Below are positions 1 through 64,000 of a stretch of DNA of 64,000 nucleotides, one piece after another. Numbering within the stretch: position 1 is the first letter of the stretch; each line of letters begins with the position of its first letter. The stretch comes from an uncultured Acidobacteriota bacterium (GTDB lineage: Bacteria; Acidobacteriota; UBA6911): contig CAWJKZ010000013.1 of assembly GCA_963843575.1 (NCBI GenBank), positions 224,001 through 288,000 on the forward strand, read 5' to 3'. The notes under the pieces were generated by a model, which had not been told where the DNA came from, did no database searches, and saw only the letters and a list, made by a program, of their open reading frames with translations. A program made the translations under genes and the position numbers.

Positions 1-1
1 C

Positions 2-1144
2 CTGGGGGTCATCGGGTGCGGCGGAATGGCCGGGTCGCACATGGACGCGCTCGTGCCGATGAAAGAGACCGACAACGTGGAGATCGGGGCGGTATGCGAC
101 ATTTTCAGCAAACGGCTGGATGCCGCAGCCCGGAAGACCGGCGGCAAGCCCTTTGCGCACTACAAGGAACTCCTGGCCCAGAAGGACCTGGACTACGTCC
201 TCATCGCGACCCCGGAGCACTGGCACTACCAGATGATCCTCGACGCTCTCGACGCGGGCAAGCACGTGTACGTGGAAAAGCCGATGACCCACAGCATCGC
301 CCAGTCGCGGGAAGTGGTGCGCAGGATGCGGGATTCCAAGCTCAAACTGCAGGTGGGGGTGCAGGGGACGTCCGACGAGTCTTACGAGGTTGCGAACCGC
401 TACGTGCGCGACGGGGTTCTCGGCAAGGTGGTGATGGCCCAGATCGACTACTCACGCAATTACGCGAACGACTTCTGGGCCTACGACATCGATCCCGACG
501 CCAAACCGGGCATAAACCTGGACTGGCAGGCGTGGCTGGGCCCGGCGCCCAAGAGACCCTGGGACCCGCGCCGGTACTTTCAGTGGCGCCGTTACTGGGA
601 TTATTCCGGGGGTATCGCCACGGACCTGTTCATCCACCGGGTGACGCGGATCCTCAAAGCCGTCGGATTGACGTTTCCCGACCGAGTCGTGGCCACGGGG
701 GGCAAGTGGAACTTCGCCGGCAGCGTCGCCGAGATCCCGGACACCTTCAACATGCTGTGCGATTATCCGGGAGGCCCCACCGTCGCCCTCATCTCCTCGA
801 TGGCGAACGCGACTCCGATAGACCACGTCATCCGCGGGCACTACGCAACCCTGACCTTCACACGTGAGGGGTTTGAAATCCGACCCGAAGGGGACATCGC
901 CCGGCAGGAGAATTCCCCGAAGGCGGGAGACATCAAAGCGATTTCCTACAAGAAGACCGGGGCCGAGGACGTGACCCTGCACCATCGCAACCTGCACGCG
1001 GCGATACGCGGGGGCGAGGAACTTCACTGTGATCACATGCTCGGGTACTACGGCGTGGTGGTCACGATGATGGGGGTCGAATCCTACCGCACCCGCCGCT
1101 ACCTGCGCTGGGAACCCCGGCAGCAGAAGGCCGTCGTTTCGTAG
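2..1144 (+). CDS. Gfo/Idh/MocA family oxidoreductase (5' truncated by window edge)
   Basis: Frame open from base 2: [13 protein letters not shown] Rossmann motif, [35 protein letters not shown]. Confidence 0.9.
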
Positions 1145-1147
1145 AAT

Positions 1148-2182
1148 TCAGCTCCAGCGGAACCAGCGCATCGCGCACACGAACGAAAGGGCGCCCCAGA
1201 GCGCCACCACGGCCAGCGGAAGGGTCTGCGAGTACAGCGAAGCCCCCTCGAGGATGACGGCCCGAAGCGCGTAGTTCAGCTGGGTCAGGGGCAGGGCCTG
1301 CACGACCGGCTGCAATGCGCCGGGGAACCTGTCGGGCGAAAAAAAGATCCCCGACAGGAGCCACATCGGCAACATCACCAGATTCATCAGACCGGACACG
1401 GTCTCGATCCTCTGCGCGCGGCTGGCGATCAACAAGCCCAGCCCGGCAAACGCGATATCTCCCACCAGGCAGACCAGGAGGATGGTCGCCCAGTTGCCCT
1501 TTACGAGCACGCCGAACAGCAGCGCGCCCGCTCCCAGGACCACCACGATCTCCGGGATCATGAACAGCAGGCGGCCGCCGATCATCGACCACATGAAATG
1601 GGTGCGCTTCATGGGGGTGGCCACGAAGCGCTTCAGGAGCTTGCGCACCCGCATGTCCACGATCACAAAACCGACGCCCCACATGCCGCTGCCCATCAGG
1701 TTCATCCCGAGCAGGCCCGGCACCAGGAAATCGATGTAGCGTGCCCCGGGTTCGGTGACGTGTTTCTCGGTGGTGGGTATGACGTCGGGCCTGCCCGCCG
1801 ATCGCTGCAGGGCGTCGTCGACCTGGATCCGCGCCATCGCGCTCTCTGGGCGCGTGGGGTCGAACAGGTACGTGAACGGCTCGCCCGGGATGACGACGAT
1901 CGACGATTTGCCCAGCCGGAGCCGGTCCTGGCACTCGTCCGCCCGGTGTATTTCCGCCGTGAAGTTGGGCACCGCCGCGAGCGTCTTCTGGATCTGCCGC
2001 GCGTGCGGGCCGTCCTGGATGTCGACGAAAACGCGATCGGGCGGCCGGTTTCGGAAGGCGATGCCCAGCCCCACCGCGAGGAGCAACGGAAAACCGTAGG
2101 TCCAGAACACCGCCTCGGGCTCGCGCAGGAACTCCCGCATCCGCGCCGTCAGCAGCTCTCTAAGAGGGTGGTACCTCGTCAT
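1148..2182 (-). CDS. ABC-2 type transporter permease
   Basis: Multiple TM segments, YIDFLVPGLLGM, LSGIFFS, LPLT; start moved to ATG at 2182, overlapping the ATPase gene. Confidence 0.9.
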   Translation of the reverse strand: MTRYHPLRELLTARMREFLREPEAVFWTYGFPLLLAVGLGIAFRNRPPDRVFVDIQDGPHARQIQKTLAAVPNFTAEIHRADECQDRLRLGKSSIVVIPGEPFTYLFDPTRPESAMARIQVDDALQRSAGRPDVIPTTEKHVTEPGARYIDFLVPGLLGMNLMGSGMWGVGFVIVDMRVRKLLKRFVATPMKRTHFMWSMIGGRLLFMIPEIVVVLGAGALLFGVLVKGNWATILLVCLVGDIAFAGLGLLIASRAQRIETVSGLMNLVMLPMWLLSGIFFSPDRFPGALQPVVQALPLTQLNYALRAVILEGASLYSQTLPLAVVALWGALSFVCAMRWFRWS

Positions 2183-3119
2183 CGCGCAAGTGCCTCCCGG
2201 TGAGGTGGACGAAAACATCCTCGAGGCTGACGTGGCGCGTGGTCAAGCGCGCGAGCTGCTGGCCGCGCGACTGCAGACGCTCGAGCAGGGCGGGAACCGC
2301 GACGTGCGGTTCGCCGACCGTGAGGGCTATGGCGGGGCCGTCCGAACGCACCTCGCGCACCGACGGGAGCGAACCGTACTCGGCCGCCGACGGGCCGGCG
2401 CCGTTGGTCACCGCAAACTCGATGACGTGCTCGCCGCCGAGTCCCGCGATCAGCTCGCTCGGCGATCCCAGCGCGATCACCTTGCCATGGTCCACGACCG
2501 CGACACGGTCGCAGAGCCGTTCCGCCTCGTCCATGTAGTGCGTCGTGATCAGCGTCGTCCGCCCCTCCTCCTTTAGCCCGCGGATAATATCCCACAGCTG
2601 CCGGCGCGACTGGGGATCCAGCCCCGTGGTTGGTTCGTCCAGGAACAGGAGGTCCGGGTTGCCGACCAGCGCGCAGGCAACGGCCAGCCGCTGCCGCTGC
2701 CCCCCCGAGAGTTTGCCCACCCACGCCCCAGCCTTCTCGACGAGGCCGACCGCCTCCATGGTCGCTGCCGGATCCTTGCCCGAGCGATAGAAGCTGCGGA
2801 AAAGGACGAGCGTCTCGCGGACCGAGAGCTTTTCCGGGAACCGGGTCTCCTGAAGGGAGATGCCAATCCTCTGCCGGAGCTCGTCGTCGTGCTCCCCCCA
2901 GCGCCTGCCGAGCACCTCCACGTCGCCCGAGGTCGGCGCGAGCAGCCCCTCGAGGATCTCGATCGTGGTGGTTTTTCCCGCGCCGTTGGGCCCGAGCAGC
3001 CCGAAGCATTCGCCCGAGCGCACCTGCAAATCCAGGCCGTTGACCGCGTCCACGGCGCCGGAGCGGCTCTTGTACCGTTTCGTCAGGTTGCGGCAGTCGA
3101 TCGCCAGGTCCGACGTCAT
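2160..3119 (-). CDS. ABC transporter ATP-binding protein
   Basis: Walker A GPNGAGKT, LSGGQ signature, Walker B LLFLDEPT, TTHYM. Confidence 0.95.
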   Translation of the reverse strand: MTSDLAIDCRNLTKRYKSRSGAVDAVNGLDLQVRSGECFGLLGPNGAGKTTTIEILEGLLAPTSGDVEVLGRRWGEHDDELRQRIGISLQETRFPEKLSVRETLVLFRSFYRSGKDPAATMEAVGLVEKAGAWVGKLSGGQRQRLAVACALVGNPDLLFLDEPTTGLDPQSRRQLWDIIRGLKEEGRTTLITTHYMDEAERLCDRVAVVDHGKVIALGSPSELIAGLGGEHVIEFAVTNGAGPSAAEYGSLPSVREVRSDGPAIALTVGEPHVAVPALLERLQSRGQQLARLTTRHVSLEDVFVHLTGRHLRDDEVPPS

Positions 3120-3236
3120 ATGCGAGCTATCCAGGCTTCAATGCCGGTCAAATATACGCGTAATAGGATACCAGAGGGGAACGTTCTTCCCCGGCCGCGC
3201 GTATCTCTGGTTGCACCCTTCTCGTGGAGGTTTACA

Positions 3237-3893
3237 ATGGCAACCCCTCACCTGTGCGCCCTGGCCGCCGCCGGCGCGCTCTGCGTCACACTCTCGGGGG
3301 CGCCGGGCGTGGCCCAGGATTCCATCCAGTACCGTCTCCTCAAAGGCTCGGACTATCAGGTGTTCGAGGACGGCGTGACTCCCCGCGCTCGCGTCAGGGC
3401 GAATTACTACAAGCCTTCCCCCGGAGACCAATGGGGCGTCTCGCCCGGACAAGTCTCGATCGAGTACGGGCTGCCGGCGTGGAAGCCGGAGTACGACCAG
3501 CTGTTCGACAAGATGCCGGGCGGAAAAAGGTGGCGCCTCGGCTCGAACTACTGGACGAACCTCTCCAGCTCGTTCCCATTCGAAGCCGGGGGGCATCGGA
3601 TCCCGGCCGGTTACTACTACCTCGTCCTTGAGCGCACCGACCAGAAGCGGTGGAGCCTGATCGTCCTGGAGCCTTCGGACATGACCCACCGCCAGCTGGA
3701 TCCATACCACGTCAACCTGAAAGAGAGCGGCGCCGGAATTCCTATCGCGCTCGAGTCGGAGCGTTCGGAGAAAACCGCGGACCGGCTCGAGATCACGCTC
3801 AAGCTGCAGGACGACGACCCGCAAGAGATGGCCGTGCACATCCGCTTCGGGCCCCACCACTTCCACTCCGCTCCGCTGCGCGTGCAGTTTTGA
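3237..3893 (+). CDS. Secreted DUF2911-like protein
   Basis: GGAGG SD before ATG 3237; signal peptide; SIEYGLP...WRLGSN...IPAGYY pattern. Confidence 0.7.
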   Translation: MATPHLCALAAAGALCVTLSGAPGVAQDSIQYRLLKGSDYQVFEDGVTPRARVRANYYKPSPGDQWGVSPGQVSIEYGLPAWKPEYDQLFDKMPGGKRWRLGSNYWTNLSSSFPFEAGGHRIPAGYYYLVLERTDQKRWSLIVLEPSDMTHRQLDPYHVNLKESGAGIPIALESERSEKTADRLEITLKLQDDDPQEMAVHIRFGPHHFHSAPLRVQF

Positions 3894-4017
3894 CGAGGGG
3901 GCCGCGTCGGGCGAAGCCCCGGGCTGCGTCGAGCCACCGCGGCCCACGCCGGGAGCTTGACGGGCCGGGACGCGGACTGCTACAAGGGTCACGGACATTC
4001 AACCGGAGGGGAGTGCG

Positions 4018-4797
4018 ATGATGGATCGGAGAACTTTCGTTGGGACGTTGGGCGGCGCCGGATTGACGGCCGCGGGCGGGTTTGCGGCGACCACGGAGAA
4101 GCGGCGTGTGTTCGTGCTCGAGAACTACTATCTCAAGAACGGAACCCAGAGCGGACGGATTCACGACTTCATCGCGAAGGCGGCGCTCCCCGCGCTGAAA
4201 AGGCTCGTTCCGGGGCCGCAGCTTGTGCTCGACGCCCTCGTTGCCTCCCACATGCCGCAAGTGGCGGTCGTTACGGGGTTCCGCTCGGCGGATGAGTTGT
4301 GGGAAGTCCGGGCCAGGGTGCTGGCGGACGCCGAGCTCGCGAAGGCGGTCGAGCAGTGGGAAAACAATGAGGAGGCCCCTTACGAGCACTTCTCGACGTC
4401 CCTCCTCGAAGCGACACCCTACTGCCCCGAAATTGCGGCCACCTCAGAACCGAGAACGACGCCGAGGGTTTTCGAACTGCGGACCTATCACTCGCCGACC
4501 TGGAAACAGCTGCGAGCGCTGCACGAGCGTTTCGCCGGGCCGGAAATCCAGATCTTCAGCCGCGTCGGCGTGCACCCGATCCTGTACTCGTCCACCGTGA
4601 TCGGCGCGCAGATGCCCAACCTCACCTACCTTATTCCCTTCGAAGACCTCGCCGCCCGGGAAAAAGCCTGGAACGCTTTCTCCGCCGACCCGGAGTGGAT
4701 CAGGGTAAGGAAGGAATCGATCGACCGGCACGGCCAGATCTCGAGTGTCATCCAGATGTCGCTCTGGCGCGCGACCGCTTACTCCCCCATCCGGTGA
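4018..4797 (+). CDS. NIPSNAP family protein with Tat signal
   Basis: DRRTFV twin-arginine motif; RVFELRTYHSP, NLTYLIPF, AWNAFSADPEW. Confidence 0.85.
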   Translation: MMDRRTFVGTLGGAGLTAAGGFAATTEKRRVFVLENYYLKNGTQSGRIHDFIAKAALPALKRLVPGPQLVLDALVASHMPQVAVVTGFRSADELWEVRARVLADAELAKAVEQWENNEEAPYEHFSTSLLEATPYCPEIAATSEPRTTPRVFELRTYHSPTWKQLRALHERFAGPEIQIFSRVGVHPILYSSTVIGAQMPNLTYLIPFEDLAAREKAWNAFSADPEWIRVRKESIDRHGQISSVIQMSLWRATAYSPIR

Positions 4798-4976
4798 CCC
4801 GATCGCCGGTGGCGCCCGCGGCAGGGATCACGGAAATTGCTATTCTCGCGATCTGCCGTCCGCGAGGATGAGCCGCGGTGACGGCAGGAGTGGGACGAAG
4901 CTCCCGAGCCAGCACAGATGCGTGCGGCGATCGCAAAGATAGCGCAGATTGCTATTGTCGGAGCCGTTTTACCAGC

Positions 4977-6669
4977 TCATGTTCCGGCAGTTTGGGACGA
5001 GCTGAGCGGGGTCTGTCCGCCGGATTTGCGGATTGCTGCAAGTCGTGCGGCGCCATCCTCGCGCAGGCGGAATTTCTGCACCTTGCCGCTGCTTGTCATC
5101 GGGAAAGTGTCGACGAAGAAAACGTACTTGGGGATCTTGTACCTGGCGATCTTGCCCCGGCAGTAGTCCTCGATGTCGCCCGGTTCCAGAGCGATGTTCT
5201 TGTGCAGCTGGACGTACGCGGCCACTTCTTCGCCGTATTTCTCGTTCGGCACCCCGACGATCTGCACGTCGCGGATCTCGGGCATCCCGTGCAGGAAGTC
5301 CTCTACCTCTTTCGGGTAAATATTTTCGCCCCCGCGGATGATCAGGTCCTTCAACCTCCCGGTGATCTTGTAGTAGCCGTCCTCGGTGCGCAGCGCCGTG
5401 TCACCGGTGCGCAGCCATCCCTCGGCGTCGACCGCAAGCGCCGTTTCCTGGGGCATTTTATAGTAGCCCTTCATCGTGTTGTATCCCCTGGAGCAGAGTT
5501 CCCCGGGGGTGTTCACGGGGAGTTCCGCCCCGGTTTCGGGATCCACGATTCGCACCTCCACCCCCTCGAAGGGCTTCCCGATCGTCGTGACCCGGACGTC
5601 GACCGGGTCGTCCGTCCGCGTCTGGGTGATGCCGGGGGAAGCCTCGGTAAGGCCGTATACGATCGTGATCTCCCGGCAGTGCATCCTCTCCATGACCTCG
5701 AGCATGACCGGCTCGGGACAGGGCGACCCGGCCATGATCCCGGTGCGGAGCGATGTTCAGGTCGAACATGTTGAACATCGGGTGGCTCAACTCGGCGATG
5801 AACATCGTGGGCACGCCGTAGAGGGCCGTGCAGCGCTCCTTCTGGACCACGGCGAGCACCATCAGCGGATCGTAGCTCTCGAGCGGCACCATCGTCGCGT
5901 CGTGTGTGTAGGCAGCGAGGACCCCAAGGGTGATGCCGAAACAGTGAAACAGCGGAACCGGCAGGCAGACGCGATCGTCCGGGGTGAATCTCTGGCGTTC
6001 GCCGATGGCGAAGCCGTTGTTGATGATGCTGTGGTGGGTCAGCATTACGCCCTTCGGGAAGCCGGTTGTCCCCGAAGTGTATTGCATGTTGATCACATCG
6101 TGGGGGTTCAGCTCTGCGGTCGCGCTCTCCAGCTCCGCGTCCGTGACGGCGTCGCCGAGGCGGAAGACCTCGTCGAGTCCGAACATGCCGCGGTGCTGCT
6201 TGGGCCCGATGTACACGACTCTCTGGAGGAAGGGGAACTTGGCGCTGTGCAGCTCGCCCTTTCCGCAGAATTTCAACTCCGGCACCAGGTTGTAGATTTC
6301 ACGGACGTAGTCGACGTCGCGGTAACCGTCGATCGTGAACAGCGCTTTCATGTCCGACTGCTGCAGCACGTACTCGAGCTCGTGGGGACGGTAGTTGGTG
6401 TTGACCGTGACCATGACGGCCCCCACTCGTGCGGTGGCGAACAGGATCACGATCCAATCGGGAACGTTGGTGGCCCAGATTCCGACGTGGTCTCCCCTCC
6501 GGATTCCGAGGGCGAGCAGGCCCTTGGCGAGCCGCGTCACGCGCCCATCAAGCTCTCCATACGAATATCGCAGATCCCGATCCGAGTAGATCAGCGCGGG
6601 ATGATCCGGGCGCCGGCGCGCAGCATCGCGCAGCAGCGCACCCAACGTGCACTCAAACACCTCTGACAC
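4977..6669 (-). CDS. AMP-binding acyl-CoA synthetase, split by a +1 frameshift near 5756
   Basis: [48 protein letters not shown]; removing one base at 5756-5757 restores [16 protein letters not shown]; GTG start with GGAGG SD. Confidence 0.88.
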
Positions 6670-6754
6670 GGATTCCTCCCTTCCGGAACCGACGATAATG
6701 CCCCCGCGCGGGATTTGCCGCAAGAAGTTTTGCTTAGAAACACGGCAAGGCCGT

Positions 6755-6864
6755 CAAGTGGGTCCGGGCTGAAGCCCGGACGCTGTTTGCGGTCGCTGTG
6801 ACGTGCGCCCGTCGCCACATAGATCAGATCAAAAGACGTCCGGGCTGAAGCCCGGACCCACGTG
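6755..6864. repeat. REPIN-like palindromic element, copy 1
   Basis: Two GTCCGGGCTGAAGCCCGGAC hairpins at the ends; near-identical reverse-complement copy at 25651-25756. Confidence 0.8.
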
Positions 6865-7003
6865 TTTTTTCGGGCAGTTTCGGAAAACGTCAACCGTTGA
6901 GCTGCCGCTTCAGTGCCGACCCGCTTGATTGTTCGACTTTGGTTTTTCCCCATTCGGCAGCGATGCAGTAGACTATCAGGGTTTCCGCGGAGAGGAGATC
7001 ACC

Positions 7004-8098
7004 ATGCACGTTTCGGAGCTGGATACACCGGCCCTGGTTGTTGACCTCGACATACTGGAGAAGAACATCGCCGAGATGTCGAGCTACTGTTCCGGGCACG
7101 GGATCGCGTTGCGCCCGCACACCAAGACCCACAAGATCCCGGCCATAGCCCGCATGCAGCTGGCCGCCGGCGCCTGCGGCATCACGGTGGCGAAGGTCGG
7201 CGAAGCGGAACTGATGGCGAGCGAGGGTTTCGATGACATCCTCATCGCCTACCCGGTGGTTGGTGCATCGAAGCTCGAGCGGCTCGCGGCCCTGTGCCAG
7301 ATTGCGCGCGTGACGGTCGCCACCGACGCGCTGGAAGTCGCGGAGAGGATCTCCCGCGCGGTTTCCACGGCTGGCGCCCGGATCGGACTGCTCGCCGAAA
7401 TGGACGCGGGCCTGCGCCGGTGCGGCGTGCAGAGCACGGCCGAACTCGTGGCGCTCGCTCAGGGCATCTCCCGGCTGCCCAATGTCACCTTTGCCGGATT
7501 CCTCTGCTTCCCAGGTCACATCCGGGCGAATCCTGCCGACCAGATCCCGATGCTCGAGGCCATCGACGCGCGGCTGCGCGAGGCACAGGAATGCCTGTTC
7601 CGTTCCGGTCTCGAGGTCCGGGTGGTGAGCGGCGGCTCCACGCCGACCGCTTACCGCAGCCACGTGATGAAGACCGTCACCGAGATCCGACCGGGCACCT
7701 ATGTCTACAACGACATGAACACGGTTACCATCGGTGCGATAGGGCTCGACCGTTGCGCCCTGACGGTGCACACCACCGTCGTCAGCACTGCCGTCAAGGG
7801 ACGGATCGTGATCGACGGGGGCTCGAAGACCTTCTCGAGCGATCGACTGCGGGGCGGCGAGGGGCAGGGTTTCGGTTACCTCGTCGGTCACCCCGAAGTG
7901 CAGCTGGAGTCGATGTCCGAAGAGCACGGCCACGTCAACGTCGAAGGCACGACTCACCGTTTCCGGATCGGCGACCGGCTCTGCTTCATTCCCAACCACG
8001 TCTGCACGGCTGTCAACCTGCACAACGAACTCTGGGGCGTGCGGTATGACAGCGTCGTGGAACGCTGGCCGATCGCGGCGCGCGGTCTCGTGCGCTGA
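7004..8098 (+). CDS. PLP-dependent D-threonine aldolase / D-serine dehydratase family (fold type III)
   Basis: LDTPALVVD, LRPHTKTHK (PLP Lys), SGGSTPT, EIRPGTYVYND, SEEHG, IPNHVC. Confidence 0.9.
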   Translation: MHVSELDTPALVVDLDILEKNIAEMSSYCSGHGIALRPHTKTHKIPAIARMQLAAGACGITVAKVGEAELMASEGFDDILIAYPVVGASKLERLAALCQIARVTVATDALEVAERISRAVSTAGARIGLLAEMDAGLRRCGVQSTAELVALAQGISRLPNVTFAGFLCFPGHIRANPADQIPMLEAIDARLREAQECLFRSGLEVRVVSGGSTPTAYRSHVMKTVTEIRPGTYVYNDMNTVTIGAIGLDRCALTVHTTVVSTAVKGRIVIDGGSKTFSSDRLRGGEGQGFGYLVGHPEVQLESMSEEHGHVNVEGTTHRFRIGDRLCFIPNHVCTAVNLHNELWGVRYDSVVERWPIAARGLVR

Positions 8099-8121
8099 CG
8101 GCCCCCACAGGACCGACGTTC

Positions 8122-9021
8122 TCAGCGGGAAGTCGACGCCCTGATCCTCTCCCGGAACTCGGACGACTTGCTGCGGACTTCGCGGATGGACTCGAGCAGG
8201 CTGGGCTCCCTCAAGTCGGCCAATCCGACCGTGTGGAGCTGAGGATTGAGAAAACGCACGATGCGCCGGCCAGTGTTTTGCACGAGCCTGGCCAGCTGCA
8301 AAGCCGTGTCCATAACCGGCGGACCGGCGCCGCGCGGCTCGGCCGCCGCGCTCCCCGCCCGGCTCTTCCCGGGCGCCTTTGGCAGCGCCTGCAGCATGTT
8401 CTCGCCGAGCCGCCGCGCGTACTTGTCCAGTTCCTGGGCATGCTGCGCCGCCGCGGCGGCCGCGCGCGCCTTGAGTTCTGGGCTGATGCCCGGATCCAGG
8501 CCCGCATACGCCAGCGCGGGCAAGTCCGCCCCATAGCGCCCCATCCTTTTCTCGTATTCAAGCGTCTGCTCGGCAAACAGCAGGATGCGCAGCTTCAGGA
8601 AGTACTCGGGATCGCTCTCCCTCCCCACGGGAGCGGGCATTACGGTGTCCTGGGAGCTCTGCATGTGGCCCCGCAACTCCGAGTTGTTCCAGAGGCTGGG
8701 CGGCGGATCCCGGTCGCTCGCGGTCTTCCTGCCCTCCGGAAGCCGCGTCGGGTACACATCGACCTGAAAGGCGGGACGCAGCGGATCGAGCAGGGTCGTG
8801 AGCTTTTCAAACGCCTTTTCGTCCTCGACGACACACCACACCTCGAGACCCTTCTCGTGGAAGACAAACTTGGCGTCCAGATCCTGGCACAATTCCGTCT
8901 CGTGGAACCGGAGCCAGACGCCGACGATCTCCACCGGCACACCCCTCGGGGTGTTCGGAGGAACCGCCGTCGCCGCGGGCCATAGGATGGGGAGGAGCGA
9001 GAAGAGCAATATCCAGGGCAT
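8122..9021 (-). CDS. Hypothetical secreted protein
   Basis: Long ORF with N-terminal hydrophobic signal MPWILLFSLLPILWPAATA; no recognised domain. Confidence 0.65.
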   Translation of the reverse strand: MPWILLFSLLPILWPAATAVPPNTPRGVPVEIVGVWLRFHETELCQDLDAKFVFHEKGLEVWCVVEDEKAFEKLTTLLDPLRPAFQVDVYPTRLPEGRKTASDRDPPPSLWNNSELRGHMQSSQDTVMPAPVGRESDPEYFLKLRILLFAEQTLEYEKRMGRYGADLPALAYAGLDPGISPELKARAAAAAAQHAQELDKYARRLGENMLQALPKAPGKSRAGSAAAEPRGAGPPVMDTALQLARLVQNTGRRIVRFLNPQLHTVGLADLREPSLLESIREVRSKSSEFRERIRASTSR

Positions 9022-9148
9022 ATTCACCCTCGGCGTAATCGTACGTCTTCGGGCCGAAGAAATCCACCGCCCTGGGGTGGGCGGCGCGCCCACTTACTTT
9101 GATATTTCTCCCGTCCTTGTGGTAGAACCGCCGGTGCGAGATCATGCC

Positions 9149-10915
9149 ATGGAGATGCTAAACGAAGGCTCGGCCGCACCTGTCCGCATCAGGCTGGCCA
9201 TGCCCCAGCCCTGGACGCATTATTTCGAAGTCACCCTGGTGATTCCTGATGCCGGCGAGCAGCCCGTCGATCTGGCGATGCCGGTCTGGACTCCCGGCTC
9301 CTACCTTGTCCGCGAGTTCGCCCGCAATGTCCAGGAGTTCGCAGCCTTCGACGATGCCGGGGCGACGCTCCGGTGGGAAAAGATCAGTAAGAACATCTGG
9401 CGGGTTTATCCGGGCAGGCCCGGCAGCGTAACGGCGAAATACAGGGTTTACGCGTTCGAGACGTCGGTCCGGACCAGCTGCCTTGACGACACGCACGGGT
9501 TCGTCAACGGCGCGAGCGTCTTTATGTACGCCGGCGGGCGTCTGGGCTCTCCATGCCTCCTGCACGTCGACGCTCCACCCGGGTGGGACCGCATCTCGAC
9601 CGGGTTGGCGCGGGCGGGCGACGAAACAGGGGCGTTCTACGCACCCGATTTCGACACGCTCCTCGACTGCCCGATCGAGATCGGCCGGCAGCGCGAGTAC
9701 GGCTTTTTTGTCGAGGGCGTGCCTCACCTCGTCTCGCTCTACGGCGAAGGCAACGTCGACCCGGAACGGCTCTGCTCCGACCTGCAGAAGATCGTGGCGG
9801 AAGCCGCCGCCGTCACCGGCGAGATACCCTACCGGGAGTACCTGTTCCTCATCTCCCTGCTGGAGGGCAGCGGCAGCGGCCTGGAACACACGAACTCGAC
9901 CGCGCTGCATGTGAACCGATGGACGTTTCGGCCCGACGCCAGCTACAAGAAGTTTCTGAACCTCGCCGCCCACGAGTTGTTCCACGCCTGGAACATCAAG
10001 AGAATCCGGCCCGACACCCTGGGCCCCTTCGACTATGGCGGCGAGAACTACACGCGCCTGCTTTGGTTTTCCGAGGGTCTGACGGAGTACTACGCCGATC
10101 AGCTGATGCGCCGCGCCGGGCTGGTGACTCCTCAAGAGTATCTCGAGGAACTCTCCAGGGCGATCAAATCGGTCCAGGATACTCCCGGACGCCTGGTCGA
10201 ATCCGTAGCCGACGCGAGCTTCGACGCGTGGATCAAGTTCTATCGCCAGGATCCGCATTCGCAGAACGCCACCGTTTCCTATTACACCAAGGGGGCGCTG
10301 ATCGGGATGGTGTTGGACCTCGAAATCCGACACCGCCAGGCGGGTTCGAGCCTGGACGACGTGATGAGATTCCTCTACGACCGGTATTACAGGAAGTTAA
10401 ACCGCGGATTTGCCGCCGAGGAACTTCGTCACGCGTTCGAACAGGCAGCCGGCGGATCCCTGGCGGAGATCTTCGAGGAGTATGTCTACGGGACCCGCGA
10501 ACTGGATTACGAACGTTACCTGGGGTATGCCGGGCTGAGGTTCGACTCTCCCCCGGCGCCGGAAAGCGGAGGCGCACAAGGTTACCTGGGTATTGCCGCC
10601 CAGATTGCCGACGCGAGGCTCATGGTAGTCGGCGTGCCGGCCGGCTCCCCCGCATACGAGTGCGGTCTCAGCGTGAACGACGAGATCCTGGCGGTCGACG
10701 GGTTCCGGGTCTCGCTCGAAACGCTGCCGGCTCGGATCGAAGAGGCCGGGCCCGGGACGGCCGTGGAGCTGCTCGTGTGCCGCGGCGGGATCGTGCGGTG
10801 CATCAGGGTGATAACCGGGGCGAAGCCGTTACAGGAGTATAAGATAACTCGGTTGAGCCAACCCGACGACGCTCAGAAGGAACTCTACGCGCGCTGGCTG
10901 CGCGCGCCGTTTTAG
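9149..10915 (+). CDS. M61 family metallopeptidase with C-terminal PDZ domain
   Basis: MPVWTPGSY, GLEH, HELFHAWN zinc motif, LWFSEGLT, SYYTKG, PDZ-like GSPA..GL...DEILAVDG. Confidence 0.92.
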   Translation: MEMLNEGSAAPVRIRLAMPQPWTHYFEVTLVIPDAGEQPVDLAMPVWTPGSYLVREFARNVQEFAAFDDAGATLRWEKISKNIWRVYPGRPGSVTAKYRVYAFETSVRTSCLDDTHGFVNGASVFMYAGGRLGSPCLLHVDAPPGWDRISTGLARAGDETGAFYAPDFDTLLDCPIEIGRQREYGFFVEGVPHLVSLYGEGNVDPERLCSDLQKIVAEAAAVTGEIPYREYLFLISLLEGSGSGLEHTNSTALHVNRWTFRPDASYKKFLNLAAHELFHAWNIKRIRPDTLGPFDYGGENYTRLLWFSEGLTEYYADQLMRRAGLVTPQEYLEELSRAIKSVQDTPGRLVESVADASFDAWIKFYRQDPHSQNATVSYYTKGALIGMVLDLEIRHRQAGSSLDDVMRFLYDRYYRKLNRGFAAEELRHAFEQAAGGSLAEIFEEYVYGTRELDYERYLGYAGLRFDSPPAPESGGAQGYLGIAAQIADARLMVVGVPAGSPAYECGLSVNDEILAVDGFRVSLETLPARIEEAGPGTAVELLVCRGGIVRCIRVITGAKPLQEYKITRLSQPDDAQKELYARWLRAPF

Positions 10916-11344
10916 GACGGGACGGGCGAAAGCCCTGGGGCAGCGATCGCCACCGCTGAAAACGGGGAGGGGCGGCGGCACGCGAACCGAAATAAAACGG
11001 GCGCTCCCGCGGAGCGCCCTTTCGGCGGAATGTCGCATCTCTCCCAGTAACAAATGCGGCATCCCCGCATAAGTAGCACGAGACCCGGCTGGAGCCTGCC
11101 GGATCTCCTGTCGCCTCTGCTGTATGAATAGATAAATTGAGGCCGGTGGGCCCTCTCGGTCCAGAGGCACACACATCAGGCGACAGCATTTATAGATTCG
11201 ACAAAACTATAGGCTTCGGTGCAAAATAAGTGAAATGAATTCGTTTGATCGAACGGATCAGGGACCCTTATGCTGGGGGCCCGCCGGGAAGGCTCCGGCG
11301 GCAGGACGGACGGCGCGGGGGTTCGTTTCGACATGCGGGGCAAT

Positions 11345-12265
11345 ATGCAGATAGAGACACTTAAGGTGTTCTGCGACCTGGTGGAGAGCCGGAGTTTCTC
11401 GCAAGCCGCGGTACGCAACTACGTCACGCAGTCTGCCGTGAGCCAGCAGATTAAGGCGCTGGAGGGCCGGTTCGAGACCCCCCTGCTGGTTCGCGACGGG
11501 CGCTCCGTTTCACCCACCGAAGCCGGGCGCATACTGCACGAAGCCGCACGGGAGATCCTCGACCGGTTCAATTCGGCCAAGCTGGAAATGAAGTCCGTCG
11601 GCCAGGAGATGGCGGGGACCGTCAGGGTGGCCACCATCTACAGCGTCGGGCTTTATGAGTTGTCCCGGGTTGTGAAGGCGTTCCTGAAGACCTATCCGAA
11701 GGTGAACCTGCACGTCGAGTACAGCCGGGCCAACCGGGTGTACGAGGATTGCATCCGCGGGGCGGTCGACCTTGGGATCGTCCCCTACCCGAAGCCGCGC
11801 AAGGGGATCGAGGTCGTCCCCCTGCCCGCGGACAGGTTGATTCTGATCTGCTCCCCCGGACACCCGTTTGCGCGCCAACGCCACGTGAACATTCAGAAGC
11901 TGGACGGCCAGGATTTCGTCGCCTTCGAAAAGGACATCCCGAGCCGCCACGCGATCGATCAGATCCTGCAGGATAACGGCGTACACGTGCACGCGGTCAT
12001 GGAATTCGACAACATCGAAACGATCAAGCGCAGCGTCGAAATCGGCGCGGGCATCTCCATTGTGCCCCAGCTCAGTGTCCAGCGCGAAGTCCAGGCCGGG
12101 TCCCTCGTGCAGGTGAACTTCAGCCGGCAGCACTTCCTGCGGCCTCTGGGCGCCATCCTGAAACACCGGAAGTCCCTGACGCCACCCGTCGAAAAATTCA
12201 TCCAACTGCTCAAGAATCCGAACCAGGAGGCCGGCCGACAGGCAGCCGCCTGCCGAGCTGCGTGA
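11345..12265 (+). CDS. LysR family transcriptional regulator
   Basis: HTH SFSQAA...VTQSAVSQQIKALE; substrate domain EFDNIETIKRSVEIGAGISIVP. Confidence 0.95.
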   Translation: MQIETLKVFCDLVESRSFSQAAVRNYVTQSAVSQQIKALEGRFETPLLVRDGRSVSPTEAGRILHEAAREILDRFNSAKLEMKSVGQEMAGTVRVATIYSVGLYELSRVVKAFLKTYPKVNLHVEYSRANRVYEDCIRGAVDLGIVPYPKPRKGIEVVPLPADRLILICSPGHPFARQRHVNIQKLDGQDFVAFEKDIPSRHAIDQILQDNGVHVHAVMEFDNIETIKRSVEIGAGISIVPQLSVQREVQAGSLVQVNFSRQHFLRPLGAILKHRKSLTPPVEKFIQLLKNPNQEAGRQAAACRAA

Positions 12266-12309
12266 ACCCTGAAGGCCCCTCGAGCGTCTCTAGGTCAGGG
12301 GAGGAAACC

Positions 12310-12702
12310 ATGAAACGGACTTCCGCATTGGGTCTGATTTTGGCGGCGACACTCGGCTGCGCCATTCCGGCTCATGCCGGCGCCTCTCGTTTTTCGTTCG
12401 GGTTCACCGTCGGCCGCGGCGGATCATATTACCACCACCCCTACACTCCGTTCCGGCCATACTATGCGTTTCGCCCCTACTCGTCGGCTTACTTCGGATA
12501 CGGCTCCTATCGCTCGCCTTATCCGTTGGGCTACAGTTCCTATTACTACCGGCCTTACTACCTGGTGCCGCCCGGCAGGTACCTGGCGCCGGCCCGGGTA
12601 TACCGCCCCTATAGAACCCACCGGTTCTATACCGTCCCGGGCCCTGCGCGCGATCGGGGTTACGTCGATTACGCACCCCGGCGATATCGAAGGTCGTGGT
12701 GA
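12310..12702 (+). CDS. Secreted Tyr/Arg/Pro-rich low-complexity protein
   Basis: GGGGAGGA SD, signal peptide ending PAHA, Tyr-rich mature region. Confidence 0.7.
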   Translation: MKRTSALGLILAATLGCAIPAHAGASRFSFGFTVGRGGSYYHHPYTPFRPYYAFRPYSSAYFGYGSYRSPYPLGYSSYYYRPYYLVPPGRYLAPARVYRPYRTHRFYTVPGPARDRGYVDYAPRRYRRSW

Positions 12703-12741
12703 TCCGGCTGCGGCGGCATGCGGATTTGCGCGCCATTTCAC

Positions 12742-12769
12742 TTGACAATCCCGATGGTGACGATAAGAT
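12742..12769 (+). promoter_or_regulatory. sigma70 promoter of the aroF leader
   Basis: TTGACA-N16-TAAGAT. Confidence 0.7.
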
Positions 12770-12794
12770 ACGCCGCGGTGTCGGTGAAGGGCTT

Positions 12795-12905
12795 ATGCGA
12801 AAGTTCGGCTCTCAAAATCGTGATCATGTTCAGGCCGTGAGCCGGCACCTCTCCGTCTTTTTTGGTTTCTTTTATAAGAGCCCATCAGGAGCCGGCGTGG
12901 GCTAG
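12795..12905 (+). CDS. Phe/Tyr-rich attenuator leader peptide (36 aa)
   Basis: [36 protein letters not shown]; FFGFFY codons at 12858-12875; GAAGG SD; lies between the promoter and a terminator upstream of DAHP synthase. Confidence 0.75.
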
Positions 12906-12933
12906 TCCTATTCACATCGCAACAGCGAAAGGG

Positions 12934-12972
12934 GCCCACAGCCGGAAACGGTTGTGGGCTTTTTTCTTTTTT
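12934..12972 (+). terminator. Attenuator intrinsic terminator
   Basis: GCCCACAGCCG-GAAA-CGGTTGTGGGC stem followed by a long T tract. Confidence 0.85.
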
Positions 12973-12985
12973 GGGGAGGAACCCG

Positions 12986-14002
12986 ATGATTATCTCGATG
13001 AAACCCGGGGCGTCGAAGGCGGAGATCGAACACGTCTGCGACAAGATCAAGGCGTATGGCTACGTCGCCCACCCGATTTTCGGTGAGACCCGCACCGTGA
13101 TCGGGGCGGTGGGGAGCGGTAACAACCGCAGCGCGCTGCAGGCTCTCGAAGGGGCGCCGGGGGTCGAGAGCGTGGTCTCGATCCGTCAGCCTTTCAAGCT
13201 CGTGGGGCGCGAACTCAAACCGGACCGAACCAGGATTCGGGTGGGTGACGTCGAGTTCGGCGGCAGCCAGTTTGTCGTAATCGCCGGACCTTGTTCGGTC
13301 GAGAGCCGGCAGCAGCTTTTCGACACCGCGGCCGCCGTGCGCGAGTCGGGTGCGACGGTCCTGCGCGGCGGCGCCTACAAGCCGCGGACGTCCCCATACG
13401 ATTTTCAGGGGCTCGAGGAGGAAGGCCTGAAGCTGCTGGCGGAGGCGAGGGCGAAAACGGGCCTGAAAATCTGCACCGAAGTGATCACGACCGAGCAGGT
13501 CGAGCTCGTCGCCGCGTACGCGGACATCCTGCAGATCGGCGCGCGTAACATGCAGAATTTTGCGCTGCTTAAACGGGTTGGGAAGCTCGACAAACCCATC
13601 CTGCTCAAGCGGGGCCTCTCGGCGACGATAAAGGAATTTCTGATGTCCGCTGAGTACATTGCATCCCAGGGGAACTCCGACGTGATTCTCTGCGAACGTG
13701 GCATCCGGACGTTTGAAACGATGACGCGCAACACGCTGGACATCTCGGCGGTGCCGCTCATCAACGAGCTGAGCCACCTGCCCGTGATCGTCGATCCGAG
13801 TCACGCCACGGGTAAGCGCTCCCTGGTCGGCCCGATGGCGCGAAGTTCGGTGGCCGCAGGGGCGGACGGACTGCTGGTCGAGGTGCACCCTAACCCGGAA
13901 GAGGCCTGGTCCGACGGCGCGCAATCCCTCACGTTCGGGGAATTCGCCGGGATGATGGACGGGGTGAAGAAGTACCTCGCGGTCGAGCAGAAACACCTGT
14001 GA
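12986..14002 (+). CDS. aroF: DAHP synthase type I-beta with N-terminal regulatory domain
   Basis: [56 protein letters not shown]; GGGGAGGA SD. Confidence 0.95.
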
Positions 14003-14100
14003 AAGAACGGCCAAACGCGTTCGGTTGAACAGATCAGGCTTCGACGCCACGCCGAGTTGCGGGGCGCGACCATGCAGCCTCGACCCGCGGTGGCGCCGAA

Positions 14101-14138
14101 GCGCCACCACCAAAGCGGCGTCGAGCCGCCGCACTCCA
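14101..14138. repeat. REP-like palindrome (partial second copy at 45412-45438)
   Basis: GCGCCACCACCAAAGCGGCGTCGAGCCGCCGCACTCCA between convergent genes; GCGCCACCACCAAAGCGGCATCGAGCC recurs at 45412. Confidence 0.55.
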
Positions 14139-14141
14139 GGG

Positions 14142-15839
14142 TTAGAGCCCGGACGTCTTCGCGCCCAGGGCGGCGACGAGGCCGTTGAGATCGACCACTT
14201 CCGTCTTCCGGCCCGCCCGTTCGACCAACTCCGCCTTCCCCTGCTTGAGCTTTTCCGGGCCGATCACGATCCGATAGGGGATCCCGACCAGGTCGGCGTC
14301 CTTGAACTTGACCCCCGGGCGCTCGGTCCGGTCGTCGAGCAGCGTGTCGTAGCCGGCGCGCTCGAGGTCCGCGTAGAGCCGGTCCGCGGCCTCCTTCATC
14401 TCTCCCTTGTAGCCGATTGGCGTGACGACCACGGAAAACGGCGCGATGGACAACGGCCAGACGATCCCGTCGTCATCGTGATAGAGCTCGACCGCCGCGG
14501 CCATAATCCTCTCCAGGCCGATGCCGTAGCTGCCCATGACGACCGGAGTCGGTGCGCCGTCGGCGGTGAGCACCGTCGCCCCCATGGTCTGGGAGTACCT
14601 GGTCCCCAGCTTGAAGATGTGGCCCACCTCCGCCGCTTGGTACACGCGCAACGGCGCGCCACAGAGGACGCACGCCTCGCCGGCTTCGACCATGCGGAGG
14701 TCGACCCAGCGGGGGGCGAAGTGAACCCCGGGCGTCACTCCCCGAAGGTGGTAGTCGGTTCGGTTTGCCCCGCAGGTGAGGTTCTGCCGTCCCTGCAAAG
14801 CCAGGTCCGCATAGACCTCGACGCCGGCGACCCCCACCGGGCCGAGACTCCCCGCGTCCGCGCCCAAGGCGGCCCGGATTTCCTCCGGCTGTGCGGGGCG
14901 CGCCTGCGCCGTTTGGAGCACGGCCAGGGCCTTGGCCTCGTTGAGCTGATGGTCTCCCCGGACGAGGAAGAGGACGGGCTTTTGGCCCGCGACGTACACG
15001 AGGGACTTCATCTGCTGCTCGGGCGGCACGCTCAGGAAGGAAGAGATGTCCGCGATGGTTTTCTTGCCGGGAGTGTGGACCTCGAACGGTTCGGTCGCTC
15101 CCGGTGAGTCGACGACGTCGCGCAGCCGGGACAGCGCGCGCTCCAGGTTGGCCGAGTAGCCGCACGCGCACTCGACGACGGAGTCTTCGCCCGCCTCCAT
15201 CTCGACCATGAACTCCTGCGAGTGGCTGCCGCCCATCGCGCCGGAGCTTGCCTCGACCGCGACGAATCTCAGGCCGCAGCGCTCGTAGATGCGCACGTAG
15301 GCGTCGTAGTGCGCCTGGTAGCTGCGGTCCAGCCCGGCACGGTCGAGGTCGAAGGAATACGAATCCTTCATCGTGAACTGGCGCAGGCGCAGCAAGCCGG
15401 ATTTCGGTCGCGCCTCGTCGCGGAACTTGGTCTGGATCTGGTACCAGATCTGGGGCAGGTCCTTGTACGACCGGATTTCCCTTCGGGCGATTTCCGTGAA
15501 GACCTCCTCGTGTGTCATCCCTAGGCACATGTCCCGGCCGGACCGGTCCCTGAGCCGGAACAGGTTGTCGCCCATGTCCGTCCAGCGGCCCGTTTCCTGC
15601 CACAGGTCGGCGGGATGCAGGGCCGGCAGGAGGAACTCCTGGGCGCCGGCGGCATCCATCTCTTCGCGCACGATCCCGGTTATCTTCAGCATCGTCCGCT
15701 GAGCCAGCGGCAGGTAGGAGTACACTCCGGCGGCGAGTGGCCGGATGAACCCGCCGCGCACCAGCAGCCGGTGCGACGCAAATTCCGCGTCGGCGGGGCT
15801 GTCGCGCAGTGTCGGGATGAAAGTGCGGGACCAGCGCAT
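14142..15839 (-). CDS. proS: Proline--tRNA ligase (bacterial type with editing insertion)
   Basis: [56 protein letters not shown]. Confidence 0.97.
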
Positions 15840-16020
15840 GTCGCCCTCCTCGGGTTTGCTCCGTCGTCGGGTGGGAATGGGGACAGAGGACCTCATTCTA
15901 GGCCGGCGCCGACCGCAGTCAAGGCCCAAGATCACGACAATTTGCGCCGACAGCTCAAAGGCTGGAGACGGTAGGATTTGCCTTTTGTTGCCCGTAACCG
16001 GTTGAGGTAGACTGGACCGG

Positions 16021-16500
16021 ATGAGAGTGGCGCTGGGCAGTGACCATGCAGGCTTCACCCTGAAAGAACGCGTCAAGACGTACCTGGCCGCGGCGGGATA
16101 CGAAATCAACGACGTGGGCACGACCACCCTCGACCGGGTCGACTACCCGGATTACGCCGTCAAGGTCGCCGACGAGGTGCGCCGGGGAAAGGCGGAACGC
16201 GGCATCCTGATGTGCGGCACCGGTGTGGGGGTCTGCATCGTCGCGAACAAGTTCGACGGGATCAGGGCCGCTGCGGTCTGGGACCGCGACATCGCGCGGC
16301 TCAGCCGTCAGCACAATGACGCCAACGTGCTTTGCCTCCCCGGCCGACACATGGATCCGGAGTTTGCCTTGGAACTCGTCGGCGTGTGGATGAGCACCGA
16401 TTTCGAAGGGGGGCGGCACAAAGTGCGCGTCGACAAGATCACCGCCATTGAAATGTGCCGGAGCGCGGCCGGACCCGCGTGCGGAGAAGAGGCGCCATGA
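16021..16500 (+). CDS. rpiB: Ribose 5-phosphate isomerase B
   Basis: GSDHAG, DYPDYA, CGTGVG, HNDANVL, FEGGRH. Confidence 0.96.
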
Positions 16501-17759
16501 ACGAGCCGCTTGCCCGGGTGGACCCGGAAATCGCCGACGCGATTGCCTGCGAGACCCGCAGGCAGAACGAGGGCCTCGAGCTTATTGCCTCGGAGAACTT
16601 CGTCAGCGAGGCGGTGCTCGAAGCCACCGGTTCGGTGTTTACCAACAAGTACGCCGAAGGGTACCCCGGGAAGCGCTACTACGGCGGATGCGAGTTCGCC
16701 GACCGGGCGGAAACCCTGGCTCGGGAACGAGCGAAAAAACTTTTCGGGGCCGAGCACGCCAACGTTCAGCCCCACTCGGGCACCCAGGCCAACATCGCGG
16801 TCTACATGGCGGTCTGCAAGCCCGGAGACACCATCCTGGGGATGAGCCTGGCTCACGGAGGCCACCTCACCCACGGGCACCCCCTCAATTTTTCCGGCAA
16901 GACGTACCGGGTCCAGTCCTACGGCGTCACCCGAGACGGCGAACGGATCGATTACGACGAACTCGAACGCCTGGCGCGCGAGCACAAGCCCCGGCTGATC
17001 ATCTGCGGCGCAAGCGCTTACCCGCGCACCATCGACTTCGAAAGGATCGGTGAAGTCGCGCGCTCCGTCGGCGCCGTGTCGATGGCGGACATAGCGCACG
17101 TCGCCGGCATGGTCGCCGCCGGCCTGCACCCGAGCCCCTTCCCGCACATGGACTTCGTGACCACCACCACCCACAAGACGCTGCGCGGCCCGCGCGGCGG
17201 GCTGGTGATGTGCCGGCAGGAATTCGCGAAGGAACTGGACCGGTCCCTCTTCCCCGGCACCCAGGGCGGCCCGCTGGTGCATGTCATCGCCGCCAAGGCC
17301 GTCTGCTTCCAGGAAGCGCTGCAGCCTTCATTCGCCGAATACCAGGCCAGGATCCTGGCGAACGCGCGCGCCCTGGCGGAGGCGCTGCTGCGCGAAGGGT
17401 TCCGCCTGATCTCCGGCGGCACCGATAACCACCTGATGCTCGTCGACGTGTTCAGCCGCGGCGTGAGCGGTCGGGACGCGGAACTGGCGCTCGACAAAGC
17501 GCGCATTACCGTCAACAAGAACGCCATCCCATTCGATGTGAACCCGCCCATGGTCGCCAGCGGCATCCGGATCGGCACTCCGGCCGTCACCACGCGTGGC
17601 ATGAAAGAACGCGAGATGGAGCTGATCGGACGGCTCATCGCCAGGGTGCTCAGCTCCCCTGCCGATGCGCTCGTGCACAGGGAAGTCGGCCAGTCGGTCC
17701 TCGACCTCGCTCAGCGGTTCCCGCTCTATCCAGCCAGGCTCGCCGCCTCAGCGATATGA
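16497..17759 (+). CDS. glyA: Serine hydroxymethyltransferase
   Basis: [41 protein letters not shown]; ATGA overlap with rpiB. Confidence 0.98.
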
Positions 17760-17820
17760 CGGAAACGCGCCCGGCGGAGAGACTCGGCGTCTCCGGGACC
17801 TGTTTCTTGGTCGACTTGCA

Positions 17821-19770
17821 ATGATCTCACCCGACACGCTCGACCAAGTCCTGGGCCCGGAAGGCAGCATCGCCCGCAATCACCCGAACTACGAGTATAG
17901 GCCCGGCCAGATCCGCATGGCCCGCGCCGTCGCCCAGGCCATGGGCCAGGGACGCCACCTTTGTGTCGAAGCCGGCACCGGCACGGGCAAGACCCTCGCC
18001 TATCTGCTCCCTGCCCTGTTCAGCAGCAAGCGGGTGATCGTTTCGACCGGGACGAGGAACCTCCAGGAGCAGATTTTTTTCAAGGACATTCCCTTCCTGG
18101 AAAACGCGCTCGGACGCAAGCTCTCCGTCTGCTACATGAAAGGGCGCAGCAATTACCTGTGCCTCAAGAAGCTGTCGGAGATGGAAGGGGCGCAGTACCT
18201 CTTTTCCCCACACGACCCTGATTACCTGGCCGCCATACGGGATTGGTCTCGTTCCACCCAGACAGGCGACCGTTCTGAGCTGACGGACCTTCCCGACGAC
18301 GTCGCGCTCTGGCATCACCTCGACGCGCGACGCGAAACGTGCAGCGGGCAGCTGTGCCCCGATTTCGCGCAGTGTTTCGTGACGAAAGTACGCCAGCGGG
18401 CCCTCCAGTCCGATCTTGTCATCGTCAACCACCACCTCTTCTTTGCGGACCTCTCGCTGCGCCAGGGGGACTTCGGCGCCGTGCTGCCGGACTACTCGGT
18501 CGTCATTTTCGACGAGGCGCACGAGCTCGAGGACGTCGCCACGCAATACTTCGGTGTCGGCGTGAGCAACTACCGGTTCGAGGAGTTTGCCCGCGACGCG
18601 GCCAAGATCCTCCGTGAAACCGAGTCACGCTCGGAGTTCCTCGAACAGCAGCTCGAAAGGCTTGCCGGCCGGTCGATCGAATTCTTCGGGAAGTTCAAGT
18701 CGCGCGAGGGGCGCTTCGCAATGCACGACCTGGGCTCCGGCCTCGACCTGCGCCGCGGACCGACACCCGACGACAGCGTCAGCGCCTCCTACCGCGAGCT
18801 GCTTGCCCAGCTTGCGACGATGGAGGCCGGGCTCGCCAACATACCGACCCGCAGCGATGCTCTCGACGCCCTTGTGCGCCGCGCCGGCGAGATTCGGCGG
18901 GACCTGAGTTTCGTGTTCGAATCGCCGTCGGGCCAAAACGTCTACTGGTACGAGCTGCGCGGCCGGGGCGTGTTCGCCTGGGCCTCCCCCATCCAGATCT
19001 CCTCGGTCCTGGCCGAACGCCTGTTCGCCAGGATCGAGTGCGCCATCCTGACGTCCGCCACCCTGGCGACGGGCGGCGACTTCCGGTTCATCCGCTCCAG
19101 GCTCGGCGTAGAACACGCCGACGAGCTGATCGTCGGTTCGGATTTCGATTTCGGACGGCAGGCAATCCTCTATGTCCCGCGCGACATCCCGGAGCCGCGC
19201 GAGGAAGGCTGGCTGCCCGCAGCGTGCCGCCAGCTCGAGAGAATACTCGCCGCGAGCCAGGGGCGGGCGTTTGTGCTCTTCACGAGCTACGCCCAGATGG
19301 AGCTCGTATACAACGCGCTGCGCGGCAGGCTCGGATACCCCGTGCTGCTGCAGGGAACCAGGAGCAGGTCCGGTCTCCTCGATACCTTTCGCACCACGCC
19401 GCACGCGGTCCTGTTCGGCACCAGCAGCTTCTGGCAAGGCGTCGACGTGCAGGGCGAAGCGCTGAGCTGCGTCGTCATCGACAAACTCCCGTTCTCTGTG
19501 CCGAGTGACCCGGTCGTCGCTGCCAGAATCCGGCACGTCAACGAGACAGGTGGCAACGCCTTCTACGAATACCAGATTCCCGAAGCGATCATCCTCCTCA
19601 AGCAGGGATTTGGGCGGCTCATCCGCAGCCGCAGCGATCGCGGCATCCTGGCCCTGCTCGATAAGAGGGTGCTAACGAAACGGTATGGCCGGACCTTCCT
19701 GGAAAGCCTCCCCCCAGCCCCGCTGACCCACGATCCGGAAGCGTTGAGCAACTTTTTCCGGAAACAATAA
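17821..19770 (+). CDS. DinG/YoaA family ATP-dependent DNA helicase
   Basis: EAGTGTGKT, KGRSNYLC and further Fe-S cysteines, DEAH, TSATL, QGFGRLIRS. Confidence 0.93.
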   Translation: MISPDTLDQVLGPEGSIARNHPNYEYRPGQIRMARAVAQAMGQGRHLCVEAGTGTGKTLAYLLPALFSSKRVIVSTGTRNLQEQIFFKDIPFLENALGRKLSVCYMKGRSNYLCLKKLSEMEGAQYLFSPHDPDYLAAIRDWSRSTQTGDRSELTDLPDDVALWHHLDARRETCSGQLCPDFAQCFVTKVRQRALQSDLVIVNHHLFFADLSLRQGDFGAVLPDYSVVIFDEAHELEDVATQYFGVGVSNYRFEEFARDAAKILRETESRSEFLEQQLERLAGRSIEFFGKFKSREGRFAMHDLGSGLDLRRGPTPDDSVSASYRELLAQLATMEAGLANIPTRSDALDALVRRAGEIRRDLSFVFESPSGQNVYWYELRGRGVFAWASPIQISSVLAERLFARIECAILTSATLATGGDFRFIRSRLGVEHADELIVGSDFDFGRQAILYVPRDIPEPREEGWLPAACRQLERILAASQGRAFVLFTSYAQMELVYNALRGRLGYPVLLQGTRSRSGLLDTFRTTPHAVLFGTSSFWQGVDVQGEALSCVVIDKLPFSVPSDPVVAARIRHVNETGGNAFYEYQIPEAIILLKQGFGRLIRSRSDRGILALLDKRVLTKRYGRTFLESLPPAPLTHDPEALSNFFRKQ

Positions 19771-19842
19771 TCGTATCCGGATAGAAACGGATGGAAAAAG
19801 TAACGTGGGGAGGCAGCCCGTGAAAAGACCGCAACCGCTTGG

Positions 19843-19872
19843 TTGACAGGTTGTCCAAGGCGGTCATACAAT
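19843..19872 (+). promoter_or_regulatory. sigma70 promoter
   Basis: TTGACA-N18-TACAAT upstream of the TPR gene. Confidence 0.6.
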
Positions 19873-19929
19873 GGGGGCATGCAATTCTAAACCTAGACTT
19901 CTCATATGGATACTTTGCAAGGAGGACAC

Positions 19930-20928
19930 ATGCATAAGTTATTCATGCGGTTCAGTCTTGCCGTAGCCGCACTCGCGATGGTCGCGGTGCCGCTCATGGC
20001 GCAAAACCGCATCATCAAGGGTAAGGTAACCAACGACAAGGACGAGCCCGTGCAGGGCGCCAACATCCTTATCCAGGGGACGGATGTGAAGCGCGAATAC
20101 ACCGTCAAAACCGACAAAAAGGGCGAGTACTTCTACATGGGAATCCCCTTCGGTGAATACCGGGTGATCGCGCGTGCGCAAGGCTATCAGCCCGATTTCG
20201 CTCAGGGCGTGCGGCCGAACATATCGCAGGAAACCGACGTCAACTTCAAGCTGAATCCGGGGACGGACCGCAAACTGCCCTTCGAGATGTCGTCCCAGGA
20301 ACTCGAGAAGCTGAAAGAGGAGGCTGCCAAGGCCCAGAAGCAAAAGCAGGCCTCGGCCGAGGTCAAGGGCTTTTTCGAAGGCGGCCTCGCCCTTGCCTCG
20401 CAGGGCAAGTACGCGGAAGCCATCGCGGAGTACAACAAAGCCCTCGAGAAAGACGCCGAACAGCCGTACATTCACGCCAACCTGGCCGACGCCCTGTCGA
20501 AGATCGACAAGCTCCCCGAAGCTCTCGCGGAGTACCAGAAGGCGATCGCGATAAAGCCTGACGACGCCGCGATGTACACCAACATGGGCGTGCTGCTGGG
20601 CAAGATGGGCAAGACGGCCGAATCGCAGGAGGCCTTCAAGAAGGCAGCGTCGGTGAACCCCGCGGCCGCGGGCCAGAATTTCTATAACCTCGGCGCCACG
20701 CTGGTCAACAGCGGCCGCGCCGCCGAGGCTGCCGATGCGTTCAAGCAGGCGATTGCGGCCGACCCCAATTTTGCCGAGGCATACTACCAGCTGGGGCTGT
20801 GCCTCTCCGGTTCGCCGGCGAGCATGCCGGAGGCCGTCAAAGCACTGCAGAAGTACATCGAGATCGGGAAGAACGCCGAGCAGATCGAGGTGTCAAAACA
20901 GCTGCTGACGGTCTTGCAGAAGAAGTAG
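19930..20928 (+). CDS. Secreted carboxypeptidase-regulatory-like domain + TPR protein
   Basis: AGGAGG SD, signal peptide, IKGKVT..GANI..TDKKGEY beta domain, TPR repeats. Confidence 0.88.
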   Translation: MHKLFMRFSLAVAALAMVAVPLMAQNRIIKGKVTNDKDEPVQGANILIQGTDVKREYTVKTDKKGEYFYMGIPFGEYRVIARAQGYQPDFAQGVRPNISQETDVNFKLNPGTDRKLPFEMSSQELEKLKEEAAKAQKQKQASAEVKGFFEGGLALASQGKYAEAIAEYNKALEKDAEQPYIHANLADALSKIDKLPEALAEYQKAIAIKPDDAAMYTNMGVLLGKMGKTAESQEAFKKAASVNPAAAGQNFYNLGATLVNSGRAAEAADAFKQAIAADPNFAEAYYQLGLCLSGSPASMPEAVKALQKYIEIGKNAEQIEVSKQLLTVLQKK

Positions 20929-20940
20929 GAAGGACTTGCC

Positions 20941-20986
20941 CCGGGCGCGGATCGCGGAGCAGCGGCGAACCGCGCCCGGCTTTTTT
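20941..20986 (+). terminator. Intrinsic terminator
   Basis: CCGGGCGCGG...CCGCGCCCGG stem followed by TTTTTT. Confidence 0.7.
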
Positions 20987-21687
20987 CAGCGTGCGAAGAG
21001 GCGCTCGGCGCGGCGACACCCCACGTCCGCGAGGCTCTGCAGCGCGGAAAGCGCGGATTCGGCCACGACCGGGTTGCGGTCGCCCGTCAGCTCGTACATG
21101 CGCTCGAGGATCGAGTCCTCGATGTCGTTGGGCCTGTGCCAGAACGCCACGGATAGCTCGGAGAGAGACTGCGCCTGCAGTTCGCCTTCCTGATGCCCGG
21201 TCAGCTCAAACAGGGCCTCCAGGGAACGCGTGCCCCCCTGTTGGGCGATGGCGCCAAGCGACTCGATTATCCACTTTCGCATCCGCGCCATCTCGGCCGA
21301 CTGTTCCGGGGATTTGACCACCGGCAGGAAGAAGTCGACGGCGTCGTCGTCGCCGATCGCGCCGATAGCTTCGATGATGGCGATCTGAAATTCCTCGATC
21401 CCGAATCCCTTCACCGCGCGAGACTCCGCGAACGCCTTCTTCAGGGGTTCAAGAAACTCCTTGTCCCCCATGGCACCCATCGCGTAGGCCGCGAACTCTC
21501 TTTTTTTTGCGTCTTTGTCGAGCAGGAGTTTGGTCAGAGGACCGTGGAACCGACTGTCGCGGAGAACACCGATACGGGGGATTATCTCGAAGAGATCCTC
21601 GATGTCTCCGGACTCCATGATGTGGAGACATTCCTGAATCATCTCTTCTGAAAAGCGAGGGGTCTTCTTGGAAGCCGATTTGCTCAA
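20986..21687 (-). CDS. HEAT/PBS-lyase-like repeat protein
   Basis: Repeated AAYAMGAMG, IIEAIGAIG, IIESLGAIA helical motifs. Confidence 0.8.
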   Translation of the reverse strand: MSKSASKKTPRFSEEMIQECLHIMESGDIEDLFEIIPRIGVLRDSRFHGPLTKLLLDKDAKKREFAAYAMGAMGDKEFLEPLKKAFAESRAVKGFGIEEFQIAIIEAIGAIGDDDAVDFFLPVVKSPEQSAEMARMRKWIIESLGAIAQQGGTRSLEALFELTGHQEGELQAQSLSELSVAFWHRPNDIEDSILERMYELTGDRNPVVAESALSALQSLADVGCRRAERLFAR

Positions 21688-21847
21688 ATCAACAACTCTC
21701 GCCTTGGCAAAGGGCCGAAAAGCCCCTCTGCGCCCAAAAACTCATTATATTCCCGGTTGTCCTGATTTCAATATGATTGATAGGAATCCTCTGCAGTTCA
21801 GACAGTGCGCAGGCGACTCAAAATCCCTCGGACGCGGACCAACGCTG

Positions 21848-22024
21848 GCAAAGCTCGACGGGGCACCCTGGATGCCGCGCGGCGGCCGGCGCAAAGCGCC
21901 GGGTGGTTCTCCGGGGTGGGCTGGCGGCAAGCGGAGCTCGGAGCGCGGGTCCGGCCTGGCACGAGAGCGTTTGCCGCCAGCCCACCCCGGAGAACCACAT
22001 CCAGAGCGCCCCGTCGAGCTTTGC
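21848..22024. repeat. Long nested inverted repeat (hairpin element)
   Basis: Outer arms GCAAAGCTCGACGGGGC../..GCCCCGTCGAGCTTTGC; inner arms GTGGTTCTCCGGGGTGGGCTGGCGGCAA / TTGCCGCCAGCCCACCCCGGAGAACCAC. Confidence 0.8.
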
Positions 22025-22045
22025 ACACGGATCAAAGCAAACTTA

Positions 22046-22085
22046 GGGTTCGCGCAAGAATATTTTCACATTTTGGCGCGAGCAC
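22046..22085. mobile_element. Truncated MITE end (family A TIR)
   Basis: GGGTTCGCGCAAGAATATTTTCACATTTTG matches the MITE A termini; flanked by TTA and TAA. Confidence 0.65.
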
Positions 22086-22178
22086 TAAGCTAGAACGTAA
22101 ATCCGCGAGAATCCGCGTTCCAGGAAGTTTGCAGGATCCGCGCCTTGCAGCGGGGACGCAGGACGAGCATCAGGGCGG

Positions 22179-22460
22179 TCAGACGGCGCGGCTGCGGGGC
22201 TCTGCGAGAAACTTCTGCCTGCACTCGGCGGAGCAGAAATAGAAATGGCCGCCCCCCTGGCTTTGCACCTCGACTGCGAGCCTGGGGTCCATGTACATGC
22301 CACAGACCGGGTCCTTGACCATCTGATTGAGCGCAGCCGTTTTCCTGCCGCGGGGCGGTTGCTGCGACCGGCGCGGTTCCCCGACCAGCATGGCGAGGAA
22401 GCGCCGCAAGAACCATAGGGCCACGATGATGATCAGAAAGCGCAGGAAGAATCCAGTCAT
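22179..22460 (-). CDS. Membrane-anchored YHS domain protein
   Basis: N-terminal TM helix; KDPVCGM...YFCSAEC. Confidence 0.88.
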   Translation of the reverse strand: MTGFFLRFLIIIVALWFLRRFLAMLVGEPRRSQQPPRGRKTAALNQMVKDPVCGMYMDPRLAVEVQSQGGGHFYFCSAECRQKFLAEPRSRAV

Positions 22461-22472
22461 GACGCGGTCCGC

Positions 22473-23060
22473 CTACCTCATCCCAGACTTCAATTCGCTG
22501 ATCTTCCGCTCGAGGTCGGCCCGCTGCGGGAAGTTCGGGTTGTCACGCAGCAGTTCTTCCCAAGCGGCGATGGCGCCCGGGAAGTCCTTTTTCCCCAACT
22601 GAAGCACCACGCCCTTGTTGAACAGGGCTTGCGCAAATCCAGGGTGTTTTTTCAGGACGACGTCGAAGATTTCGAGCGCCTGGTCGTGCCGTCCCAGATA
22701 GTGGTAGCTGGTTCCGAGATCGGTCTGGACGGAGGGGTTGTCGGGCTGCAGCTCCAGGCTTCCCCTGTACGCTTCGGCGGCCTTTTCGTACTGCCCCATG
22801 TCGTAGTAGGCGTTCCCGATCTGGGTTTTGTAATCGGGATTCTCCGGGTTCCGGTGGCTGAGTTCCTCGAGCGCAGCGATGCGGGCCGGTCCGTCGATCG
22901 GAGGATGGTTCTCCGGCAGGCTGCCGCTCTCGAACGCCGACACGGGTCCTTCCAGGACCGGCGGCAGGTTGCGTTTCGCATACATCGCAAACAGGGCAAC
23001 TCCGCCGAGAAGAGCCGCAGCCGACCCGAAGATCAGGTTCATGCGCGAACGAATTGCCAT
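22473..23060 (-). CDS. Membrane-anchored TPR protein
   Basis: TM helix, LPENHPPI motif, TPRs (GNAYYDMGQYEKAAEAY). Confidence 0.82.
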   Translation of the reverse strand: MAIRSRMNLIFGSAAALLGGVALFAMYAKRNLPPVLEGPVSAFESGSLPENHPPIDGPARIAALEELSHRNPENPDYKTQIGNAYYDMGQYEKAAEAYRGSLELQPDNPSVQTDLGTSYHYLGRHDQALEIFDVVLKKHPGFAQALFNKGVVLQLGKKDFPGAIAAWEELLRDNPNFPQRADLERKISELKSGMR

Positions 23061-23132
23061 AAGGAATGAATCTTACATGACGGCAGTCGCGGGATTCCAC
23101 CCCATTCCGGGGAGTGCAGGCAGTGACCGGGC

Positions 23133-23609
23133 CTACGGTCCAACCGATGCGGGCGGATTACCCTCGCTGGCTTTGCTGTCCAGGATCAGGGTTACGGGGC
23201 CGTCGTTCAGCAGGGAAACCTGCATCATCGCCTGGAATCGGCCGGACTGTACGCCGGGAACAAGGCGGCGGACGGTGTTCAGGAACTCGGCGTACAAACT
23301 TGCGGCCTGCGCAGGGGGGGCCGCGTCGGAGTAGGAGGGGCGCCGGCCCTTGCGGCAGTCTCCGTACAGGGTGAATTGCGACACGAGCAACAGTTCACCC
23401 CCGATGTCGAGCAGGCTCAAGTTCAATTTGCCGTCGGCGTCGTCGAAGATCCGAAGCTCGACGATTTTCCTCGCCATCCACTCGAGGTCACGCGGCGTGT
23501 CGTCGCGCGAAATCCCCACGAGGGCAAGGACCCCGGTCCCGATGCCGGCGACGCGCGTCCCACCGACCGAGACTTCGGCGCGGGAGACGCGCTGCAGCAC
23601 AGCTCTCAT
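23133..23609 (-). CDS. dtd: D-aminoacyl-tRNA deacylase
   Basis: MRAVLQRV, LRIFDD, SQFTL, KGRRPS, NDGPVT. Confidence 0.96.
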   Translation of the reverse strand: MRAVLQRVSRAEVSVGGTRVAGIGTGVLALVGISRDDTPRDLEWMARKIVELRIFDDADGKLNLSLLDIGGELLLVSQFTLYGDCRKGRRPSYSDAAPPAQAASLYAEFLNTVRRLVPGVQSGRFQAMMQVSLLNDGPVTLILDSKASEGNPPASVGP

Positions 23610-23642
23610 GGCCCCTCCGATATTCCATCCCGGACCGGGCGT

Positions 23643-24413
23643 TCAACGGGTGGGGCCAGCGGAGGAGTCTGCGGAGAACTTCTCCCTGAATTGCGCGAGC
23701 GAACGGCGCACGCAGTCGGCGTCGCCCGGCTTTTTCTCCTTGTCGACCAGCGCGAGCGGCGACGACATGCCGAACACCGGGAAGAAGCCGCGTTTCGAGA
23801 TGATCTCGCGGTATTGCGGACCGGTCTCGTAGTCGACCGCTCCCGTCGGCATGATTATCCTGCCCTTGTGCCGTGTCGCGTACGAACGGGGCGAGCAGGT
23901 CGCCGAGCCCCTTGGGGCCGTGGGACCTGGCCGGGAAGACCTTGACAGCGTCGGGTTCCAGGCCGTCCTCGCGCTCGATGAAGTACTGCAGCTCGGTCGG
24001 GGTGAAAACCGCCGGGGCCGAAAAGACCCCGTGGTCGCGGCAGATGCGGACGAAATCCGACCCTGCGCCATAGCCGCCCATCACGTTGGCGGGGGCGACG
24101 ATCATGTCGAACCCCATGTCCAGTGCCGACCGCAGTTCCTTCGGGTTGATGACCGAACCGACCCCGAGGACGAACGGCCTGTCCGGGGCGGCGGCCGCCC
24201 GCGATGCGCCTGAGCTCGGACATGCCCTCCCGCAGTATGGCTTCGTCGATCCGGAAGGTGACCTCCGCCACCAGCCCGGCGGCGTAGACCTCCTGCATCG
24301 TGACGATCATGTCGTCGGGTTTCTTGATATGGTCCTTGTTCATGACTACAACGATGCCCGAACCGCGCAGCGCCTTGCTCCACCCGCGACCGGTCACGCT
24401 TGTACTCTGCCAA
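23643..24413 (-). CDS. KDPG/KHG aldolase-like protein, broken by about 3 frameshifts
   Basis: Fragments in successive frames: AEVTFR, LGVGSV, FTPTEL, VKVFPA, MPTGAV; directly downstream of kdgK; GAGGAGG SD with TTG start. Confidence 0.7.
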
Positions 24414-24443
24414 GCCACACCTCCTCTTTCATGCGGATGCCGT

Positions 24444-25574
24444 TCAACGCAGGGCGACACCCCGCCGCCGGCGGCAGCCCGCTTGACTTCCTTTTCCACG
24501 TCCTTCTGGGTCACCATCGTCGTGTCGCCCGGCGTCTCCTGCACCAGGATGCCGTGCGCCGCCCCCCACTGGACGGCGGTGTTGACGTCGTGTCCCCGCA
24601 GCAGCGCGGCGGCGACCCCGGAAACGAACGAGTCTCCCCCTCCGGTCCTGTCCGCGATCTCGATGTTTTCGCGCGCGGGCGCCGTGAACAGGGCGTCGGC
24701 GCCGCGTGTCGTAGAGCACGGCCCCCCAGTGGATGCGGTCGGCCGTCAGCGCCCCCCTCAGCTGGGTGCCGATCAGCTTCAGGTTCGGGTAGTCGGAGGC
24801 GACGCGCCGCAGCAGCCGGGCATAGGTGTCGAGCCAGATCTCGAACGGCGCATCCTTGGGGACCTTGTCGCTGACGTACCCGAGCGAATCGTCGAAGTCG
24901 CTCTGGTTGCCGACCAGGAAATCGACGTGCGGGATCATCGCCCGGTTGATCTCCCGGGCGCGCTCCTTGTTCGGCTCTACCTTCGAGCGGTAGTTCAGGT
25001 CGTACGACCGGAAGGTGCCGTGTCTGCCCGCGGCCTGAACCGCCTCGAGCGCCAGCCGGCTGCTCGTCGGGGAGATCAGGTTGTAGATCCCGCCCGTGTG
25101 GAACCAGCGCACGCCGACCCCGAAAAGCTCGTCCCAGTCCACGTCCCCGGGGGCGAGTTCGCGGATCGGTGTGTGAGCCCGATAGTACTCCGTCACCGAG
25201 GGGAGGAGCCCTTTGCCCGCCCAGGTGAAGTTGATGCCGTTGTGCAGCGTCCCCTTCTGATCGGTGGCGAACCGCCCTTTCCCGTTAGTGTCGAACCAGA
25301 TGATGCGGGAAACGTCGACCCCGGCCTCGCGCAGCTGATTCTCGATGTTCCGCCCGATGCCGTCGTCGACCAGGGCGGTTACGACCGCAGTCCTCAAGCC
25401 GAAACAGGCGGCTAACCCTTCGGCCACGTTCGTTTCGCCGCCGCCGTGCCAGATCCGGGCGTTGCGCGCCCGGGGCGTGGGAACGTCACCGGGATCTATC
25501 CGCAGCATTACTTCCCCTAACGCGACCCCGTCGTAGCGTGCTGCTTCGGCGGGCTTGAGACCCTGTAGCGCCAT
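24444..25574 (-). CDS. kdgK: 2-keto-3-deoxygluconate kinase (PfkB family), frameshifted near 24700
   Basis: LGEVMLR, GGGETNVA, SYDLNYR; C-terminal DRTGGGDSFVSG and TPGD lie in an alternative frame. Confidence 0.8.
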   Translation of the reverse strand: MALQGLKPAEAARYDGVALGEVMLRIDPGDVPTPRARNARIWHGGGETNVAEGLAACFGLRTAVVTALVDDGIGRNIENQLREAGVDVSRIIWFDTNGKGRFATDQKGTLHNGINFTWAGKGLLPSVTEYYRAHTPIRELAPGDVDWDELFGVGVRWFHTGGIYNLISPTSSRLALEAVQAAGRHGTFRSYDLNYRSKVEPNKERAREINRAMIPHVDFLVGNQSDFDDSLGYVSDKVPKDAPFEIWLDTYARLLRRVASDYPNLKLIGTQLRGALTADRIHWGAVLYDTRRRRPVHGARARKHRDRGQDRRGRLVRFRGRRRAAAGTRRQHRRPVGGGARHPGAGDAGRHDDGDPEGRGKGSQAGCRRRRGVALR

Positions 25575-25650
25575 GGCTGCCTCCGTAGGAGTCCCAATTC
25601 TGTTGCGGATGCCCCGGAGACGTCAACAGAAACCAAAGCGCCCCGCAAAA

Positions 25651-25756
25651 CAAGTGGGTCCGGGCTTCAGCCCGGACGTCTTTTGATCTGATCTGGCGAC
25701 GGGTGCACGTTATAGCGACCGCAAACTGCGTCCCTGCTGAAGCCCGGACCCACTTG
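25651..25756. repeat. REPIN-like palindromic element, copy 2
   Basis: CAAGTGGGTCCGGGCTTCAGCCCGGAC...CTGAAGCCCGGACCCACTTG; reverse complement of 6755-6864. Confidence 0.8.
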
Positions 25757-25944
25757 TATCTTGTTTGGCTCGGGCAGATCAACCGCGCTGCGCGTTGACA
25801 GGCCGGCGCGGGACAAGGTATATTCTCCGGTCTAACCATGGCTGAGAACTCATCGAACCGGAACGCTATCCCACGCCGATCGCCCGGGCGGCACTGCAGC
25901 GTCCTGCCTCCCTCCAGCCGGAAGATGCGGGGGGGGGCAGCCAG

Positions 25945-26655
25945 GTGAATCCCGATCTTCGAAACCTGATCGCCCTGCAGGACACCGAACAGAAGATCGC
26001 CGGATTACAGAAAGAAATCTCCGAAATTCCCAGCCGGGTGCAAGCCCTCGACGCGGAACTCCAGCAGCTCAACCACGCGCACGAGGTGCGCTTGGCGCGC
26101 GGTGTCGAGCTGGGTAAGCGGCGCCGCGAGCTCGAGGGAGATGTGGACCTCCTGCGCACCAGGCTTGCGAAGCTCAAAGACCAGCTCATGTCGGTGAAGA
26201 CCAACCGGGAATACACCGCGATGCTGCACGAAATCCAGGCGGCCGAATCCCAGATCCGCTCCGAGGAGGACAAGGTCCTGGACATCATGGAGGAAATGGA
26301 GTCGATGGAGGGCCACCTCAAGGGGGCCGAGCAGGACCTGAAACTCCACACCGTGCAGATCCAGGAACAGATCAGGAAATGCCAGGCGTCGATCCCCGGG
26401 CTTGCAGCCGAGCTGAGCCGCCTGCAATCCGAGAAGGCGTCGGCCGAGGCCGTCATCGAGACCGAACTGCTCTCGCGCTATCGCCGCATCGCCGAAGCGC
26501 GGCGCGGGATCGCGCTGGCGGAGGCAAAGGACGAACTCTGCTCCGCCTGCCACGTCCGCATCCGGCCCCAGGTTTACGCTGAGTTGTTCCGGAACGAAGT
26601 CCTTTACGCCTGCGACAGTTGTTCACGAATCCTCTTCCTCCGCGATGCCCTGTAG
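25945..26655 (+). CDS. Coiled-coil C4-type zinc ribbon protein (DUF164/CT398-like)
   Basis: Long coiled coil with KTNREY; CSACH..IRPQ..CDSCSRIL. Confidence 0.92.
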   Translation: MNPDLRNLIALQDTEQKIAGLQKEISEIPSRVQALDAELQQLNHAHEVRLARGVELGKRRRELEGDVDLLRTRLAKLKDQLMSVKTNREYTAMLHEIQAAESQIRSEEDKVLDIMEEMESMEGHLKGAEQDLKLHTVQIQEQIRKCQASIPGLAAELSRLQSEKASAEAVIETELLSRYRRIAEARRGIALAEAKDELCSACHVRIRPQVYAELFRNEVLYACDSCSRILFLRDAL

Positions 26656-26658
26656 CCC

Positions 26659-27978
26659 ATGCTCGACCTCGTCGCCCTCGGTGATTGTCCCGTGGAGCTG
26701 TGGTGCCGCGACAGGTTCACCGCCGACACGCAGTTCCGTTCCCGCGTGGGCGGCGATGCCTTCCTCCTGGCCCGCTCGGCGGTGCAGCTTGGCCTCAAGG
26801 CGGGACTGGTGAGCAGGCTGGGCGACGACCTGTTCGAGACGTTCATTCGCGACGCGCTGCTGACCGCGGGGATCGACACGAGCCGGTGCCTGACGGTCTC
26901 AGGCATCAACGGTGTCATCTTCAGCCACGGCGACCGGGCCGGCCTGAGGCGCTCCTTCCGCCGCACCGGTTCGGCGGCGGCGGTGTTCGACCTGCTCGAT
27001 CCCGATCTCGGCTACATCGCGGGGAGCCGCTGGCTTTATTCGTGTGGCGAGTTTCAGGCCCTCTCCGTCGCGGCGCAGGACGCCGTGTTCGGCGCCTTCA
27101 AGGCCGCGGCCGCCTCCGGGGTCCGTACGGCCTTCGGCGCTAACCTCGATCCCCGGTTGACGACCCCGACCGCGGCGCGCGCGGCCCTGCTGGAGATCGC
27201 GCCCATGGTCGACCTGATGTTCGTTCACCCGGCTCAAGCCGCCCCCTGGCTCGGCACTGCCGAACCCGCCCGTGTCGCCGGTTGGGTGCTCGAGCAGGGA
27301 ACGCGCCTGGCCGTGGTGCGCGGCGACGGGCGCATCAACGCACTCGCCGCCTCGACCCTCGCCGAGTCTTTCCCCGGCGACGGCCTCCCGAACCCTCGCA
27401 ACCCACTTTCGGACGCAGACCTCGACGCGGGGTTCCTGGCGGACCTGGTCGCCGGGCTCGACCCGGTTTCGGCGGCCCGGCGAGCCGTGCGGAGGGGCTC
27501 AACCGCAGCCGCCGCGCCCGAAGCGCCGCCGGGCGCGGCTAATCCGAATGCCTCGGCCGAATTTCTCGTCTATATCGACGGGGGCTCGCGCGGCAATCCG
27601 GGTGCAGCCGGCGCCGGCGTCTACTTCGAACTCGACGGCAAGCCCTGGCGCGGCCTCTACGAGTACCTGGGGATCCGCACCAACAACTTCGCCGAGTACT
27701 CCGCGCTGCTGCGCGCGCTGCGCTATGCCCTGGAACACGGACTGCGCCGGCTCTCGGTCTGCTCGGATTCCGAACTCCTCGTCAAGCAGCTCAAAGGGAT
27801 TTACCGGGTGAAGAACCCCGCACTCCAGAAACTCCACGCGGAGGCCGAGCAGCTCATCCGGCAGTTAGAGCGCTTCTCCATCCGGCACGTGCCGCGGGAG
27901 CAGAACGAAAGGGCCGACGCCCTGGCCAACAAGGCACAAGACGAGCGGGGCAGCGGCGAAGAGAGCTATGATGGGTGA
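26659..27978 (+). CDS. PfkB-like domain fused to ribonuclease HI
   Basis: N-term VGGDA..LG...SRLGDDLF PfkB fold; C-term IDGGSRGNPG, TNNFAEY, DSEL, HVPREQNERADALAN. Confidence 0.85.
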   Translation: MLDLVALGDCPVELWCRDRFTADTQFRSRVGGDAFLLARSAVQLGLKAGLVSRLGDDLFETFIRDALLTAGIDTSRCLTVSGINGVIFSHGDRAGLRRSFRRTGSAAAVFDLLDPDLGYIAGSRWLYSCGEFQALSVAAQDAVFGAFKAAAASGVRTAFGANLDPRLTTPTAARAALLEIAPMVDLMFVHPAQAAPWLGTAEPARVAGWVLEQGTRLAVVRGDGRINALAASTLAESFPGDGLPNPRNPLSDADLDAGFLADLVAGLDPVSAARRAVRRGSTAAAAPEAPPGAANPNASAEFLVYIDGGSRGNPGAAGAGVYFELDGKPWRGLYEYLGIRTNNFAEYSALLRALRYALEHGLRRLSVCSDSELLVKQLKGIYRVKNPALQKLHAEAEQLIRQLERFSIRHVPREQNERADALANKAQDERGSGEESYDG

Positions 27979-28024
27979 TAGGTTCCGGGGTGTCGGCAAG
28001 CAGGACCTTCGGCGCCCAGGTTCT

Positions 28025-28045
28025 CCAGCACCCAGCACCCAGCAC
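28025..28045 (+). repeat. Heptamer tandem repeat (CCAGCAC)x3
   Basis: Read directly in the intergenic sequence. Confidence 0.6.
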
Positions 28046-28086
28046 CCAACTTGAGGGTCCTGATCAGGATCTGGTACGCTAAGAAC

Positions 28087-28908
28087 ATGCTACGGAATTT
28101 GTCGCTGAGCCTTCTGCTCGCCGGGCTGCTGTGCGCAACGGTCCAAGCCCAGAGCGTCACCGTCGTCTCGATAACCTTTGAAGGGAACAGGGCGATCGAC
28201 GCCGCGCGGCTGAAATCGTATTTGCGGTTCTGCAGGGAGGGAGGGCTCTTCCAGCCCGCTGCGCTCGAGGAAGATATCCGCCGGCTCGGAACCTATTACG
28301 AGGACATGGGATTCCTCCACGCCAAGGTGGGGCCTGCCTCGGTCCGGACGGAAACCATCACCGGCAGGCAGGGTGCCGCGATCCGGATCCCCATTGCGGA
28401 AGGGCCGCAGTTTGTCCTCGGCGAGGTCTCGATCCGAAACGCGAAGATGCTCAAGCCCCCGACGCTGCTCCAGATGTCGCCTCTGCGGGCAGGGCAACCT
28501 TACAGCCGCGGCAAGATGGCCGAGTGGAGGGACAAGATCGTCGAGAGCTACCAGTCGATGGGCTACATCAGGTTCAAGGCCGAGCTGCGCGAGGACGTGC
28601 GCGAAGTCCGTCGGGTGGTCGACTGTGTCCTGGAGTGCACCGAGGGAGGGGCCTACCGGGTGAGGAGCATCGCGGTTGAAGGGGAACCTTCGATCGACCG
28701 GGCCGATTTCAAGCGACACCTCCTCGTGGGCGAGGGGGGCGTGTACAACCCGGAGATGCTGGTCCTGAGCCTGCATTTCATTAACCAGATGGGGGTGTTC
28801 AACCCGATCTCGCAGTCCGACGTCGACGTGCGCATCGACGACGCCGCGCGTGCGGTGGACCTGCTGTTCCGGGTCGTGCCGCTCAAGAAACTGGCTCCGA
28901 GCATGTGA
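28087..28908 (+). CDS. Periplasmic POTRA-domain protein (no beta-barrel)
   Basis: Signal peptide; ITFEGN, YEDMGF, IAEGPQF, YQSMGY, EGGAYRV POTRA patterns. Confidence 0.82.
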   Translation: MLRNLSLSLLLAGLLCATVQAQSVTVVSITFEGNRAIDAARLKSYLRFCREGGLFQPAALEEDIRRLGTYYEDMGFLHAKVGPASVRTETITGRQGAAIRIPIAEGPQFVLGEVSIRNAKMLKPPTLLQMSPLRAGQPYSRGKMAEWRDKIVESYQSMGYIRFKAELREDVREVRRVVDCVLECTEGGAYRVRSIAVEGEPSIDRADFKRHLLVGEGGVYNPEMLVLSLHFINQMGVFNPISQSDVDVRIDDAARAVDLLFRVVPLKKLAPSM

Positions 28909-28957
28909 CGCGGTAGTCGGGCGCCGCCAGGCGTGCTCCCTGATAATGAAAGGTTGC

Positions 28958-29890
28958 ATGTTCTCGAGGACTTTCGCAGCGGCATGTGGCGTCGGTCTGT
29001 GGCTGATGGCTACAGCCCCGGCCGCAGGTGTCCGGGCGCAGGAACCGGCGACCACGATCCGCACCGAAGTGGCCCTCGTCAATGTCGTTTTTTCCGCCGT
29101 CGACCGCAACAACCGCCGCGTCACCGGCCTGACCAGGGACGATTTCATCGTACTCGAAGACAGGCAACCGCAGCAGGTCGAGTACTTCAGCGACCTGGGC
29201 GAGGGAAGCCCGGTGCCCCTCACGATCGCCCTGCTGCTCGATACGAGCGGCAGCGTCAAAACTAAGCTCGAATACGAGAAAGACACCGCCGCGGAATTCT
29301 TCAGGACGATCCTCCGCAAGAGCAAGGATCTGGCGCTGATCATCCAGTTCGACTCCGATGTCAACCTCGTGCAGGATTTCACGGACGACGCCGACCGCCT
29401 CATTGGCGCCATGGATTTGCTCGAGGCGGGCAACAGCACGTCGCTGTACGACGCGATCTACCTGGCCGTCGACGAAAAACTCAAGACCGAGACCGGCCGC
29501 AAAATCATCATCGTCATCACCGACGGCGAAGACACCTCGAGCAAACTGCGCAAGGAAGAGGCGATTGAAGTTGCCCAGAAGAATGATGTCCTGATCTACG
29601 GGATTGGGGTGCGCGGTGACCTGGGGACCAACTTCGGGGTGCTGAAGAAGTTTTCCGAGGAGACCGGCGGGAGCTTCTTCTCGCCGCGCGCCCGCTTCGC
29701 GGAAATCCAGTCCGCGTTCAAGGCGATCGGGGCGGACATCCAGGGCCAGTACAGCCTGGCTTACCGTTCAACCAACACGAAGCGGGACGGTTCTTTTCGG
29801 GCCATCGAGATCCGATGCAAGCAGGGGGGGGTACGGGTGCGCGCCCGGAAGGGCTACTACGCGCCCAGAGAATCCCCTCGGAGCCACTAG
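28958..29890 (+). CDS. Secreted VWA domain protein (acidobacterial type)
   Basis: MIDAS DTSGS, TSLYDA, ITDGED, ETGG, QYSLAY, RARKGYY. Confidence 0.92.
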   Translation: MFSRTFAAACGVGLWLMATAPAAGVRAQEPATTIRTEVALVNVVFSAVDRNNRRVTGLTRDDFIVLEDRQPQQVEYFSDLGEGSPVPLTIALLLDTSGSVKTKLEYEKDTAAEFFRTILRKSKDLALIIQFDSDVNLVQDFTDDADRLIGAMDLLEAGNSTSLYDAIYLAVDEKLKTETGRKIIIVITDGEDTSSKLRKEEAIEVAQKNDVLIYGIGVRGDLGTNFGVLKKFSEETGGSFFSPRARFAEIQSAFKAIGADIQGQYSLAYRSTNTKRDGSFRAIEIRCKQGGVRVRARKGYYAPRESPRSH

Positions 29891-30084
29891 GCGTTCGACA
29901 TCACCTTGTCTATCCTGTACGGGCGATAGACGAAAAACTCCGCATCACGGTCTCGCGAAATGTGATAGATCGCGTCCTTGCACGTTTCGCACGCGTCGAT
30001 GTGCTCGAGCAACTCCAGTTTTTTGTCCAGATCCAACCGACCATCCAGGTATTGCACCAGGTTCTCAAAACTGCATGCGGTCAT
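29887..30084 (-). CDS. Stand-alone zinc-finger anti-sigma (zf-HC2/ZAS) mini-protein
   Basis: C...LVQYLDGRL...HIDACETC (HxxxCxxC), 65 aa. Confidence 0.75.
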   Translation of the reverse strand: MTACSFENLVQYLDGRLDLDKKLELLEHIDACETCKDAIYHISRDRDAEFFVYRPYRIDKVMSNA

Positions 30085-30138
30085 TGCGCACCCCCGAGTT
30101 TCTAGTCAGTTAATCGGAACTCCGGGTGGAAATCTTGA

Positions 30139-30165
30139 GAAAACTTTTTCGAACAACCGTGCGTC
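30139..30165 (+). promoter_or_regulatory. Putative ECF-sigma promoter
   Basis: GAAAAC-N17-CGTC upstream of the sigma4-only gene. Confidence 0.4.
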
Positions 30166-30216
30166 TTAGTCAGTATAAGAAGCCGGAAGGCAACAACGGA
30201 TCGAGGGGAGTCGGAC

Positions 30217-30522
30217 ATGCAAGGCGCGAGTTTCGACATGGAAAGGTCACGCGAATTGTTGCGTGAGACGATCGTGGATGTGCTGAGGTCATGGCCGGAC
30301 GTCGAGCGCCGCGTGTTCGTGCGGTCTCACTACCGGGGCGAATCACCCGAGGCGATCGCCATCTCGCTCGGTTTGAGGCCCGCCGATGTGCGCCCCATCC
30401 TCGAGCATTGCGAAAGGCAGCTCCGGGCCGCCTTGAAAACCTTCCGTGACGGCGGTGCAGAGGGACCGTCCGCTCCTCTACAGCCGCCGCCCAGCTTCGC
30501 TTCCAGCGGCTGTGTCCAGTAG
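30217..30522 (+). CDS. Stand-alone sigma70 region 4-like protein
   Basis: LRSWPDVERRVFVRSHYRGESPEAIAISLGL...RQLRAAL; GAGGGGAG SD; no region 2. Confidence 0.7.
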   Translation: MQGASFDMERSRELLRETIVDVLRSWPDVERRVFVRSHYRGESPEAIAISLGLRPADVRPILEHCERQLRAALKTFRDGGAEGPSAPLQPPPSFASSGCVQ

Positions 30523-30653
30523 GGGGTGCGGCGATTCGATCTCCAGGCACCGGGCCGAGTTCGAACCCACCAGGCCGGCGCCATCACAAACCAGCTCACG
30601 GGTTATCGGATTCCGTGTACTTCCGTGGCGAGTCTCAGCTTGTGTGCCCCTAA

Positions 30654-30892
30654 GGGCTCGCGCAAGAATAATTTCACATTTTGCTGACGGCTCCCGAGCC
30701 AACAGATCCTACAGCAAGCAACGATAGGAGATTGCTGTTAACTGAGCCGTCAGCCCTCCGGGGCGCGGCGGCGGGCGGGCATCTGCGGCGTTGCCGCTCC
30801 TCGACGATGTCACCACATCGCCTGCGTCGCGGCGCCTTGCATCTGCCTGCCCGGCGCTCGCGCAAAATGTGAACTTATTCTTGCGCGAACAC
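30654..30892 (+). mobile_element. MITE family A, copy 1
   Basis: ~30-bp TIRs (27/30 match), GGGCTCGCGCAAGAATAATTTCACATTTTG; flanks TAA/TCA; near-identical copies at 42972 and 45531. Confidence 0.85.
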
Positions 30893-31149
30893 TCAAATAC
30901 AACTGCAACAACATGTCACGGAAAGCACCGAAAACACGGCATTTCAAGCGTAGTTTTCCGTGTGCTTCCGTGTTTCTCCGTGGCAATCTTTTCTGTTTTC
31001 TCCGTTCCCTGCATCGCGATGCGCACAAAGCCCGGGTTCGACCGGCGCACTTCAAACCGTGTCCAATTTGTTTCAGATTTTCCCTGCCTGGTCGATATGT
31101 ACTCGTGGGCCCGGGCGCTTCGCCTTCCCCAGGACCAGGAATGTGAGAC

Positions 31150-31923
31150 ATGAACAACGGCTCTCACCAGGGCGCTGTCGATATCGTCGTGCCCGTTCGC
31201 AACAACTACCACCGCACGCGCACGCTGCTCGAGGGGATCTACCGTTATTCCGATCTGCCGTTCCATCTTTACGTCGTCGACAACGCCTCGACGGACGAAA
31301 CGGCCGATCTGGCGAAGATTTACACTCGCGACATCACGGTCGTCAGGAACCGCGAGAACCGGGGCTGGCAGGACGGCCTGAACCAGGGAATCGGGCTCGG
31401 CCACAACCCGACGGTGGTGTGCCTGAGAAGCGACGTCGAGGTTTCGCAGGGATGGCTTGGCAACCTGGTTGCCTTCCTCCAGAGCCACCCGCGCATCGGG
31501 GCGGTCGGGCCGCTGAGTTCCAACCCCGAACACTGGCAGTGCGTCGACCGGGTTCGGACGGACCTGGTGCCTGAAATCCCGTCGTTCCTCACCGGCGACC
31601 TGCACGAGCGCAACCACATTCTCGCCCACCACTTCCACCGCGCCGGCATCCTCGTGGAAGGGATGCTTGCTTCGTTCTGCATGGCACTGCAGCGTCGTGG
31701 AATCCGGGCAGCCGGTTTCCTTGACGAAAGCTCCGAGGGAAGCGACGATTATTGCAGGCGCCTGCGCAAAGCGGGCTACGTGCTCGGCTTGTCGCTGGAC
31801 ACCTACGTGATTCACCACGGCGCCGACTCCGTCGTCAGGGACGTTCGGACACTGGCGGGAGTCTGCGAGGTGAGGCGACCCGCCCCGCCCCGCGCCAGGG
31901 AAAAGCACACCCAGTACTGCTGA
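31150..31923 (+). CDS. Glycosyltransferase family 2
   Basis: VDIVVPVRN, VVDNASTDET, ENRG...NQG, GAVGPLS, DDYCRRL...GY, VIHHG. Confidence 0.88.
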   Translation: MNNGSHQGAVDIVVPVRNNYHRTRTLLEGIYRYSDLPFHLYVVDNASTDETADLAKIYTRDITVVRNRENRGWQDGLNQGIGLGHNPTVVCLRSDVEVSQGWLGNLVAFLQSHPRIGAVGPLSSNPEHWQCVDRVRTDLVPEIPSFLTGDLHERNHILAHHFHRAGILVEGMLASFCMALQRRGIRAAGFLDESSEGSDDYCRRLRKAGYVLGLSLDTYVIHHGADSVVRDVRTLAGVCEVRRPAPPRAREKHTQYC

Positions 31924-32054
31924 GGGTGGGTTGCGTCGGATCGACACCGGCCCGGCCTAATCCTTCCCTATAGTTTTACTAATCCTTTACAGAACCGGAT
32001 ACCGCTGCGGGCCATAATTCGGACTGGGTCAAGGGTTCGAAAGGGAGAGGGTCC

Positions 32055-32900
32055 ATGTCTATCCGCAGCACCAGGGTTCCCCTGGACTTCTTCAACGTCA
32101 TTTTCATCGGCACGGTGCATCTGGCCGCCATCCTCGGCATCTTCACGTTTACCTGGGGCGCTCTCGGCGTCGGCGTCGCGCTCTGGTGGATCACCGGCAG
32201 TCTGGGGATCGGTCTCGGCTTTCACCGGATGCTGACGCATCAGGGGTTTCGTTCGCCCCGCTGGGTCGAGAGGTTTTTGGTCGTGTGCGGCACCCTGGCG
32301 GTGCAGGGCGGCCCAATCGCCTGGGTGGCAGGGCACCGGCTGCACCACGCCCACTCCGACCGCGAGCGTGACCCGCACAACTCCCGCAAGGGGTTCTGGT
32401 GGGCTCACGTCGGCTGGATCATGTACCGCGATCCGCAGATGGGGACCTTTGCCAACTACAGCAAGTACGCCAAGGACCTGGTGGCCGACCCGTTCGTCCT
32501 TTTCCTGGATCGGTGGTACGTCGTGTTGCAGGCGGCGCTCGGCCTGGCTCTGCTCGCCTGGGGCGGCTGGAGTTTCGTGATCTGGGGGATTTTCGTCCGC
32601 CTGGTTTTCGGCTGGCACAGCACCTGGCTCGTCAACTCGGCCGCGCACAAGTTCGGCTACCAGACCTACGACTCGCGCGACGAGTCACGCAACTGCTGGT
32701 GGGTGGCGCTGTTGACTTTCGGGGAGGGGTGGCACAACAATCACCACGCTTTTCCGCGCTCGGCGCGCCATGGCTTGAGATGGTGGGAGTTCGACCAGAA
32801 CTACCTCACGCTAGCGGGACTGAAAAGGCTGGGGTTGGCCTGGGACGTACGCGTGTCCGATCATCTGAGGCTTTCCCGCGGGCACCGCCAGGCGGCCTGA
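32055..32900 (+). CDS. Delta-9 type membrane fatty acid desaturase
   Basis: His boxes HRMLTH, HRLHH, HNNHH; DPHN, FGEGWH. Confidence 0.95.
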   Translation: MSIRSTRVPLDFFNVIFIGTVHLAAILGIFTFTWGALGVGVALWWITGSLGIGLGFHRMLTHQGFRSPRWVERFLVVCGTLAVQGGPIAWVAGHRLHHAHSDRERDPHNSRKGFWWAHVGWIMYRDPQMGTFANYSKYAKDLVADPFVLFLDRWYVVLQAALGLALLAWGGWSFVIWGIFVRLVFGWHSTWLVNSAAHKFGYQTYDSRDESRNCWWVALLTFGEGWHNNHHAFPRSARHGLRWWEFDQNYLTLAGLKRLGLAWDVRVSDHLRLSRGHRQAA

Positions 32901-32914
32901 TCGGCGTAGACGCC

Positions 32915-33626
32915 CTATGGGACGTACATGTAGCCGCGCCCGCGCACGCTCACGAAATGGCGCGGCTGGTCGGGTTCCTCTTCGAAGTACCTGCGCAGCC
33001 TGAGGATGAAGTTGTCGACCGTGCGGGTTTCCACCTCGGAACTGTAACCCCAGACCTTTTCCAGCAGCTCGGCGCGCGACAGGACCCGGTTGGGCGCGGC
33101 GGTCAGCACCTCCAGCAGGTTCGCCTCCAGGGCGGTCAACTGAAGATCGCCTCGCGGGCCCGAACCAGTCAGCCTCTCCAGGTCGACACGGTAGCCGGCT
33201 ACCTCCAGTTCCCGGGACCGGCGGTTCCTGCCCGACGTACCACATGGTGCGCTGCAACATGCGACGTATGCGCAGCAACAACTCGGGGAGGTGGAAGGGC
33301 TTGATCATGTAGTCATCCGCGCCGATGGAAAGCCCCAGCACGCGGTCCCGCTCGGTCGATCGCGCGGTGAGCATCAGGATCGGGAGCCTCTGGTCCCTCT
33401 GGCGGATCTGCCGCGCGACCTCGAGGCCGTCCATCTCCTCGATCATGAGGTCCAGCAGCACCAGGTCGAAACGCTCGCTGGCGAGGAGGCCCAGGGCTTC
33501 GCGGCCGCTCGGGGTCGAGCGCACCTGGTAGCCCTCGTGCTCCAGGTTGAACTGGAGCGGCCGGGCGAGGTGGGCCTCGTCCTCGACGAGCAGGATCCTG
33601 GGGTCTTGCTTTGCCGCTTCGCCCAT
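32915..33626 (-). CDS. OmpR/PhoB family response regulator, frameshifted near 33215
   Basis: Receiver LLVEDE, LLDLM, MLTA, ADDYMIKPF in one frame; winged helix LSRAELLEKVWGY..TRTVDNFILRLRR..RGRGY in another. Confidence 0.85.
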
Positions 33627-34642
33627 CACGCCTGGGCCTCCGTCTGCTTGTGCGCGCGGCCGCCCTTCGGGCCGCTCCAGTACCGTGTCAGGCGCGGCAT
33701 GCGCACGCTGAATGTCGAGCCGCGGCCCGGGCCCGGGCTGACGGCCCAGACCTTGCCGCCGTGGTCCTTGACGATGTTGCGCACGATGTAGAGACCGAGG
33801 CCTGTCCCGCGCGCGTGCGCGCGATAGTTCTGCTCGCCGCGCCAGAACATCTTGAACACGTTCTTGAGGTCCTTGCGCCTGATCCCTTCGCCGTTGTCGA
33901 TCACGTCGAGGCGGCAGCTCCGAAGGTCCCGGTGCAGCCTGACCTTGATCGGAGAACCGCGGGGGGAGTAGCGCGCCGCGTTTTCGATGAGGTTCGACAG
34001 CACTACGTGCATGGCGGCCGTGTCCACCGCGACCCGCGCGTCGCCTCCCTTGGGATCGAACGTCACGACGTGGCCGTCCTTCTCGAACAGGTGGCGGTCC
34101 TGGTCGATGACGTCCTCCACGAAGCGCCGCATGCTGACCGGCTTGGGGCTGTAGCGGCTGCTCCTTCTCTCTATCCGGGCCGCCCCAAGGATGCGGTTGA
34201 TCAGGAGCGTCAGCCGCTCCGTGTCGTCGAGCATCATGCCCAGGAACTCCCGCTTCCTCTCCTCGGGTAGCTCGCGCATGGCCATGGTCTCCAAGGCCAG
34301 CTGTATCGAGGCTACCGGCGATTTGAGCTCGTGGGTCACGTTGGAAACGAACGTTCGCTGCATCTTGTTCAGGTGGTGCTGCTTGCTCCAGTAGATGAAG
34401 ATCATGGTGGCGCCGGCGAGGATCAAGGCCAACAACAGCCCGCCTTCCAGCAGCGGCAACCAGCCGGTCTCGACCTCGGCCTGCGTGCGCAAGCGCTCGG
34501 CCATCTCGCGCAGCTGGGCGTGCTTCTCCAGGTACCAGCGAATCCAGACGACGATCAGCAGGATCCAGAGCACCTGTATGAAGAGGAAGACCGTCACGGG
34601 GTGATAGAGCCACCTGGTGTTGAACCGGAACGGCTTTTTCAT
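33626..34642 (-). CDS. Sensor histidine kinase
   Basis: Two TMs, NVTHELKSP H box, NLIENA, DNGEG, GTGLGL. Confidence 0.95.
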   Translation of the reverse strand: MKKPFRFNTRWLYHPVTVFLFIQVLWILLIVVWIRWYLEKHAQLREMAERLRTQAEVETGWLPLLEGGLLLALILAGATMIFIYWSKQHHLNKMQRTFVSNVTHELKSPVASIQLALETMAMRELPEERKREFLGMMLDDTERLTLLINRILGAARIERRSSRYSPKPVSMRRFVEDVIDQDRHLFEKDGHVVTFDPKGGDARVAVDTAAMHVVLSNLIENAARYSPRGSPIKVRLHRDLRSCRLDVIDNGEGIRRKDLKNVFKMFWRGEQNYRAHARGTGLGLYIVRNIVKDHGGKVWAVSPGPGRGSTFSVRMPRLTRYWSGPKGGRAHKQTEAQA

Positions 34643-34684
34643 CGGTCCATTCTAACCCCGCGGGAGCAAACTTCCCGCCGCCGA

Positions 34685-35875
34685 TCAGGCAGGCTCCGCC
34701 TGGTGCAGCAGCCGGAGAATCTCGTCGCCGAACTCGCGCACGCGCCAGCGGCGCATACCCTCGACGGCTTCGAGCGCCACCAGATCGGCAGGAGGAAAGG
34801 ACGCCAACGATTCGAGGAGATTGCCGGGGAATATGACCCCGACCGGGAGCTGTAATTGGAGGGCCTTGTTCGTCCTCCAGAGCCTAAGCGCCTCGAGCCT
34901 CTGCCGCGTTTCACGCGACGGGGCTCTCCAGAGCTTCGGCGCCTGCGGCATGACCGCATCGGATTCCTCCGCCCGCGCCCGTTCTATGGTCCTGAAGATC
35001 TCGCCGGCGTACTTGCGGGCGACGCGGTACGAAACTCCCGGCCGATGAAACATGTCGCGGGGAGAACGGGGCGGCTGGCGGCTCAGGTCGATCAGGACAG
35101 GAGTGTTCAGGACCTTGAAGGCGGGAACGTCCATCTCACGCGCGTACCGGTCGCGCAAGACGTAGAGCGCCCGCAGCACCCCAAGTTCCTGGAGCGACAG
35201 GTCACGGCTCCCTTTGATCCTGCGGTAACCTTCGGGGTCGAACTCCCGCTCCTGCAGGGCGGCCATCGCCTCTGTCTCGAATTCCTCCTGAGCCCACGAG
35301 AGGCGGTTCTTCTCGCGGAGCTGCTGTTCCAGCACATCCCGAAGATGCAACAGGTGGTGCGTGTCCATCGCCGCGTATTCGAGCTGCTCCGACGCCAGGG
35401 GACGGCGCGACCAGTCATCGCGCTGACGTCGCTTGGAATGGTTTATGCCGAGCAGTTTGTCCATCAGCGCGCTCAGGCCGAGCAGTTCATAACCGACCAG
35501 CTGGGCGGCCGCATGCGTGTCGAAGATCTTCGCAAAGGTGAACCCGTAATCCCGACGCAGGCAATGAATGTCATAGGTCGCCGCGTGGAAGACCTTCTCC
35601 ACCCCCAGGTCCGACATCAGAGGGCCGAGGGGATCCAGGTCCCGGATCACCAGCGGGTCCAGCACGAATGTTTCCCTGTCCGTCGAGATCTGGACGAGGC
35701 AGACCTTTTCAAAGTAGTGGTACAGGCTGTCCGCCTCGATGTCGATGGCCAGGCGGCCCGCAGGCCGGAGGCTTTCCATCATCGCCTGGAAGGTGTCCGC
35801 CGTGGCAACCCAGGTGTAGGGAGGGGCAGTCTCTTCGTTCCGGCCGGGTTCGGTGGCGCTAGAATTCATATACAA
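34685..35875 (-). CDS. rnd: Ribonuclease D (3'-5' exonuclease + HRDC)
   Basis: IDIEAD, CLVQIS, KVFHAA.YD, IFDT, DWSRRPL, YAAMD. Confidence 0.9.
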   Translation of the reverse strand: MYMNSSATEPGRNEETAPPYTWVATADTFQAMMESLRPAGRLAIDIEADSLYHYFEKVCLVQISTDRETFVLDPLVIRDLDPLGPLMSDLGVEKVFHAATYDIHCLRRDYGFTFAKIFDTHAAAQLVGYELLGLSALMDKLLGINHSKRRQRDDWSRRPLASEQLEYAAMDTHHLLHLRDVLEQQLREKNRLSWAQEEFETEAMAALQEREFDPEGYRRIKGSRDLSLQELGVLRALYVLRDRYAREMDVPAFKVLNTPVLIDLSRQPPRSPRDMFHRPGVSYRVARKYAGEIFRTIERARAEESDAVMPQAPKLWRAPSRETRQRLEALRLWRTNKALQLQLPVGVIFPGNLLESLASFPPADLVALEAVEGMRRWRVREFGDEILRLLHQAEPA

Positions 35876-35970
35876 ATCAGAGGTTAACAGAGAAAAAATA
35901 CATTATACAACCCCAACCGGAAAACACTCCGTCCGTGCGACAACTCACGCCGCTTTCTCTTCCGGCACGT

Positions 35971-37302
35971 TCAGGGTCTTCTCAGACCGTACTTGTGGAT
36001 CTTGTTGTAGAGGGTGACCCGGTCGATCTCGAGCACCTCTGCGGAACGCGATATGTTCCAGTTGTTCAGGGCCAGGACGCTCGTGATGTGACTCTTCTCC
36101 ACGGCGGCGAGCGAACCAGATTGCGGCACGTCGACGCGCTGGGACAGGCCGAAAGGGAGATCTTCCGGGCGAATCGCCGGTGGCTTTCCCACCACCATCG
36201 CGCGTTCGATGGCGTTTTCCAGCTCCCGCACATTGCCCGGCCAGTCGTACCGTACCAGGGCTTCCATGGCGCCGTGGGTAATCGAGTCAATCGGCTTGGC
36301 CATCTCGCCAGCGTACTTCCTGAGGAAGTAGTCGGCAAGCAGGGGGATGTCGGACTTGCGCTCGCACAGCGGCGGCAGTTCCACCGTGAATACGTTCAGC
36401 CTGTAGTAGAGGTCTTCCCGGAAGCTTCCTTCCTTGATCGCTTTTTCGAGGTCCTGGTTTGTCGCGCAGATGATCCTGAAGTCAACCTCGACGGTCCCGT
36501 TTCCGCCGACGCGTCTGGACTGCTTGGATTCGATGACCCGCAGCAGATCCATCTGCGTCTTCATGTCGATATGGCCGATTTCGTCCAGGAACAGCGTCCC
36601 CTGATCGGCAAGCTCCAGCTTCCCATTGCGCCTTTGTCCTCCTTCCGCCTCGCTGCCAAACAGTTCGCTTTCGACCACGAGCTCGGGCAGCGCCCCGCAG
36701 CTGACGGTGACGAACGGAAAGTTGCGCCGACTGCTGCCGTCGTGAATGGCCCCGGCGATGAGCCCCTTGCCCGTCCCGCTCTCGCCCCGGATCATGACGG
36801 TCGTGTCGGTCCGCGCCACCGTCTCGATCAGCTCGAAGACTCTCCGGATGGCGGGAGACTCGCCGACAATTTCCCTTCGTCCCGGGAACTGTGCGAGCTG
36901 TTCTTTCAACCTGAGGTTCTCGTTGACCAGTGCCCGCTGCCGGACCGCCTTGTCGATCAGGTGCGACAGGTAGTCGGGATCCACCGGTTTGGTTACGTAA
37001 TCGAACGCGCCCATCTTGAGTGCCTGAACGGCCGTATCGACCGAGGCGTGCGCTGTGATGAAGATGATCGTGGGGGGCGGGTCGATTCCCCTGATGCGCT
37101 GCTGGAGCTCCATCCCGTCCATGTCCGGCATTTTGATGTCGAGCAGGATGATGTCCCAACGCTCGGCCCGCACCAGCCGCATCGCCTCGGCCCCGTTCTC
37201 CGCCGTCCCCACCCGGTAGCCGTCTTCAATGAACCACTTGGCGAGCGATTCCCGGACGATCTTTTCATCGTCGACAACCAGGATCGAAGCGCGGGTTTTC
37301 AT
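35971..37302 (-). CDS. NtrC-family response regulator lacking the GAFTGA loop
   Basis: Receiver domain, GESGTGKG, LFLDEI, FREDLYYRL, WPGNVRELEN, Fis HTH; ESELFGSEAEGGQRRNG where GAFTGA is expected. Confidence 0.92.
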   Translation of the reverse strand: MKTRASILVVDDEKIVRESLAKWFIEDGYRVGTAENGAEAMRLVRAERWDIILLDIKMPDMDGMELQQRIRGIDPPPTIIFITAHASVDTAVQALKMGAFDYVTKPVDPDYLSHLIDKAVRQRALVNENLRLKEQLAQFPGRREIVGESPAIRRVFELIETVARTDTTVMIRGESGTGKGLIAGAIHDGSSRRNFPFVTVSCGALPELVVESELFGSEAEGGQRRNGKLELADQGTLFLDEIGHIDMKTQMDLLRVIESKQSRRVGGNGTVEVDFRIICATNQDLEKAIKEGSFREDLYYRLNVFTVELPPLCERKSDIPLLADYFLRKYAGEMAKPIDSITHGAMEALVRYDWPGNVRELENAIERAMVVGKPPAIRPEDLPFGLSQRVDVPQSGSLAAVEKSHITSVLALNNWNISRSAEVLEIDRVTLYNKIHKYGLRRP

Positions 37303-38928
37303 ACACGGCCCTCAGATGCGGGGTTCGCGCCCCCGGTGTGCCGCACGGCGGCCCCGGGGAACCTCAGGGTGAACGCCGTTCCCTCGCCCGGCTGAGATTC
37401 GACCGAGATGCTCCCGCCGTGCCGTTCCATGATCCCGAATACGACCGAGAGCCCCAGGCCCACGCCCTTACCCTCTTTTTTGGTGGTGAAAAACGGCTCG
37501 AAAACATGCTCCAGATCCCCTTGCGCGATGCCCACGCCTGTGTCCGACACCCTGATCTCGAGGTCGCCGGCCGCCGGGCGCGTGATCTGCAGGCGCAGGG
37601 TGCCGCCATTAGGCATCGCCTCCACCGCGTTTACGAACAGCGCCACGAGCGCCTGCTGGATCTGGTTCTCGCAGCACATCAGAGTGATATCCTGCGCGCT
37701 CGGCGATCAGCTCGAATCTGACATTCGAAATCCTGAAGTGGTGCTGCATCAGGGACACAACCCGCCGCACGACCGATTCAATCGGCACCGGTCCCATTTC
37801 ACCTACCTGTTTCCTGGAGAAAAGCAGCAGGTTCCTGACGATGTTTCCGCAGCGTTGGACTTCGTGGATGACCAGGTCGAGCTCCTCGATCGTCTGTTTG
37901 ACCGCGTCCGGAGGGTTCTCGCAACGGCGCAGCCGCTTTGCCATCACCTTGCCGTAGGTCAGGATCCCCTCCAGGGGGTTGTTCAACTCGTGCGCCACCG
38001 TGGCCGAAAGTTTTCCCAGCGAGGCCATTTTCTCGACCTGCAAGATCTGCAGGTGCGCCCGTTTCAACTCGAGGGTCTTCTCCTCCACGCGTCTCTCGAG
38101 CGTTTCCGACCAGTGCCGGTTTTCCGCTTCGACCCTTTCGAGATTCCGGGTCATCTCATTAAACGATCCCGCCAGCTGCCCCAGATCGTCCCGGGCAGAA
38201 ATCGATATGCGGTGCTCGAGGTTCCCCGATGAGACCTGCCTGGTACCCTCTATCAGGATCTTGACGGGGCGGTGGACGGCGAAAAAGAGGAACAACCCGG
38301 AGCCGATGGCGACCGTGACCGCCATGACCGCTCCGTACAGGATCAGTCTTCGCCGCGCGGCGGCAATACCGGCGTCCACTTGTTCCAGCGACATTCTCAC
38401 ATCCAGAACGCCCAGCACCGTAGTGCCCCCCGGATGCGCGTGGCAGGACGCCTCGGAACACGACCGCTCGTTGCGGATCGGGTTGATCAGCCCGACGACG
38501 CGCGTCTGCCTGGGCGTGGTATAGATGCGGGAACGACTCCCGGCCGGCAGGGAGCGGAGCGGTTCGGCACTGTTGTGGCAGGCGTAACACGCCTCGGCAT
38601 GCATGTCCACCACAGTGCCTCCCTCCCCCTTGGCAGTGGAGAACATGATCTCTCCGCGCTTGTTGTAAATGCGGATCCCTTCTACCCCGGGCTCCCGGGC
38701 GATCGTGCTGATGATCTGGTAGACGTCGCCGCGCCGATTCAGCAGCATGCTGTAACGTGTTGAATTTCTTATCACATCGCTGAAGCGCGCGGCGCTGTCC
38801 AGCACGTGGACCATCATCTGGCCGGTGTGCAGCCGGATGGCAAAGTAGGAGTAAAGGCCGAATAACGTGAACAGGAGCACACAGGATCCGGCAAGCACAC
38901 GGAAGGTAAGGGTATGCCAGACTCTCAT
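37299..38928 (-). CDS. HAMP sensor histidine kinase with periplasmic CxxCH motifs, frameshifted near 37695
   Basis: TM-periplasmic (CYACH, CSEASCH)-TM-HAMP, VAHELNNPL; ATPase domain NAVEAM, DTGVG, FEPFFTTK, GVGLGL in a second frame. Confidence 0.88.
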
Positions 38929-39380
38929 TGCGCGCCTGTACGTCACCGTGCCCGAGTAACGGGATGTTATCACGAATTGGTACGGGGCGATAGGCTCTGA
39001 TTTTACGAGATTTGCGGAGGTTTTGAACTCAGAAGTCAGTTGCCTGCATGCACCCGAGCCCGGTGACGCGGATTCCGGCGCCGCAGCGCCGGTCCCAGTT
39101 ACTCTGCCGACTTGCCGGAGATGAACGCCTGGCGGTCATGACCCCGGGCCGGGAAGCCTGGGGCTGCCGGGGTCTTTTCGGCGGCATTCGCGCCACCGAC
39201 GCCCAGCCCGGCTGTAGAATATTTCATCGGCGAATGTCGTATTTTTCCGAATCAGTTCCCGGAGAAGACGCGATCGTTATTTCGTAGGCGGATCCGCCCG
39301 GATCGCAACCAACGGCATTGGCCGCGGAGGCTCGCGTAAGATCACGGATTGCCGGACGCGGCCGATCCGTGAATCCATTA

Positions 39381-39574
39381 GGGTCTGTCACAGAATAACA
39401 GGCCCACTTTGGCGCGAGCGCCGGGCGGGCAGATGCAAGGCGCCGCGACGCAGGCGATGTGGGGACATCGTCGAGGAGCGGCAACGCCGCAAGTGCCCGC
39501 CCGCCGCCGCGCCCCGGCGGGCTGCGGCCCTGAGGGCCTGCAGCAAAGTGGACCTGTTATTCTGTGACAGACCC
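39381..39574 (-). mobile_element. MITE family B (same core as family A, different TIRs)
   Basis: 31-bp TIRs (30/31 match), GGGTCTGTCACAGAATAACAGGYCCACTTTG; TTA duplicated on both sides. Confidence 0.85.
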
Positions 39575-39588
39575 TTAGATCCGAATCC

Positions 39589-40332
39589 TCAGATGCGGAT
39601 GAGCATGTTGTCGGAGGCGAGCTCGATGTCGATCTCGCCGCGTCGGGACAGCACTTCGGCTCCAAGGTGGGTGAGAACCAGCCGGTCGGTGCCGAACCGG
39701 TTGCGGTTTCGGGCGATCTGCGGGTAATCGAGGTGGGTGGCGATGTGGGTTTCGAAAAAAGTGCATTCGCAGACAAACAAGTCGGTTCCCTGCGCGTGCT
39801 TTACGAGGTCCTCGGACCAGCCCGTGTCGCCGGAATAGAGGATTCTCCTCCCCCCGACCGTCACGTCGAGCGCGAGCGAAACGTCGGAAGTCTGGTGCGG
39901 CACCCGGAACGGGTGAATCTGAACGGACCCAATCCGGAGCTCTTCCCCGGGGAACATCTCGGTGAACTCGAGCGGAAAGGGAAGCGGCTCTGCGGCGGCG
40001 TCCCGGTACATGGCCCGGAACAGCGCGTCGACCCGTTCCTGGATTCCGGGGGGGCCGGCGACGACAAGAGGGCGGGTGCGGGCCGCCACGTATACTGAAT
40101 CCAGCAGCAAGAAAGGCAAACCGGCGAAATGGTCACCGTGCATGTGACTGATGAGTACGGTATCGATGGAGCCGGTAGAGAGGCCGGAGCGCTTGAGGGC
40201 GGCAAGCACCGTAGCCCCGCAATCCATCAGGAAGGTGGATGCGCCCTCCTCGACGAGGTAGCTTGCCTGTTGCGCGCCGGAGGCGCAGAAGGCGTCGCCC
40301 GTGCCGAGGAACCGGATCTGCAAGCCGCTCAT
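39589..40332 (-). CDS. MBL-fold metallo-hydrolase (RNase Z-like)
   Basis: FLGTGDA, MDCG, SHMHGDH, YSGDT, THL. Confidence 0.9.
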   Translation of the reverse strand: MSGLQIRFLGTGDAFCASGAQQASYLVEEGASTFLMDCGATVLAALKRSGLSTGSIDTVLISHMHGDHFAGLPFLLLDSVYVAARTRPLVVAGPPGIQERVDALFRAMYRDAAAEPLPFPLEFTEMFPGEELRIGSVQIHPFRVPHQTSDVSLALDVTVGGRRILYSGDTGWSEDLVKHAQGTDLFVCECTFFETHIATHLDYPQIARNRNRFGTDRLVLTHLGAEVLSRRGEIDIELASDNMLIRI

Positions 40333-40429
40333 CCGGTGAGTATAGCATCCCTCCGGCAATGACGCCGTTCGCCGGGTTGCTGGCGTCCGGAGTCCGGGAC
40401 GGTGGTAGAATTGCGTCCGGTACGGCACG

Positions 40430-41257
40430 ATGGACACGACGCAGAAATTGAAGAAGAAGTTGCTTCGGGCCGTGGGCCGCGCCATCGCGGACTTCGGGAT
40501 GATCCGGGAGGGCGACCGGATCATGGCGTGTCTCAGCGGCGGCAAGGACAGCCATACCCTTCTCGACCTGCTCCGCGACCTGCAACTGCGGGCTCCGGTG
40601 CGGTTCGACCTGCTCGCCGTCAATCTCGATCAGAAACAGCCCGGATTCCCGGCCGAGGTCCTGCCTCGCTACCTTGTCGACATTGGCGTGCCTTTCCGGA
40701 TCGTGCAGAAAGACACCTATGCCTTAGTCAAGGCCAAGGTGCCCGAAGGCGAGACGACCTGCGCACTCTGCTCGAGGTTGCGTCGGGGAATTCTCTACAA
40801 CACGGCCGTCCGGGAAAGGTGCAACAAGATCGCCCTTGGCCACCATGCCGACGACATTATCCAGACGCTGCTGCTGAACATGTTTTTCAACGGCTCGCTC
40901 AAGGCGATGCCGCCGGTCCTGCGCAGCGACGACGGCCGGAACACCGTCATCCGCCCGCTGGCCTATTGCTGGGAATCAGACATCGAAGAGTACGCCGACT
41001 TGAGGGGGTTCCCGATCATTCCCTGCGATCTTTGCGGTTCGCAGCCAGACCTCGAGCGGAAACGGATGCGCCGCCTGATCGACGAACTGCAGCGTGACAT
41101 CCCGCGTGTCCGGGAGTCCGTGCTCGCCGCCCTGGGCCGGGTCGCGCCGTCGCACCTCATGGACCGGAAGCTGCACGATTTCTCGACGTTCCCGCCCGAG
41201 GTCGGGGACGTCGAGGCGGAATTGGATCGCGCCATCCTCCGGCCCGGACCCGCCTGA
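40430..41257 (+). CDS. ttcA: tRNA 2-thiocytidine(32) synthetase
   Basis: PP-loop [43 protein letters not shown]. Confidence 0.95.
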
Positions 41258-41343
41258 TGCGGCCTGTCGCGAGGTCGATCCGTGGGGATCCGCGCCAATC
41301 CGCGTCCTTAAAAATACGTCAGCGTATTCTTGTACATCAGTAC

Positions 41344-41907
41344 TTAGCCGGGCTTGCCGCCTCCGCGCGTCCAGGGGCGATCGACCGCGAGATCGGGGTA
41401 CTGCCGGCGAAAGGCAGCCGCGATGTGGCAGTCCCAGCAGATCGGCTGGTGGGTTGCCAATACCTCCGGGAGCGTCTCCGGCGGTATCTGGGCCCACTCC
41501 GCCGTCTCGCCGCCAGGACCCCTGAGGGCCGGTTTGTGCTCCAGCCAATCGATGTGTCCGAGGGCTTTCCCGCACACCACGCAATTGCGGTCCGCATACC
41601 ACTGCGTCAGCATCGTTCGAACCAGGCAGTCCTCGGGTGAGGCTTCGATCTGTGCCAGGCATTCCTGGCCGCAGTTGCGTTTCTCGGGCCAGCGCGTGCA
41701 GGCACTCAGTTCGAGATCGCGGGTCCCGACGGTGGACAAGGCTGCGCGCAGGGCGTCGACCTGCACTGCCGCCGTTTTTTGATTCTCGGGGCACGTGACG
41801 ACACGCGTTCCGCGGAACCTCCGGTAGAGCCGGGCGAGAGGCATCAGGAGAAAGCAGATCGCGGCCACGGCCACGATTCCGGCGAGCAGATACATCACGG
41901 TACTCAT
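41344..41907 (-). CDS. Membrane-anchored Cys-rich hypothetical protein
   Basis: GAGG SD; TM helix; TCPE, CTRWPE..CGQEC, CVVC, CWDCH. Confidence 0.75.
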   Translation of the reverse strand: MSTVMYLLAGIVAVAAICFLLMPLARLYRRFRGTRVVTCPENQKTAAVQVDALRAALSTVGTRDLELSACTRWPEKRNCGQECLAQIEASPEDCLVRTMLTQWYADRNCVVCGKALGHIDWLEHKPALRGPGGETAEWAQIPPETLPEVLATHQPICWDCHIAAAFRRQYPDLAVDRPWTRGGGKPG

Positions 41908-42013
41908 GTCGGACCTCACTTCGTCGAAACCCGGGGCGTGAAGCCTGGTGGACAACGGGGCGTCCCGCCCCGGGACCGGAAAAACCGGACCAGCGGCGCA
42001 CCCATGGGAAGCT

Positions 42014-42904
42014 TCAGGCGGCGGAGGTTCCTGCGGCCAGCGCCGCGCTCAACCGGCGAATGTGCTCGGGAGTGGTGCCGCAGCAGCCGCCGATGACATT
42101 TGCGCCCGCGCTCCTGAGCATCCCGGCAAAGCCCGCAAACGTCGCCGCATCCTGCGGGTATTCCACCCCGCCTTCCTTCACGACGGGCATTCCGGCATTG
42201 GCTTTGATCCAGACCGGCAGCGTGGTGACGGCACGCATCCTCCGGCACACGGCCACGTAGTTCTCGGGACCCACCCCGCAGTTGGCTCCGACCATCCACG
42301 CTCCGGCGAGCTGCATGGCCGCGACCGCCTGCTCCGGCGTAACCCCCATCATGGTCCGGGCCCTGTCGCGCCCGGATTCGAACGTCATGCTGAGCACCAC
42401 CGGGAGAGGGGTGGCGTCGTGCGCCGCACGCGCGGCGATGCTCATCTCGGCGACGTCCACCATGGTTTCGATCAGGATCGCGTCCACCCCGCCGCGGTGG
42501 AGCGACGCTGCCTGAAGGCGATACGTGCCGTAGATCTCGTCCTCCGGCACGGTTCCCTCCATCAGGAGGACGCCCGTGGGCCCCATGGATCCGAAGATAA
42601 GGGCGGCGTCTCCAGCCGCTTCGCGGGATATGCGGGCGCCGTGCACGTTGATGTCCGCGAGTTTCCCCTCCAGCCCGTGGCGGCCGAGCACAAACCGGTT
42701 GCCGCCGAAGGTATTTGTCAGGACGACCTTCGAGCCTGCTTCCGCGTAAGAGCGCGCCACCCGCGCCACCCTGTCCGGATGTTCCAGGTTCCAGAGTTCC
42801 GGCGGGGAGCCGGGCGTCAGCCCCAGGACCTGCAGCTGCGTTCCCCAGGCGCCGTCGGAGGGTATGCACGTGGAGGCGTCGATGTCGGTCAACCGGAGTT
42901 TCAT
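42014..42904 (-). CDS. Stand-alone homocysteine S-methyltransferase domain protein
   Basis: DGAWGTQL, TNTFG, GSMGPTG, GANC, ANAGMP, IGGCCGTTPEHI. Confidence 0.92.
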   Translation of the reverse strand: MKLRLTDIDASTCIPSDGAWGTQLQVLGLTPGSPPELWNLEHPDRVARVARSYAEAGSKVVLTNTFGGNRFVLGRHGLEGKLADINVHGARISREAAGDAALIFGSMGPTGVLLMEGTVPEDEIYGTYRLQAASLHRGGVDAILIETMVDVAEMSIAARAAHDATPLPVVLSMTFESGRDRARTMMGVTPEQAVAAMQLAGAWMVGANCGVGPENYVAVCRRMRAVTTLPVWIKANAGMPVVKEGGVEYPQDAATFAGFAGMLRSAGANVIGGCCGTTPEHIRRLSAALAAGTSAA

Positions 42905-42971
42905 GATCCCATTCTAACCCGGCTTCCCGCAGCTTCGAAGAAGATGTGAAATAAAACAAGGCCCGATCTCA

Positions 42972-43211
42972 GGGTTCGCGCAAGAATAAGTTCACATTTT
43001 GGGGCGAGCGCCGGGCGGGCAGATGCAAGGCGCCGCGACGCAGGCGATGTGGGGACATCGTCGAGGAGCGGCAACGCCGCAGATGCCAGCCCGCCGCCGC
43101 GCCCAGGAGGGCCGACGGCTCCGCTAACAGCAATCTCCTATCGTTGCTTGCTGTAGGATCTGTTGGCTCGGGAGCCGTGAGCATAATGTGAAATTATTCT
43201 CGCGCGAGCCC
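42972..43211 (-). mobile_element. MITE family A, copy 2
   Basis: Reverse orientation of copy 1; TCA duplicated on both sides (CTCAG context). Confidence 0.88.
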
Positions 43212-43368
43212 TCAGGCGGAGGCCGCGGCTGCAACCCTGCCCAGGAGCTCCCCTCCGGGTTCAGACGACTCCAAGGAGCTCGACGGATGCTCGGCCCGTG
43301 CCGGACTTCAAATGTTTCCGCTTTCGATTCTTGATCTGCGGGGACACTTCAATTAACTTTCCAGCCTC

Positions 43369-44013
43369 ATGCTGCGTTTCCTGCTGTTCGATCTCGACAA
43401 CACGCTCTACCCGCAGTCGTGCGGCCTCTGGGAAGCCATTGGCGACCGGATCAACCTTTTCATGACGGAACGGCTTGGTTTCGATCCCGCCGAAGTCACC
43501 GCAACCCGGGAGCACTACCTCAACGCCTTCGGTACGACGCTGAACGCCCTGCGCCACTATCACAACGTCAACCCGGACGAGTTTCTCGACTTCGTGCACG
43601 ACCTGCCGCTCGCGCAGTATATCGATCGTGATCCTTTGCTGGACGGTATGCTCGCCCGGATGCGGCTGCGCAAGGTGATCTTCACAAATGCCGACGCGCC
43701 GCACGCCGTGCGCGTGCTCGAGCGGCTCGGGATCGCGCACCACTTTGAGCGGATCATCGACATCCGCGCGCTGGAGTTCATCGTCAAGCCGGATCGGCGT
43801 GCCTACGAGAGGGCGCTGCGGATGATCGAAGCCCGCGCCGAGGAGTGCGTGTTCGTCGAGGACTCGCTCCTGAACCTGCTCCCGGCCCGCAAGATGGGCA
43901 TGCTCACCGTGCTGCTGCGCGACGGCGAAGTTGCCGGGGGCGCGGATGGCCAGATTTCCAGGATCACCGACCTGGAGCGGCTGCTGACCCCCCCAGTGCA
44001 TGCGGCGGACTGA
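43369..44013 (+). CDS. HAD-superfamily pyrimidine 5'-nucleotidase-like protein
   Basis: FDLDNTLY, FGTTL, IFTNA, KP, FVEDS..NL. Confidence 0.9.
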   Translation: MLRFLLFDLDNTLYPQSCGLWEAIGDRINLFMTERLGFDPAEVTATREHYLNAFGTTLNALRHYHNVNPDEFLDFVHDLPLAQYIDRDPLLDGMLARMRLRKVIFTNADAPHAVRVLERLGIAHHFERIIDIRALEFIVKPDRRAYERALRMIEARAEECVFVEDSLLNLLPARKMGMLTVLLRDGEVAGGADGQISRITDLERLLTPPVHAAD

Positions 44014-44875
44014 TCCCGGGCGGAAGGTATTTCCGGAATTCCGCGGGCGGCGGGATCTGGAACTGCACGCGCCGCCGATCGACAGGGTGGTCGAACCCCA
44101 GAAGAAACGCGTGCAGCCCGATGCGGCCAAACGGATCCATGGTGCTGCCGTAGGCGCGGTCCCCGACTATCGGGTGTCCGGCTTCTGCCATGTGCGCCCG
44201 GATCTGGTTCTTTCTGCCCGTCTCGAGCGTCACTTCGAGCGACGTGATGTTCGACAGGCGCCGCAGCACCCGGTAGTGGGTTACGGCGCGCTTGCCGGCG
44301 TCCGGGTCTTCCGTCGAGTGCATGCGCCGGTCCCGGGTTTCGGCGAGTCGGCTCTCGATCGTTCCGTGCTGAGCCGCCACGATTCCCTCGACGATGGCGA
44401 AATATTTCCTGTCGATGGAGTGTTTCCTGAACTGCGCCTGCAACGCCTCCTTTACCCCGGATCCCTTGGCGAAGACCAGGAGCCCGCTGACAAACTTGTC
44501 CAGCCGGTGCACGATGAAAAGCTTCTGGCGCGCATCCTGTTCTTTGAGGCGGAGCCGCAGAAAGGCGTAAACCGTCCGTTCGTGTTCGTGCGGTGTGGAG
44601 ACGGTCAGGAGACCGGCGGGTTTGTGCACGACGAGCAAGGCGCCGTCTTCGAACAGGATCTCGATCCCATGGACCCGGGTGGGCGCGTCGGTGCGCCCAC
44701 CGATCTCGACCACGTCGCCCCTCAGGACATGCCGGCGTGCGATCCTGCAAACCTCGCCGTTGACGCGCACGCGGCCCGCGTCCAGCATCTGGCGGAGGGT
44801 CCGGTTGGCCGCCCCCGGCACGAGCGAACGCAGGGCATCGAGCAGGGCACAGGCTTCCGGGAGGACTGCACGCAC
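43964..44875 (-). CDS. RluA family pseudouridine synthase
   Basis: S4-like N-term, HKPAGL, HRLD, GRKNQIRAH, HPIVGD, LHA; start uncertain. Confidence 0.9.
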   Translation of the reverse strand: MRAVLPEACALLDALRSLVPGAANRTLRQMLDAGRVRVNGEVCRIARRHVLRGDVVEIGGRTDAPTRVHGIEILFEDGALLVVHKPAGLLTVSTPHEHERTVYAFLRLRLKEQDARQKLFIVHRLDKFVSGLLVFAKGSGVKEALQAQFRKHSIDRKYFAIVEGIVAAQHGTIESRLAETRDRRMHSTEDPDAGKRAVTHYRVLRRLSNITSLEVTLETGRKNQIRAHMAEAGHPIVGDRAYGSTMDPFGRIGLHAFLLGFDHPVDRRRVQFQIPPPAEFRKYLPPGISPPHALGGSAAAPGR

Positions 44876-44885
44876 CTGGGACGGC

Positions 44886-45308
44886 CTAGTTTGTTCTGTT
44901 GCAGACGAGCGTTCGTGTGGAATCGGCGAATCGGACGGTGATTTTGTTCGGGGCGGTGAAGGTCTGGACGCAGCCGAGCCCGAACGTGCTGTGCTCGATC
45001 CAGTCCCCTTCGCCAAAACTTCCCGCCATCGAATAGGTCTTGTGCGGCCTCCCCGACGCGTCCTGCATGATCTCGTCCCAGGATTGCCGCACCTTGCGGG
45101 TCGAGGTGGACTTGGCCTTTGATGCCGGCTTCTTGGCCGCGGCTTTCGCCACGGGTTTGGTCGGCCGGAAGTTGTGGTCGCCGCCGCAGGTGTTGCACTT
45201 CACGCGGCGCGGCTTGGCCCCCTGAACAGCCACAATCGTGTGCGCAAGCACCATCTTGCATTTCGTGCAATAGGCCTCGACGTCCGAACCAACCGCTATT
45301 TTTGTCAT
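44886..45308 (-). CDS. Hypothetical zinc-ribbon protein
   Basis: CTKC...CNTC, Lys/Ala linker, C-terminal H.TFGLG.V. Confidence 0.8.
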   Translation of the reverse strand: MTKIAVGSDVEAYCTKCKMVLAHTIVAVQGAKPRRVKCNTCGGDHNFRPTKPVAKAAAKKPASKAKSTSTRKVRQSWDEIMQDASGRPHKTYSMAGSFGEGDWIEHSTFGLGCVQTFTAPNKITVRFADSTRTLVCNRTN

Positions 45309-45530
45309 CAGGTTTTACCTCGAAAGCATAAATTATAGCACAAAAAACCTCCGGAGCTAGGCGCCTGGGCGCATCCCGTCACACCCCGCTACCGGAAGTC
45401 CCGGCGCCTCGGCGCCACCACCAAAGCGGCATCGAGCCTTGGGCCTCATGCGCATCGTGAACCGGGGAAAACAAAAGCCGGCCACGGAAGGACCCGGAAA
45501 AACACGGAATCCAGCACGCGGCGTCGCTCA

Positions 45531-45771
45531 GGGCTCGCGCAAAAGTCATTTCACATTTTGCTGACGGCTCCCGAGCCGACAGATCCTACGGCAGGCAACG
45601 ATAGGAGATTGCTATTAACTGAGCCGTCAACCCTCCGGGGCGCGGCGGTGGGCGGGCAACTGCGGCGTTGCCGCTTCCCGACGATGTTCACCACATCGCC
45701 TGCGTCGCGGCGCCTTGCATCAGTCCGCCCGGCGCTCGCGCCTAAATGTGAACTTATTCTTGCGCGAACCC
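45531..45771 (+). mobile_element. MITE family A, copy 3
   Basis: Same TIRs and core; left flank TCA, right flank TTCA. Confidence 0.85.
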
Positions 45772-45808
45772 TTCAGATGCTTGCCGGGGGGTACAGCGGG
45801 GAACCCGT

Positions 45809-46966
45809 TCAGAGCTTCCGCGCCAGCGTGTTCATGAAGGCGCGGATCTGGTCTAGGTTGTCGCGGATTGAGTGGACATCGTCCTCTATCGGCGGGCGCG
45901 AGTCTTCGGAGGGCGTTTCCAGCCCCTGCAGGCGCTGTTCGAGCGCCGCCAGCCGCGCGGCCATCTCCGCCGATTCCGATTCCAGGCTCGCCATCCCATT
46001 CTTCAGTTCGACCAGAACCGGGGTGTATTCTCCAACCCACTTCTTCAGGGCGGCGACGTCGTCGGCCAGGGCCCGCAGATCGGCCCCGTGCGCCGCAGTC
46101 GGCGCATCGAGCGCAGCGAGCTGCTTGAAGCTTTGGCGGACTTCCGCCCGCAACGCCAGCACCTCCGTCTGCAGCTCGTTCAGTTTTGCGGAGCCGCCGT
46201 TGAACGGGTCCTTCCTCACTGACTCGATTGCGTGTTGCAGGGACTCGACCTGGTTCTGAAGCACAAGCGCATTCTTCTTCAGATCGCCGATCTCCGAGTA
46301 CCTGATCGTGGCAGCCTGCACGGCGGGCCGCAGCTCCCCCAACTCCCGGAGCGCGCTTTCCAGGGCCCCGGCTCCCTTCGCCTCGGCGCCCTGCGCCGCG
46401 GCGATCTTGCCGTCGAGTTCACCCAGCCGGGATTCGAGCCTCGCCAGGGCGTCCGCAACCTGCGGGTCCGGCAGCGCGGATTGATCCTGCGCCGTCTTCT
46501 CCAGGGCCGCTTCAAGGCGATCGATCTTCTCCAGCAGAGGCCGCAGATCTTCTTCCCAAATCTGTTCCTTCAGGAGGTCCAGCGGCGGGTCCGGCGGCGT
46601 CTGCGGGATGTCGTCGACTCGCGACTCGAAATCCGCCAACCGCGCCCCCATCTGGCTGACCGCGTCACGCATTTTCTGATCGAGGCCGCGCAATTCGGAC
46701 CGGATCTGGTTTCTTTCGGCCCTCTCAAACTCGACCTCGCCGAACCGCCGGCTCAGCTCACGCACGGTCTGGCGCAACTCGGCCAGGTCGGTCGGCGGAA
46801 GCTCATCGGGTAGCGCGGGTTGCAGCGGGCTGCGCTGTTGGGCTGCCTGGGATTCCGGCCGGCTCGCCCTGTCGGTCAGGTGCAGAACATACTTGCTGAA
46901 AACGATCCCGCATTTCACGCAGTCGAGACGCTCTTCCTGGGGGTATCCGCATTTTGGGCAGTTCAC
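45809..46966 (-). CDS. Zinc ribbon + long coiled-coil protein
   Basis: CPKCG...CVKCG followed by heptad-rich sequence. Confidence 0.8.
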   Translation of the reverse strand: MNCPKCGYPQEERLDCVKCGIVFSKYVLHLTDRASRPESQAAQQRSPLQPALPDELPPTDLAELRQTVRELSRRFGEVEFERAERNQIRSELRGLDQKMRDAVSQMGARLADFESRVDDIPQTPPDPPLDLLKEQIWEEDLRPLLEKIDRLEAALEKTAQDQSALPDPQVADALARLESRLGELDGKIAAAQGAEAKGAGALESALRELGELRPAVQAATIRYSEIGDLKKNALVLQNQVESLQHAIESVRKDPFNGGSAKLNELQTEVLALRAEVRQSFKQLAALDAPTAAHGADLRALADDVAALKKWVGEYTPVLVELKNGMASLESESAEMAARLAALEQRLQGLETPSEDSRPPIEDDVHSIRDNLDQIRAFMNTLARKL

Positions 46967-47045
46967 AGCGACTCCGGTCCAATGAGTCGGGGGGACGCAT
47001 CTTCATGGGTGCCTGTTTTCAGATCGGCCGGATTGCCCGGCGACT

Positions 47046-47588
47046 TCAGACAAAGTTCATGCGGTACCAGAGCAGCCCCAGGATGGTTTTGGCGTCGGCG
47101 ATGTCCCCTTTCCGGATGCCCTCGAGGCACTCATCGAGCGTGTAGGGTTGCACCGTAATGTGCTCTCCCTCCTCGAGCTTCTGCGACTCAGCCTTGAGCC
47201 CGCGCGCCAGATACAGGTGGATCACCTCGTTGCTGATCCCCGGCGTCGAGTAGAACGACAGCTGGTACGTGATCTCGGAAGCGCGGTGGCCGGTCTCCTC
47301 CTCTATCTCCCGGGTAATCGTTTCCAGCGGGGTCAGGCCGGAGTCGAGCTTGCCGGCGGGCAGTTCGAGGATGAATTTGCCCAGCGGGTACCGGAATTGG
47401 CGGATCAGCAGGATACGTCCGTCGTCGAGTACCGGCACGGCGACAACTCCGCCCGGGTGAAGCACCACCTCGCGGATCGCCGTGCCCCCGGAAGGCAGCC
47501 GGATCGTGTCGACCTGAAGTGTGACGATCACACCGCGGTAGTACTCGTCATGCCGTAAAACCACAGTCTCGGGATTTTCAGAGGTCAT
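47046..47588 (-). CDS. nudF: NUDIX hydrolase, ADP-ribose pyrophosphatase type
   Basis: REVVLHPGGV, QFRYP, ELPAGK..REIEEETG, STPG, DAKT. Confidence 0.9.
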   Translation of the reverse strand: MTSENPETVVLRHDEYYRGVIVTLQVDTIRLPSGGTAIREVVLHPGGVVAVPVLDDGRILLIRQFRYPLGKFILELPAGKLDSGLTPLETITREIEEETGHRASEITYQLSFYSTPGISNEVIHLYLARGLKAESQKLEEGEHITVQPYTLDECLEGIRKGDIADAKTILGLLWYRMNFV

Positions 47589-47694
47589 GTGTGGGTCTCG
47601 TTTCAGCCCCGATCATATCAGGTTTGAGGAGCAGGTGTCGGGGATTGGACTGCGTCGGCCGGCACCGGTACCGGCGAGAGCGGCACAAGCGGCA

Positions 47695-47723
47695 TTGTCG
47701 CATCTGTGCAGAACGTTTATAAT
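47695..47723 (+). promoter_or_regulatory. sigma70 promoter of the radical SAM operon
   Basis: TTGTCG-N17-TATAAT. Confidence 0.6.
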
Positions 47724-47836
47724 CGGCGGCGCAAACGGGTTGACAGCCGGACGGCGACCCGACCCGGTGGAGTTCCGTCACATCCGATACCGACCCGCGG
47801 CGGTCGCGATTCCGCAGAGAGGACCCCTCCCAGTCG

Positions 47837-49216
47837 ATGCAATACCATCTCGAGAATGAGCTGTTTCAGATTGACGTCGGCCGGGAATGGATCGTGTATG
47901 CGCCCTTGAAGCGGATTGCCTTCCGGGCCAATGGACTGCTCGTCAACCTGCTCTGCGACATCCAGGACGGAGTCGCCATAGATCCAGAGAGTTGCGGCGA
48001 AGCTCTCGCGAAGCTGCAGGAATGCGGAGTCCTCGCCGCCACCCACGAAGAGTCCCCGTCCCGCGGCGTGCGTGATCTGTCCGAAGAGCCCTTCCAGCCC
48101 GTCAACCTCACGCTCTTCCTGACATCGGACTGCAACCTCGCGTGCCGGTACTGCTACGGTGACGGCGGAGCCCGGCGCGCCAGCATGCCCATGTCGGTCG
48201 GTTTGGCGGCAATCGACGTTCTCTTTCGGAACGCACGGCGGAAGGGAGCCCACAAGGTCCATCTCGGATTCCACGGGGGCGGAGAACCGACCCTGAGGAT
48301 GGACACCCTGAAGCGGCTGGTCCGGCATGCGCGCAGGCTGGCCCACGAGCACAAGATCGACCTTGCTCTCGGACTCACGTCAAACGGGGTGATGCCCGAA
48401 GAGGCAGCCAGGTGGATCGCGTGCAATATTCATCAACTCAACATCTCGCTCGACGGCCCCGGGGCCATGCAGGATTTCCAGCGGCCCATGAGAAACGGCG
48501 CCGGATCTTCCGAGAGAGTCGCCAGGACCCTTCGGATCCTGGAAGAGCAGGGAACCCCCTATCACCTCCGCGGCACCGTCACCCGTATCTCGGAGGAACG
48601 GATTCCGGAGATCGTGAGTTACCTCACCGGCAAGTTCTCTCCTGCCAGCATCCAGCTGGAACCCATGTTCAGCTCGAGTCGAGCGGAGAAGGCCGGCATT
48701 GGGAAGCCCGATGAGGGCAGCTTTGTGCGGGGGTTTCTTGCGGCGGGGGAGATTGCCAGGAAGAAAGGGATCCGCCTGCATTTTTCCGGCGACAGGTTCC
48801 CCGCGATTTCGAGCCGTTTCTGCAGCATCGGCTGGGAGACCTTTGCCGTTACCCCCGAGGGTCGCGCCACGGCGTGCTTTGAAGTGTTGCGGGAAGAGGA
48901 CTCCCGGTCGAAGATTTTTTTCTTCGGGACGTTCAGCGACGGGCACGGTTTTTCCTTTCAGCCGGACCGGATCCGACACCTGCGCGTCCTGTCCGAGACC
49001 GAGTTGCCCCACTGCCGCGACTGCTTTGCCAAGTTCCACTGCGCGGGCGATTGCCGGGCGAAAGGGCTCTACCCGGACAGCAGGGCGACGGAGGTACAGG
49101 GCACGAGTCGGTGTCGCATAATCCAGGCCCTGACGAAGGCCAGGTTGGTTGAACTCCTGGAGTCGGTGCCGCTGGTCCGACTGGAAAACGCCGGGGAGGC
49201 ACCGAACGAATGCTGA
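47837..49216 (+). CDS. Radical SAM/SPASM peptide maturase 1 (putative N-terminal RRE)
   Basis: CNLACRYC, FHGGGEPT, ISLDG; SPASM CSIG..ACF..CRDCFAKFHCAGDC..C. Confidence 0.92.
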   Translation: MQYHLENELFQIDVGREWIVYAPLKRIAFRANGLLVNLLCDIQDGVAIDPESCGEALAKLQECGVLAATHEESPSRGVRDLSEEPFQPVNLTLFLTSDCNLACRYCYGDGGARRASMPMSVGLAAIDVLFRNARRKGAHKVHLGFHGGGEPTLRMDTLKRLVRHARRLAHEHKIDLALGLTSNGVMPEEAARWIACNIHQLNISLDGPGAMQDFQRPMRNGAGSSERVARTLRILEEQGTPYHLRGTVTRISEERIPEIVSYLTGKFSPASIQLEPMFSSSRAEKAGIGKPDEGSFVRGFLAAGEIARKKGIRLHFSGDRFPAISSRFCSIGWETFAVTPEGRATACFEVLREEDSRSKIFFFGTFSDGHGFSFQPDRIRHLRVLSETELPHCRDCFAKFHCAGDCRAKGLYPDSRATEVQGTSRCRIIQALTKARLVELLESVPLVRLENAGEAPNEC

Positions 49217-49288
49217 AGATTCCTCCGCCGGCACGAGTTGGCGGAGATAAGCCAACCCGCTCCTGGACTCGCACTTTCCCGGGTTAGA

Positions 49289-50698
49289 ATGATGGTTTCG
49301 GATGCACGCTACATCTACGCTATCCCCATCTCGGGGAAGCACCTCGTCTATGCCCCGCTAAAAAAGCTGGCAGCCCTGGTAAATGGGAAGGCCGTTGCCT
49401 CGCTTGGCGGGTGGCTCCGGGATGACGCGGGGGGAAAACAGCCGATTGCCGGGCTGGAGCCTCTGTGCGAAGGGGTGGAGGAGCCTGACGGGTACATGCC
49501 GGAAATGAAGACCGGCCCGATTTCCCCCGCTTTTCTGGGTATCATCCCGTCGCGCTCGTGCAACCTCGCCTGTTCGTACTGCAGTTTCGGGGCTGCGCAC
49601 GCGCCGCGCGAGCAGATGAACCCCCTCGTGGCGGCTTCGGCCGTCGAGTGGATGGCGGAGAATTGTGCGCAGCGCGGGGAAACGAGGCTCGAGGTTCACT
49701 TTTTTGGCGGTGAACCTCTGGTCGCCGCCGACGTCGTCGAGGTTGTCGTCCACAAGGCCCGGGCGATGGCCGAGAAACTCGGGCTGGTCCCGCACCTGGA
49801 GCTCAGTACCAACGGCCTATTCGATCAGGACTGGGCCGGTTTCGTGGGTGACTACTTCGACACGGTCGTGCTTTCGCTGGACGGGCCCGCCGACATCCAC
49901 GACCGGCAAAGGCCGAGGCCGGGAGGCGGGGGTAGCTTCGAGGCGGTCGTCGCCACCGCACGTTGTCTGGCCCAGTCGCAGGCCGAACTCTGTCTGCGCG
50001 GATGCATCAGTTCGGGCAGCGTCGCCCGCATGGAGGAGATCGCGGGCTGGTTTTGCGAAGCCTTCGATCCCAAGGCCGTCAATTTCGAGACGCTGCAACC
50101 CACCGTCCGCTCCGACAGCGCGGGCCTGCGACCGCCCGATCCCTATGAATTTGCCCGGCACTTCATCCGAGCGGAGAAGGTCGCACGGGAGGCGGGAGTC
50201 ACAACGGTCCATGCCTCGGCTGAAATCGGCAAGAACAGATTCAGCTTCTGCCCGGTCGGGACCGACACCCTGGTCGTCTCCCCGGACGGTCGCGTCAGCA
50301 GCTGTTACCTCCCCGAGCGTGAGTGGAAGGCCCGGGGGCTGGATTTCCATGTCGGCAGCGTCGGGCGGCGACGCACGTTCGGCATCGACCTCGAACACAT
50401 CGAAGCGCTGCGCGATTGCGTGACGACCGAGCCGGATCGGTGCGCGCGATGTTTCTGCCGCTGGACCTGCTCCGGGGGGTGCCGCGTCAACCACTCCTAT
50501 CCGGGCTGTTCACGCCATTACGACGACTTCTGCATTCAGACGCGGATCATCACGGCGTGCAGGCTCCTGCTGTCGCTTGGCCTGCCGGACCTCGTCGAGC
50601 CGCTGATCAGCCGTCGCGAAGACATGCAGTTGCTGGCGTTAAAAACCTCGGATCGGCTTGACGCTTGGGAGAACCAGGATGCCGGGCGTGACCTCTGA
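49289..50698 (+). CDS. Radical SAM/SPASM peptide maturase 2 (putative N-terminal RRE)
   Basis: CNLACSYC, FFGGEP, LSLDG; SPASM CPVG..SSCY..CARCFCRWTCSGGC..C; start uncertain (49238-49292). Confidence 0.92.
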   Translation: MMVSDARYIYAIPISGKHLVYAPLKKLAALVNGKAVASLGGWLRDDAGGKQPIAGLEPLCEGVEEPDGYMPEMKTGPISPAFLGIIPSRSCNLACSYCSFGAAHAPREQMNPLVAASAVEWMAENCAQRGETRLEVHFFGGEPLVAADVVEVVVHKARAMAEKLGLVPHLELSTNGLFDQDWAGFVGDYFDTVVLSLDGPADIHDRQRPRPGGGGSFEAVVATARCLAQSQAELCLRGCISSGSVARMEEIAGWFCEAFDPKAVNFETLQPTVRSDSAGLRPPDPYEFARHFIRAEKVAREAGVTTVHASAEIGKNRFSFCPVGTDTLVVSPDGRVSSCYLPEREWKARGLDFHVGSVGRRRTFGIDLEHIEALRDCVTTEPDRCARCFCRWTCSGGCRVNHSYPGCSRHYDDFCIQTRIITACRLLLSLGLPDLVEPLISRREDMQLLALKTSDRLDAWENQDAGRDL

Positions 50699-50978
50699 GC
50701 ACGGGGCGAGCTTTCGTGTCGCTGCGCACGTGAGCTGGGCACCGGAGAGCTGTGGGATCCGTGTCGTCGACAGGCAGACGAACGGGGTCCGCGTTCTCGA
50801 TTACCCACGGGCTGCCGTCTGGGACTGCGTCGCCCGCGGGAGGACCTATGTCCAGGCACTACGATTGCTGTGCGCGCTGTATCCGGTCGACGAGTCCGGC
50901 GCGGAGCGCATGGTCCTGCAATGCCTCTCGGAGTGGATGAAGTGGGGCCTCGTGACACGCGTGAACGAGCATGACTAA
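50679..50978 (+). CDS. Stand-alone PqqD/RRE family protein
   Basis: GGGAG SD; three predicted strands then AAVWD...LCALYPVD....CLSEWMKWGLV helices; overlaps both neighbours. Confidence 0.72.
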   Translation: MPGVTSEHGASFRVAAHVSWAPESCGIRVVDRQTNGVRVLDYPRAAVWDCVARGRTYVQALRLLCALYPVDESGAERMVLQCLSEWMKWGLVTRVNEHD

Positions 50979-52932
50979 CCTCTCCATCGTCGCGGACTGC
51001 AATCTGAATTGCCCGTACTGCTTTTCACGGTCCGCCTACCGCGGGGAGGCTGCCGTGCGCAGTATGCCGGCGCGCCGTTTCGATCTCATGCTGGAAATCC
51101 TGGTTCGGTCGGGACAGGACCGGGTGCGTCTGTTGGGCGGGGAGCCCACGCTTCATGCCGAGTTCCCCTCGCTCGCGGGCCAGGTGGTTGCCCGAGGCCT
51201 CGGTTTGCTCGTCTTTTCAAACGGATCGATCCCCGAATCCTCGCTGCGGGTTCTCGAGGAAATCCCCGGCCTGAGCGTCATGGTCAACATCGCGGCGACC
51301 ATGGGGCAGAACGGCGAGTTGCCGCCGCGCCAGCGCGAGGTACTCGGACGACTGCGCGCCCGTGTGTCCCTGGCTTTCACGATCTGCTCTCCCAACCCGC
51401 CGCTCGATCGCCTGCTGAACCTGGTCGAGGAATACGGGCTGGACAAGAGCGTCTGCCTGGGCCTGGCTCACGCCTGTCTCGCCGGTGGCAACAGGTTCCT
51501 CGATCCCATGCATTATCCGCGCGTGGGCGAGCAGATCGTCCTGTTCGCCCTTCGTGCGCGCCAGGAACGGGTGGCGCTCAATTTCGACTGCGGCTTCGTG
51601 CCCTGCATGTTTCCCTCTGAGAGCCGTGAAGTACTGGGCAAAGCTTTGGAGGAGATCGGAACCCATTGCGGCCCGATCCCCGATATCCTGCCCGATGGGG
51701 ACGCCGTCGCGTGCTATCCGCTTGCCCCTCTCGGCCGGCTGCCCGTCTCGCGCGAAACCACCACCGGAGACCTGAGGAAGGCCTTCGCACCTGTTCTGGA
51801 ACCTTACCGGCAGGTGGGCATATACCGGAAGTGCTCCGCGTGTGACTGGTCGAGAGAGGGAAAGTGCGCGGGAGGCTGTCTGGCCGACGCGATGAGACGT
51901 CTGCGCCAAGGCGGGACGGTATTCCAGGTCCCGGCACCTGCCAGAGACCGGATCACCACCTCTCGCGGCGGCGACCCGACGGCTCCGGACGCCACGGATG
52001 GTTCCGAAACCACAGCACGGGCAAAGTGGGTGGTCCCCTACATCGATCAGCCCCTCTCGTTCTGGGATGAGATCGCTCAGGATTTCCGGGACGACATCAA
52101 GGAAGTCTATTTCCCCCTTCCGGGCGACCTGCTGGGTTCGGGGCGGCCTCCGCAGCCCGCACGGCATCTGGAGGATTTCCTCGCTCGCTCGCTCCTGGGC
52201 CGCTCGGTGCTGATAAACCCCATAACCCTGCCCGGGCCGGTGGGGCAGCTCGCCCCGGCCATAATCGAACGACTTCGCGAACTCACCGGGCGATTTCAGG
52301 TGTCCAGTGTTACCGTCTCGAATCCCGAACTGGCCGAGCGGATCCGCGAGGCTCTCCCCGGCCTCTCGATCACCGCATCCGTCCTGATGGACATCGCTCA
52401 TCCAAGACAGGTCCTGATGCTGCACGGCGTTCTGGATGGACTGGTGCCATCGGGCCGGATCATGCGAAATCTCCCGGCCCTGCGCGAACTCCGCGCGGCT
52501 TTTCGAGGCCGCATCCGGCTGATCGTCAACGAGTCGTGCATTCCGGATTGTCCGTATCGCACACAGCATTTTTACGAGATGGCGCGCTGCCGCGTCGTCC
52601 CTCCGGGGACGCCCTGCGCCGCGTTGCTGGAGAGGACTCCCTGGCTTCGACTCACCGGCACCTGGGTCCTGCCGCAGCACCTGCACTTCTACCGGGGGGT
52701 CTACGACGAGTTGAAACTGGCAGGAAGGGTCACGCTGCGCAACCCCGGCGACTACGTGCGTGTCCTGCGCGCGTACACCCGTGGAGATCCCCTCTCCCCG
52801 CACGAAATCGGCGGAGGTCCGGCATCGGTGCTGGACAAGATGCTTGTCAGCGAGGCTCTTTTTGCCCAGACCCTGAGTTGTTCGAAACAGTGCCACGACT
52901 GTCGGATTTGCCGTGACTACTATGATCGGTAA
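50971..52932 (+). CDS. Radical SAM/SPASM-like domain fused to a U32 'peptidase' family domain
   Basis: CNLNCPYC, LLGGEPT, CGP..ACYP..CSAC...CAGGC; from ~52021 VTVSNP.L, ITASV, IMRNL, LIVNESCIPDCPYR..H, LKLAGR, CSKQCHDCRIC. Confidence 0.85.
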   Translation: MTNLSIVADCNLNCPYCFSRSAYRGEAAVRSMPARRFDLMLEILVRSGQDRVRLLGGEPTLHAEFPSLAGQVVARGLGLLVFSNGSIPESSLRVLEEIPGLSVMVNIAATMGQNGELPPRQREVLGRLRARVSLAFTICSPNPPLDRLLNLVEEYGLDKSVCLGLAHACLAGGNRFLDPMHYPRVGEQIVLFALRARQERVALNFDCGFVPCMFPSESREVLGKALEEIGTHCGPIPDILPDGDAVACYPLAPLGRLPVSRETTTGDLRKAFAPVLEPYRQVGIYRKCSACDWSREGKCAGGCLADAMRRLRQGGTVFQVPAPARDRITTSRGGDPTAPDATDGSETTARAKWVVPYIDQPLSFWDEIAQDFRDDIKEVYFPLPGDLLGSGRPPQPARHLEDFLARSLLGRSVLINPITLPGPVGQLAPAIIERLRELTGRFQVSSVTVSNPELAERIREALPGLSITASVLMDIAHPRQVLMLHGVLDGLVPSGRIMRNLPALRELRAAFRGRIRLIVNESCIPDCPYRTQHFYEMARCRVVPPGTPCAALLERTPWLRLTGTWVLPQHLHFYRGVYDELKLAGRVTLRNPGDYVRVLRAYTRGDPLSPHEIGGGPASVLDKMLVSEALFAQTLSCSKQCHDCRICRDYYDR

Positions 52933-52936
52933 CCCC

Positions 52937-55684
52937 ATGGAAGAGGCGGAGCGGATACACCCGACCCTGCCTATATTCCTGGTGAACGCGGGCGAACGCC
53001 CCGTCATATACACTCCAGGACACCTGGCCGTGATCGGTCACCGGGACGCACACATGCTCCGCCGGGCGTGGGGAAACGGCGAGCCCCCTCCGGACAACTC
53101 GGTTGCCTTCGCCGTTGTCCCGTGGATCGAGATGCGGTCTTGTGAAGCCTGGTCCGAATGGGAGCGGCTGCTGAACGAACCTTTCGCCCCGGAGTGCCTG
53201 ACCATTTATCCGGGGAATCAATGCAACCTTGCCTGCCCATATTGCTACGCGGGGGGCGCGGCCGGCCGGCAAGCGGGCCGCACGATCGCCCCGGCCGCGG
53301 TTGAGTCCGCGGCCCGGCTCGTCGCAAGGAACTGCGCCGACAAGCGCAAGGCATTTCAACTCGTTCTCCACGGCGGGGGCGAGCCGACGCTTCACTGGGA
53401 CCTGGTCGAGAGGATAGTCCTGATCACACGCCGCGTCGCGGACGAGATCGGTGCCGAGTGGCTGGGGTATATCGCGACCAATGGGGTGCTTTCGGAGACC
53501 AGGGCGATCTGGCTCGCGCGGAATTTCACGGTCGGGCTTTCGTGCGACGGTCCACCGGAAATTCAGGACCGGCAACGGCCTCTGGCGGACGGGTCCCCGT
53601 CATCCGGCGTCGTGGAACGCACGGCCCGTCTCGTCGTGGACACCGGTGGGCGCCTCGAGGTGCGCGCGACCATAACGCCGGCTGCGATTCCCCGTCAACG
53701 CGAGATAGTCGAATACCTGCACCACAAGTTGGGAACCCGGCACATGCATTTCGAGCCGCTGTACCGCGCGTGGACGGCTGGGAGCGACGGGGCGTTCTCG
53801 TTGGATGACGTCGAGCCGTTTGCAGAGCACTTCCGCGCCGCCCAGGACGCCGCCAAAAGCCTGGGGGCCGAGCTTTTCCTGTCGGGTGTGCGGGTGCACG
53901 AGATCCACGGCCCGTATTGCGATTTAATCCGGCAGGTGTTGCGGCTCACCCCAGACGGCACCGCCACCGCCTGCTTTCTCGACACCGGCGGCGATGCCGG
54001 ACCGGAACGCGCGTGCAGGATCGGTGCGATGGACGAATCCACCGGCGAGTTCCTCCTGGACCGCGAGAGGATTGCACTGCACCGAATGGCTGTCGGGCGG
54101 ATCCCGCCGGGCTGCCACGGATGCCCGAATGTTTTCCACTGTGCCCGCGACTGCCCCGAGACCTGTTACGCCCGGGCGCAGGACGAACTCGGGTCTGCCG
54201 CTGGGGACGCGCCGGGCGGCCGCCGGGGTGTTCGTTGCCGGATAGCACAGCGCCTGTTCCTTTCGTGGATCCGGGATGCGGCCTTCGGCACCCGCGCATC
54301 GTCCACCGCCGAGTCGCGGGCGCGTTTCTCCACCCACGGGTGGACCACGTTGCTGTCCCAGTTGCAGCGCGCCGCTCCACGCATCGACGCGGACGCGATC
54401 GCTAGGCAATGGAGCGCATTGGGGCGGGGATATCGGGTCGGTGAACGCCGGCCGCCCATGCCGATATGGGCGAAGAGGGGTTTCGAGGACGGGGGGCCCG
54501 AGGCATGGCGCAAATTGGACGCGCAAAACAGCAACGCAACGGAAACCGCCCCTCTCTCGATATATGTACACATTCCCTTCTGCGACCGAAGGTGCGGCTA
54601 TTGCGATTGCCGCTCCGTCCTCATGCCCCGGCGCAATAGAATCGAAGAATCGTCCTACTGTCGTGTCCTGCTGGAGGAAATCGAGGCCTGGTCGAAAAAC
54701 GAACATCTATCCAGGCGGCCAGTGACGACCGTCCACTTCGGCGGCGGCACGCCGAACTATCTCGGCTTCGATCTCTTTGACCGGATCGTCGACGAGCTGC
54801 GGAGGCGTTTCAACACCGTTCGCGAAACGGAGTGGGCGCTCGAAACCACCGGATCGCTCCTGACCCGTGCGCACCTGGCACAGCTGAAGGATGCGGGTTT
54901 CACCCGGCTCCACGTGGGGGTGCAGACGCTGGAAGACGGACTGCGCCGTGCCATTGGGAGACGACAAAGCGGAGCGGGCATACTCGAGGGAATCGCCCTG
55001 GCCATCGAAATGGGTTTCGTGTCGTCGGTCGACGTCATCTACGGTCTCCCGGGCCAGGAACTACCTGGGTTCCTTGACTCCCTGGTGCGGCTCGCCGAGA
55101 GCGGCGCCCAGGGTTTCTCGCTCTACCGGCTGAACGTCTCGGCGCGGAACCTCCGGTTCATTCAGAAACGGATGACGCGGGGACGGGATCCTCTCCACGA
55201 TTACGCCCTTCTGCAGGCCGGTGAACAGCTGTTGCGCGCATCCGGGTACCGGAAGAACCATTTCACGCACTATGCCCTGGCGGCGGACCGGAACTTGTAT
55301 TTCACGCACCCGCAACGCGGGGAAGACCTCCTGGCGCTGGGCGCGAGCGCGGACGGGTTTTTCGGCCACTATCACTACAGGCACATGGATTACAGCGGCT
55401 ACGTCGGCCCCGGGGCCGGGGTTTTTTGCAGTTTGCAGGGGGGATTGCCGGAGACCGAGCGGGAGAAGAGGATTCGACCCGTCACGGCCTCACTGATGGG
55501 AGCCGGCATCAAGGCCGACTTGCTGCGGCGGTTCGGGCTGCAGGACCTGCTCGAGGAATGGAAGGAGTCCGCCCTGCTCGAGCCGGGTTCCGATCCCGGC
55601 ACCTTTGCCCTCACAGCCAACGGCTCGTGGTTTATCGATCGGATGATCGATGACGCGGAGTCTGTCCCGGTTTCCGGGGGCTGA
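52937..55684 (+). CDS. Double radical SAM protein: rSAM/SPASM fused to HemN-like (class C) rSAM
   Basis: CNLACPYC (53222) with CHGCPNVFHCARDC; second domain YVHIPFCDRRCGYC (54581), HFGGGTP, GVQT, DVIYGLPGQ, ALGASA. Confidence 0.9.
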   Translation: MEEAERIHPTLPIFLVNAGERPVIYTPGHLAVIGHRDAHMLRRAWGNGEPPPDNSVAFAVVPWIEMRSCEAWSEWERLLNEPFAPECLTIYPGNQCNLACPYCYAGGAAGRQAGRTIAPAAVESAARLVARNCADKRKAFQLVLHGGGEPTLHWDLVERIVLITRRVADEIGAEWLGYIATNGVLSETRAIWLARNFTVGLSCDGPPEIQDRQRPLADGSPSSGVVERTARLVVDTGGRLEVRATITPAAIPRQREIVEYLHHKLGTRHMHFEPLYRAWTAGSDGAFSLDDVEPFAEHFRAAQDAAKSLGAELFLSGVRVHEIHGPYCDLIRQVLRLTPDGTATACFLDTGGDAGPERACRIGAMDESTGEFLLDRERIALHRMAVGRIPPGCHGCPNVFHCARDCPETCYARAQDELGSAAGDAPGGRRGVRCRIAQRLFLSWIRDAAFGTRASSTAESRARFSTHGWTTLLSQLQRAAPRIDADAIARQWSALGRGYRVGERRPPMPIWAKRGFEDGGPEAWRKLDAQNSNATETAPLSIYVHIPFCDRRCGYCDCRSVLMPRRNRIEESSYCRVLLEEIEAWSKNEHLSRRPVTTVHFGGGTPNYLGFDLFDRIVDELRRRFNTVRETEWALETTGSLLTRAHLAQLKDAGFTRLHVGVQTLEDGLRRAIGRRQSGAGILEGIALAIEMGFVSSVDVIYGLPGQELPGFLDSLVRLAESGAQGFSLYRLNVSARNLRFIQKRMTRGRDPLHDYALLQAGEQLLRASGYRKNHFTHYALAADRNLYFTHPQRGEDLLALGASADGFFGHYHYRHMDYSGYVGPGAGVFCSLQGGLPETEREKRIRPVTASLMGAGIKADLLRRFGLQDLLEEWKESALLEPGSDPGTFALTANGSWFIDRMIDDAESVPVSGG

Positions 55685-55717
55685 GGTGCCCGGGGACGCT
55701 CGCGCGTCGTTCGCCCG

Positions 55718-56878
55718 CTATATCGTTTCGCAGCGCACCCATTTCCCCGGATCCCGGATGGAAAGCGGCGCTGTCCTCGCCAGCCTCACTATCGTGTGCC
55801 CCGGGTGCTTGCGGCGCACTTCCGCGAGTGTATCCGGGTGGAATAAGAAGTAATCCCGCGCATCCCTGAAGGCGCAGCAACTTTCCAGCAATCCCTCGTC
55901 CAGAAATTTCTCGTGCTCGGATTGCACGACGGGCGCGAGGCTGCGGCGCCGGCCTCGCAGCTGCCTCAGCTTGCTCTGCAGCGAGCAGTCGTTTACCGAA
56001 ATGCCCAGTTCGTCGTCCTGGACCCGCCGCATCACCTCAAAGGTCAGAGCACGGCTGTCTCGGGAGATGCTGCCACGGTGGCCGTCCGGGGTGACAAAGT
56101 CCCTCCGGGGCCCGGGCAGCGCGGCCGATCTGCTGCCTGCCTCGAACATCAGTTCGTGGAGGTTCAGGAACCTCACCCCCGCCGCGCTCCAGGGCGCCAG
56201 GCAGCCGAGGAGCTTTTCCGCGTGCTCGGGTATCGCCGGGATCTCCACGGTCACATTGGGAATGAGCGAGCCCGCGGTCGCCAGGTTTCGCATGACGCCC
56301 GGGTGGTCGTACCCGGTGGCGGCCATGTTGAAGCGGATCTCGTCGATGCCGAGTTCTCCCAGATACCGGAGCTTCCCTGCATCGGCGCGGAGTCCGTTCG
56401 TGTAGACCCAGAAATATTTCTCGGGATAGCGGGTCTTGAACCAGGCGACCCAGTCGAACAGCCCCTCCGGGTCCGCCAACGGCTCGCCGCCGGAAAAGCT
56501 GATCCCGGTAATACGGGTGCGGGCGTGATTTCCCGCGATCTGTTCGGGGGTCTCGCCGAATGCCGAACCGCGGTAGTCCTTCCGGAGATCCCGCGGGCTG
56601 CAACAGAAGGGACACTCGAGGTTGCAGCTTGTGCTCGTGAATATGCAGTCCCAGGTGCCTTCTTTGCAGGCCTCGCACCCGGGCGACAGCTCGCCCACGT
56701 GAAGGGTCTCCCCCTGCGCCGCGATCCGAACTCCAGGGATGTCCCTGGCGGCTCCGGCCACCTGTTCGTCCCAGGTCTGCCGAAGATCGTCGAAGCCGGT
56801 TTTATCGTGATTCCGAGAATGCAGCTGCCGCTGCACGGTCTCCAGAAACGGGGGCGAAGTTCTATCCTGGATCGACAT
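55718..56878 (-). CDS. Radical SAM protein without SPASM, with an extra N-terminal CxxC
   Basis: LSPGCEAC..WDC...CNLECPFC, SFSGGEP, YTNG, DEIRFN, VEIPAIP, FLNLHEL. Confidence 0.9.
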   Translation of the reverse strand: MSIQDRTSPPFLETVQRQLHSRNHDKTGFDDLRQTWDEQVAGAARDIPGVRIAAQGETLHVGELSPGCEACKEGTWDCIFTSTSCNLECPFCCSPRDLRKDYRGSAFGETPEQIAGNHARTRITGISFSGGEPLADPEGLFDWVAWFKTRYPEKYFWVYTNGLRADAGKLRYLGELGIDEIRFNMAATGYDHPGVMRNLATAGSLIPNVTVEIPAIPEHAEKLLGCLAPWSAAGVRFLNLHELMFEAGSRSAALPGPRRDFVTPDGHRGSISRDSRALTFEVMRRVQDDELGISVNDCSLQSKLRQLRGRRRSLAPVVQSEHEKFLDEGLLESCCAFRDARDYFLFHPDTLAEVRRKHPGHTIVRLARTAPLSIRDPGKWVRCETI

Positions 56879-56973
56879 AGGACGCGTGGTTCACCGGTAT
56901 GGGTCCCAGGAGTGCCGATGGGCCGGGCGCCCGCCACCTGCCGCAGCCCTGGTCTCCGGACGGCTTGCAGTCC

Positions 56974-57408
56974 TCAGGCTGGGTGATTGGACAGAGCGGC
57001 CCGCGCGCCGGTTTTCGCGAGGCTGTAGCAGGGGGTCATGCGGGCGATCTTCAGGTATCCCTGGCTTACCAGTGCCTCGACAAACTCGGTTACGTCGGCG
57101 GCGACAACCTCGTGTCCGAGGCTGAAATGCCGGCAGAGGATTTCCGCCACCCCATGGCAGTTCCTCCTGCCGTCGATCGCGTGCCAGATCGCGGCACCCG
57201 CTTCGTTCAGCGAGATGGACTCGCCCGAGCAGCTGGTGAGCACGGTCTCCCCTGCGACAACGGTGATGCGGACCTTGCCCGCGTGCACCGGCACCGGCGA
57301 TTTCTCCACCGGCAGAGGTCTTTCCCCGGCCGTCGCAGTTCGCGGTGCGGACAAAGCGGATCCGGCGGCGGACATCATTGCTGAAACGATGAAATGTCTG
57401 CGATTCAT
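56974..57408 (-). CDS. PqqD/RRE family protein with twin-arginine signal peptide
   Basis: GAGG SD; MNRRHFIV...ATA signal; LNEAGAAIWHAIDGRR...AEILCRHF...AADVTEFVEALVSQGYL PqqD pattern. Confidence 0.85.
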   Translation of the reverse strand: MNRRHFIVSAMMSAAGSALSAPRTATAGERPLPVEKSPVPVHAGKVRITVVAGETVLTSCSGESISLNEAGAAIWHAIDGRRNCHGVAEILCRHFSLGHEVVAADVTEFVEALVSQGYLKIARMTPCYSLAKTGARAALSNHPA

Positions 57409-57450
57409 GATCGGTGCCTCGCGAGCAAGTCCGGATCCCAGGATTCGCTC

Positions 57451-57777
57451 CTAGTTGGGATACCAGTAATGAGAATCCGACCCGCAACCGACGTACGAAA
57501 CGCACGAGCATTCCGTGTCGCAGGTGCAGACCTGGTTGCAAGTGCAGACCTGGTTGCACGTGCAGGTGGTTTCGCCCACCGCGTGACAGGCGCAGACGGA
57601 GTCACAGCAGCACTGGCCCGAGGCCTCCTGTGCCGGCGTCGGGGCGGCCTGGCGTTTGAACCCCGGTTTCTGATAACTTTCCTGCCCCCCGAGCTTAACC
57701 AGTCGGTAAAGTTGCGGCTCTTCCCCGCCCGGTTCCGGGGTGCGCTTCAGTCGGAACCGATTGTTTTTTTCTTCCAT
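57451..57777 (-). CDS. Cys-rich RiPP-like precursor peptide (108 aa; CxCxxx repeats, HYWYPN terminus)
   Basis: GAAGG SD before ATG 57777; charged Cys-free leader; core CCCDSVCACHAVGETTCTCNQVCTCNQVCTCDTECSCVSYVGCGSDSHYWYPN with 14 Cys. Confidence 0.85.
   Translation of the reverse strand: MEEKNNRFRLKRTPEPGGEEPQLYRLVKLGGQESYQKPGFKRQAAPTPAQEASGQCCCDSVCACHAVGETTCTCNQVCTCNQVCTCDTECSCVSYVGCGSDSHYWYPN
57524..57565. repeat. 18-bp tandem repeat encoding CTCNQV units
   Basis: GTGCAGACCTGGTTGCA-A-GTGCAGACCTGGTTGCA-C-GTGCAG. Confidence 0.9.
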
Positions 57778-57822
57778 GGAATGACCTTCGTATGAATTCC
57801 GTCCGCCGATTGGCGACACGAC

Positions 57823-60519
57823 TCAGTTCAGCGTTCTTACCAGGCGTAACCCCACATAGCCGTAACGGTCGTCGGACCGCTGGTAGCCGTAAGAGTAGCG
57901 ATGGGCCAGGCGCATCAGGTTGGCATCGCCAACATAGGGATTCGCCGAGCCCCCACGCGCCATCCTGTTACTGCTCGCGCCGGATGTCCCGAGATAATCG
58001 GTCACGGTCCCGGATGGATAGTAACCATCCCGATCCCAGCACCACTCCTCGGCGTTGCCGTGGACATCCTTGAGGTTCCAGGCGTTGGCCAGCTTCAGGC
58101 CGACCGGGTGGAGCGAGCCGCCGGAATTAGCGCAGAACCAGGCCACCGACTCCAGGGCCGGCAGCGCGCCTGCGGTGCAGCTGGTCTTCGTGGTGCTGTT
58201 GAATTTGGGCTCCTCGATGTGGAAGGGGCCCGAGCTGCCGGCACGGGCGAAGTACTCCCACTCACCCTCCGAGGGTAACCTGTAGCCGTTGGCGCTGAAG
58301 TTGCAGTAGATCGGATCGGACAGATAATTCGTCGCGTCGATCGGGGTGCGAAAATCGGCGTCCTTGTAGTAGCAACGCGTCAGACCGTTGCGCGCCGAGA
58401 GCAGGTTGGCGAAGAGGATCGCCTCGAACCACTTCACGCCGTCCACGGGCTCGGACATCGAGTGCGAGGTATCCAAAGGGTCGGCAGGGAGCGAGGGTTG
58501 TGCCGACCGCAAGTCCGCCCACATTTGCTGCGTTACCTCGGTCTCCATCACCGCGAAGCTCTTCGACAGGATGTGGGTGAACTGCGCCTCGTAGGAACTG
58601 TGGCCTATCTCCCCGCTGGGCGATCCCTGGGTGAATCCCGCCGACCCCGTGGCCGGGACAAACCGCATGTTGCCCACGATCCCATCAACGCTGTGCAGCC
58701 CTCCTCCCAGCCCTTCGGCGACCTTGACGGCCGTTATCGTCTGGCCCGACCTCGGGCAGTTGGTGGAACTGATCGTCAGGGTGCCCGTCATATGGGTCGA
58801 GTCTGTGAATGAGCCGCTGAAACTCAGGCCGCCCGAGCGCAGGTCGATCCGACTGGCCGATGTCGGGAGGCTGCCGATGGAGATCTTGCAGTTGTTGCAG
58901 TCGGTGGCGGAGACCTTGTAGGTGTGGACGAAATCGCGGATCGAACCGGAACTGTCCACGTTGAACGAAACGTCCGTCCCCTTCCAGCTTCCCCGGGTGG
59001 TCTGCGGGGTGGCGTCCGTCGTCGTGTGTGGCGGCACCCCGGTGTATTGCAGGCCGGTCGCCGTCATTTCCATTCTCAAGACGGTCATGCAGATGTTGGC
59101 CCCCGCCTCGACGGCCAGCGAGCCGACAAAGCCGTCCGGTATGCCGGAAAAAATCCCGCCCGCGCCGCAGAAGAACAGGGCGCTCTGTCCCGTGTATGGA
59201 ATCGTCTGCTGCTGGACCTGATTGCCCGCGGAGTCGTAGAGGGTGAACTTAACCTGAAACCCCGTGCCGGCGTAGGAGACGAAAGCCAGCCCCGTGTTCA
59301 CCATCGCCGATTTCTCGACTGGCAGCGTGAATGACCGGCCTTCGGGACTGTGGGCGATTCCGATCGAGTCGATCAGTTTGTTGCTGAACACATAGTTGTA
59401 GAAGAACGCCGTGGCTATCGAGCCCATCGGACTGCTGTCGCTCTGGATCGCGAGATAGCCGGAACGCACCTGGCTGTCGCCGACAAGGACGTATCTAGCC
59501 GTCGCCTTCGGTCCCAACGAAATGTCGAACGATGACGAACCGGTCATGTTGATGCTGTTCAACGTCCAGCCGCTGGACCAGGACTGGTCGTTCGCCCGGC
59601 GGAGCGTGGCCCGCCCCGCCCATATCGAGCTCGATTCATTCGAAACGATCAGGACCGTCTGGTACTCGCCCCCGAGGGCCAGCTGGGCGTAGGTAAATCG
59701 AGGGTCCGCCGACTGCGCGGCGGGGTGCGGCGGGAAACTCGTGTATTGCACGCCGTCGGGCGTGTTCTCCATGCGCAGGACCGTCATGCACAAGTTCTGG
59801 TCGGACTCGACGACCAGCGAACCGACGAACCCGTCGGCTATGCCCGGGAAGATGCCGCCCCCCGGGCCGGTGAAGAAGCGTGCGCTTTGCCCGTCGTAGT
59901 TGAGCGTCACCTGCTGGACCTGGCGGCCGACCCCGTCGAAGAGCGTGAATTTTATCGGGAAGCCTGTCTTTACGGAGGATACGTAAGCCAGCCCGGTGTT
60001 CACGCTGGCCGATTTCTCGGCCGCGAACGTGAATGCGCGGCCTTCATAGCTCGGGGGCACCCCGATCGAGTCGATCAGCTGATTCCCGACGATGTAATTG
60101 TAGAAAAATGCCGTGGCGATGTTGTTAATCGACGTGCTGCTCTGGATCGTCAAGTATCCGGAACGGGTGGTGTCGTCGCCGGCGAGGACGAACTTGCGGG
60201 TCGCCTTTGGGCCGAGCGAAATATCGAACGACGTTGAGCCCGTCTTCGCCGCGCCGTTCAGGGTCCATGCGGATGTCCACGACTGATCGTTTCCCTTTCG
60301 GAGGTTGGCCGTGCCGGACCAGGCCGTGCTCGACTCGTTGGAAACGACAAGGACGGTCTGGTACGACCCTCCCAGCGCCAGTTGGGCGTAGGTCAGACCG
60401 GCAGAAGTCTGGGCCTGATTGGTGTCGATCGCAAGACAAGCCAGTAGAATGGCGGACAGAATCCCCAGCGCTCTATATGCCACGGTACTCCTTTCCAGCC
60501 AGCGGACCGCAGCCATCAC
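57823..60519 (-). CDS. Secreted protein with two ~230-aa repeats and a C-terminal FGE-sulfatase (SUMF1-like) domain
   Basis: Signal peptide; duplicated TYAQLALGG...LRME domain; ETEVTQ, YRLPSEGEWEYFARAG, DVHGNAEEWCWD, RGGS, GLRLVR. Confidence 0.9.
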   Translation of the reverse strand: MMAAVRWLERSTVAYRALGILSAILLACLAIDTNQAQTSAGLTYAQLALGGSYQTVLVVSNESSTAWSGTANLRKGNDQSWTSAWTLNGAAKTGSTSFDISLGPKATRKFVLAGDDTTRSGYLTIQSSTSINNIATAFFYNYIVGNQLIDSIGVPPSYEGRAFTFAAEKSASVNTGLAYVSSVKTGFPIKFTLFDGVGRQVQQVTLNYDGQSARFFTGPGGGIFPGIADGFVGSLVVESDQNLCMTVLRMENTPDGVQYTSFPPHPAAQSADPRFTYAQLALGGEYQTVLIVSNESSSIWAGRATLRRANDQSWSSGWTLNSINMTGSSSFDISLGPKATARYVLVGDSQVRSGYLAIQSDSSPMGSIATAFFYNYVFSNKLIDSIGIAHSPEGRSFTLPVEKSAMVNTGLAFVSYAGTGFQVKFTLYDSAGNQVQQQTIPYTGQSALFFCGAGGIFSGIPDGFVGSLAVEAGANICMTVLRMEMTATGLQYTGVPPHTTTDATPQTTRGSWKGTDVSFNVDSSGSIRDFVHTYKVSATDCNNCKISIGSLPTSASRIDLRSGGLSFSGSFTDSTHMTGTLTISSTNCPRSGQTITAVKVAEGLGGGLHSVDGIVGNMRFVPATGSAGFTQGSPSGEIGHSSYEAQFTHILSKSFAVMETEVTQQMWADLRSAQPSLPADPLDTSHSMSEPVDGVKWFEAILFANLLSARNGLTRCYYKDADFRTPIDATNYLSDPIYCNFSANGYRLPSEGEWEYFARAGSSGPFHIEEPKFNSTTKTSCTAGALPALESVAWFCANSGGSLHPVGLKLANAWNLKDVHGNAEEWCWDRDGYYPSGTVTDYLGTSGASSNRMARGGSANPYVGDANLMRLAHRYSYGYQRSDDRYGYVGLRLVRTLN

Positions 60520-60840
60520 ATTGTCGGAATTGGTGGCTGGATCCTATATCCTTATCGGATGGGAGTCAATGATCCACACCCAAAGCCGTGAGAGATTTCG
60601 CGGAGCCCGCAATCCAAGGGGGGCGGACGGTCGGCGCGCCCCGGCTTCCTCAGTCGTTGCCTCTCCTGTCTCGAGCGTCGCTCTGCAAAGTGCGAGTGCA
60701 TCGCCGCGTTTTTTCCGGCTAAACGCAAAAATGACCCCTAAAATGAAAAATGAGGCCGGTTTTCGAGCTTGAAATACTGGTAAGCTGCTGTGCAGGGACG
60801 ATTTAACCAGGTCCGTCCCCGACATGGTACAATCTGGCCC

Positions 60841-63463
60841 GTGAATCGCAAACGCTTGTACCTCATCGACGGCATGTCGCACATCTATCGCGCGTACTAT
60901 GCCATACGCAACCTGCGCAGCTCCAAGGGTCTCCCGACCAACGCGATCTACGGTTTCACCTCGATGCTGCGCAAGCTCATGCAGGACGAGAAGCCCGATT
61001 ACATCGGCGTTGCCCTCGACCTGGAAGGGCCCAACCGTCCGCCACGAGAAGTACAGCGCCTACAAGGCCCAGCGCAAGCCCATGCCCGACGAGCTGACCC
61101 AGCAATTGCCCTACATCCGCAGGGTCTGCGACGCATTCTGCGTGCCGATGATCTCATTCCCGGGTTACGAGGCGGACGACGTGATCGGGACGCTCTCCCG
61201 CAAGGCGGCCGAACAGGGCCTGACCTCGATTGTGGTCACGAGCGACAAGGACATGCTGCAGCTCGTCGGCGACAGCATCCTGGTCCTCGACCCCATGAAG
61301 GACAACCTCATCCTGGACGCTGCCAAGGTGCAGGAGAAAATGGGGGTCAGACCGGAGCAGGTCGCGGACCTCCTCGGCCTGTGGGGCGACACGGTCGACA
61401 ATATCCCGGGCGCTCCCGGCATCGGCGAAAAGGGCGCGAAGGAACTGATCCAGACGTTCGGGACGCTGGAAAACTGTCTTCAGAATTGGGACAAGGTCAA
61501 GAGGAAGACCTACCAGGAGAGCCTGCGCCAGAATGTCGAACTCATCCGGACCAGCAGGGAACTGGCCACAATCCGGCAGGACTTGCCGATCGATCTCGAT
61601 CTGGCCTCGCTCAACGTCTGCGAGCCCGACCGGAAACTCGCATTCGAGCTGTTCTCCGAACTCGAATTCAAGAACCTGACGCGCGAGTTCCTCCAGGAGG
61701 AGGTGCGGGAACCGCTGAAGGCCGAACGACTCGGCGGCGCCGCCGCCGAGGCCTTCCTGCAAGGGCTGAGATGCCAGGACCGGGTCTATTTCGCGCTGGC
61801 CTATCGCCAGGCCGCCCTCTCCCGCAAGGCCGCGACGACCCTGTGCGTCCAGGGCGACACCGGCCCCGCGGCCATCCTCGATCTGCTGGACGACTCCGTC
61901 GCCCGAGCGTGGAACGGTCTCATGCAGCAGGATCTGTTGTTTGTCTGCTGGGATGCCAAGCTCTGCCGCCTGTCGCAGGAGGGGCGCCGCGTCTCTATGA
62001 ACGGCAGGGTCCAGGACGTGATGCTCCTGGCGTTTCTAACATCTCCCCACATCGGCGATTACTCCCTCAGGCGATGGGCGCTCGACCAGTTGCACGTCGA
62101 CCTGGCGGCGGAGACAGGGCAACGCGACCTCCTGGCCGGCCTTGACACCGAGGCGATCGGCGCGAGCCTCTGCCGCGAACTCGAGTCGATCCGCCGCCTT
62201 CATGAAATCCTGGAACCCCAGATCTGCAGCCTCGAGCTGCAGCCGGTGCTGGACAACATCGAGCGACCGCTCATCCCCGTCCTGGCAGATATGGAGCGGG
62301 CCGGCATAAAGGTCAATCCCGCGATGCTCCAGCAGCTTTCGACCCAGATGGAGAAACAGCTCGCGTGCCTCACCGAGTCGATACACGCCGCCGCGGGAAC
62401 CGAGTTCAACATCAATTCTCCCAAGCAGCTCGGGGAGGTGCTCTTCGAGAGGCTCAACCTTCCGACCTCCCGGAAGACCCGCAAGACCGGCGGCTACAGC
62501 ACCGACCAGGCGGTCCTCGAGGAACTGGCCCAGTCCTACGACCTGCCACGCCTCATCCTGGAGTTCCGCCAGATCTCCAAACTCAAGTCGACCTACGTGG
62601 ATTGCCTCCCCGCCCTCATCAACCCGGCGACGCGTCGCGTGCACACGTCCTTCAACCAGACCGGCGCGGCGACGGGAAGGCTGTCCAGTTCGGACCCCAA
62701 CCTGCAGAACATCCCGGTCAGAACGGATCTCGGGCGTCTTATCCGGGCAGCGTTTGTCCCGGAAGACGGCAATCTCCTCATCTCCGCCGACTACTCCCAG
62801 GTCGAGCTGCGGGTCCTGGCGCACCTGTCGGAGGATCCGGTGCTGATCGAGGCATTCCGGAACGACGAGGATATCCACGACCGGACGGCGCGTGAGGTTT
62901 TTACCGAGCAGGAGCGTGCCAACCGATCCGAGTGCCGGCGAATGGCCAAGGTGATCAACTTCGGGATCGTCTACGGGCTGTCGGCGTTCGGGCTGGCGCA
63001 GAAACTGGGCATATCGCGCGAGGCCGCGCAGACCTTTATCGACGCGTATTTCGAGCGGTACAAGGGCGTGCGGGCCTGGCTGGACCGGACCCTCGAAGAA
63101 GTGCGCGCGTCCGGCAGGGCGCGCACGATGTTCGGGCGCATCCGGCCCATCCCGGATATCCACAGCCGGGACTACACCACACGCCAGTTCGCCGAACGCA
63201 CCGCGGTCAATACTCCCATCCAGGGAACGGCCGCCGACATCATCAAAATAGCCATGATTCGAGTCCACCGCTCATTGCGGGATACGGGGACCTCCGCTAG
63301 AATTCTGCTTCAAGTGCACGACGAGCTGGTGCTCGAATCGCCGGCCCGCGAGGTCGATGGGATTCAGGACCTCGTGCGGCGCGAAATGGAAAACGCCGCG
63401 CAATTGCTTGTTCCCCTGAGAGTTGACATCAACGTCGCCGACAACTGGAAGGACATGAAATAA
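60841..63463 (+). CDS. polA: DNA polymerase I, +1 frameshift near 61033
   Basis: LYLIDG..IYRAYYA, YKAQR, EADDVIG, TGRLSSSDPNLQNIP, ADYSQVELR, AKVINFGIVYG, QVHDEL; deleting one A at 61033-61034 joins the frames. Confidence 0.95.
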
Positions 63464-63466
63464 TCG

Positions 63467-63491
63467 GGAACGCGGCAAACCGGGAAGCGTT
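63467..63491 (+). promoter_or_regulatory. Putative ECF autoregulatory promoter
   Basis: GGAAC-N16-CGTT immediately upstream of an ECF sigma gene. Confidence 0.55.
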
Positions 63492-63531
63492 TAAGCATAT
63501 GGGTTTATGGAGACCGGGGAAGACGGGATTG

Positions 63532-64000
63532 ATGCCTGAGGCGCGGGGACGAGCGGTGGAACTCGACGGGTTCGAGGCAGGTCTGCAACAGGCCCCGTCC
63601 AACACCGACAATGACCTGGTACGTGATTTCATTGCCGGCAACGATGCTGCGTTTACCCAGCTCGTCACCAAGTACAAAGACGGCCTGACCAACTACCTGA
63701 ACGTCATGGTCGCAGACTACGACATCGCGGTCGATCTGTCCCAGGAAACGTTCCTGCGCGTCTACAAGAATATCGGAAAGTACAGTCATATCTATCAGTT
63801 CTCGACGTGGCTGTACCGTATCGCGACGAATCTCGCCATCGACGAGATGCGCTACCGGAAGAGACGAGGACAGGTTTTCTACCGAAACGTGTGGGGTGCC
63901 CGGCAGGGAAACGAATCCGACGCCCCCGAATTCGAGTTGCGCGACCGGCGCCGGGGTCCTGGCGACGAGGTGCTCCGCAAGGAGAGCTGGCCAAGTGCTC
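63532..64000 (+). CDS. ECF RNA polymerase sigma factor (3' truncated by window edge)
   Basis: Translated by hand (absent from the ORF track): AFTQLVTKY..AVDLSQETFLRVY..FSTWLYRIATNLAIDEMR; alternative in-frame ATG at 63499. Confidence 0.92.
   Translation, partial: MPEARGRAVELDGFEAGLQQAPSNTDNDLVRDFIAGNDAAFTQLVTKYKDGLTNYLNVMVADYDIAVDLSQETFLRVYKNIGKYSHIYQFSTWLYRIATNLAIDEMRYRKRRGQVFYRNVWGARQGNESDAPEFELRDRRRGPGDEVLRKESWPSA

Follow-up and report, generated by a model that had tools for sequence, protein, structure and literature searches.

A radical-SAM/SPASM enzyme fused to a predicted, divergent U32-type barrel within a conserved cassette that accompanies Cys-rich protein tails

According to the available parts of PMC10990095 and PMC5727448, the U32 family is divided into twelve subfamilies, mostly uncharacterised, and its known roles are the anaerobic hydroxylation of quinone precursors and of RNA, i.e., the prephenate-dependent hydroxylations associated with UbiU/UbiV (ubiquinone), RlhA (23S rRNA, ho5C2501) and TrhP (tRNA, ho5U34). 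The same portions of text back the statement, made in an earlier note on this DNA, that these are Fe-S proteins tied to O2-independent hydroxylation. RlhA cannot do without C169 and C176 (PMC5727448, in part), and direct (in vitro) hydroxylase activity has so far been demonstrated for no U32 protein in the account given by the available part of PMC10990095. In quinohemoprotein amine dehydrogenase, QhpG hydroxylates a Trp of the thioether-caged QhpC only while bound to the radical-SAM enzyme QhpD, as described in part of PMC7876137.

SPASM enzymes working with a PqqD-type leader binder, either separate or fused, are found in the ranthipeptide/SCIFF (PapB, ScfB) and PQQ (PqqE with PqqD) systems, the substrates of which are Cys-rich or Tyr-containing peptides. 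The present locus, with its Cys-rich substrate and its probable leader binder, resembles these systems. To our knowledge they employ one radical-SAM enzyme, with neither a U32-like nor a HemN-like module, and they differ further in that many substrates are here whole exported WD40 proteins. The literature on radical-SAM/U32 fusions, U32 proteins in RiPPs, tails of the YWYPN type or WD40 substrates yielded nothing relevant, subscription journals being thinly covered.

The ORF considered here, its domains and its neighbours are listed in Table 1, with positions in the window, i.e., the whole stretch of 64,000 nucleotides analysed.

Table 1. Localization of the features in the window, with their occurrence or the supporting score.
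Feature	Position	Strand	Occurrence or score
Radical-SAM/SPASM maturase A	47837..49216	+	76/80 loci
Radical-SAM/SPASM maturase B	49238..50698	+	75/80 loci
PqqD-like small protein	50658..50978	+	PF05402 E 4.9e-4, 20.8 bits (cut-off 23.4)
Whole target ORF (radical-SAM/SPASM domain, linker, U32-like domain)	50971..52932	+	653 aa
Radical-SAM/SPASM peptide-maturase domain, residues 1-312	50971..51906	+	PF04055 45.4 bits (cut-off 29.5)
CxxxCxxC cluster motif, CNLNCPYC, residues 10-17 (C10, C14, C17)	50998..51021	+	>= 90% conserved in 40 fused homologues
SPASM-type auxiliary-cluster region, Cys 207, 212, 233, 248, 288, 291, 299, 303	51589..51879	+	alignment
Flexible linker, P/T/G/A/D-rich, residues 313-347	51907..52011	+	pLDDT < 50 (AlphaFold2)
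Predicted divergent U32-type TIM-barrel domain, residues 352-653	52024..52929	+	AlphaFold2 pLDDT 90.7, pTM 0.90
C523-x3-C527 after barrel strand 7 (VNESCIPDC)	52537..52551	+	240/240 relatives
Invariant C549	52615..52617	+	240/240 relatives
K582-L-A-G-R586, strand 8, counterpart of U32 K-I-E-G-R	52714..52728	+	K, G and R each 240/240
Terminal C637-x3-C641-x2-C644-x2-C647 (CSKQCHDCRIC)	52879..52911	+	238-240/240 relatives
Antisense ORF	51217..53013	-	598 aa
Radical-SAM/SPASM + HemN/HutW-like class-C radical-SAM fusion	52913..55684	+	TIGR04107 164.2 bits (cut-off 400)
Sixth radical-SAM protein, without SPASM match	55718..56878	-	23/80 loci
PqqD-family protein, twin-arginine-like N-terminus	56974..57408	-	PF05402 46.8 bits; family in 39/80 loci
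Precursor ORF, leader EEPQLY, C-terminus HYWYPN	57451..57819	-	sole such ORF in the genome

The target ORF belongs to a conserved cassette of several enzymes, in which two PqqD-like proteins and 4-6 radical-SAM domains accompany the U32-like domain; the setting is that of a RiPP-like radical-SAM cluster with a Cys-rich substrate. The small PqqD-like protein has a homologue immediately upstream in 31 of the 80 loci and belongs to a family of ~97 aa present in 37 of them. The ATG of the target lies inside the end of this upstream ORF (8 nt overlap), and the translationally coupled small protein is probably a leader-binding partner. On the other side, the HemN-containing fusion overlaps the 3' end of the target; its N-terminal part is found in 75/80 loci and its HemN part in 53/80. 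Among NCBIfam models, those of the SCIFF maturase and PapB match the neighbouring maturases best, all below cut-off: the neighbours score 123.6 and 117.2 bits with the SCIFF model (cut-off 425). With the QhpD model TIGR03906 (cut-off 453 bits) maturases A and B reach only 82.0 and 83.6 bits, and this model is absent from the best 25 of the 27 NCBIfam matches of the target.

Accessory genes were searched among 1141 ORFs from the 80 loci, clustered by BLAST only, ORFs shorter than 70 aa being left out. Beyond the core, no such gene (protease, exporter, chorismate mutase, flavoprotein) occurs in more than 6 of the 80 loci, and among them neither a prephenate-related gene nor a flavoprotein family is recurrent. 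The cassette is spread over at least 14 phylum-level groups, mostly of uncultured bacteria, many in lineages known as anaerobes. It appears to be an undescribed, widespread system by which oxygen-avoiding bacteria modify Cys-rich protein tails.

As the earlier note had stated, the target is a single unbroken ORF of 653 aa on the + strand, and it contains all the motifs named there (CNLNCPYC, SPASM-type Cys, P/T/G-rich linker, NESCIPDCPYR, LKLAGR and the terminal Cys cluster). The antisense ORF is also open, in local DNA of 65% G+C. The + strand is nevertheless considered as coding since its product has 216 homologues at E <= 0.001, with lengths of 359-1143 aa; across the C-terminal part, identity is 51-75% for the best 120 of these 216. 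The full-length AlphaFold2 model has a pTM of 0.51, though both domains are individually well folded, and it predicts no contact between them.

The radical-SAM nature of the N-terminal part and its SPASM-like Cys, also expected from the earlier reading, agree with the PF04055 score, with the fold and with the eight auxiliary Cys, all of them invariant among 40 fused homologues. The best Foldseek matches of this domain are SPASM enzymes: ChlB (9gmc_C, E 4.8e-8), SuiB (5v1q_B), anSMEcpe (4k37_A) and CteB (5why_A), SkfB and PqqE being likewise among the best ones. The Pfam SPASM model PF13186 has no match to the 653-aa protein, nor is a PqqD-like, leader-binding RRE found within it. Its scores with the SCIFF/ranthipeptide models are below threshold, with 24.3 bits for TIGR03974, which requires 425, and 26.6 bits for NF047865, which requires 340.

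On the evidence of the predicted fold and of sequence profiles, the C-terminal domain is a divergent branch of the U32 family with a TIM barrel. VIA-align against 48,161 PDB representatives places the minimal U32 protein Mk0906 of Methanopyrus kandleri (5d88) clearly at the top (Z 17.1, the next ones 12.2-12.3), with an rmsd of 3.2, 220 of 247 residues aligned and 15% identity. Foldseek also ranks Mk0906 at the top (E 2.9e-8, runner-up 1.1e-5). Since Mk0906 covers only residues 8-250 of the model, the last 60 residues, with their four-Cys cluster, have no counterpart in it.

The family label proposed in the earlier note therefore stands by fold and by the chain of profiles described below, and Foldseek, one of the checks suggested there, is positive; another, Pfam, falls short at its own threshold, PF01136 giving 14.7 bits (cut-off 22.4, E 0.019) over domain residues 101-144 only. 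PF01136 is however the sole Pfam family matched by the close relatives (16/32 at E <= 0.1, best 1.5e-6). The family profile also finds a second tier of proteins of 320-350 aa (E 1e-39 to 1e-20), and of the 34 scanned, 31 match PF01136 at E <= 0.01 and 27 exceed its cut-off; some are weakly matched by the TrhP and UbiU models. The hhalign comparison with canonical U32 runs colinearly through 247 columns at E 9e-4, with a probability of 22.6% (21-29% over comparisons): the barrel motifs are matched and KLAGR is aligned with KIEGR, the Glu of which is replaced by Ala. No NCBIfam family is found for the domain at E <= 10, no PDB sequence for the family profile at the same threshold, and no canonical U32 protein in the source genome (88% complete).

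The C-terminal domain is the best conserved part of the cassette, with a median identity of 52% vs. 31-43% for the others. In 14 canonical U32 sequences C169, C176, C192 and C196 are invariant (CX6CX15CX3C), a motif that falls within the PROSITE signature ExFxHGALCx6C...Cx3C, observed in 15 canonical ORFs. This motif is missing here, and the family has instead VNE[SAG]Cx3C, one more Cys and a terminal CX3CX2CX2C. The C523-x3-C527 pair faces the CxQxCR pair of canonical U32 in the hhalign comparison, and the terminal group lies outside the part aligned with Mk0906. Conservation reaches 238-240 of 240 relatives for the seven Cys, N416, S470, N520, E521, R530, H533, K582, G585 and R586, and the seven-Cys pattern is retained in the second-tier proteins. 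The invariant Cys of this domain are suited to Fe-S binding, and they would bind one or two Fe-S clusters. The terminal CX3CX2C was considered as a second radical-SAM site and set aside: an aromatic residue is usual ahead of the third Cys of such a motif, whereas there is none here, and the group lies outside the barrel core. Active sites of TIM barrels are localized at the C-terminal ends of the strands, and it is there that the invariant polar residues are found (AlphaFold2 model and alignment of 240 relatives).

It had been suggested to look for the same fusion, or for split pairs, in other genomes. Both exist: the fusion is found in 32/80 loci (14 phylum-level groups) and a stand-alone U32-like domain in 36/80. 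The domain is joined to a HemN-like domain in five of the 80 loci (L032, L044, L056, L059 and L062), some proteins carry the complete set of modules on one chain (1563-1594 aa), and the domain tree requires at least 8 changes by fusion or fission. The separate genes of those 36 loci, together with the public reads, are what could be put forward for an assembly or frameshift artefact uniting two genes: the best run contains 18% of the sampled words of the stretch, no public run spans the linker, and contigs from four public runs at 85% likeness leave nt 51823-51964 without coverage, no RNA run being listed among those that contain the stretch. An artefact is nevertheless so very unlikely as to be negligible, because the same fusion occurs in 32 independent loci from many phyla and because, within the phylum, each of the other four genomes bearing the domain has an open frame, of 678-724 aa; more than 100 homologues of 590-790 aa are moreover among the matches listed.

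The substrate tails contain Cys repeats and end in xYWxPx-COOH, with Y, W and P invariant in 40/40. A tail-bearing ORF is present in 61/80 loci; in the present precursor, the last 60 residues contain 14 Cys. The majority of the precursor ORFs found are WD40 propellers with a Tat signal, this signal being present in 68 of 88-91 ORFs. Among 401 genomes of the phylum, the U32-like domain occurs in 5, and strong tail matches (E <= 5.8e-9) occur in the identical 5, on shared contigs. Of 251 genomes from a second lineage, 4 have the domain, and 3 of these also contain tails. The target is likely to be the invariant Tyr-Trp of the tail, often on whole exported WD40 proteins and not on small peptides. 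Taken together, the architecture, the fold, its conservation and its coupling with both cassette and tail can be accepted with high confidence.

The U32-like domain has in common with UbiU/UbiV, RlhA and TrhP: (i) the TIM-barrel fold type of the sole solved U32 protein; (ii) colinear barrel motifs, including K-x-x-G-R on strand 8; (iii) a richness in Cys, an occurrence in anaerobes and the presence of a candidate aromatic substrate. It differs from them by the absence of CX6CX15CX3C and by a family-specific C-terminal extension, by its partner, i.e., a peptide-modifying radical-SAM enzyme, by its presumed substrate, a protein tail instead of a quinone precursor or RNA, and by the fact that a link to prephenate is not seen among the 80 loci.

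The explanation that we prefer for the whole, although we place it somewhat below an even chance, is that of a two-module maturase whose U32-like module would hydroxylate an aromatic residue of the tail. The ORF product would act in a multi-radical-SAM system on Cys-repeat tails with an xYWxPx-COOH end. Module 1, having no leader binder of its own, would most likely borrow the coupled PqqD-like protein encoded upstream and form a cross-link in the tail by hydrogen-atom abstraction, as do its structural neighbours. Module 2, carried on a flexible tether of 35 residues and with one or two Fe-S clusters held by its seven invariant Cys, would oxidise an aromatic ring without O2, leading to a hydroxylated Tyr or Trp at the end of the tail. 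The radical-SAM module may hold the substrate meanwhile, as in the ternary complex of QhpG with QhpD. Aromatic-ring hydroxylation would be the most likely job of module 2 because of the homology with UbiU/UbiV, RlhA and TrhP. As the kinship is remote (~15% identity to Mk0906, hhalign 21-29%) and the canonical four-Cys motif is replaced, both counting against it, a hydroxylation taking place on the invariant Tyr or Trp is a tentative best guess, and Fe-S binding, aromatic target and hydroxylation, taken jointly, are put forward with the same reserve.

The replaced motif is also an argument for a catalytic domain carrying out another Fe-S chemistry on the tail, e.g., dehydrogenation, C-S or C-C coupling or C-terminal decarboxylation, possibly by means of an open-iron-site cluster, which its own Cys could provide. 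The pattern CX3C...C...CX3CX2CX2C is kept even in the second-tier relatives, its seven Cys would fit one four-Cys and one three-Cys site, the hydroxylase subfamilies are only remote kin, and the polar invariants are localized at the strand ends. Such a chemistry is possible though rather doubtful: in the available part of PMC10990095, the U32 subfamilies with an assigned role are all tied to aromatic hydroxylation; a Tyr-Trp is invariably available in the tail, and cross-links are already served by the 4-6 radical-SAM domains. A non-catalytic domain, which would relay electrons through Fe-S clusters or serve as a scaffold presenting the Cys-rich tail to the radical-SAM modules, would account for its alternate fusion with two different radical-SAM partners and for the fact that no inter-domain contact is predicted, and electron transfer is proposed as a possible role of U32 clusters (PMC10990095, in part). 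It is however unlikely, the domain being the most conserved of the cassette, with polar invariants in the usual active-site position of a TIM barrel; a median identity of 52% over 14 phylum-level groups is rarely kept by a mere relay.

That the domain is a peptidase, removing the leader or trimming the tail, is highly improbable. Relatives are called « collagenase-like PrtC family protease » in some sources, certain U32 proteins are reported as collagenases (PMC5727448, available part) and no other protease is recurrent among the 80 loci; on the contrary, the characterised U32 « peptidases » are not proteases, with no catalytic mechanism established, in the available parts of PMC10990095 and PMC5727448, the Tat signal of most substrates can be removed by the export machinery, and seven invariant Cys suggest metal clusters.

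The comparison with QhpC, QhpD and QhpG leads to a more elaborate proposal. In both cases a Cys-rich polypeptide meets a SPASM enzyme and, in the Qhp case as partly described in PMC7876137, a second enzyme that hydroxylates an aromatic residue; the fusion would be their ternary complex made covalent. The tethered pair would then be an anaerobic counterpart of QhpD-QhpG, and WD40 propellers exported by Tat would be equipped with a quinone or catechol cofactor derived from the protein itself: the SPASM modules would cage the Cys-repeat tail by thioethers, the U32-like barrel would hydroxylate Tyr or Trp without O2 by a prephenate-type oxygen transfer, and the HemN-like module, often fused, would C-methylate the ring. 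We consider this quite unlikely. QhpD is a thioether synthase and QhpG a Trp dihydroxylase; the latter is an O2-using flavoprotein and not a predicted U32-like Fe-S barrel, the tails and their C-terminal motif are unrelated to QhpC (the Cys-rich gamma subunit), and the cassette has neither a dedicated protease nor an ABC exporter over the 80 loci. The resemblance is one of logic only. If this proposal were true, a cofactor of this kind would for the first time be made by an O2-independent route, and the U32 family would gain its first protein substrate.

Coming back to the preferred two-module maturase, a U32 branch hard-wired to peptide-modifying radical-SAM enzymes would bring a protein substrate to the family. 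With a short tail and its invariant Tyr-Trp as the presumed target, it would also offer a compact and tractable assay system for U32 chemistry. Were the product a redox-active or metal-binding tail, it would represent an unrecognised class of protein-derived cofactor.

It must be noted that one second-tier relative (L113) has as neighbours an FkbM-type methyltransferase, a ferredoxin and an aldehyde:ferredoxin oxidoreductase, which is not a RiPP cluster. The chemistry of the U32-like subfamily is therefore not necessarily performed on peptides, and the view that every short U32-like protein acts on peptides is unsupported. Phage records gave no match by tblastn, although one neighbour cluster in the ESM Atlas is labelled mostly viral.

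The ORF under study (hereafter the target) is a single unbroken frame of 653 aa in the ORF call on the window. Its length alone is no proof, since the DNA has about 65% G+C and a 598-aa ORF lies on the other strand; the (+) strand frame is settled by homology, the C-terminal 313 residues matching 216 proteins of 359-1143 aa (E <= 0.001), with 51-75% identity among the best 120 of the 216. The features that the earlier note had described along this uninterrupted ORF are all found, i.e., (i) radical-SAM and SPASM-like Cys (CNLNCPYC at residues 10-17, Cys-rich stretch at 207-303); (ii) the P/T/G-rich linker, which is rich in Ala and Asp too; (iii) the C-terminal motifs NESCIPDCPYR, LKLAGR and, at the very end, CSKQCHDCRIC. 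At its 5' end the target shares 8 nt with the upstream PqqD-like ORF (start ATG over stop), and its 3' end is overlapped by the start of the next gene downstream; these overlaps suggest that the target and both neighbours form a translationally coupled operon.

Features of the window, with the number of loci giving a tblastn match among 80 loci with relatives of the U32-like domain (radical-SAM queries can cross-match paralogues)
Feature	Coordinates	Strand	Loci with match
Maturase A	47837..49216	+	76/80
Maturase B	49238..50698	+	75/80
PqqD-like ORF	50658..50978		
Target (count for its radical-SAM module)	50971..52932	+	71/80
ORF opposite the target	51217..53013	-	
Downstream gene (SPASM part; HemN-like part)	52913..55684	+	75/80; 53/80
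Sixth radical-SAM protein	55718..56878	-	23/80
Second PqqD-family protein	56974..57408	-	
Precursor	57451..57819	-	
898-aa protein	57823..60519	-	

The N-terminal module is above the cut-off of Pfam Radical_SAM (45.4 bits vs. 29.5) and reaches no NCBIfam cut-off (best MoaA, 35.9 bits vs. 284). Among 40 fused homologues, conservation is at least 90% for C10, C14 and C17 and complete for eight further Cys (207, 212, 233, 248, 288, 291, 299 and 303), a pattern that suits a SPASM domain with two auxiliary clusters. The best Foldseek matches of the full-length AlphaFold2 model (mean pLDDT 87.1) are SPASM enzymes modifying peptides: ChlB (9gmc_C, E 4.8e-8), then SuiB, anSMEcpe, CteB, SkfB and PqqE. 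The module opens straight at its cluster motif and thus lacks a built-in leader-binding domain. The upstream overlapping ORF is PqqD-like (20.8 bits, under the cut-off of 23.4), with a homologue in the same position at 31 of the 80 related loci. In the model, linker residues 313-347 have pLDDT <50, pTM is just 0.51 with both domains confidently folded, and no fixed contact between the two modules is predicted; the modules may thus be regarded as beads on a string.

The C-terminal domain had been proposed to be of the U32 family. This is supported by fold, by a chain of profiles and by colinearity, and fails at the PF01136 (Peptidase_U32) cut-off: the target scores E 0.019 and 14.7 bits vs. 22.4, over domain residues 101-144. 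No NCBIfam model matches the domain and a PDB sequence search with its family profile found nothing. The domain model built from 32 sequences (pLDDT 90.7, pTM 0.90) has as top Foldseek match the U32 protein of solved structure Mk0906 (5d88; E 2.9e-8, runner-up 1.1e-5). VIA-align gives Z 17.1 and rmsd 3.2 over 220/247 residues (runner-up Z 12.2), and an independent pass over 48,161 PDB representatives again puts Mk0906 on top (runner-up Z 12.3). PF01136 is the sole Pfam match of the close relatives (16 of 32 at E <= 0.1, best 1.5e-6). Searched against 1.84 billion representatives, the family profile yields 1483 proteins at E <= 0.001, 594 at <= 1e-10 and 73 at <= 1e-30. Beneath the family lies a second tier of 320-350-aa proteins (E 1e-39 to 1e-20); 31 of the 34 scanned match PF01136 (E <= 0.01), 27 of them above the cut-off, and some weakly match the TrhP and UbiU models. 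By hhalign, the family is colinear over 247 columns with 14-15 canonical U32 proteins of the same phylum, at modest statistics (E 9e-4 to 1e-4, probability 21-29%). The paired barrel elements (U32-like/canonical) are EVYF/DAVY, Asn after strand 3, TVSN/IvqD, TASxLM/HxSTQ, VRDLP/ARELS and KLAGR/KIEGR. The assignment is thus weak by the target's own sequence, while the predicted fold, the sequence chain and the colinearity support it.

The Cys layout differs from that of canonical U32 proteins, which keep ExFxHGALC-x6-C...C-x3-C with C169, C176, C192 and C196 invariant. The canonical proteins were picked by the PROSITE signature. According to PMC10990095 and PMC5727448, these four Cys are the [4Fe-4S] ligands of UbiU/V, two being essential in RlhA. 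The U32-like family has instead (i) VNE[SAG]C-x3-C after strand 7, opposite the canonical CxQxCR pair in the hhalign alignment; (ii) one more Cys; (iii) a terminal C-x3-C-x2-C-x2-C, located in a 60-residue extension absent from Mk0906. Among 240 relatives (120 fused-length and 120 short), C523, C527, C549 and C637 are present in all, C641 in 238, and C644 and C647 each in all 239 rows covering the position; N416, S470, N520, E521, R530, H533, K582, G585 and R586 are likewise found in 240/240. The Cys pattern is also kept in the second-tier proteins. From these alignments we take the family to be a separate U32-superfamily branch whose metal site is laid out differently, and infer that the domain binds Fe-S. 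The domain is the best-conserved part of the cassette (median identity 52% vs. 31-43% for the others), a comparison biased in its favour as the loci were picked by that domain.

The same fusion, or split pairs, were looked for elsewhere. A scan with one genome per species gave 108 relatives, of which the best 80 loci were kept. By reading frame, 32 of the 80 are radical-SAM/U32-like fusions; the domain is a separate gene in 36, often directly after a radical-SAM gene, 10 have an ambiguous arrangement and the last 2 are truncated at contig ends. In five loci the opposite end of the domain is fused to a HemN-like radical-SAM domain, without the N-terminal module (L056, L062) or with it (L032, L059), and L044 has the whole set in one open frame of 1594 aa, an arrangement also seen in database representatives of 1563 and 1577 aa. 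The other four genomes of the phylum with the domain have open frames of 678-724 aa. The fused or separate state changes at least 8 times on a quick maximum-likelihood tree of 81 domains, many branches of which are weakly supported. The fusion is genuine and found repeatedly. Other architectures of the short branch (proteins P0317, P0321, P0330, P0064, P0069; P0350) are TPR-repeat fusions and one reversed order, with the U32-like domain first and the radical-SAM domain second.

When the 1141 ORFs of the loci are clustered, the recurrent families are radical-SAM (79 loci), WD40 (45), two PqqD-like families (39 and 37) and the sixth radical-SAM protein (22). Beyond these core families no cluster recurs in more than 6 loci, thus the loci have no protease, exporter, flavoprotein or chorismate mutase in common. 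Immediately 5' of the precursor, and read in the same direction, lies the 898-aa protein, which combines two internal repeats, each of about 280 aa, with a C-terminal FGE-sulfatase (SUMF1-like) domain (PF03781, 95.7 bits); it is probably outside the core system, since homologues occur in just 2 of the 80 loci (L006, L019).

Of the 80 loci, 61 contain one or more ORFs with a Cys-rich end and an xYWxPx C-terminus; 10 of the other 19 span less than 12 kb. A loose pattern gives 91 tail ORFs and a stricter one 88. The most frequent ending is HYWYPN (31 ORFs), 49 of the 91 are WD40-repeat-like and 68 have an RRxF twin-arginine motif. In 40 aligned tails Tyr, Trp and Pro are invariant and CxC pairs recur at period six. 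In 55 ORFs the twin arginines follow a leader motif, [DE]-P-x-[VIL]-[YF], with a spacing of exactly 18 residues in 43; given this fixed spacing, a PqqD-like chaperone on the leader could mask the export (Tat) signal until maturation is done. The second PqqD-family protein, of a family found in 39/80 loci, itself has a twin-arginine-like N-terminus (MNRRHFIV...). The precursor of the window is a short leader-plus-tail form without twin arginine or WD40 domain (EEPQLY, 14 Cys in the last 60 residues, end HYWYPN), and there is no second such ORF in the 6.7-Mb genome (88% complete); several other loci contain 2-4.

Domain and tail occur together. Across the phylum, 5 of 401 sampled genomes have the U32-like domain (E <= 1e-30), and just these five also give strong matches (E <= 5.8e-9) to a tail profile of 34 positions, on the same contigs and about 1.4 to 6.4 kb from the domain. 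Four further genomes give weak partial matches (E 0.0016-0.0088), none to the last profile position. In a second lineage (the class of the genome with L036), 4 of 251 genomes have the domain and three of these four have tails (E <= 1e-5); in the fourth the domain is at a contig end. Tethered or adjacent, the SPASM radical-SAM module and the U32-type barrel belong to a cassette dedicated to xYWxPx-COOH tails.

Maturation might proceed as follows: (i) the EPxVY leader would be bound by the PqqD-like partner; (ii) the CxC repeats would be cross-linked by the radical-SAM modules, the NxxC and DxxC spacings of the tail repeats resembling those of ranthipeptide thioethers; (iii) the U32-like barrel would hold Fe-S via its seven Cys; (iv) it would oxidise the invariant Tyr or Trp, most likely by O2-free hydroxylation. 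Class-C radical-SAM enzymes (HemN-like) methylate aromatic carbons, thus, by analogy, the frequent HemN-like fusion would fit ring tailoring. The best precedent for a radical-SAM/hydroxylase pairing is quinohemoprotein amine dehydrogenase (QhpD and QhpG): according to PMC7876137, QhpD makes three Cys-to-Asp/Glu thioethers in QhpC, and QhpG dihydroxylates Trp solely inside the QhpC-QhpD-QhpG ternary complex.

Hydroxylation of an aromatic residue by the U32-like domain is the favoured reading, proposed tentatively. Against it, the domain is under the Pfam threshold and without the canonical cluster motif, no prephenate link is visible in the 80 loci, inter-domain contact is not predicted, and one second-tier relative lies beside an FkbM methyltransferase and an aldehyde:ferredoxin oxidoreductase, not peptide enzymes; moreover, according to PMC10990095, direct hydroxylase activity has been demonstrated for no U32 protein. 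Some other Fe-S catalysis on the tail is nearly as likely as hydroxylation, a non-catalytic relay or scaffold is improbable, and a peptidase very improbable.

The system is filed as radical-SAM RiPP-type maturation with a U32-superfamily module. Neither NCBIfam nor Pfam has a model naming the domain, the precursor or the system, and a literature search, with subscription journals mostly outside its full-text coverage, found neither U32 proteins with radical-SAM peptide maturation nor the tail motif. Canonical U32 is patchy across the phylum (16/151 genomes, E <= 1e-20) and no canonical PF01136 protein was found in the genome of the window. Among the nearest ESM Atlas clusters of the 51991-52929 protein, one is labelled 65% viral (Uroviricota; score 0.94, with PF01136 in 28% of its members); a tblastn search of 50,697 phage records gave no match. 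Lastly, a short Pfam-positive U32-like protein of the second tier (L113:7051-8127 (-), genome G012) has the 7-Cys pattern and matches the family profile at E 1.7e-34. It adjoins the FkbM-type methyltransferase, a Tat-signal ferredoxin and the aldehyde:ferredoxin oxidoreductase, a neighbourhood in which a hydroxylase/O-methyltransferase pairing is conceivable.
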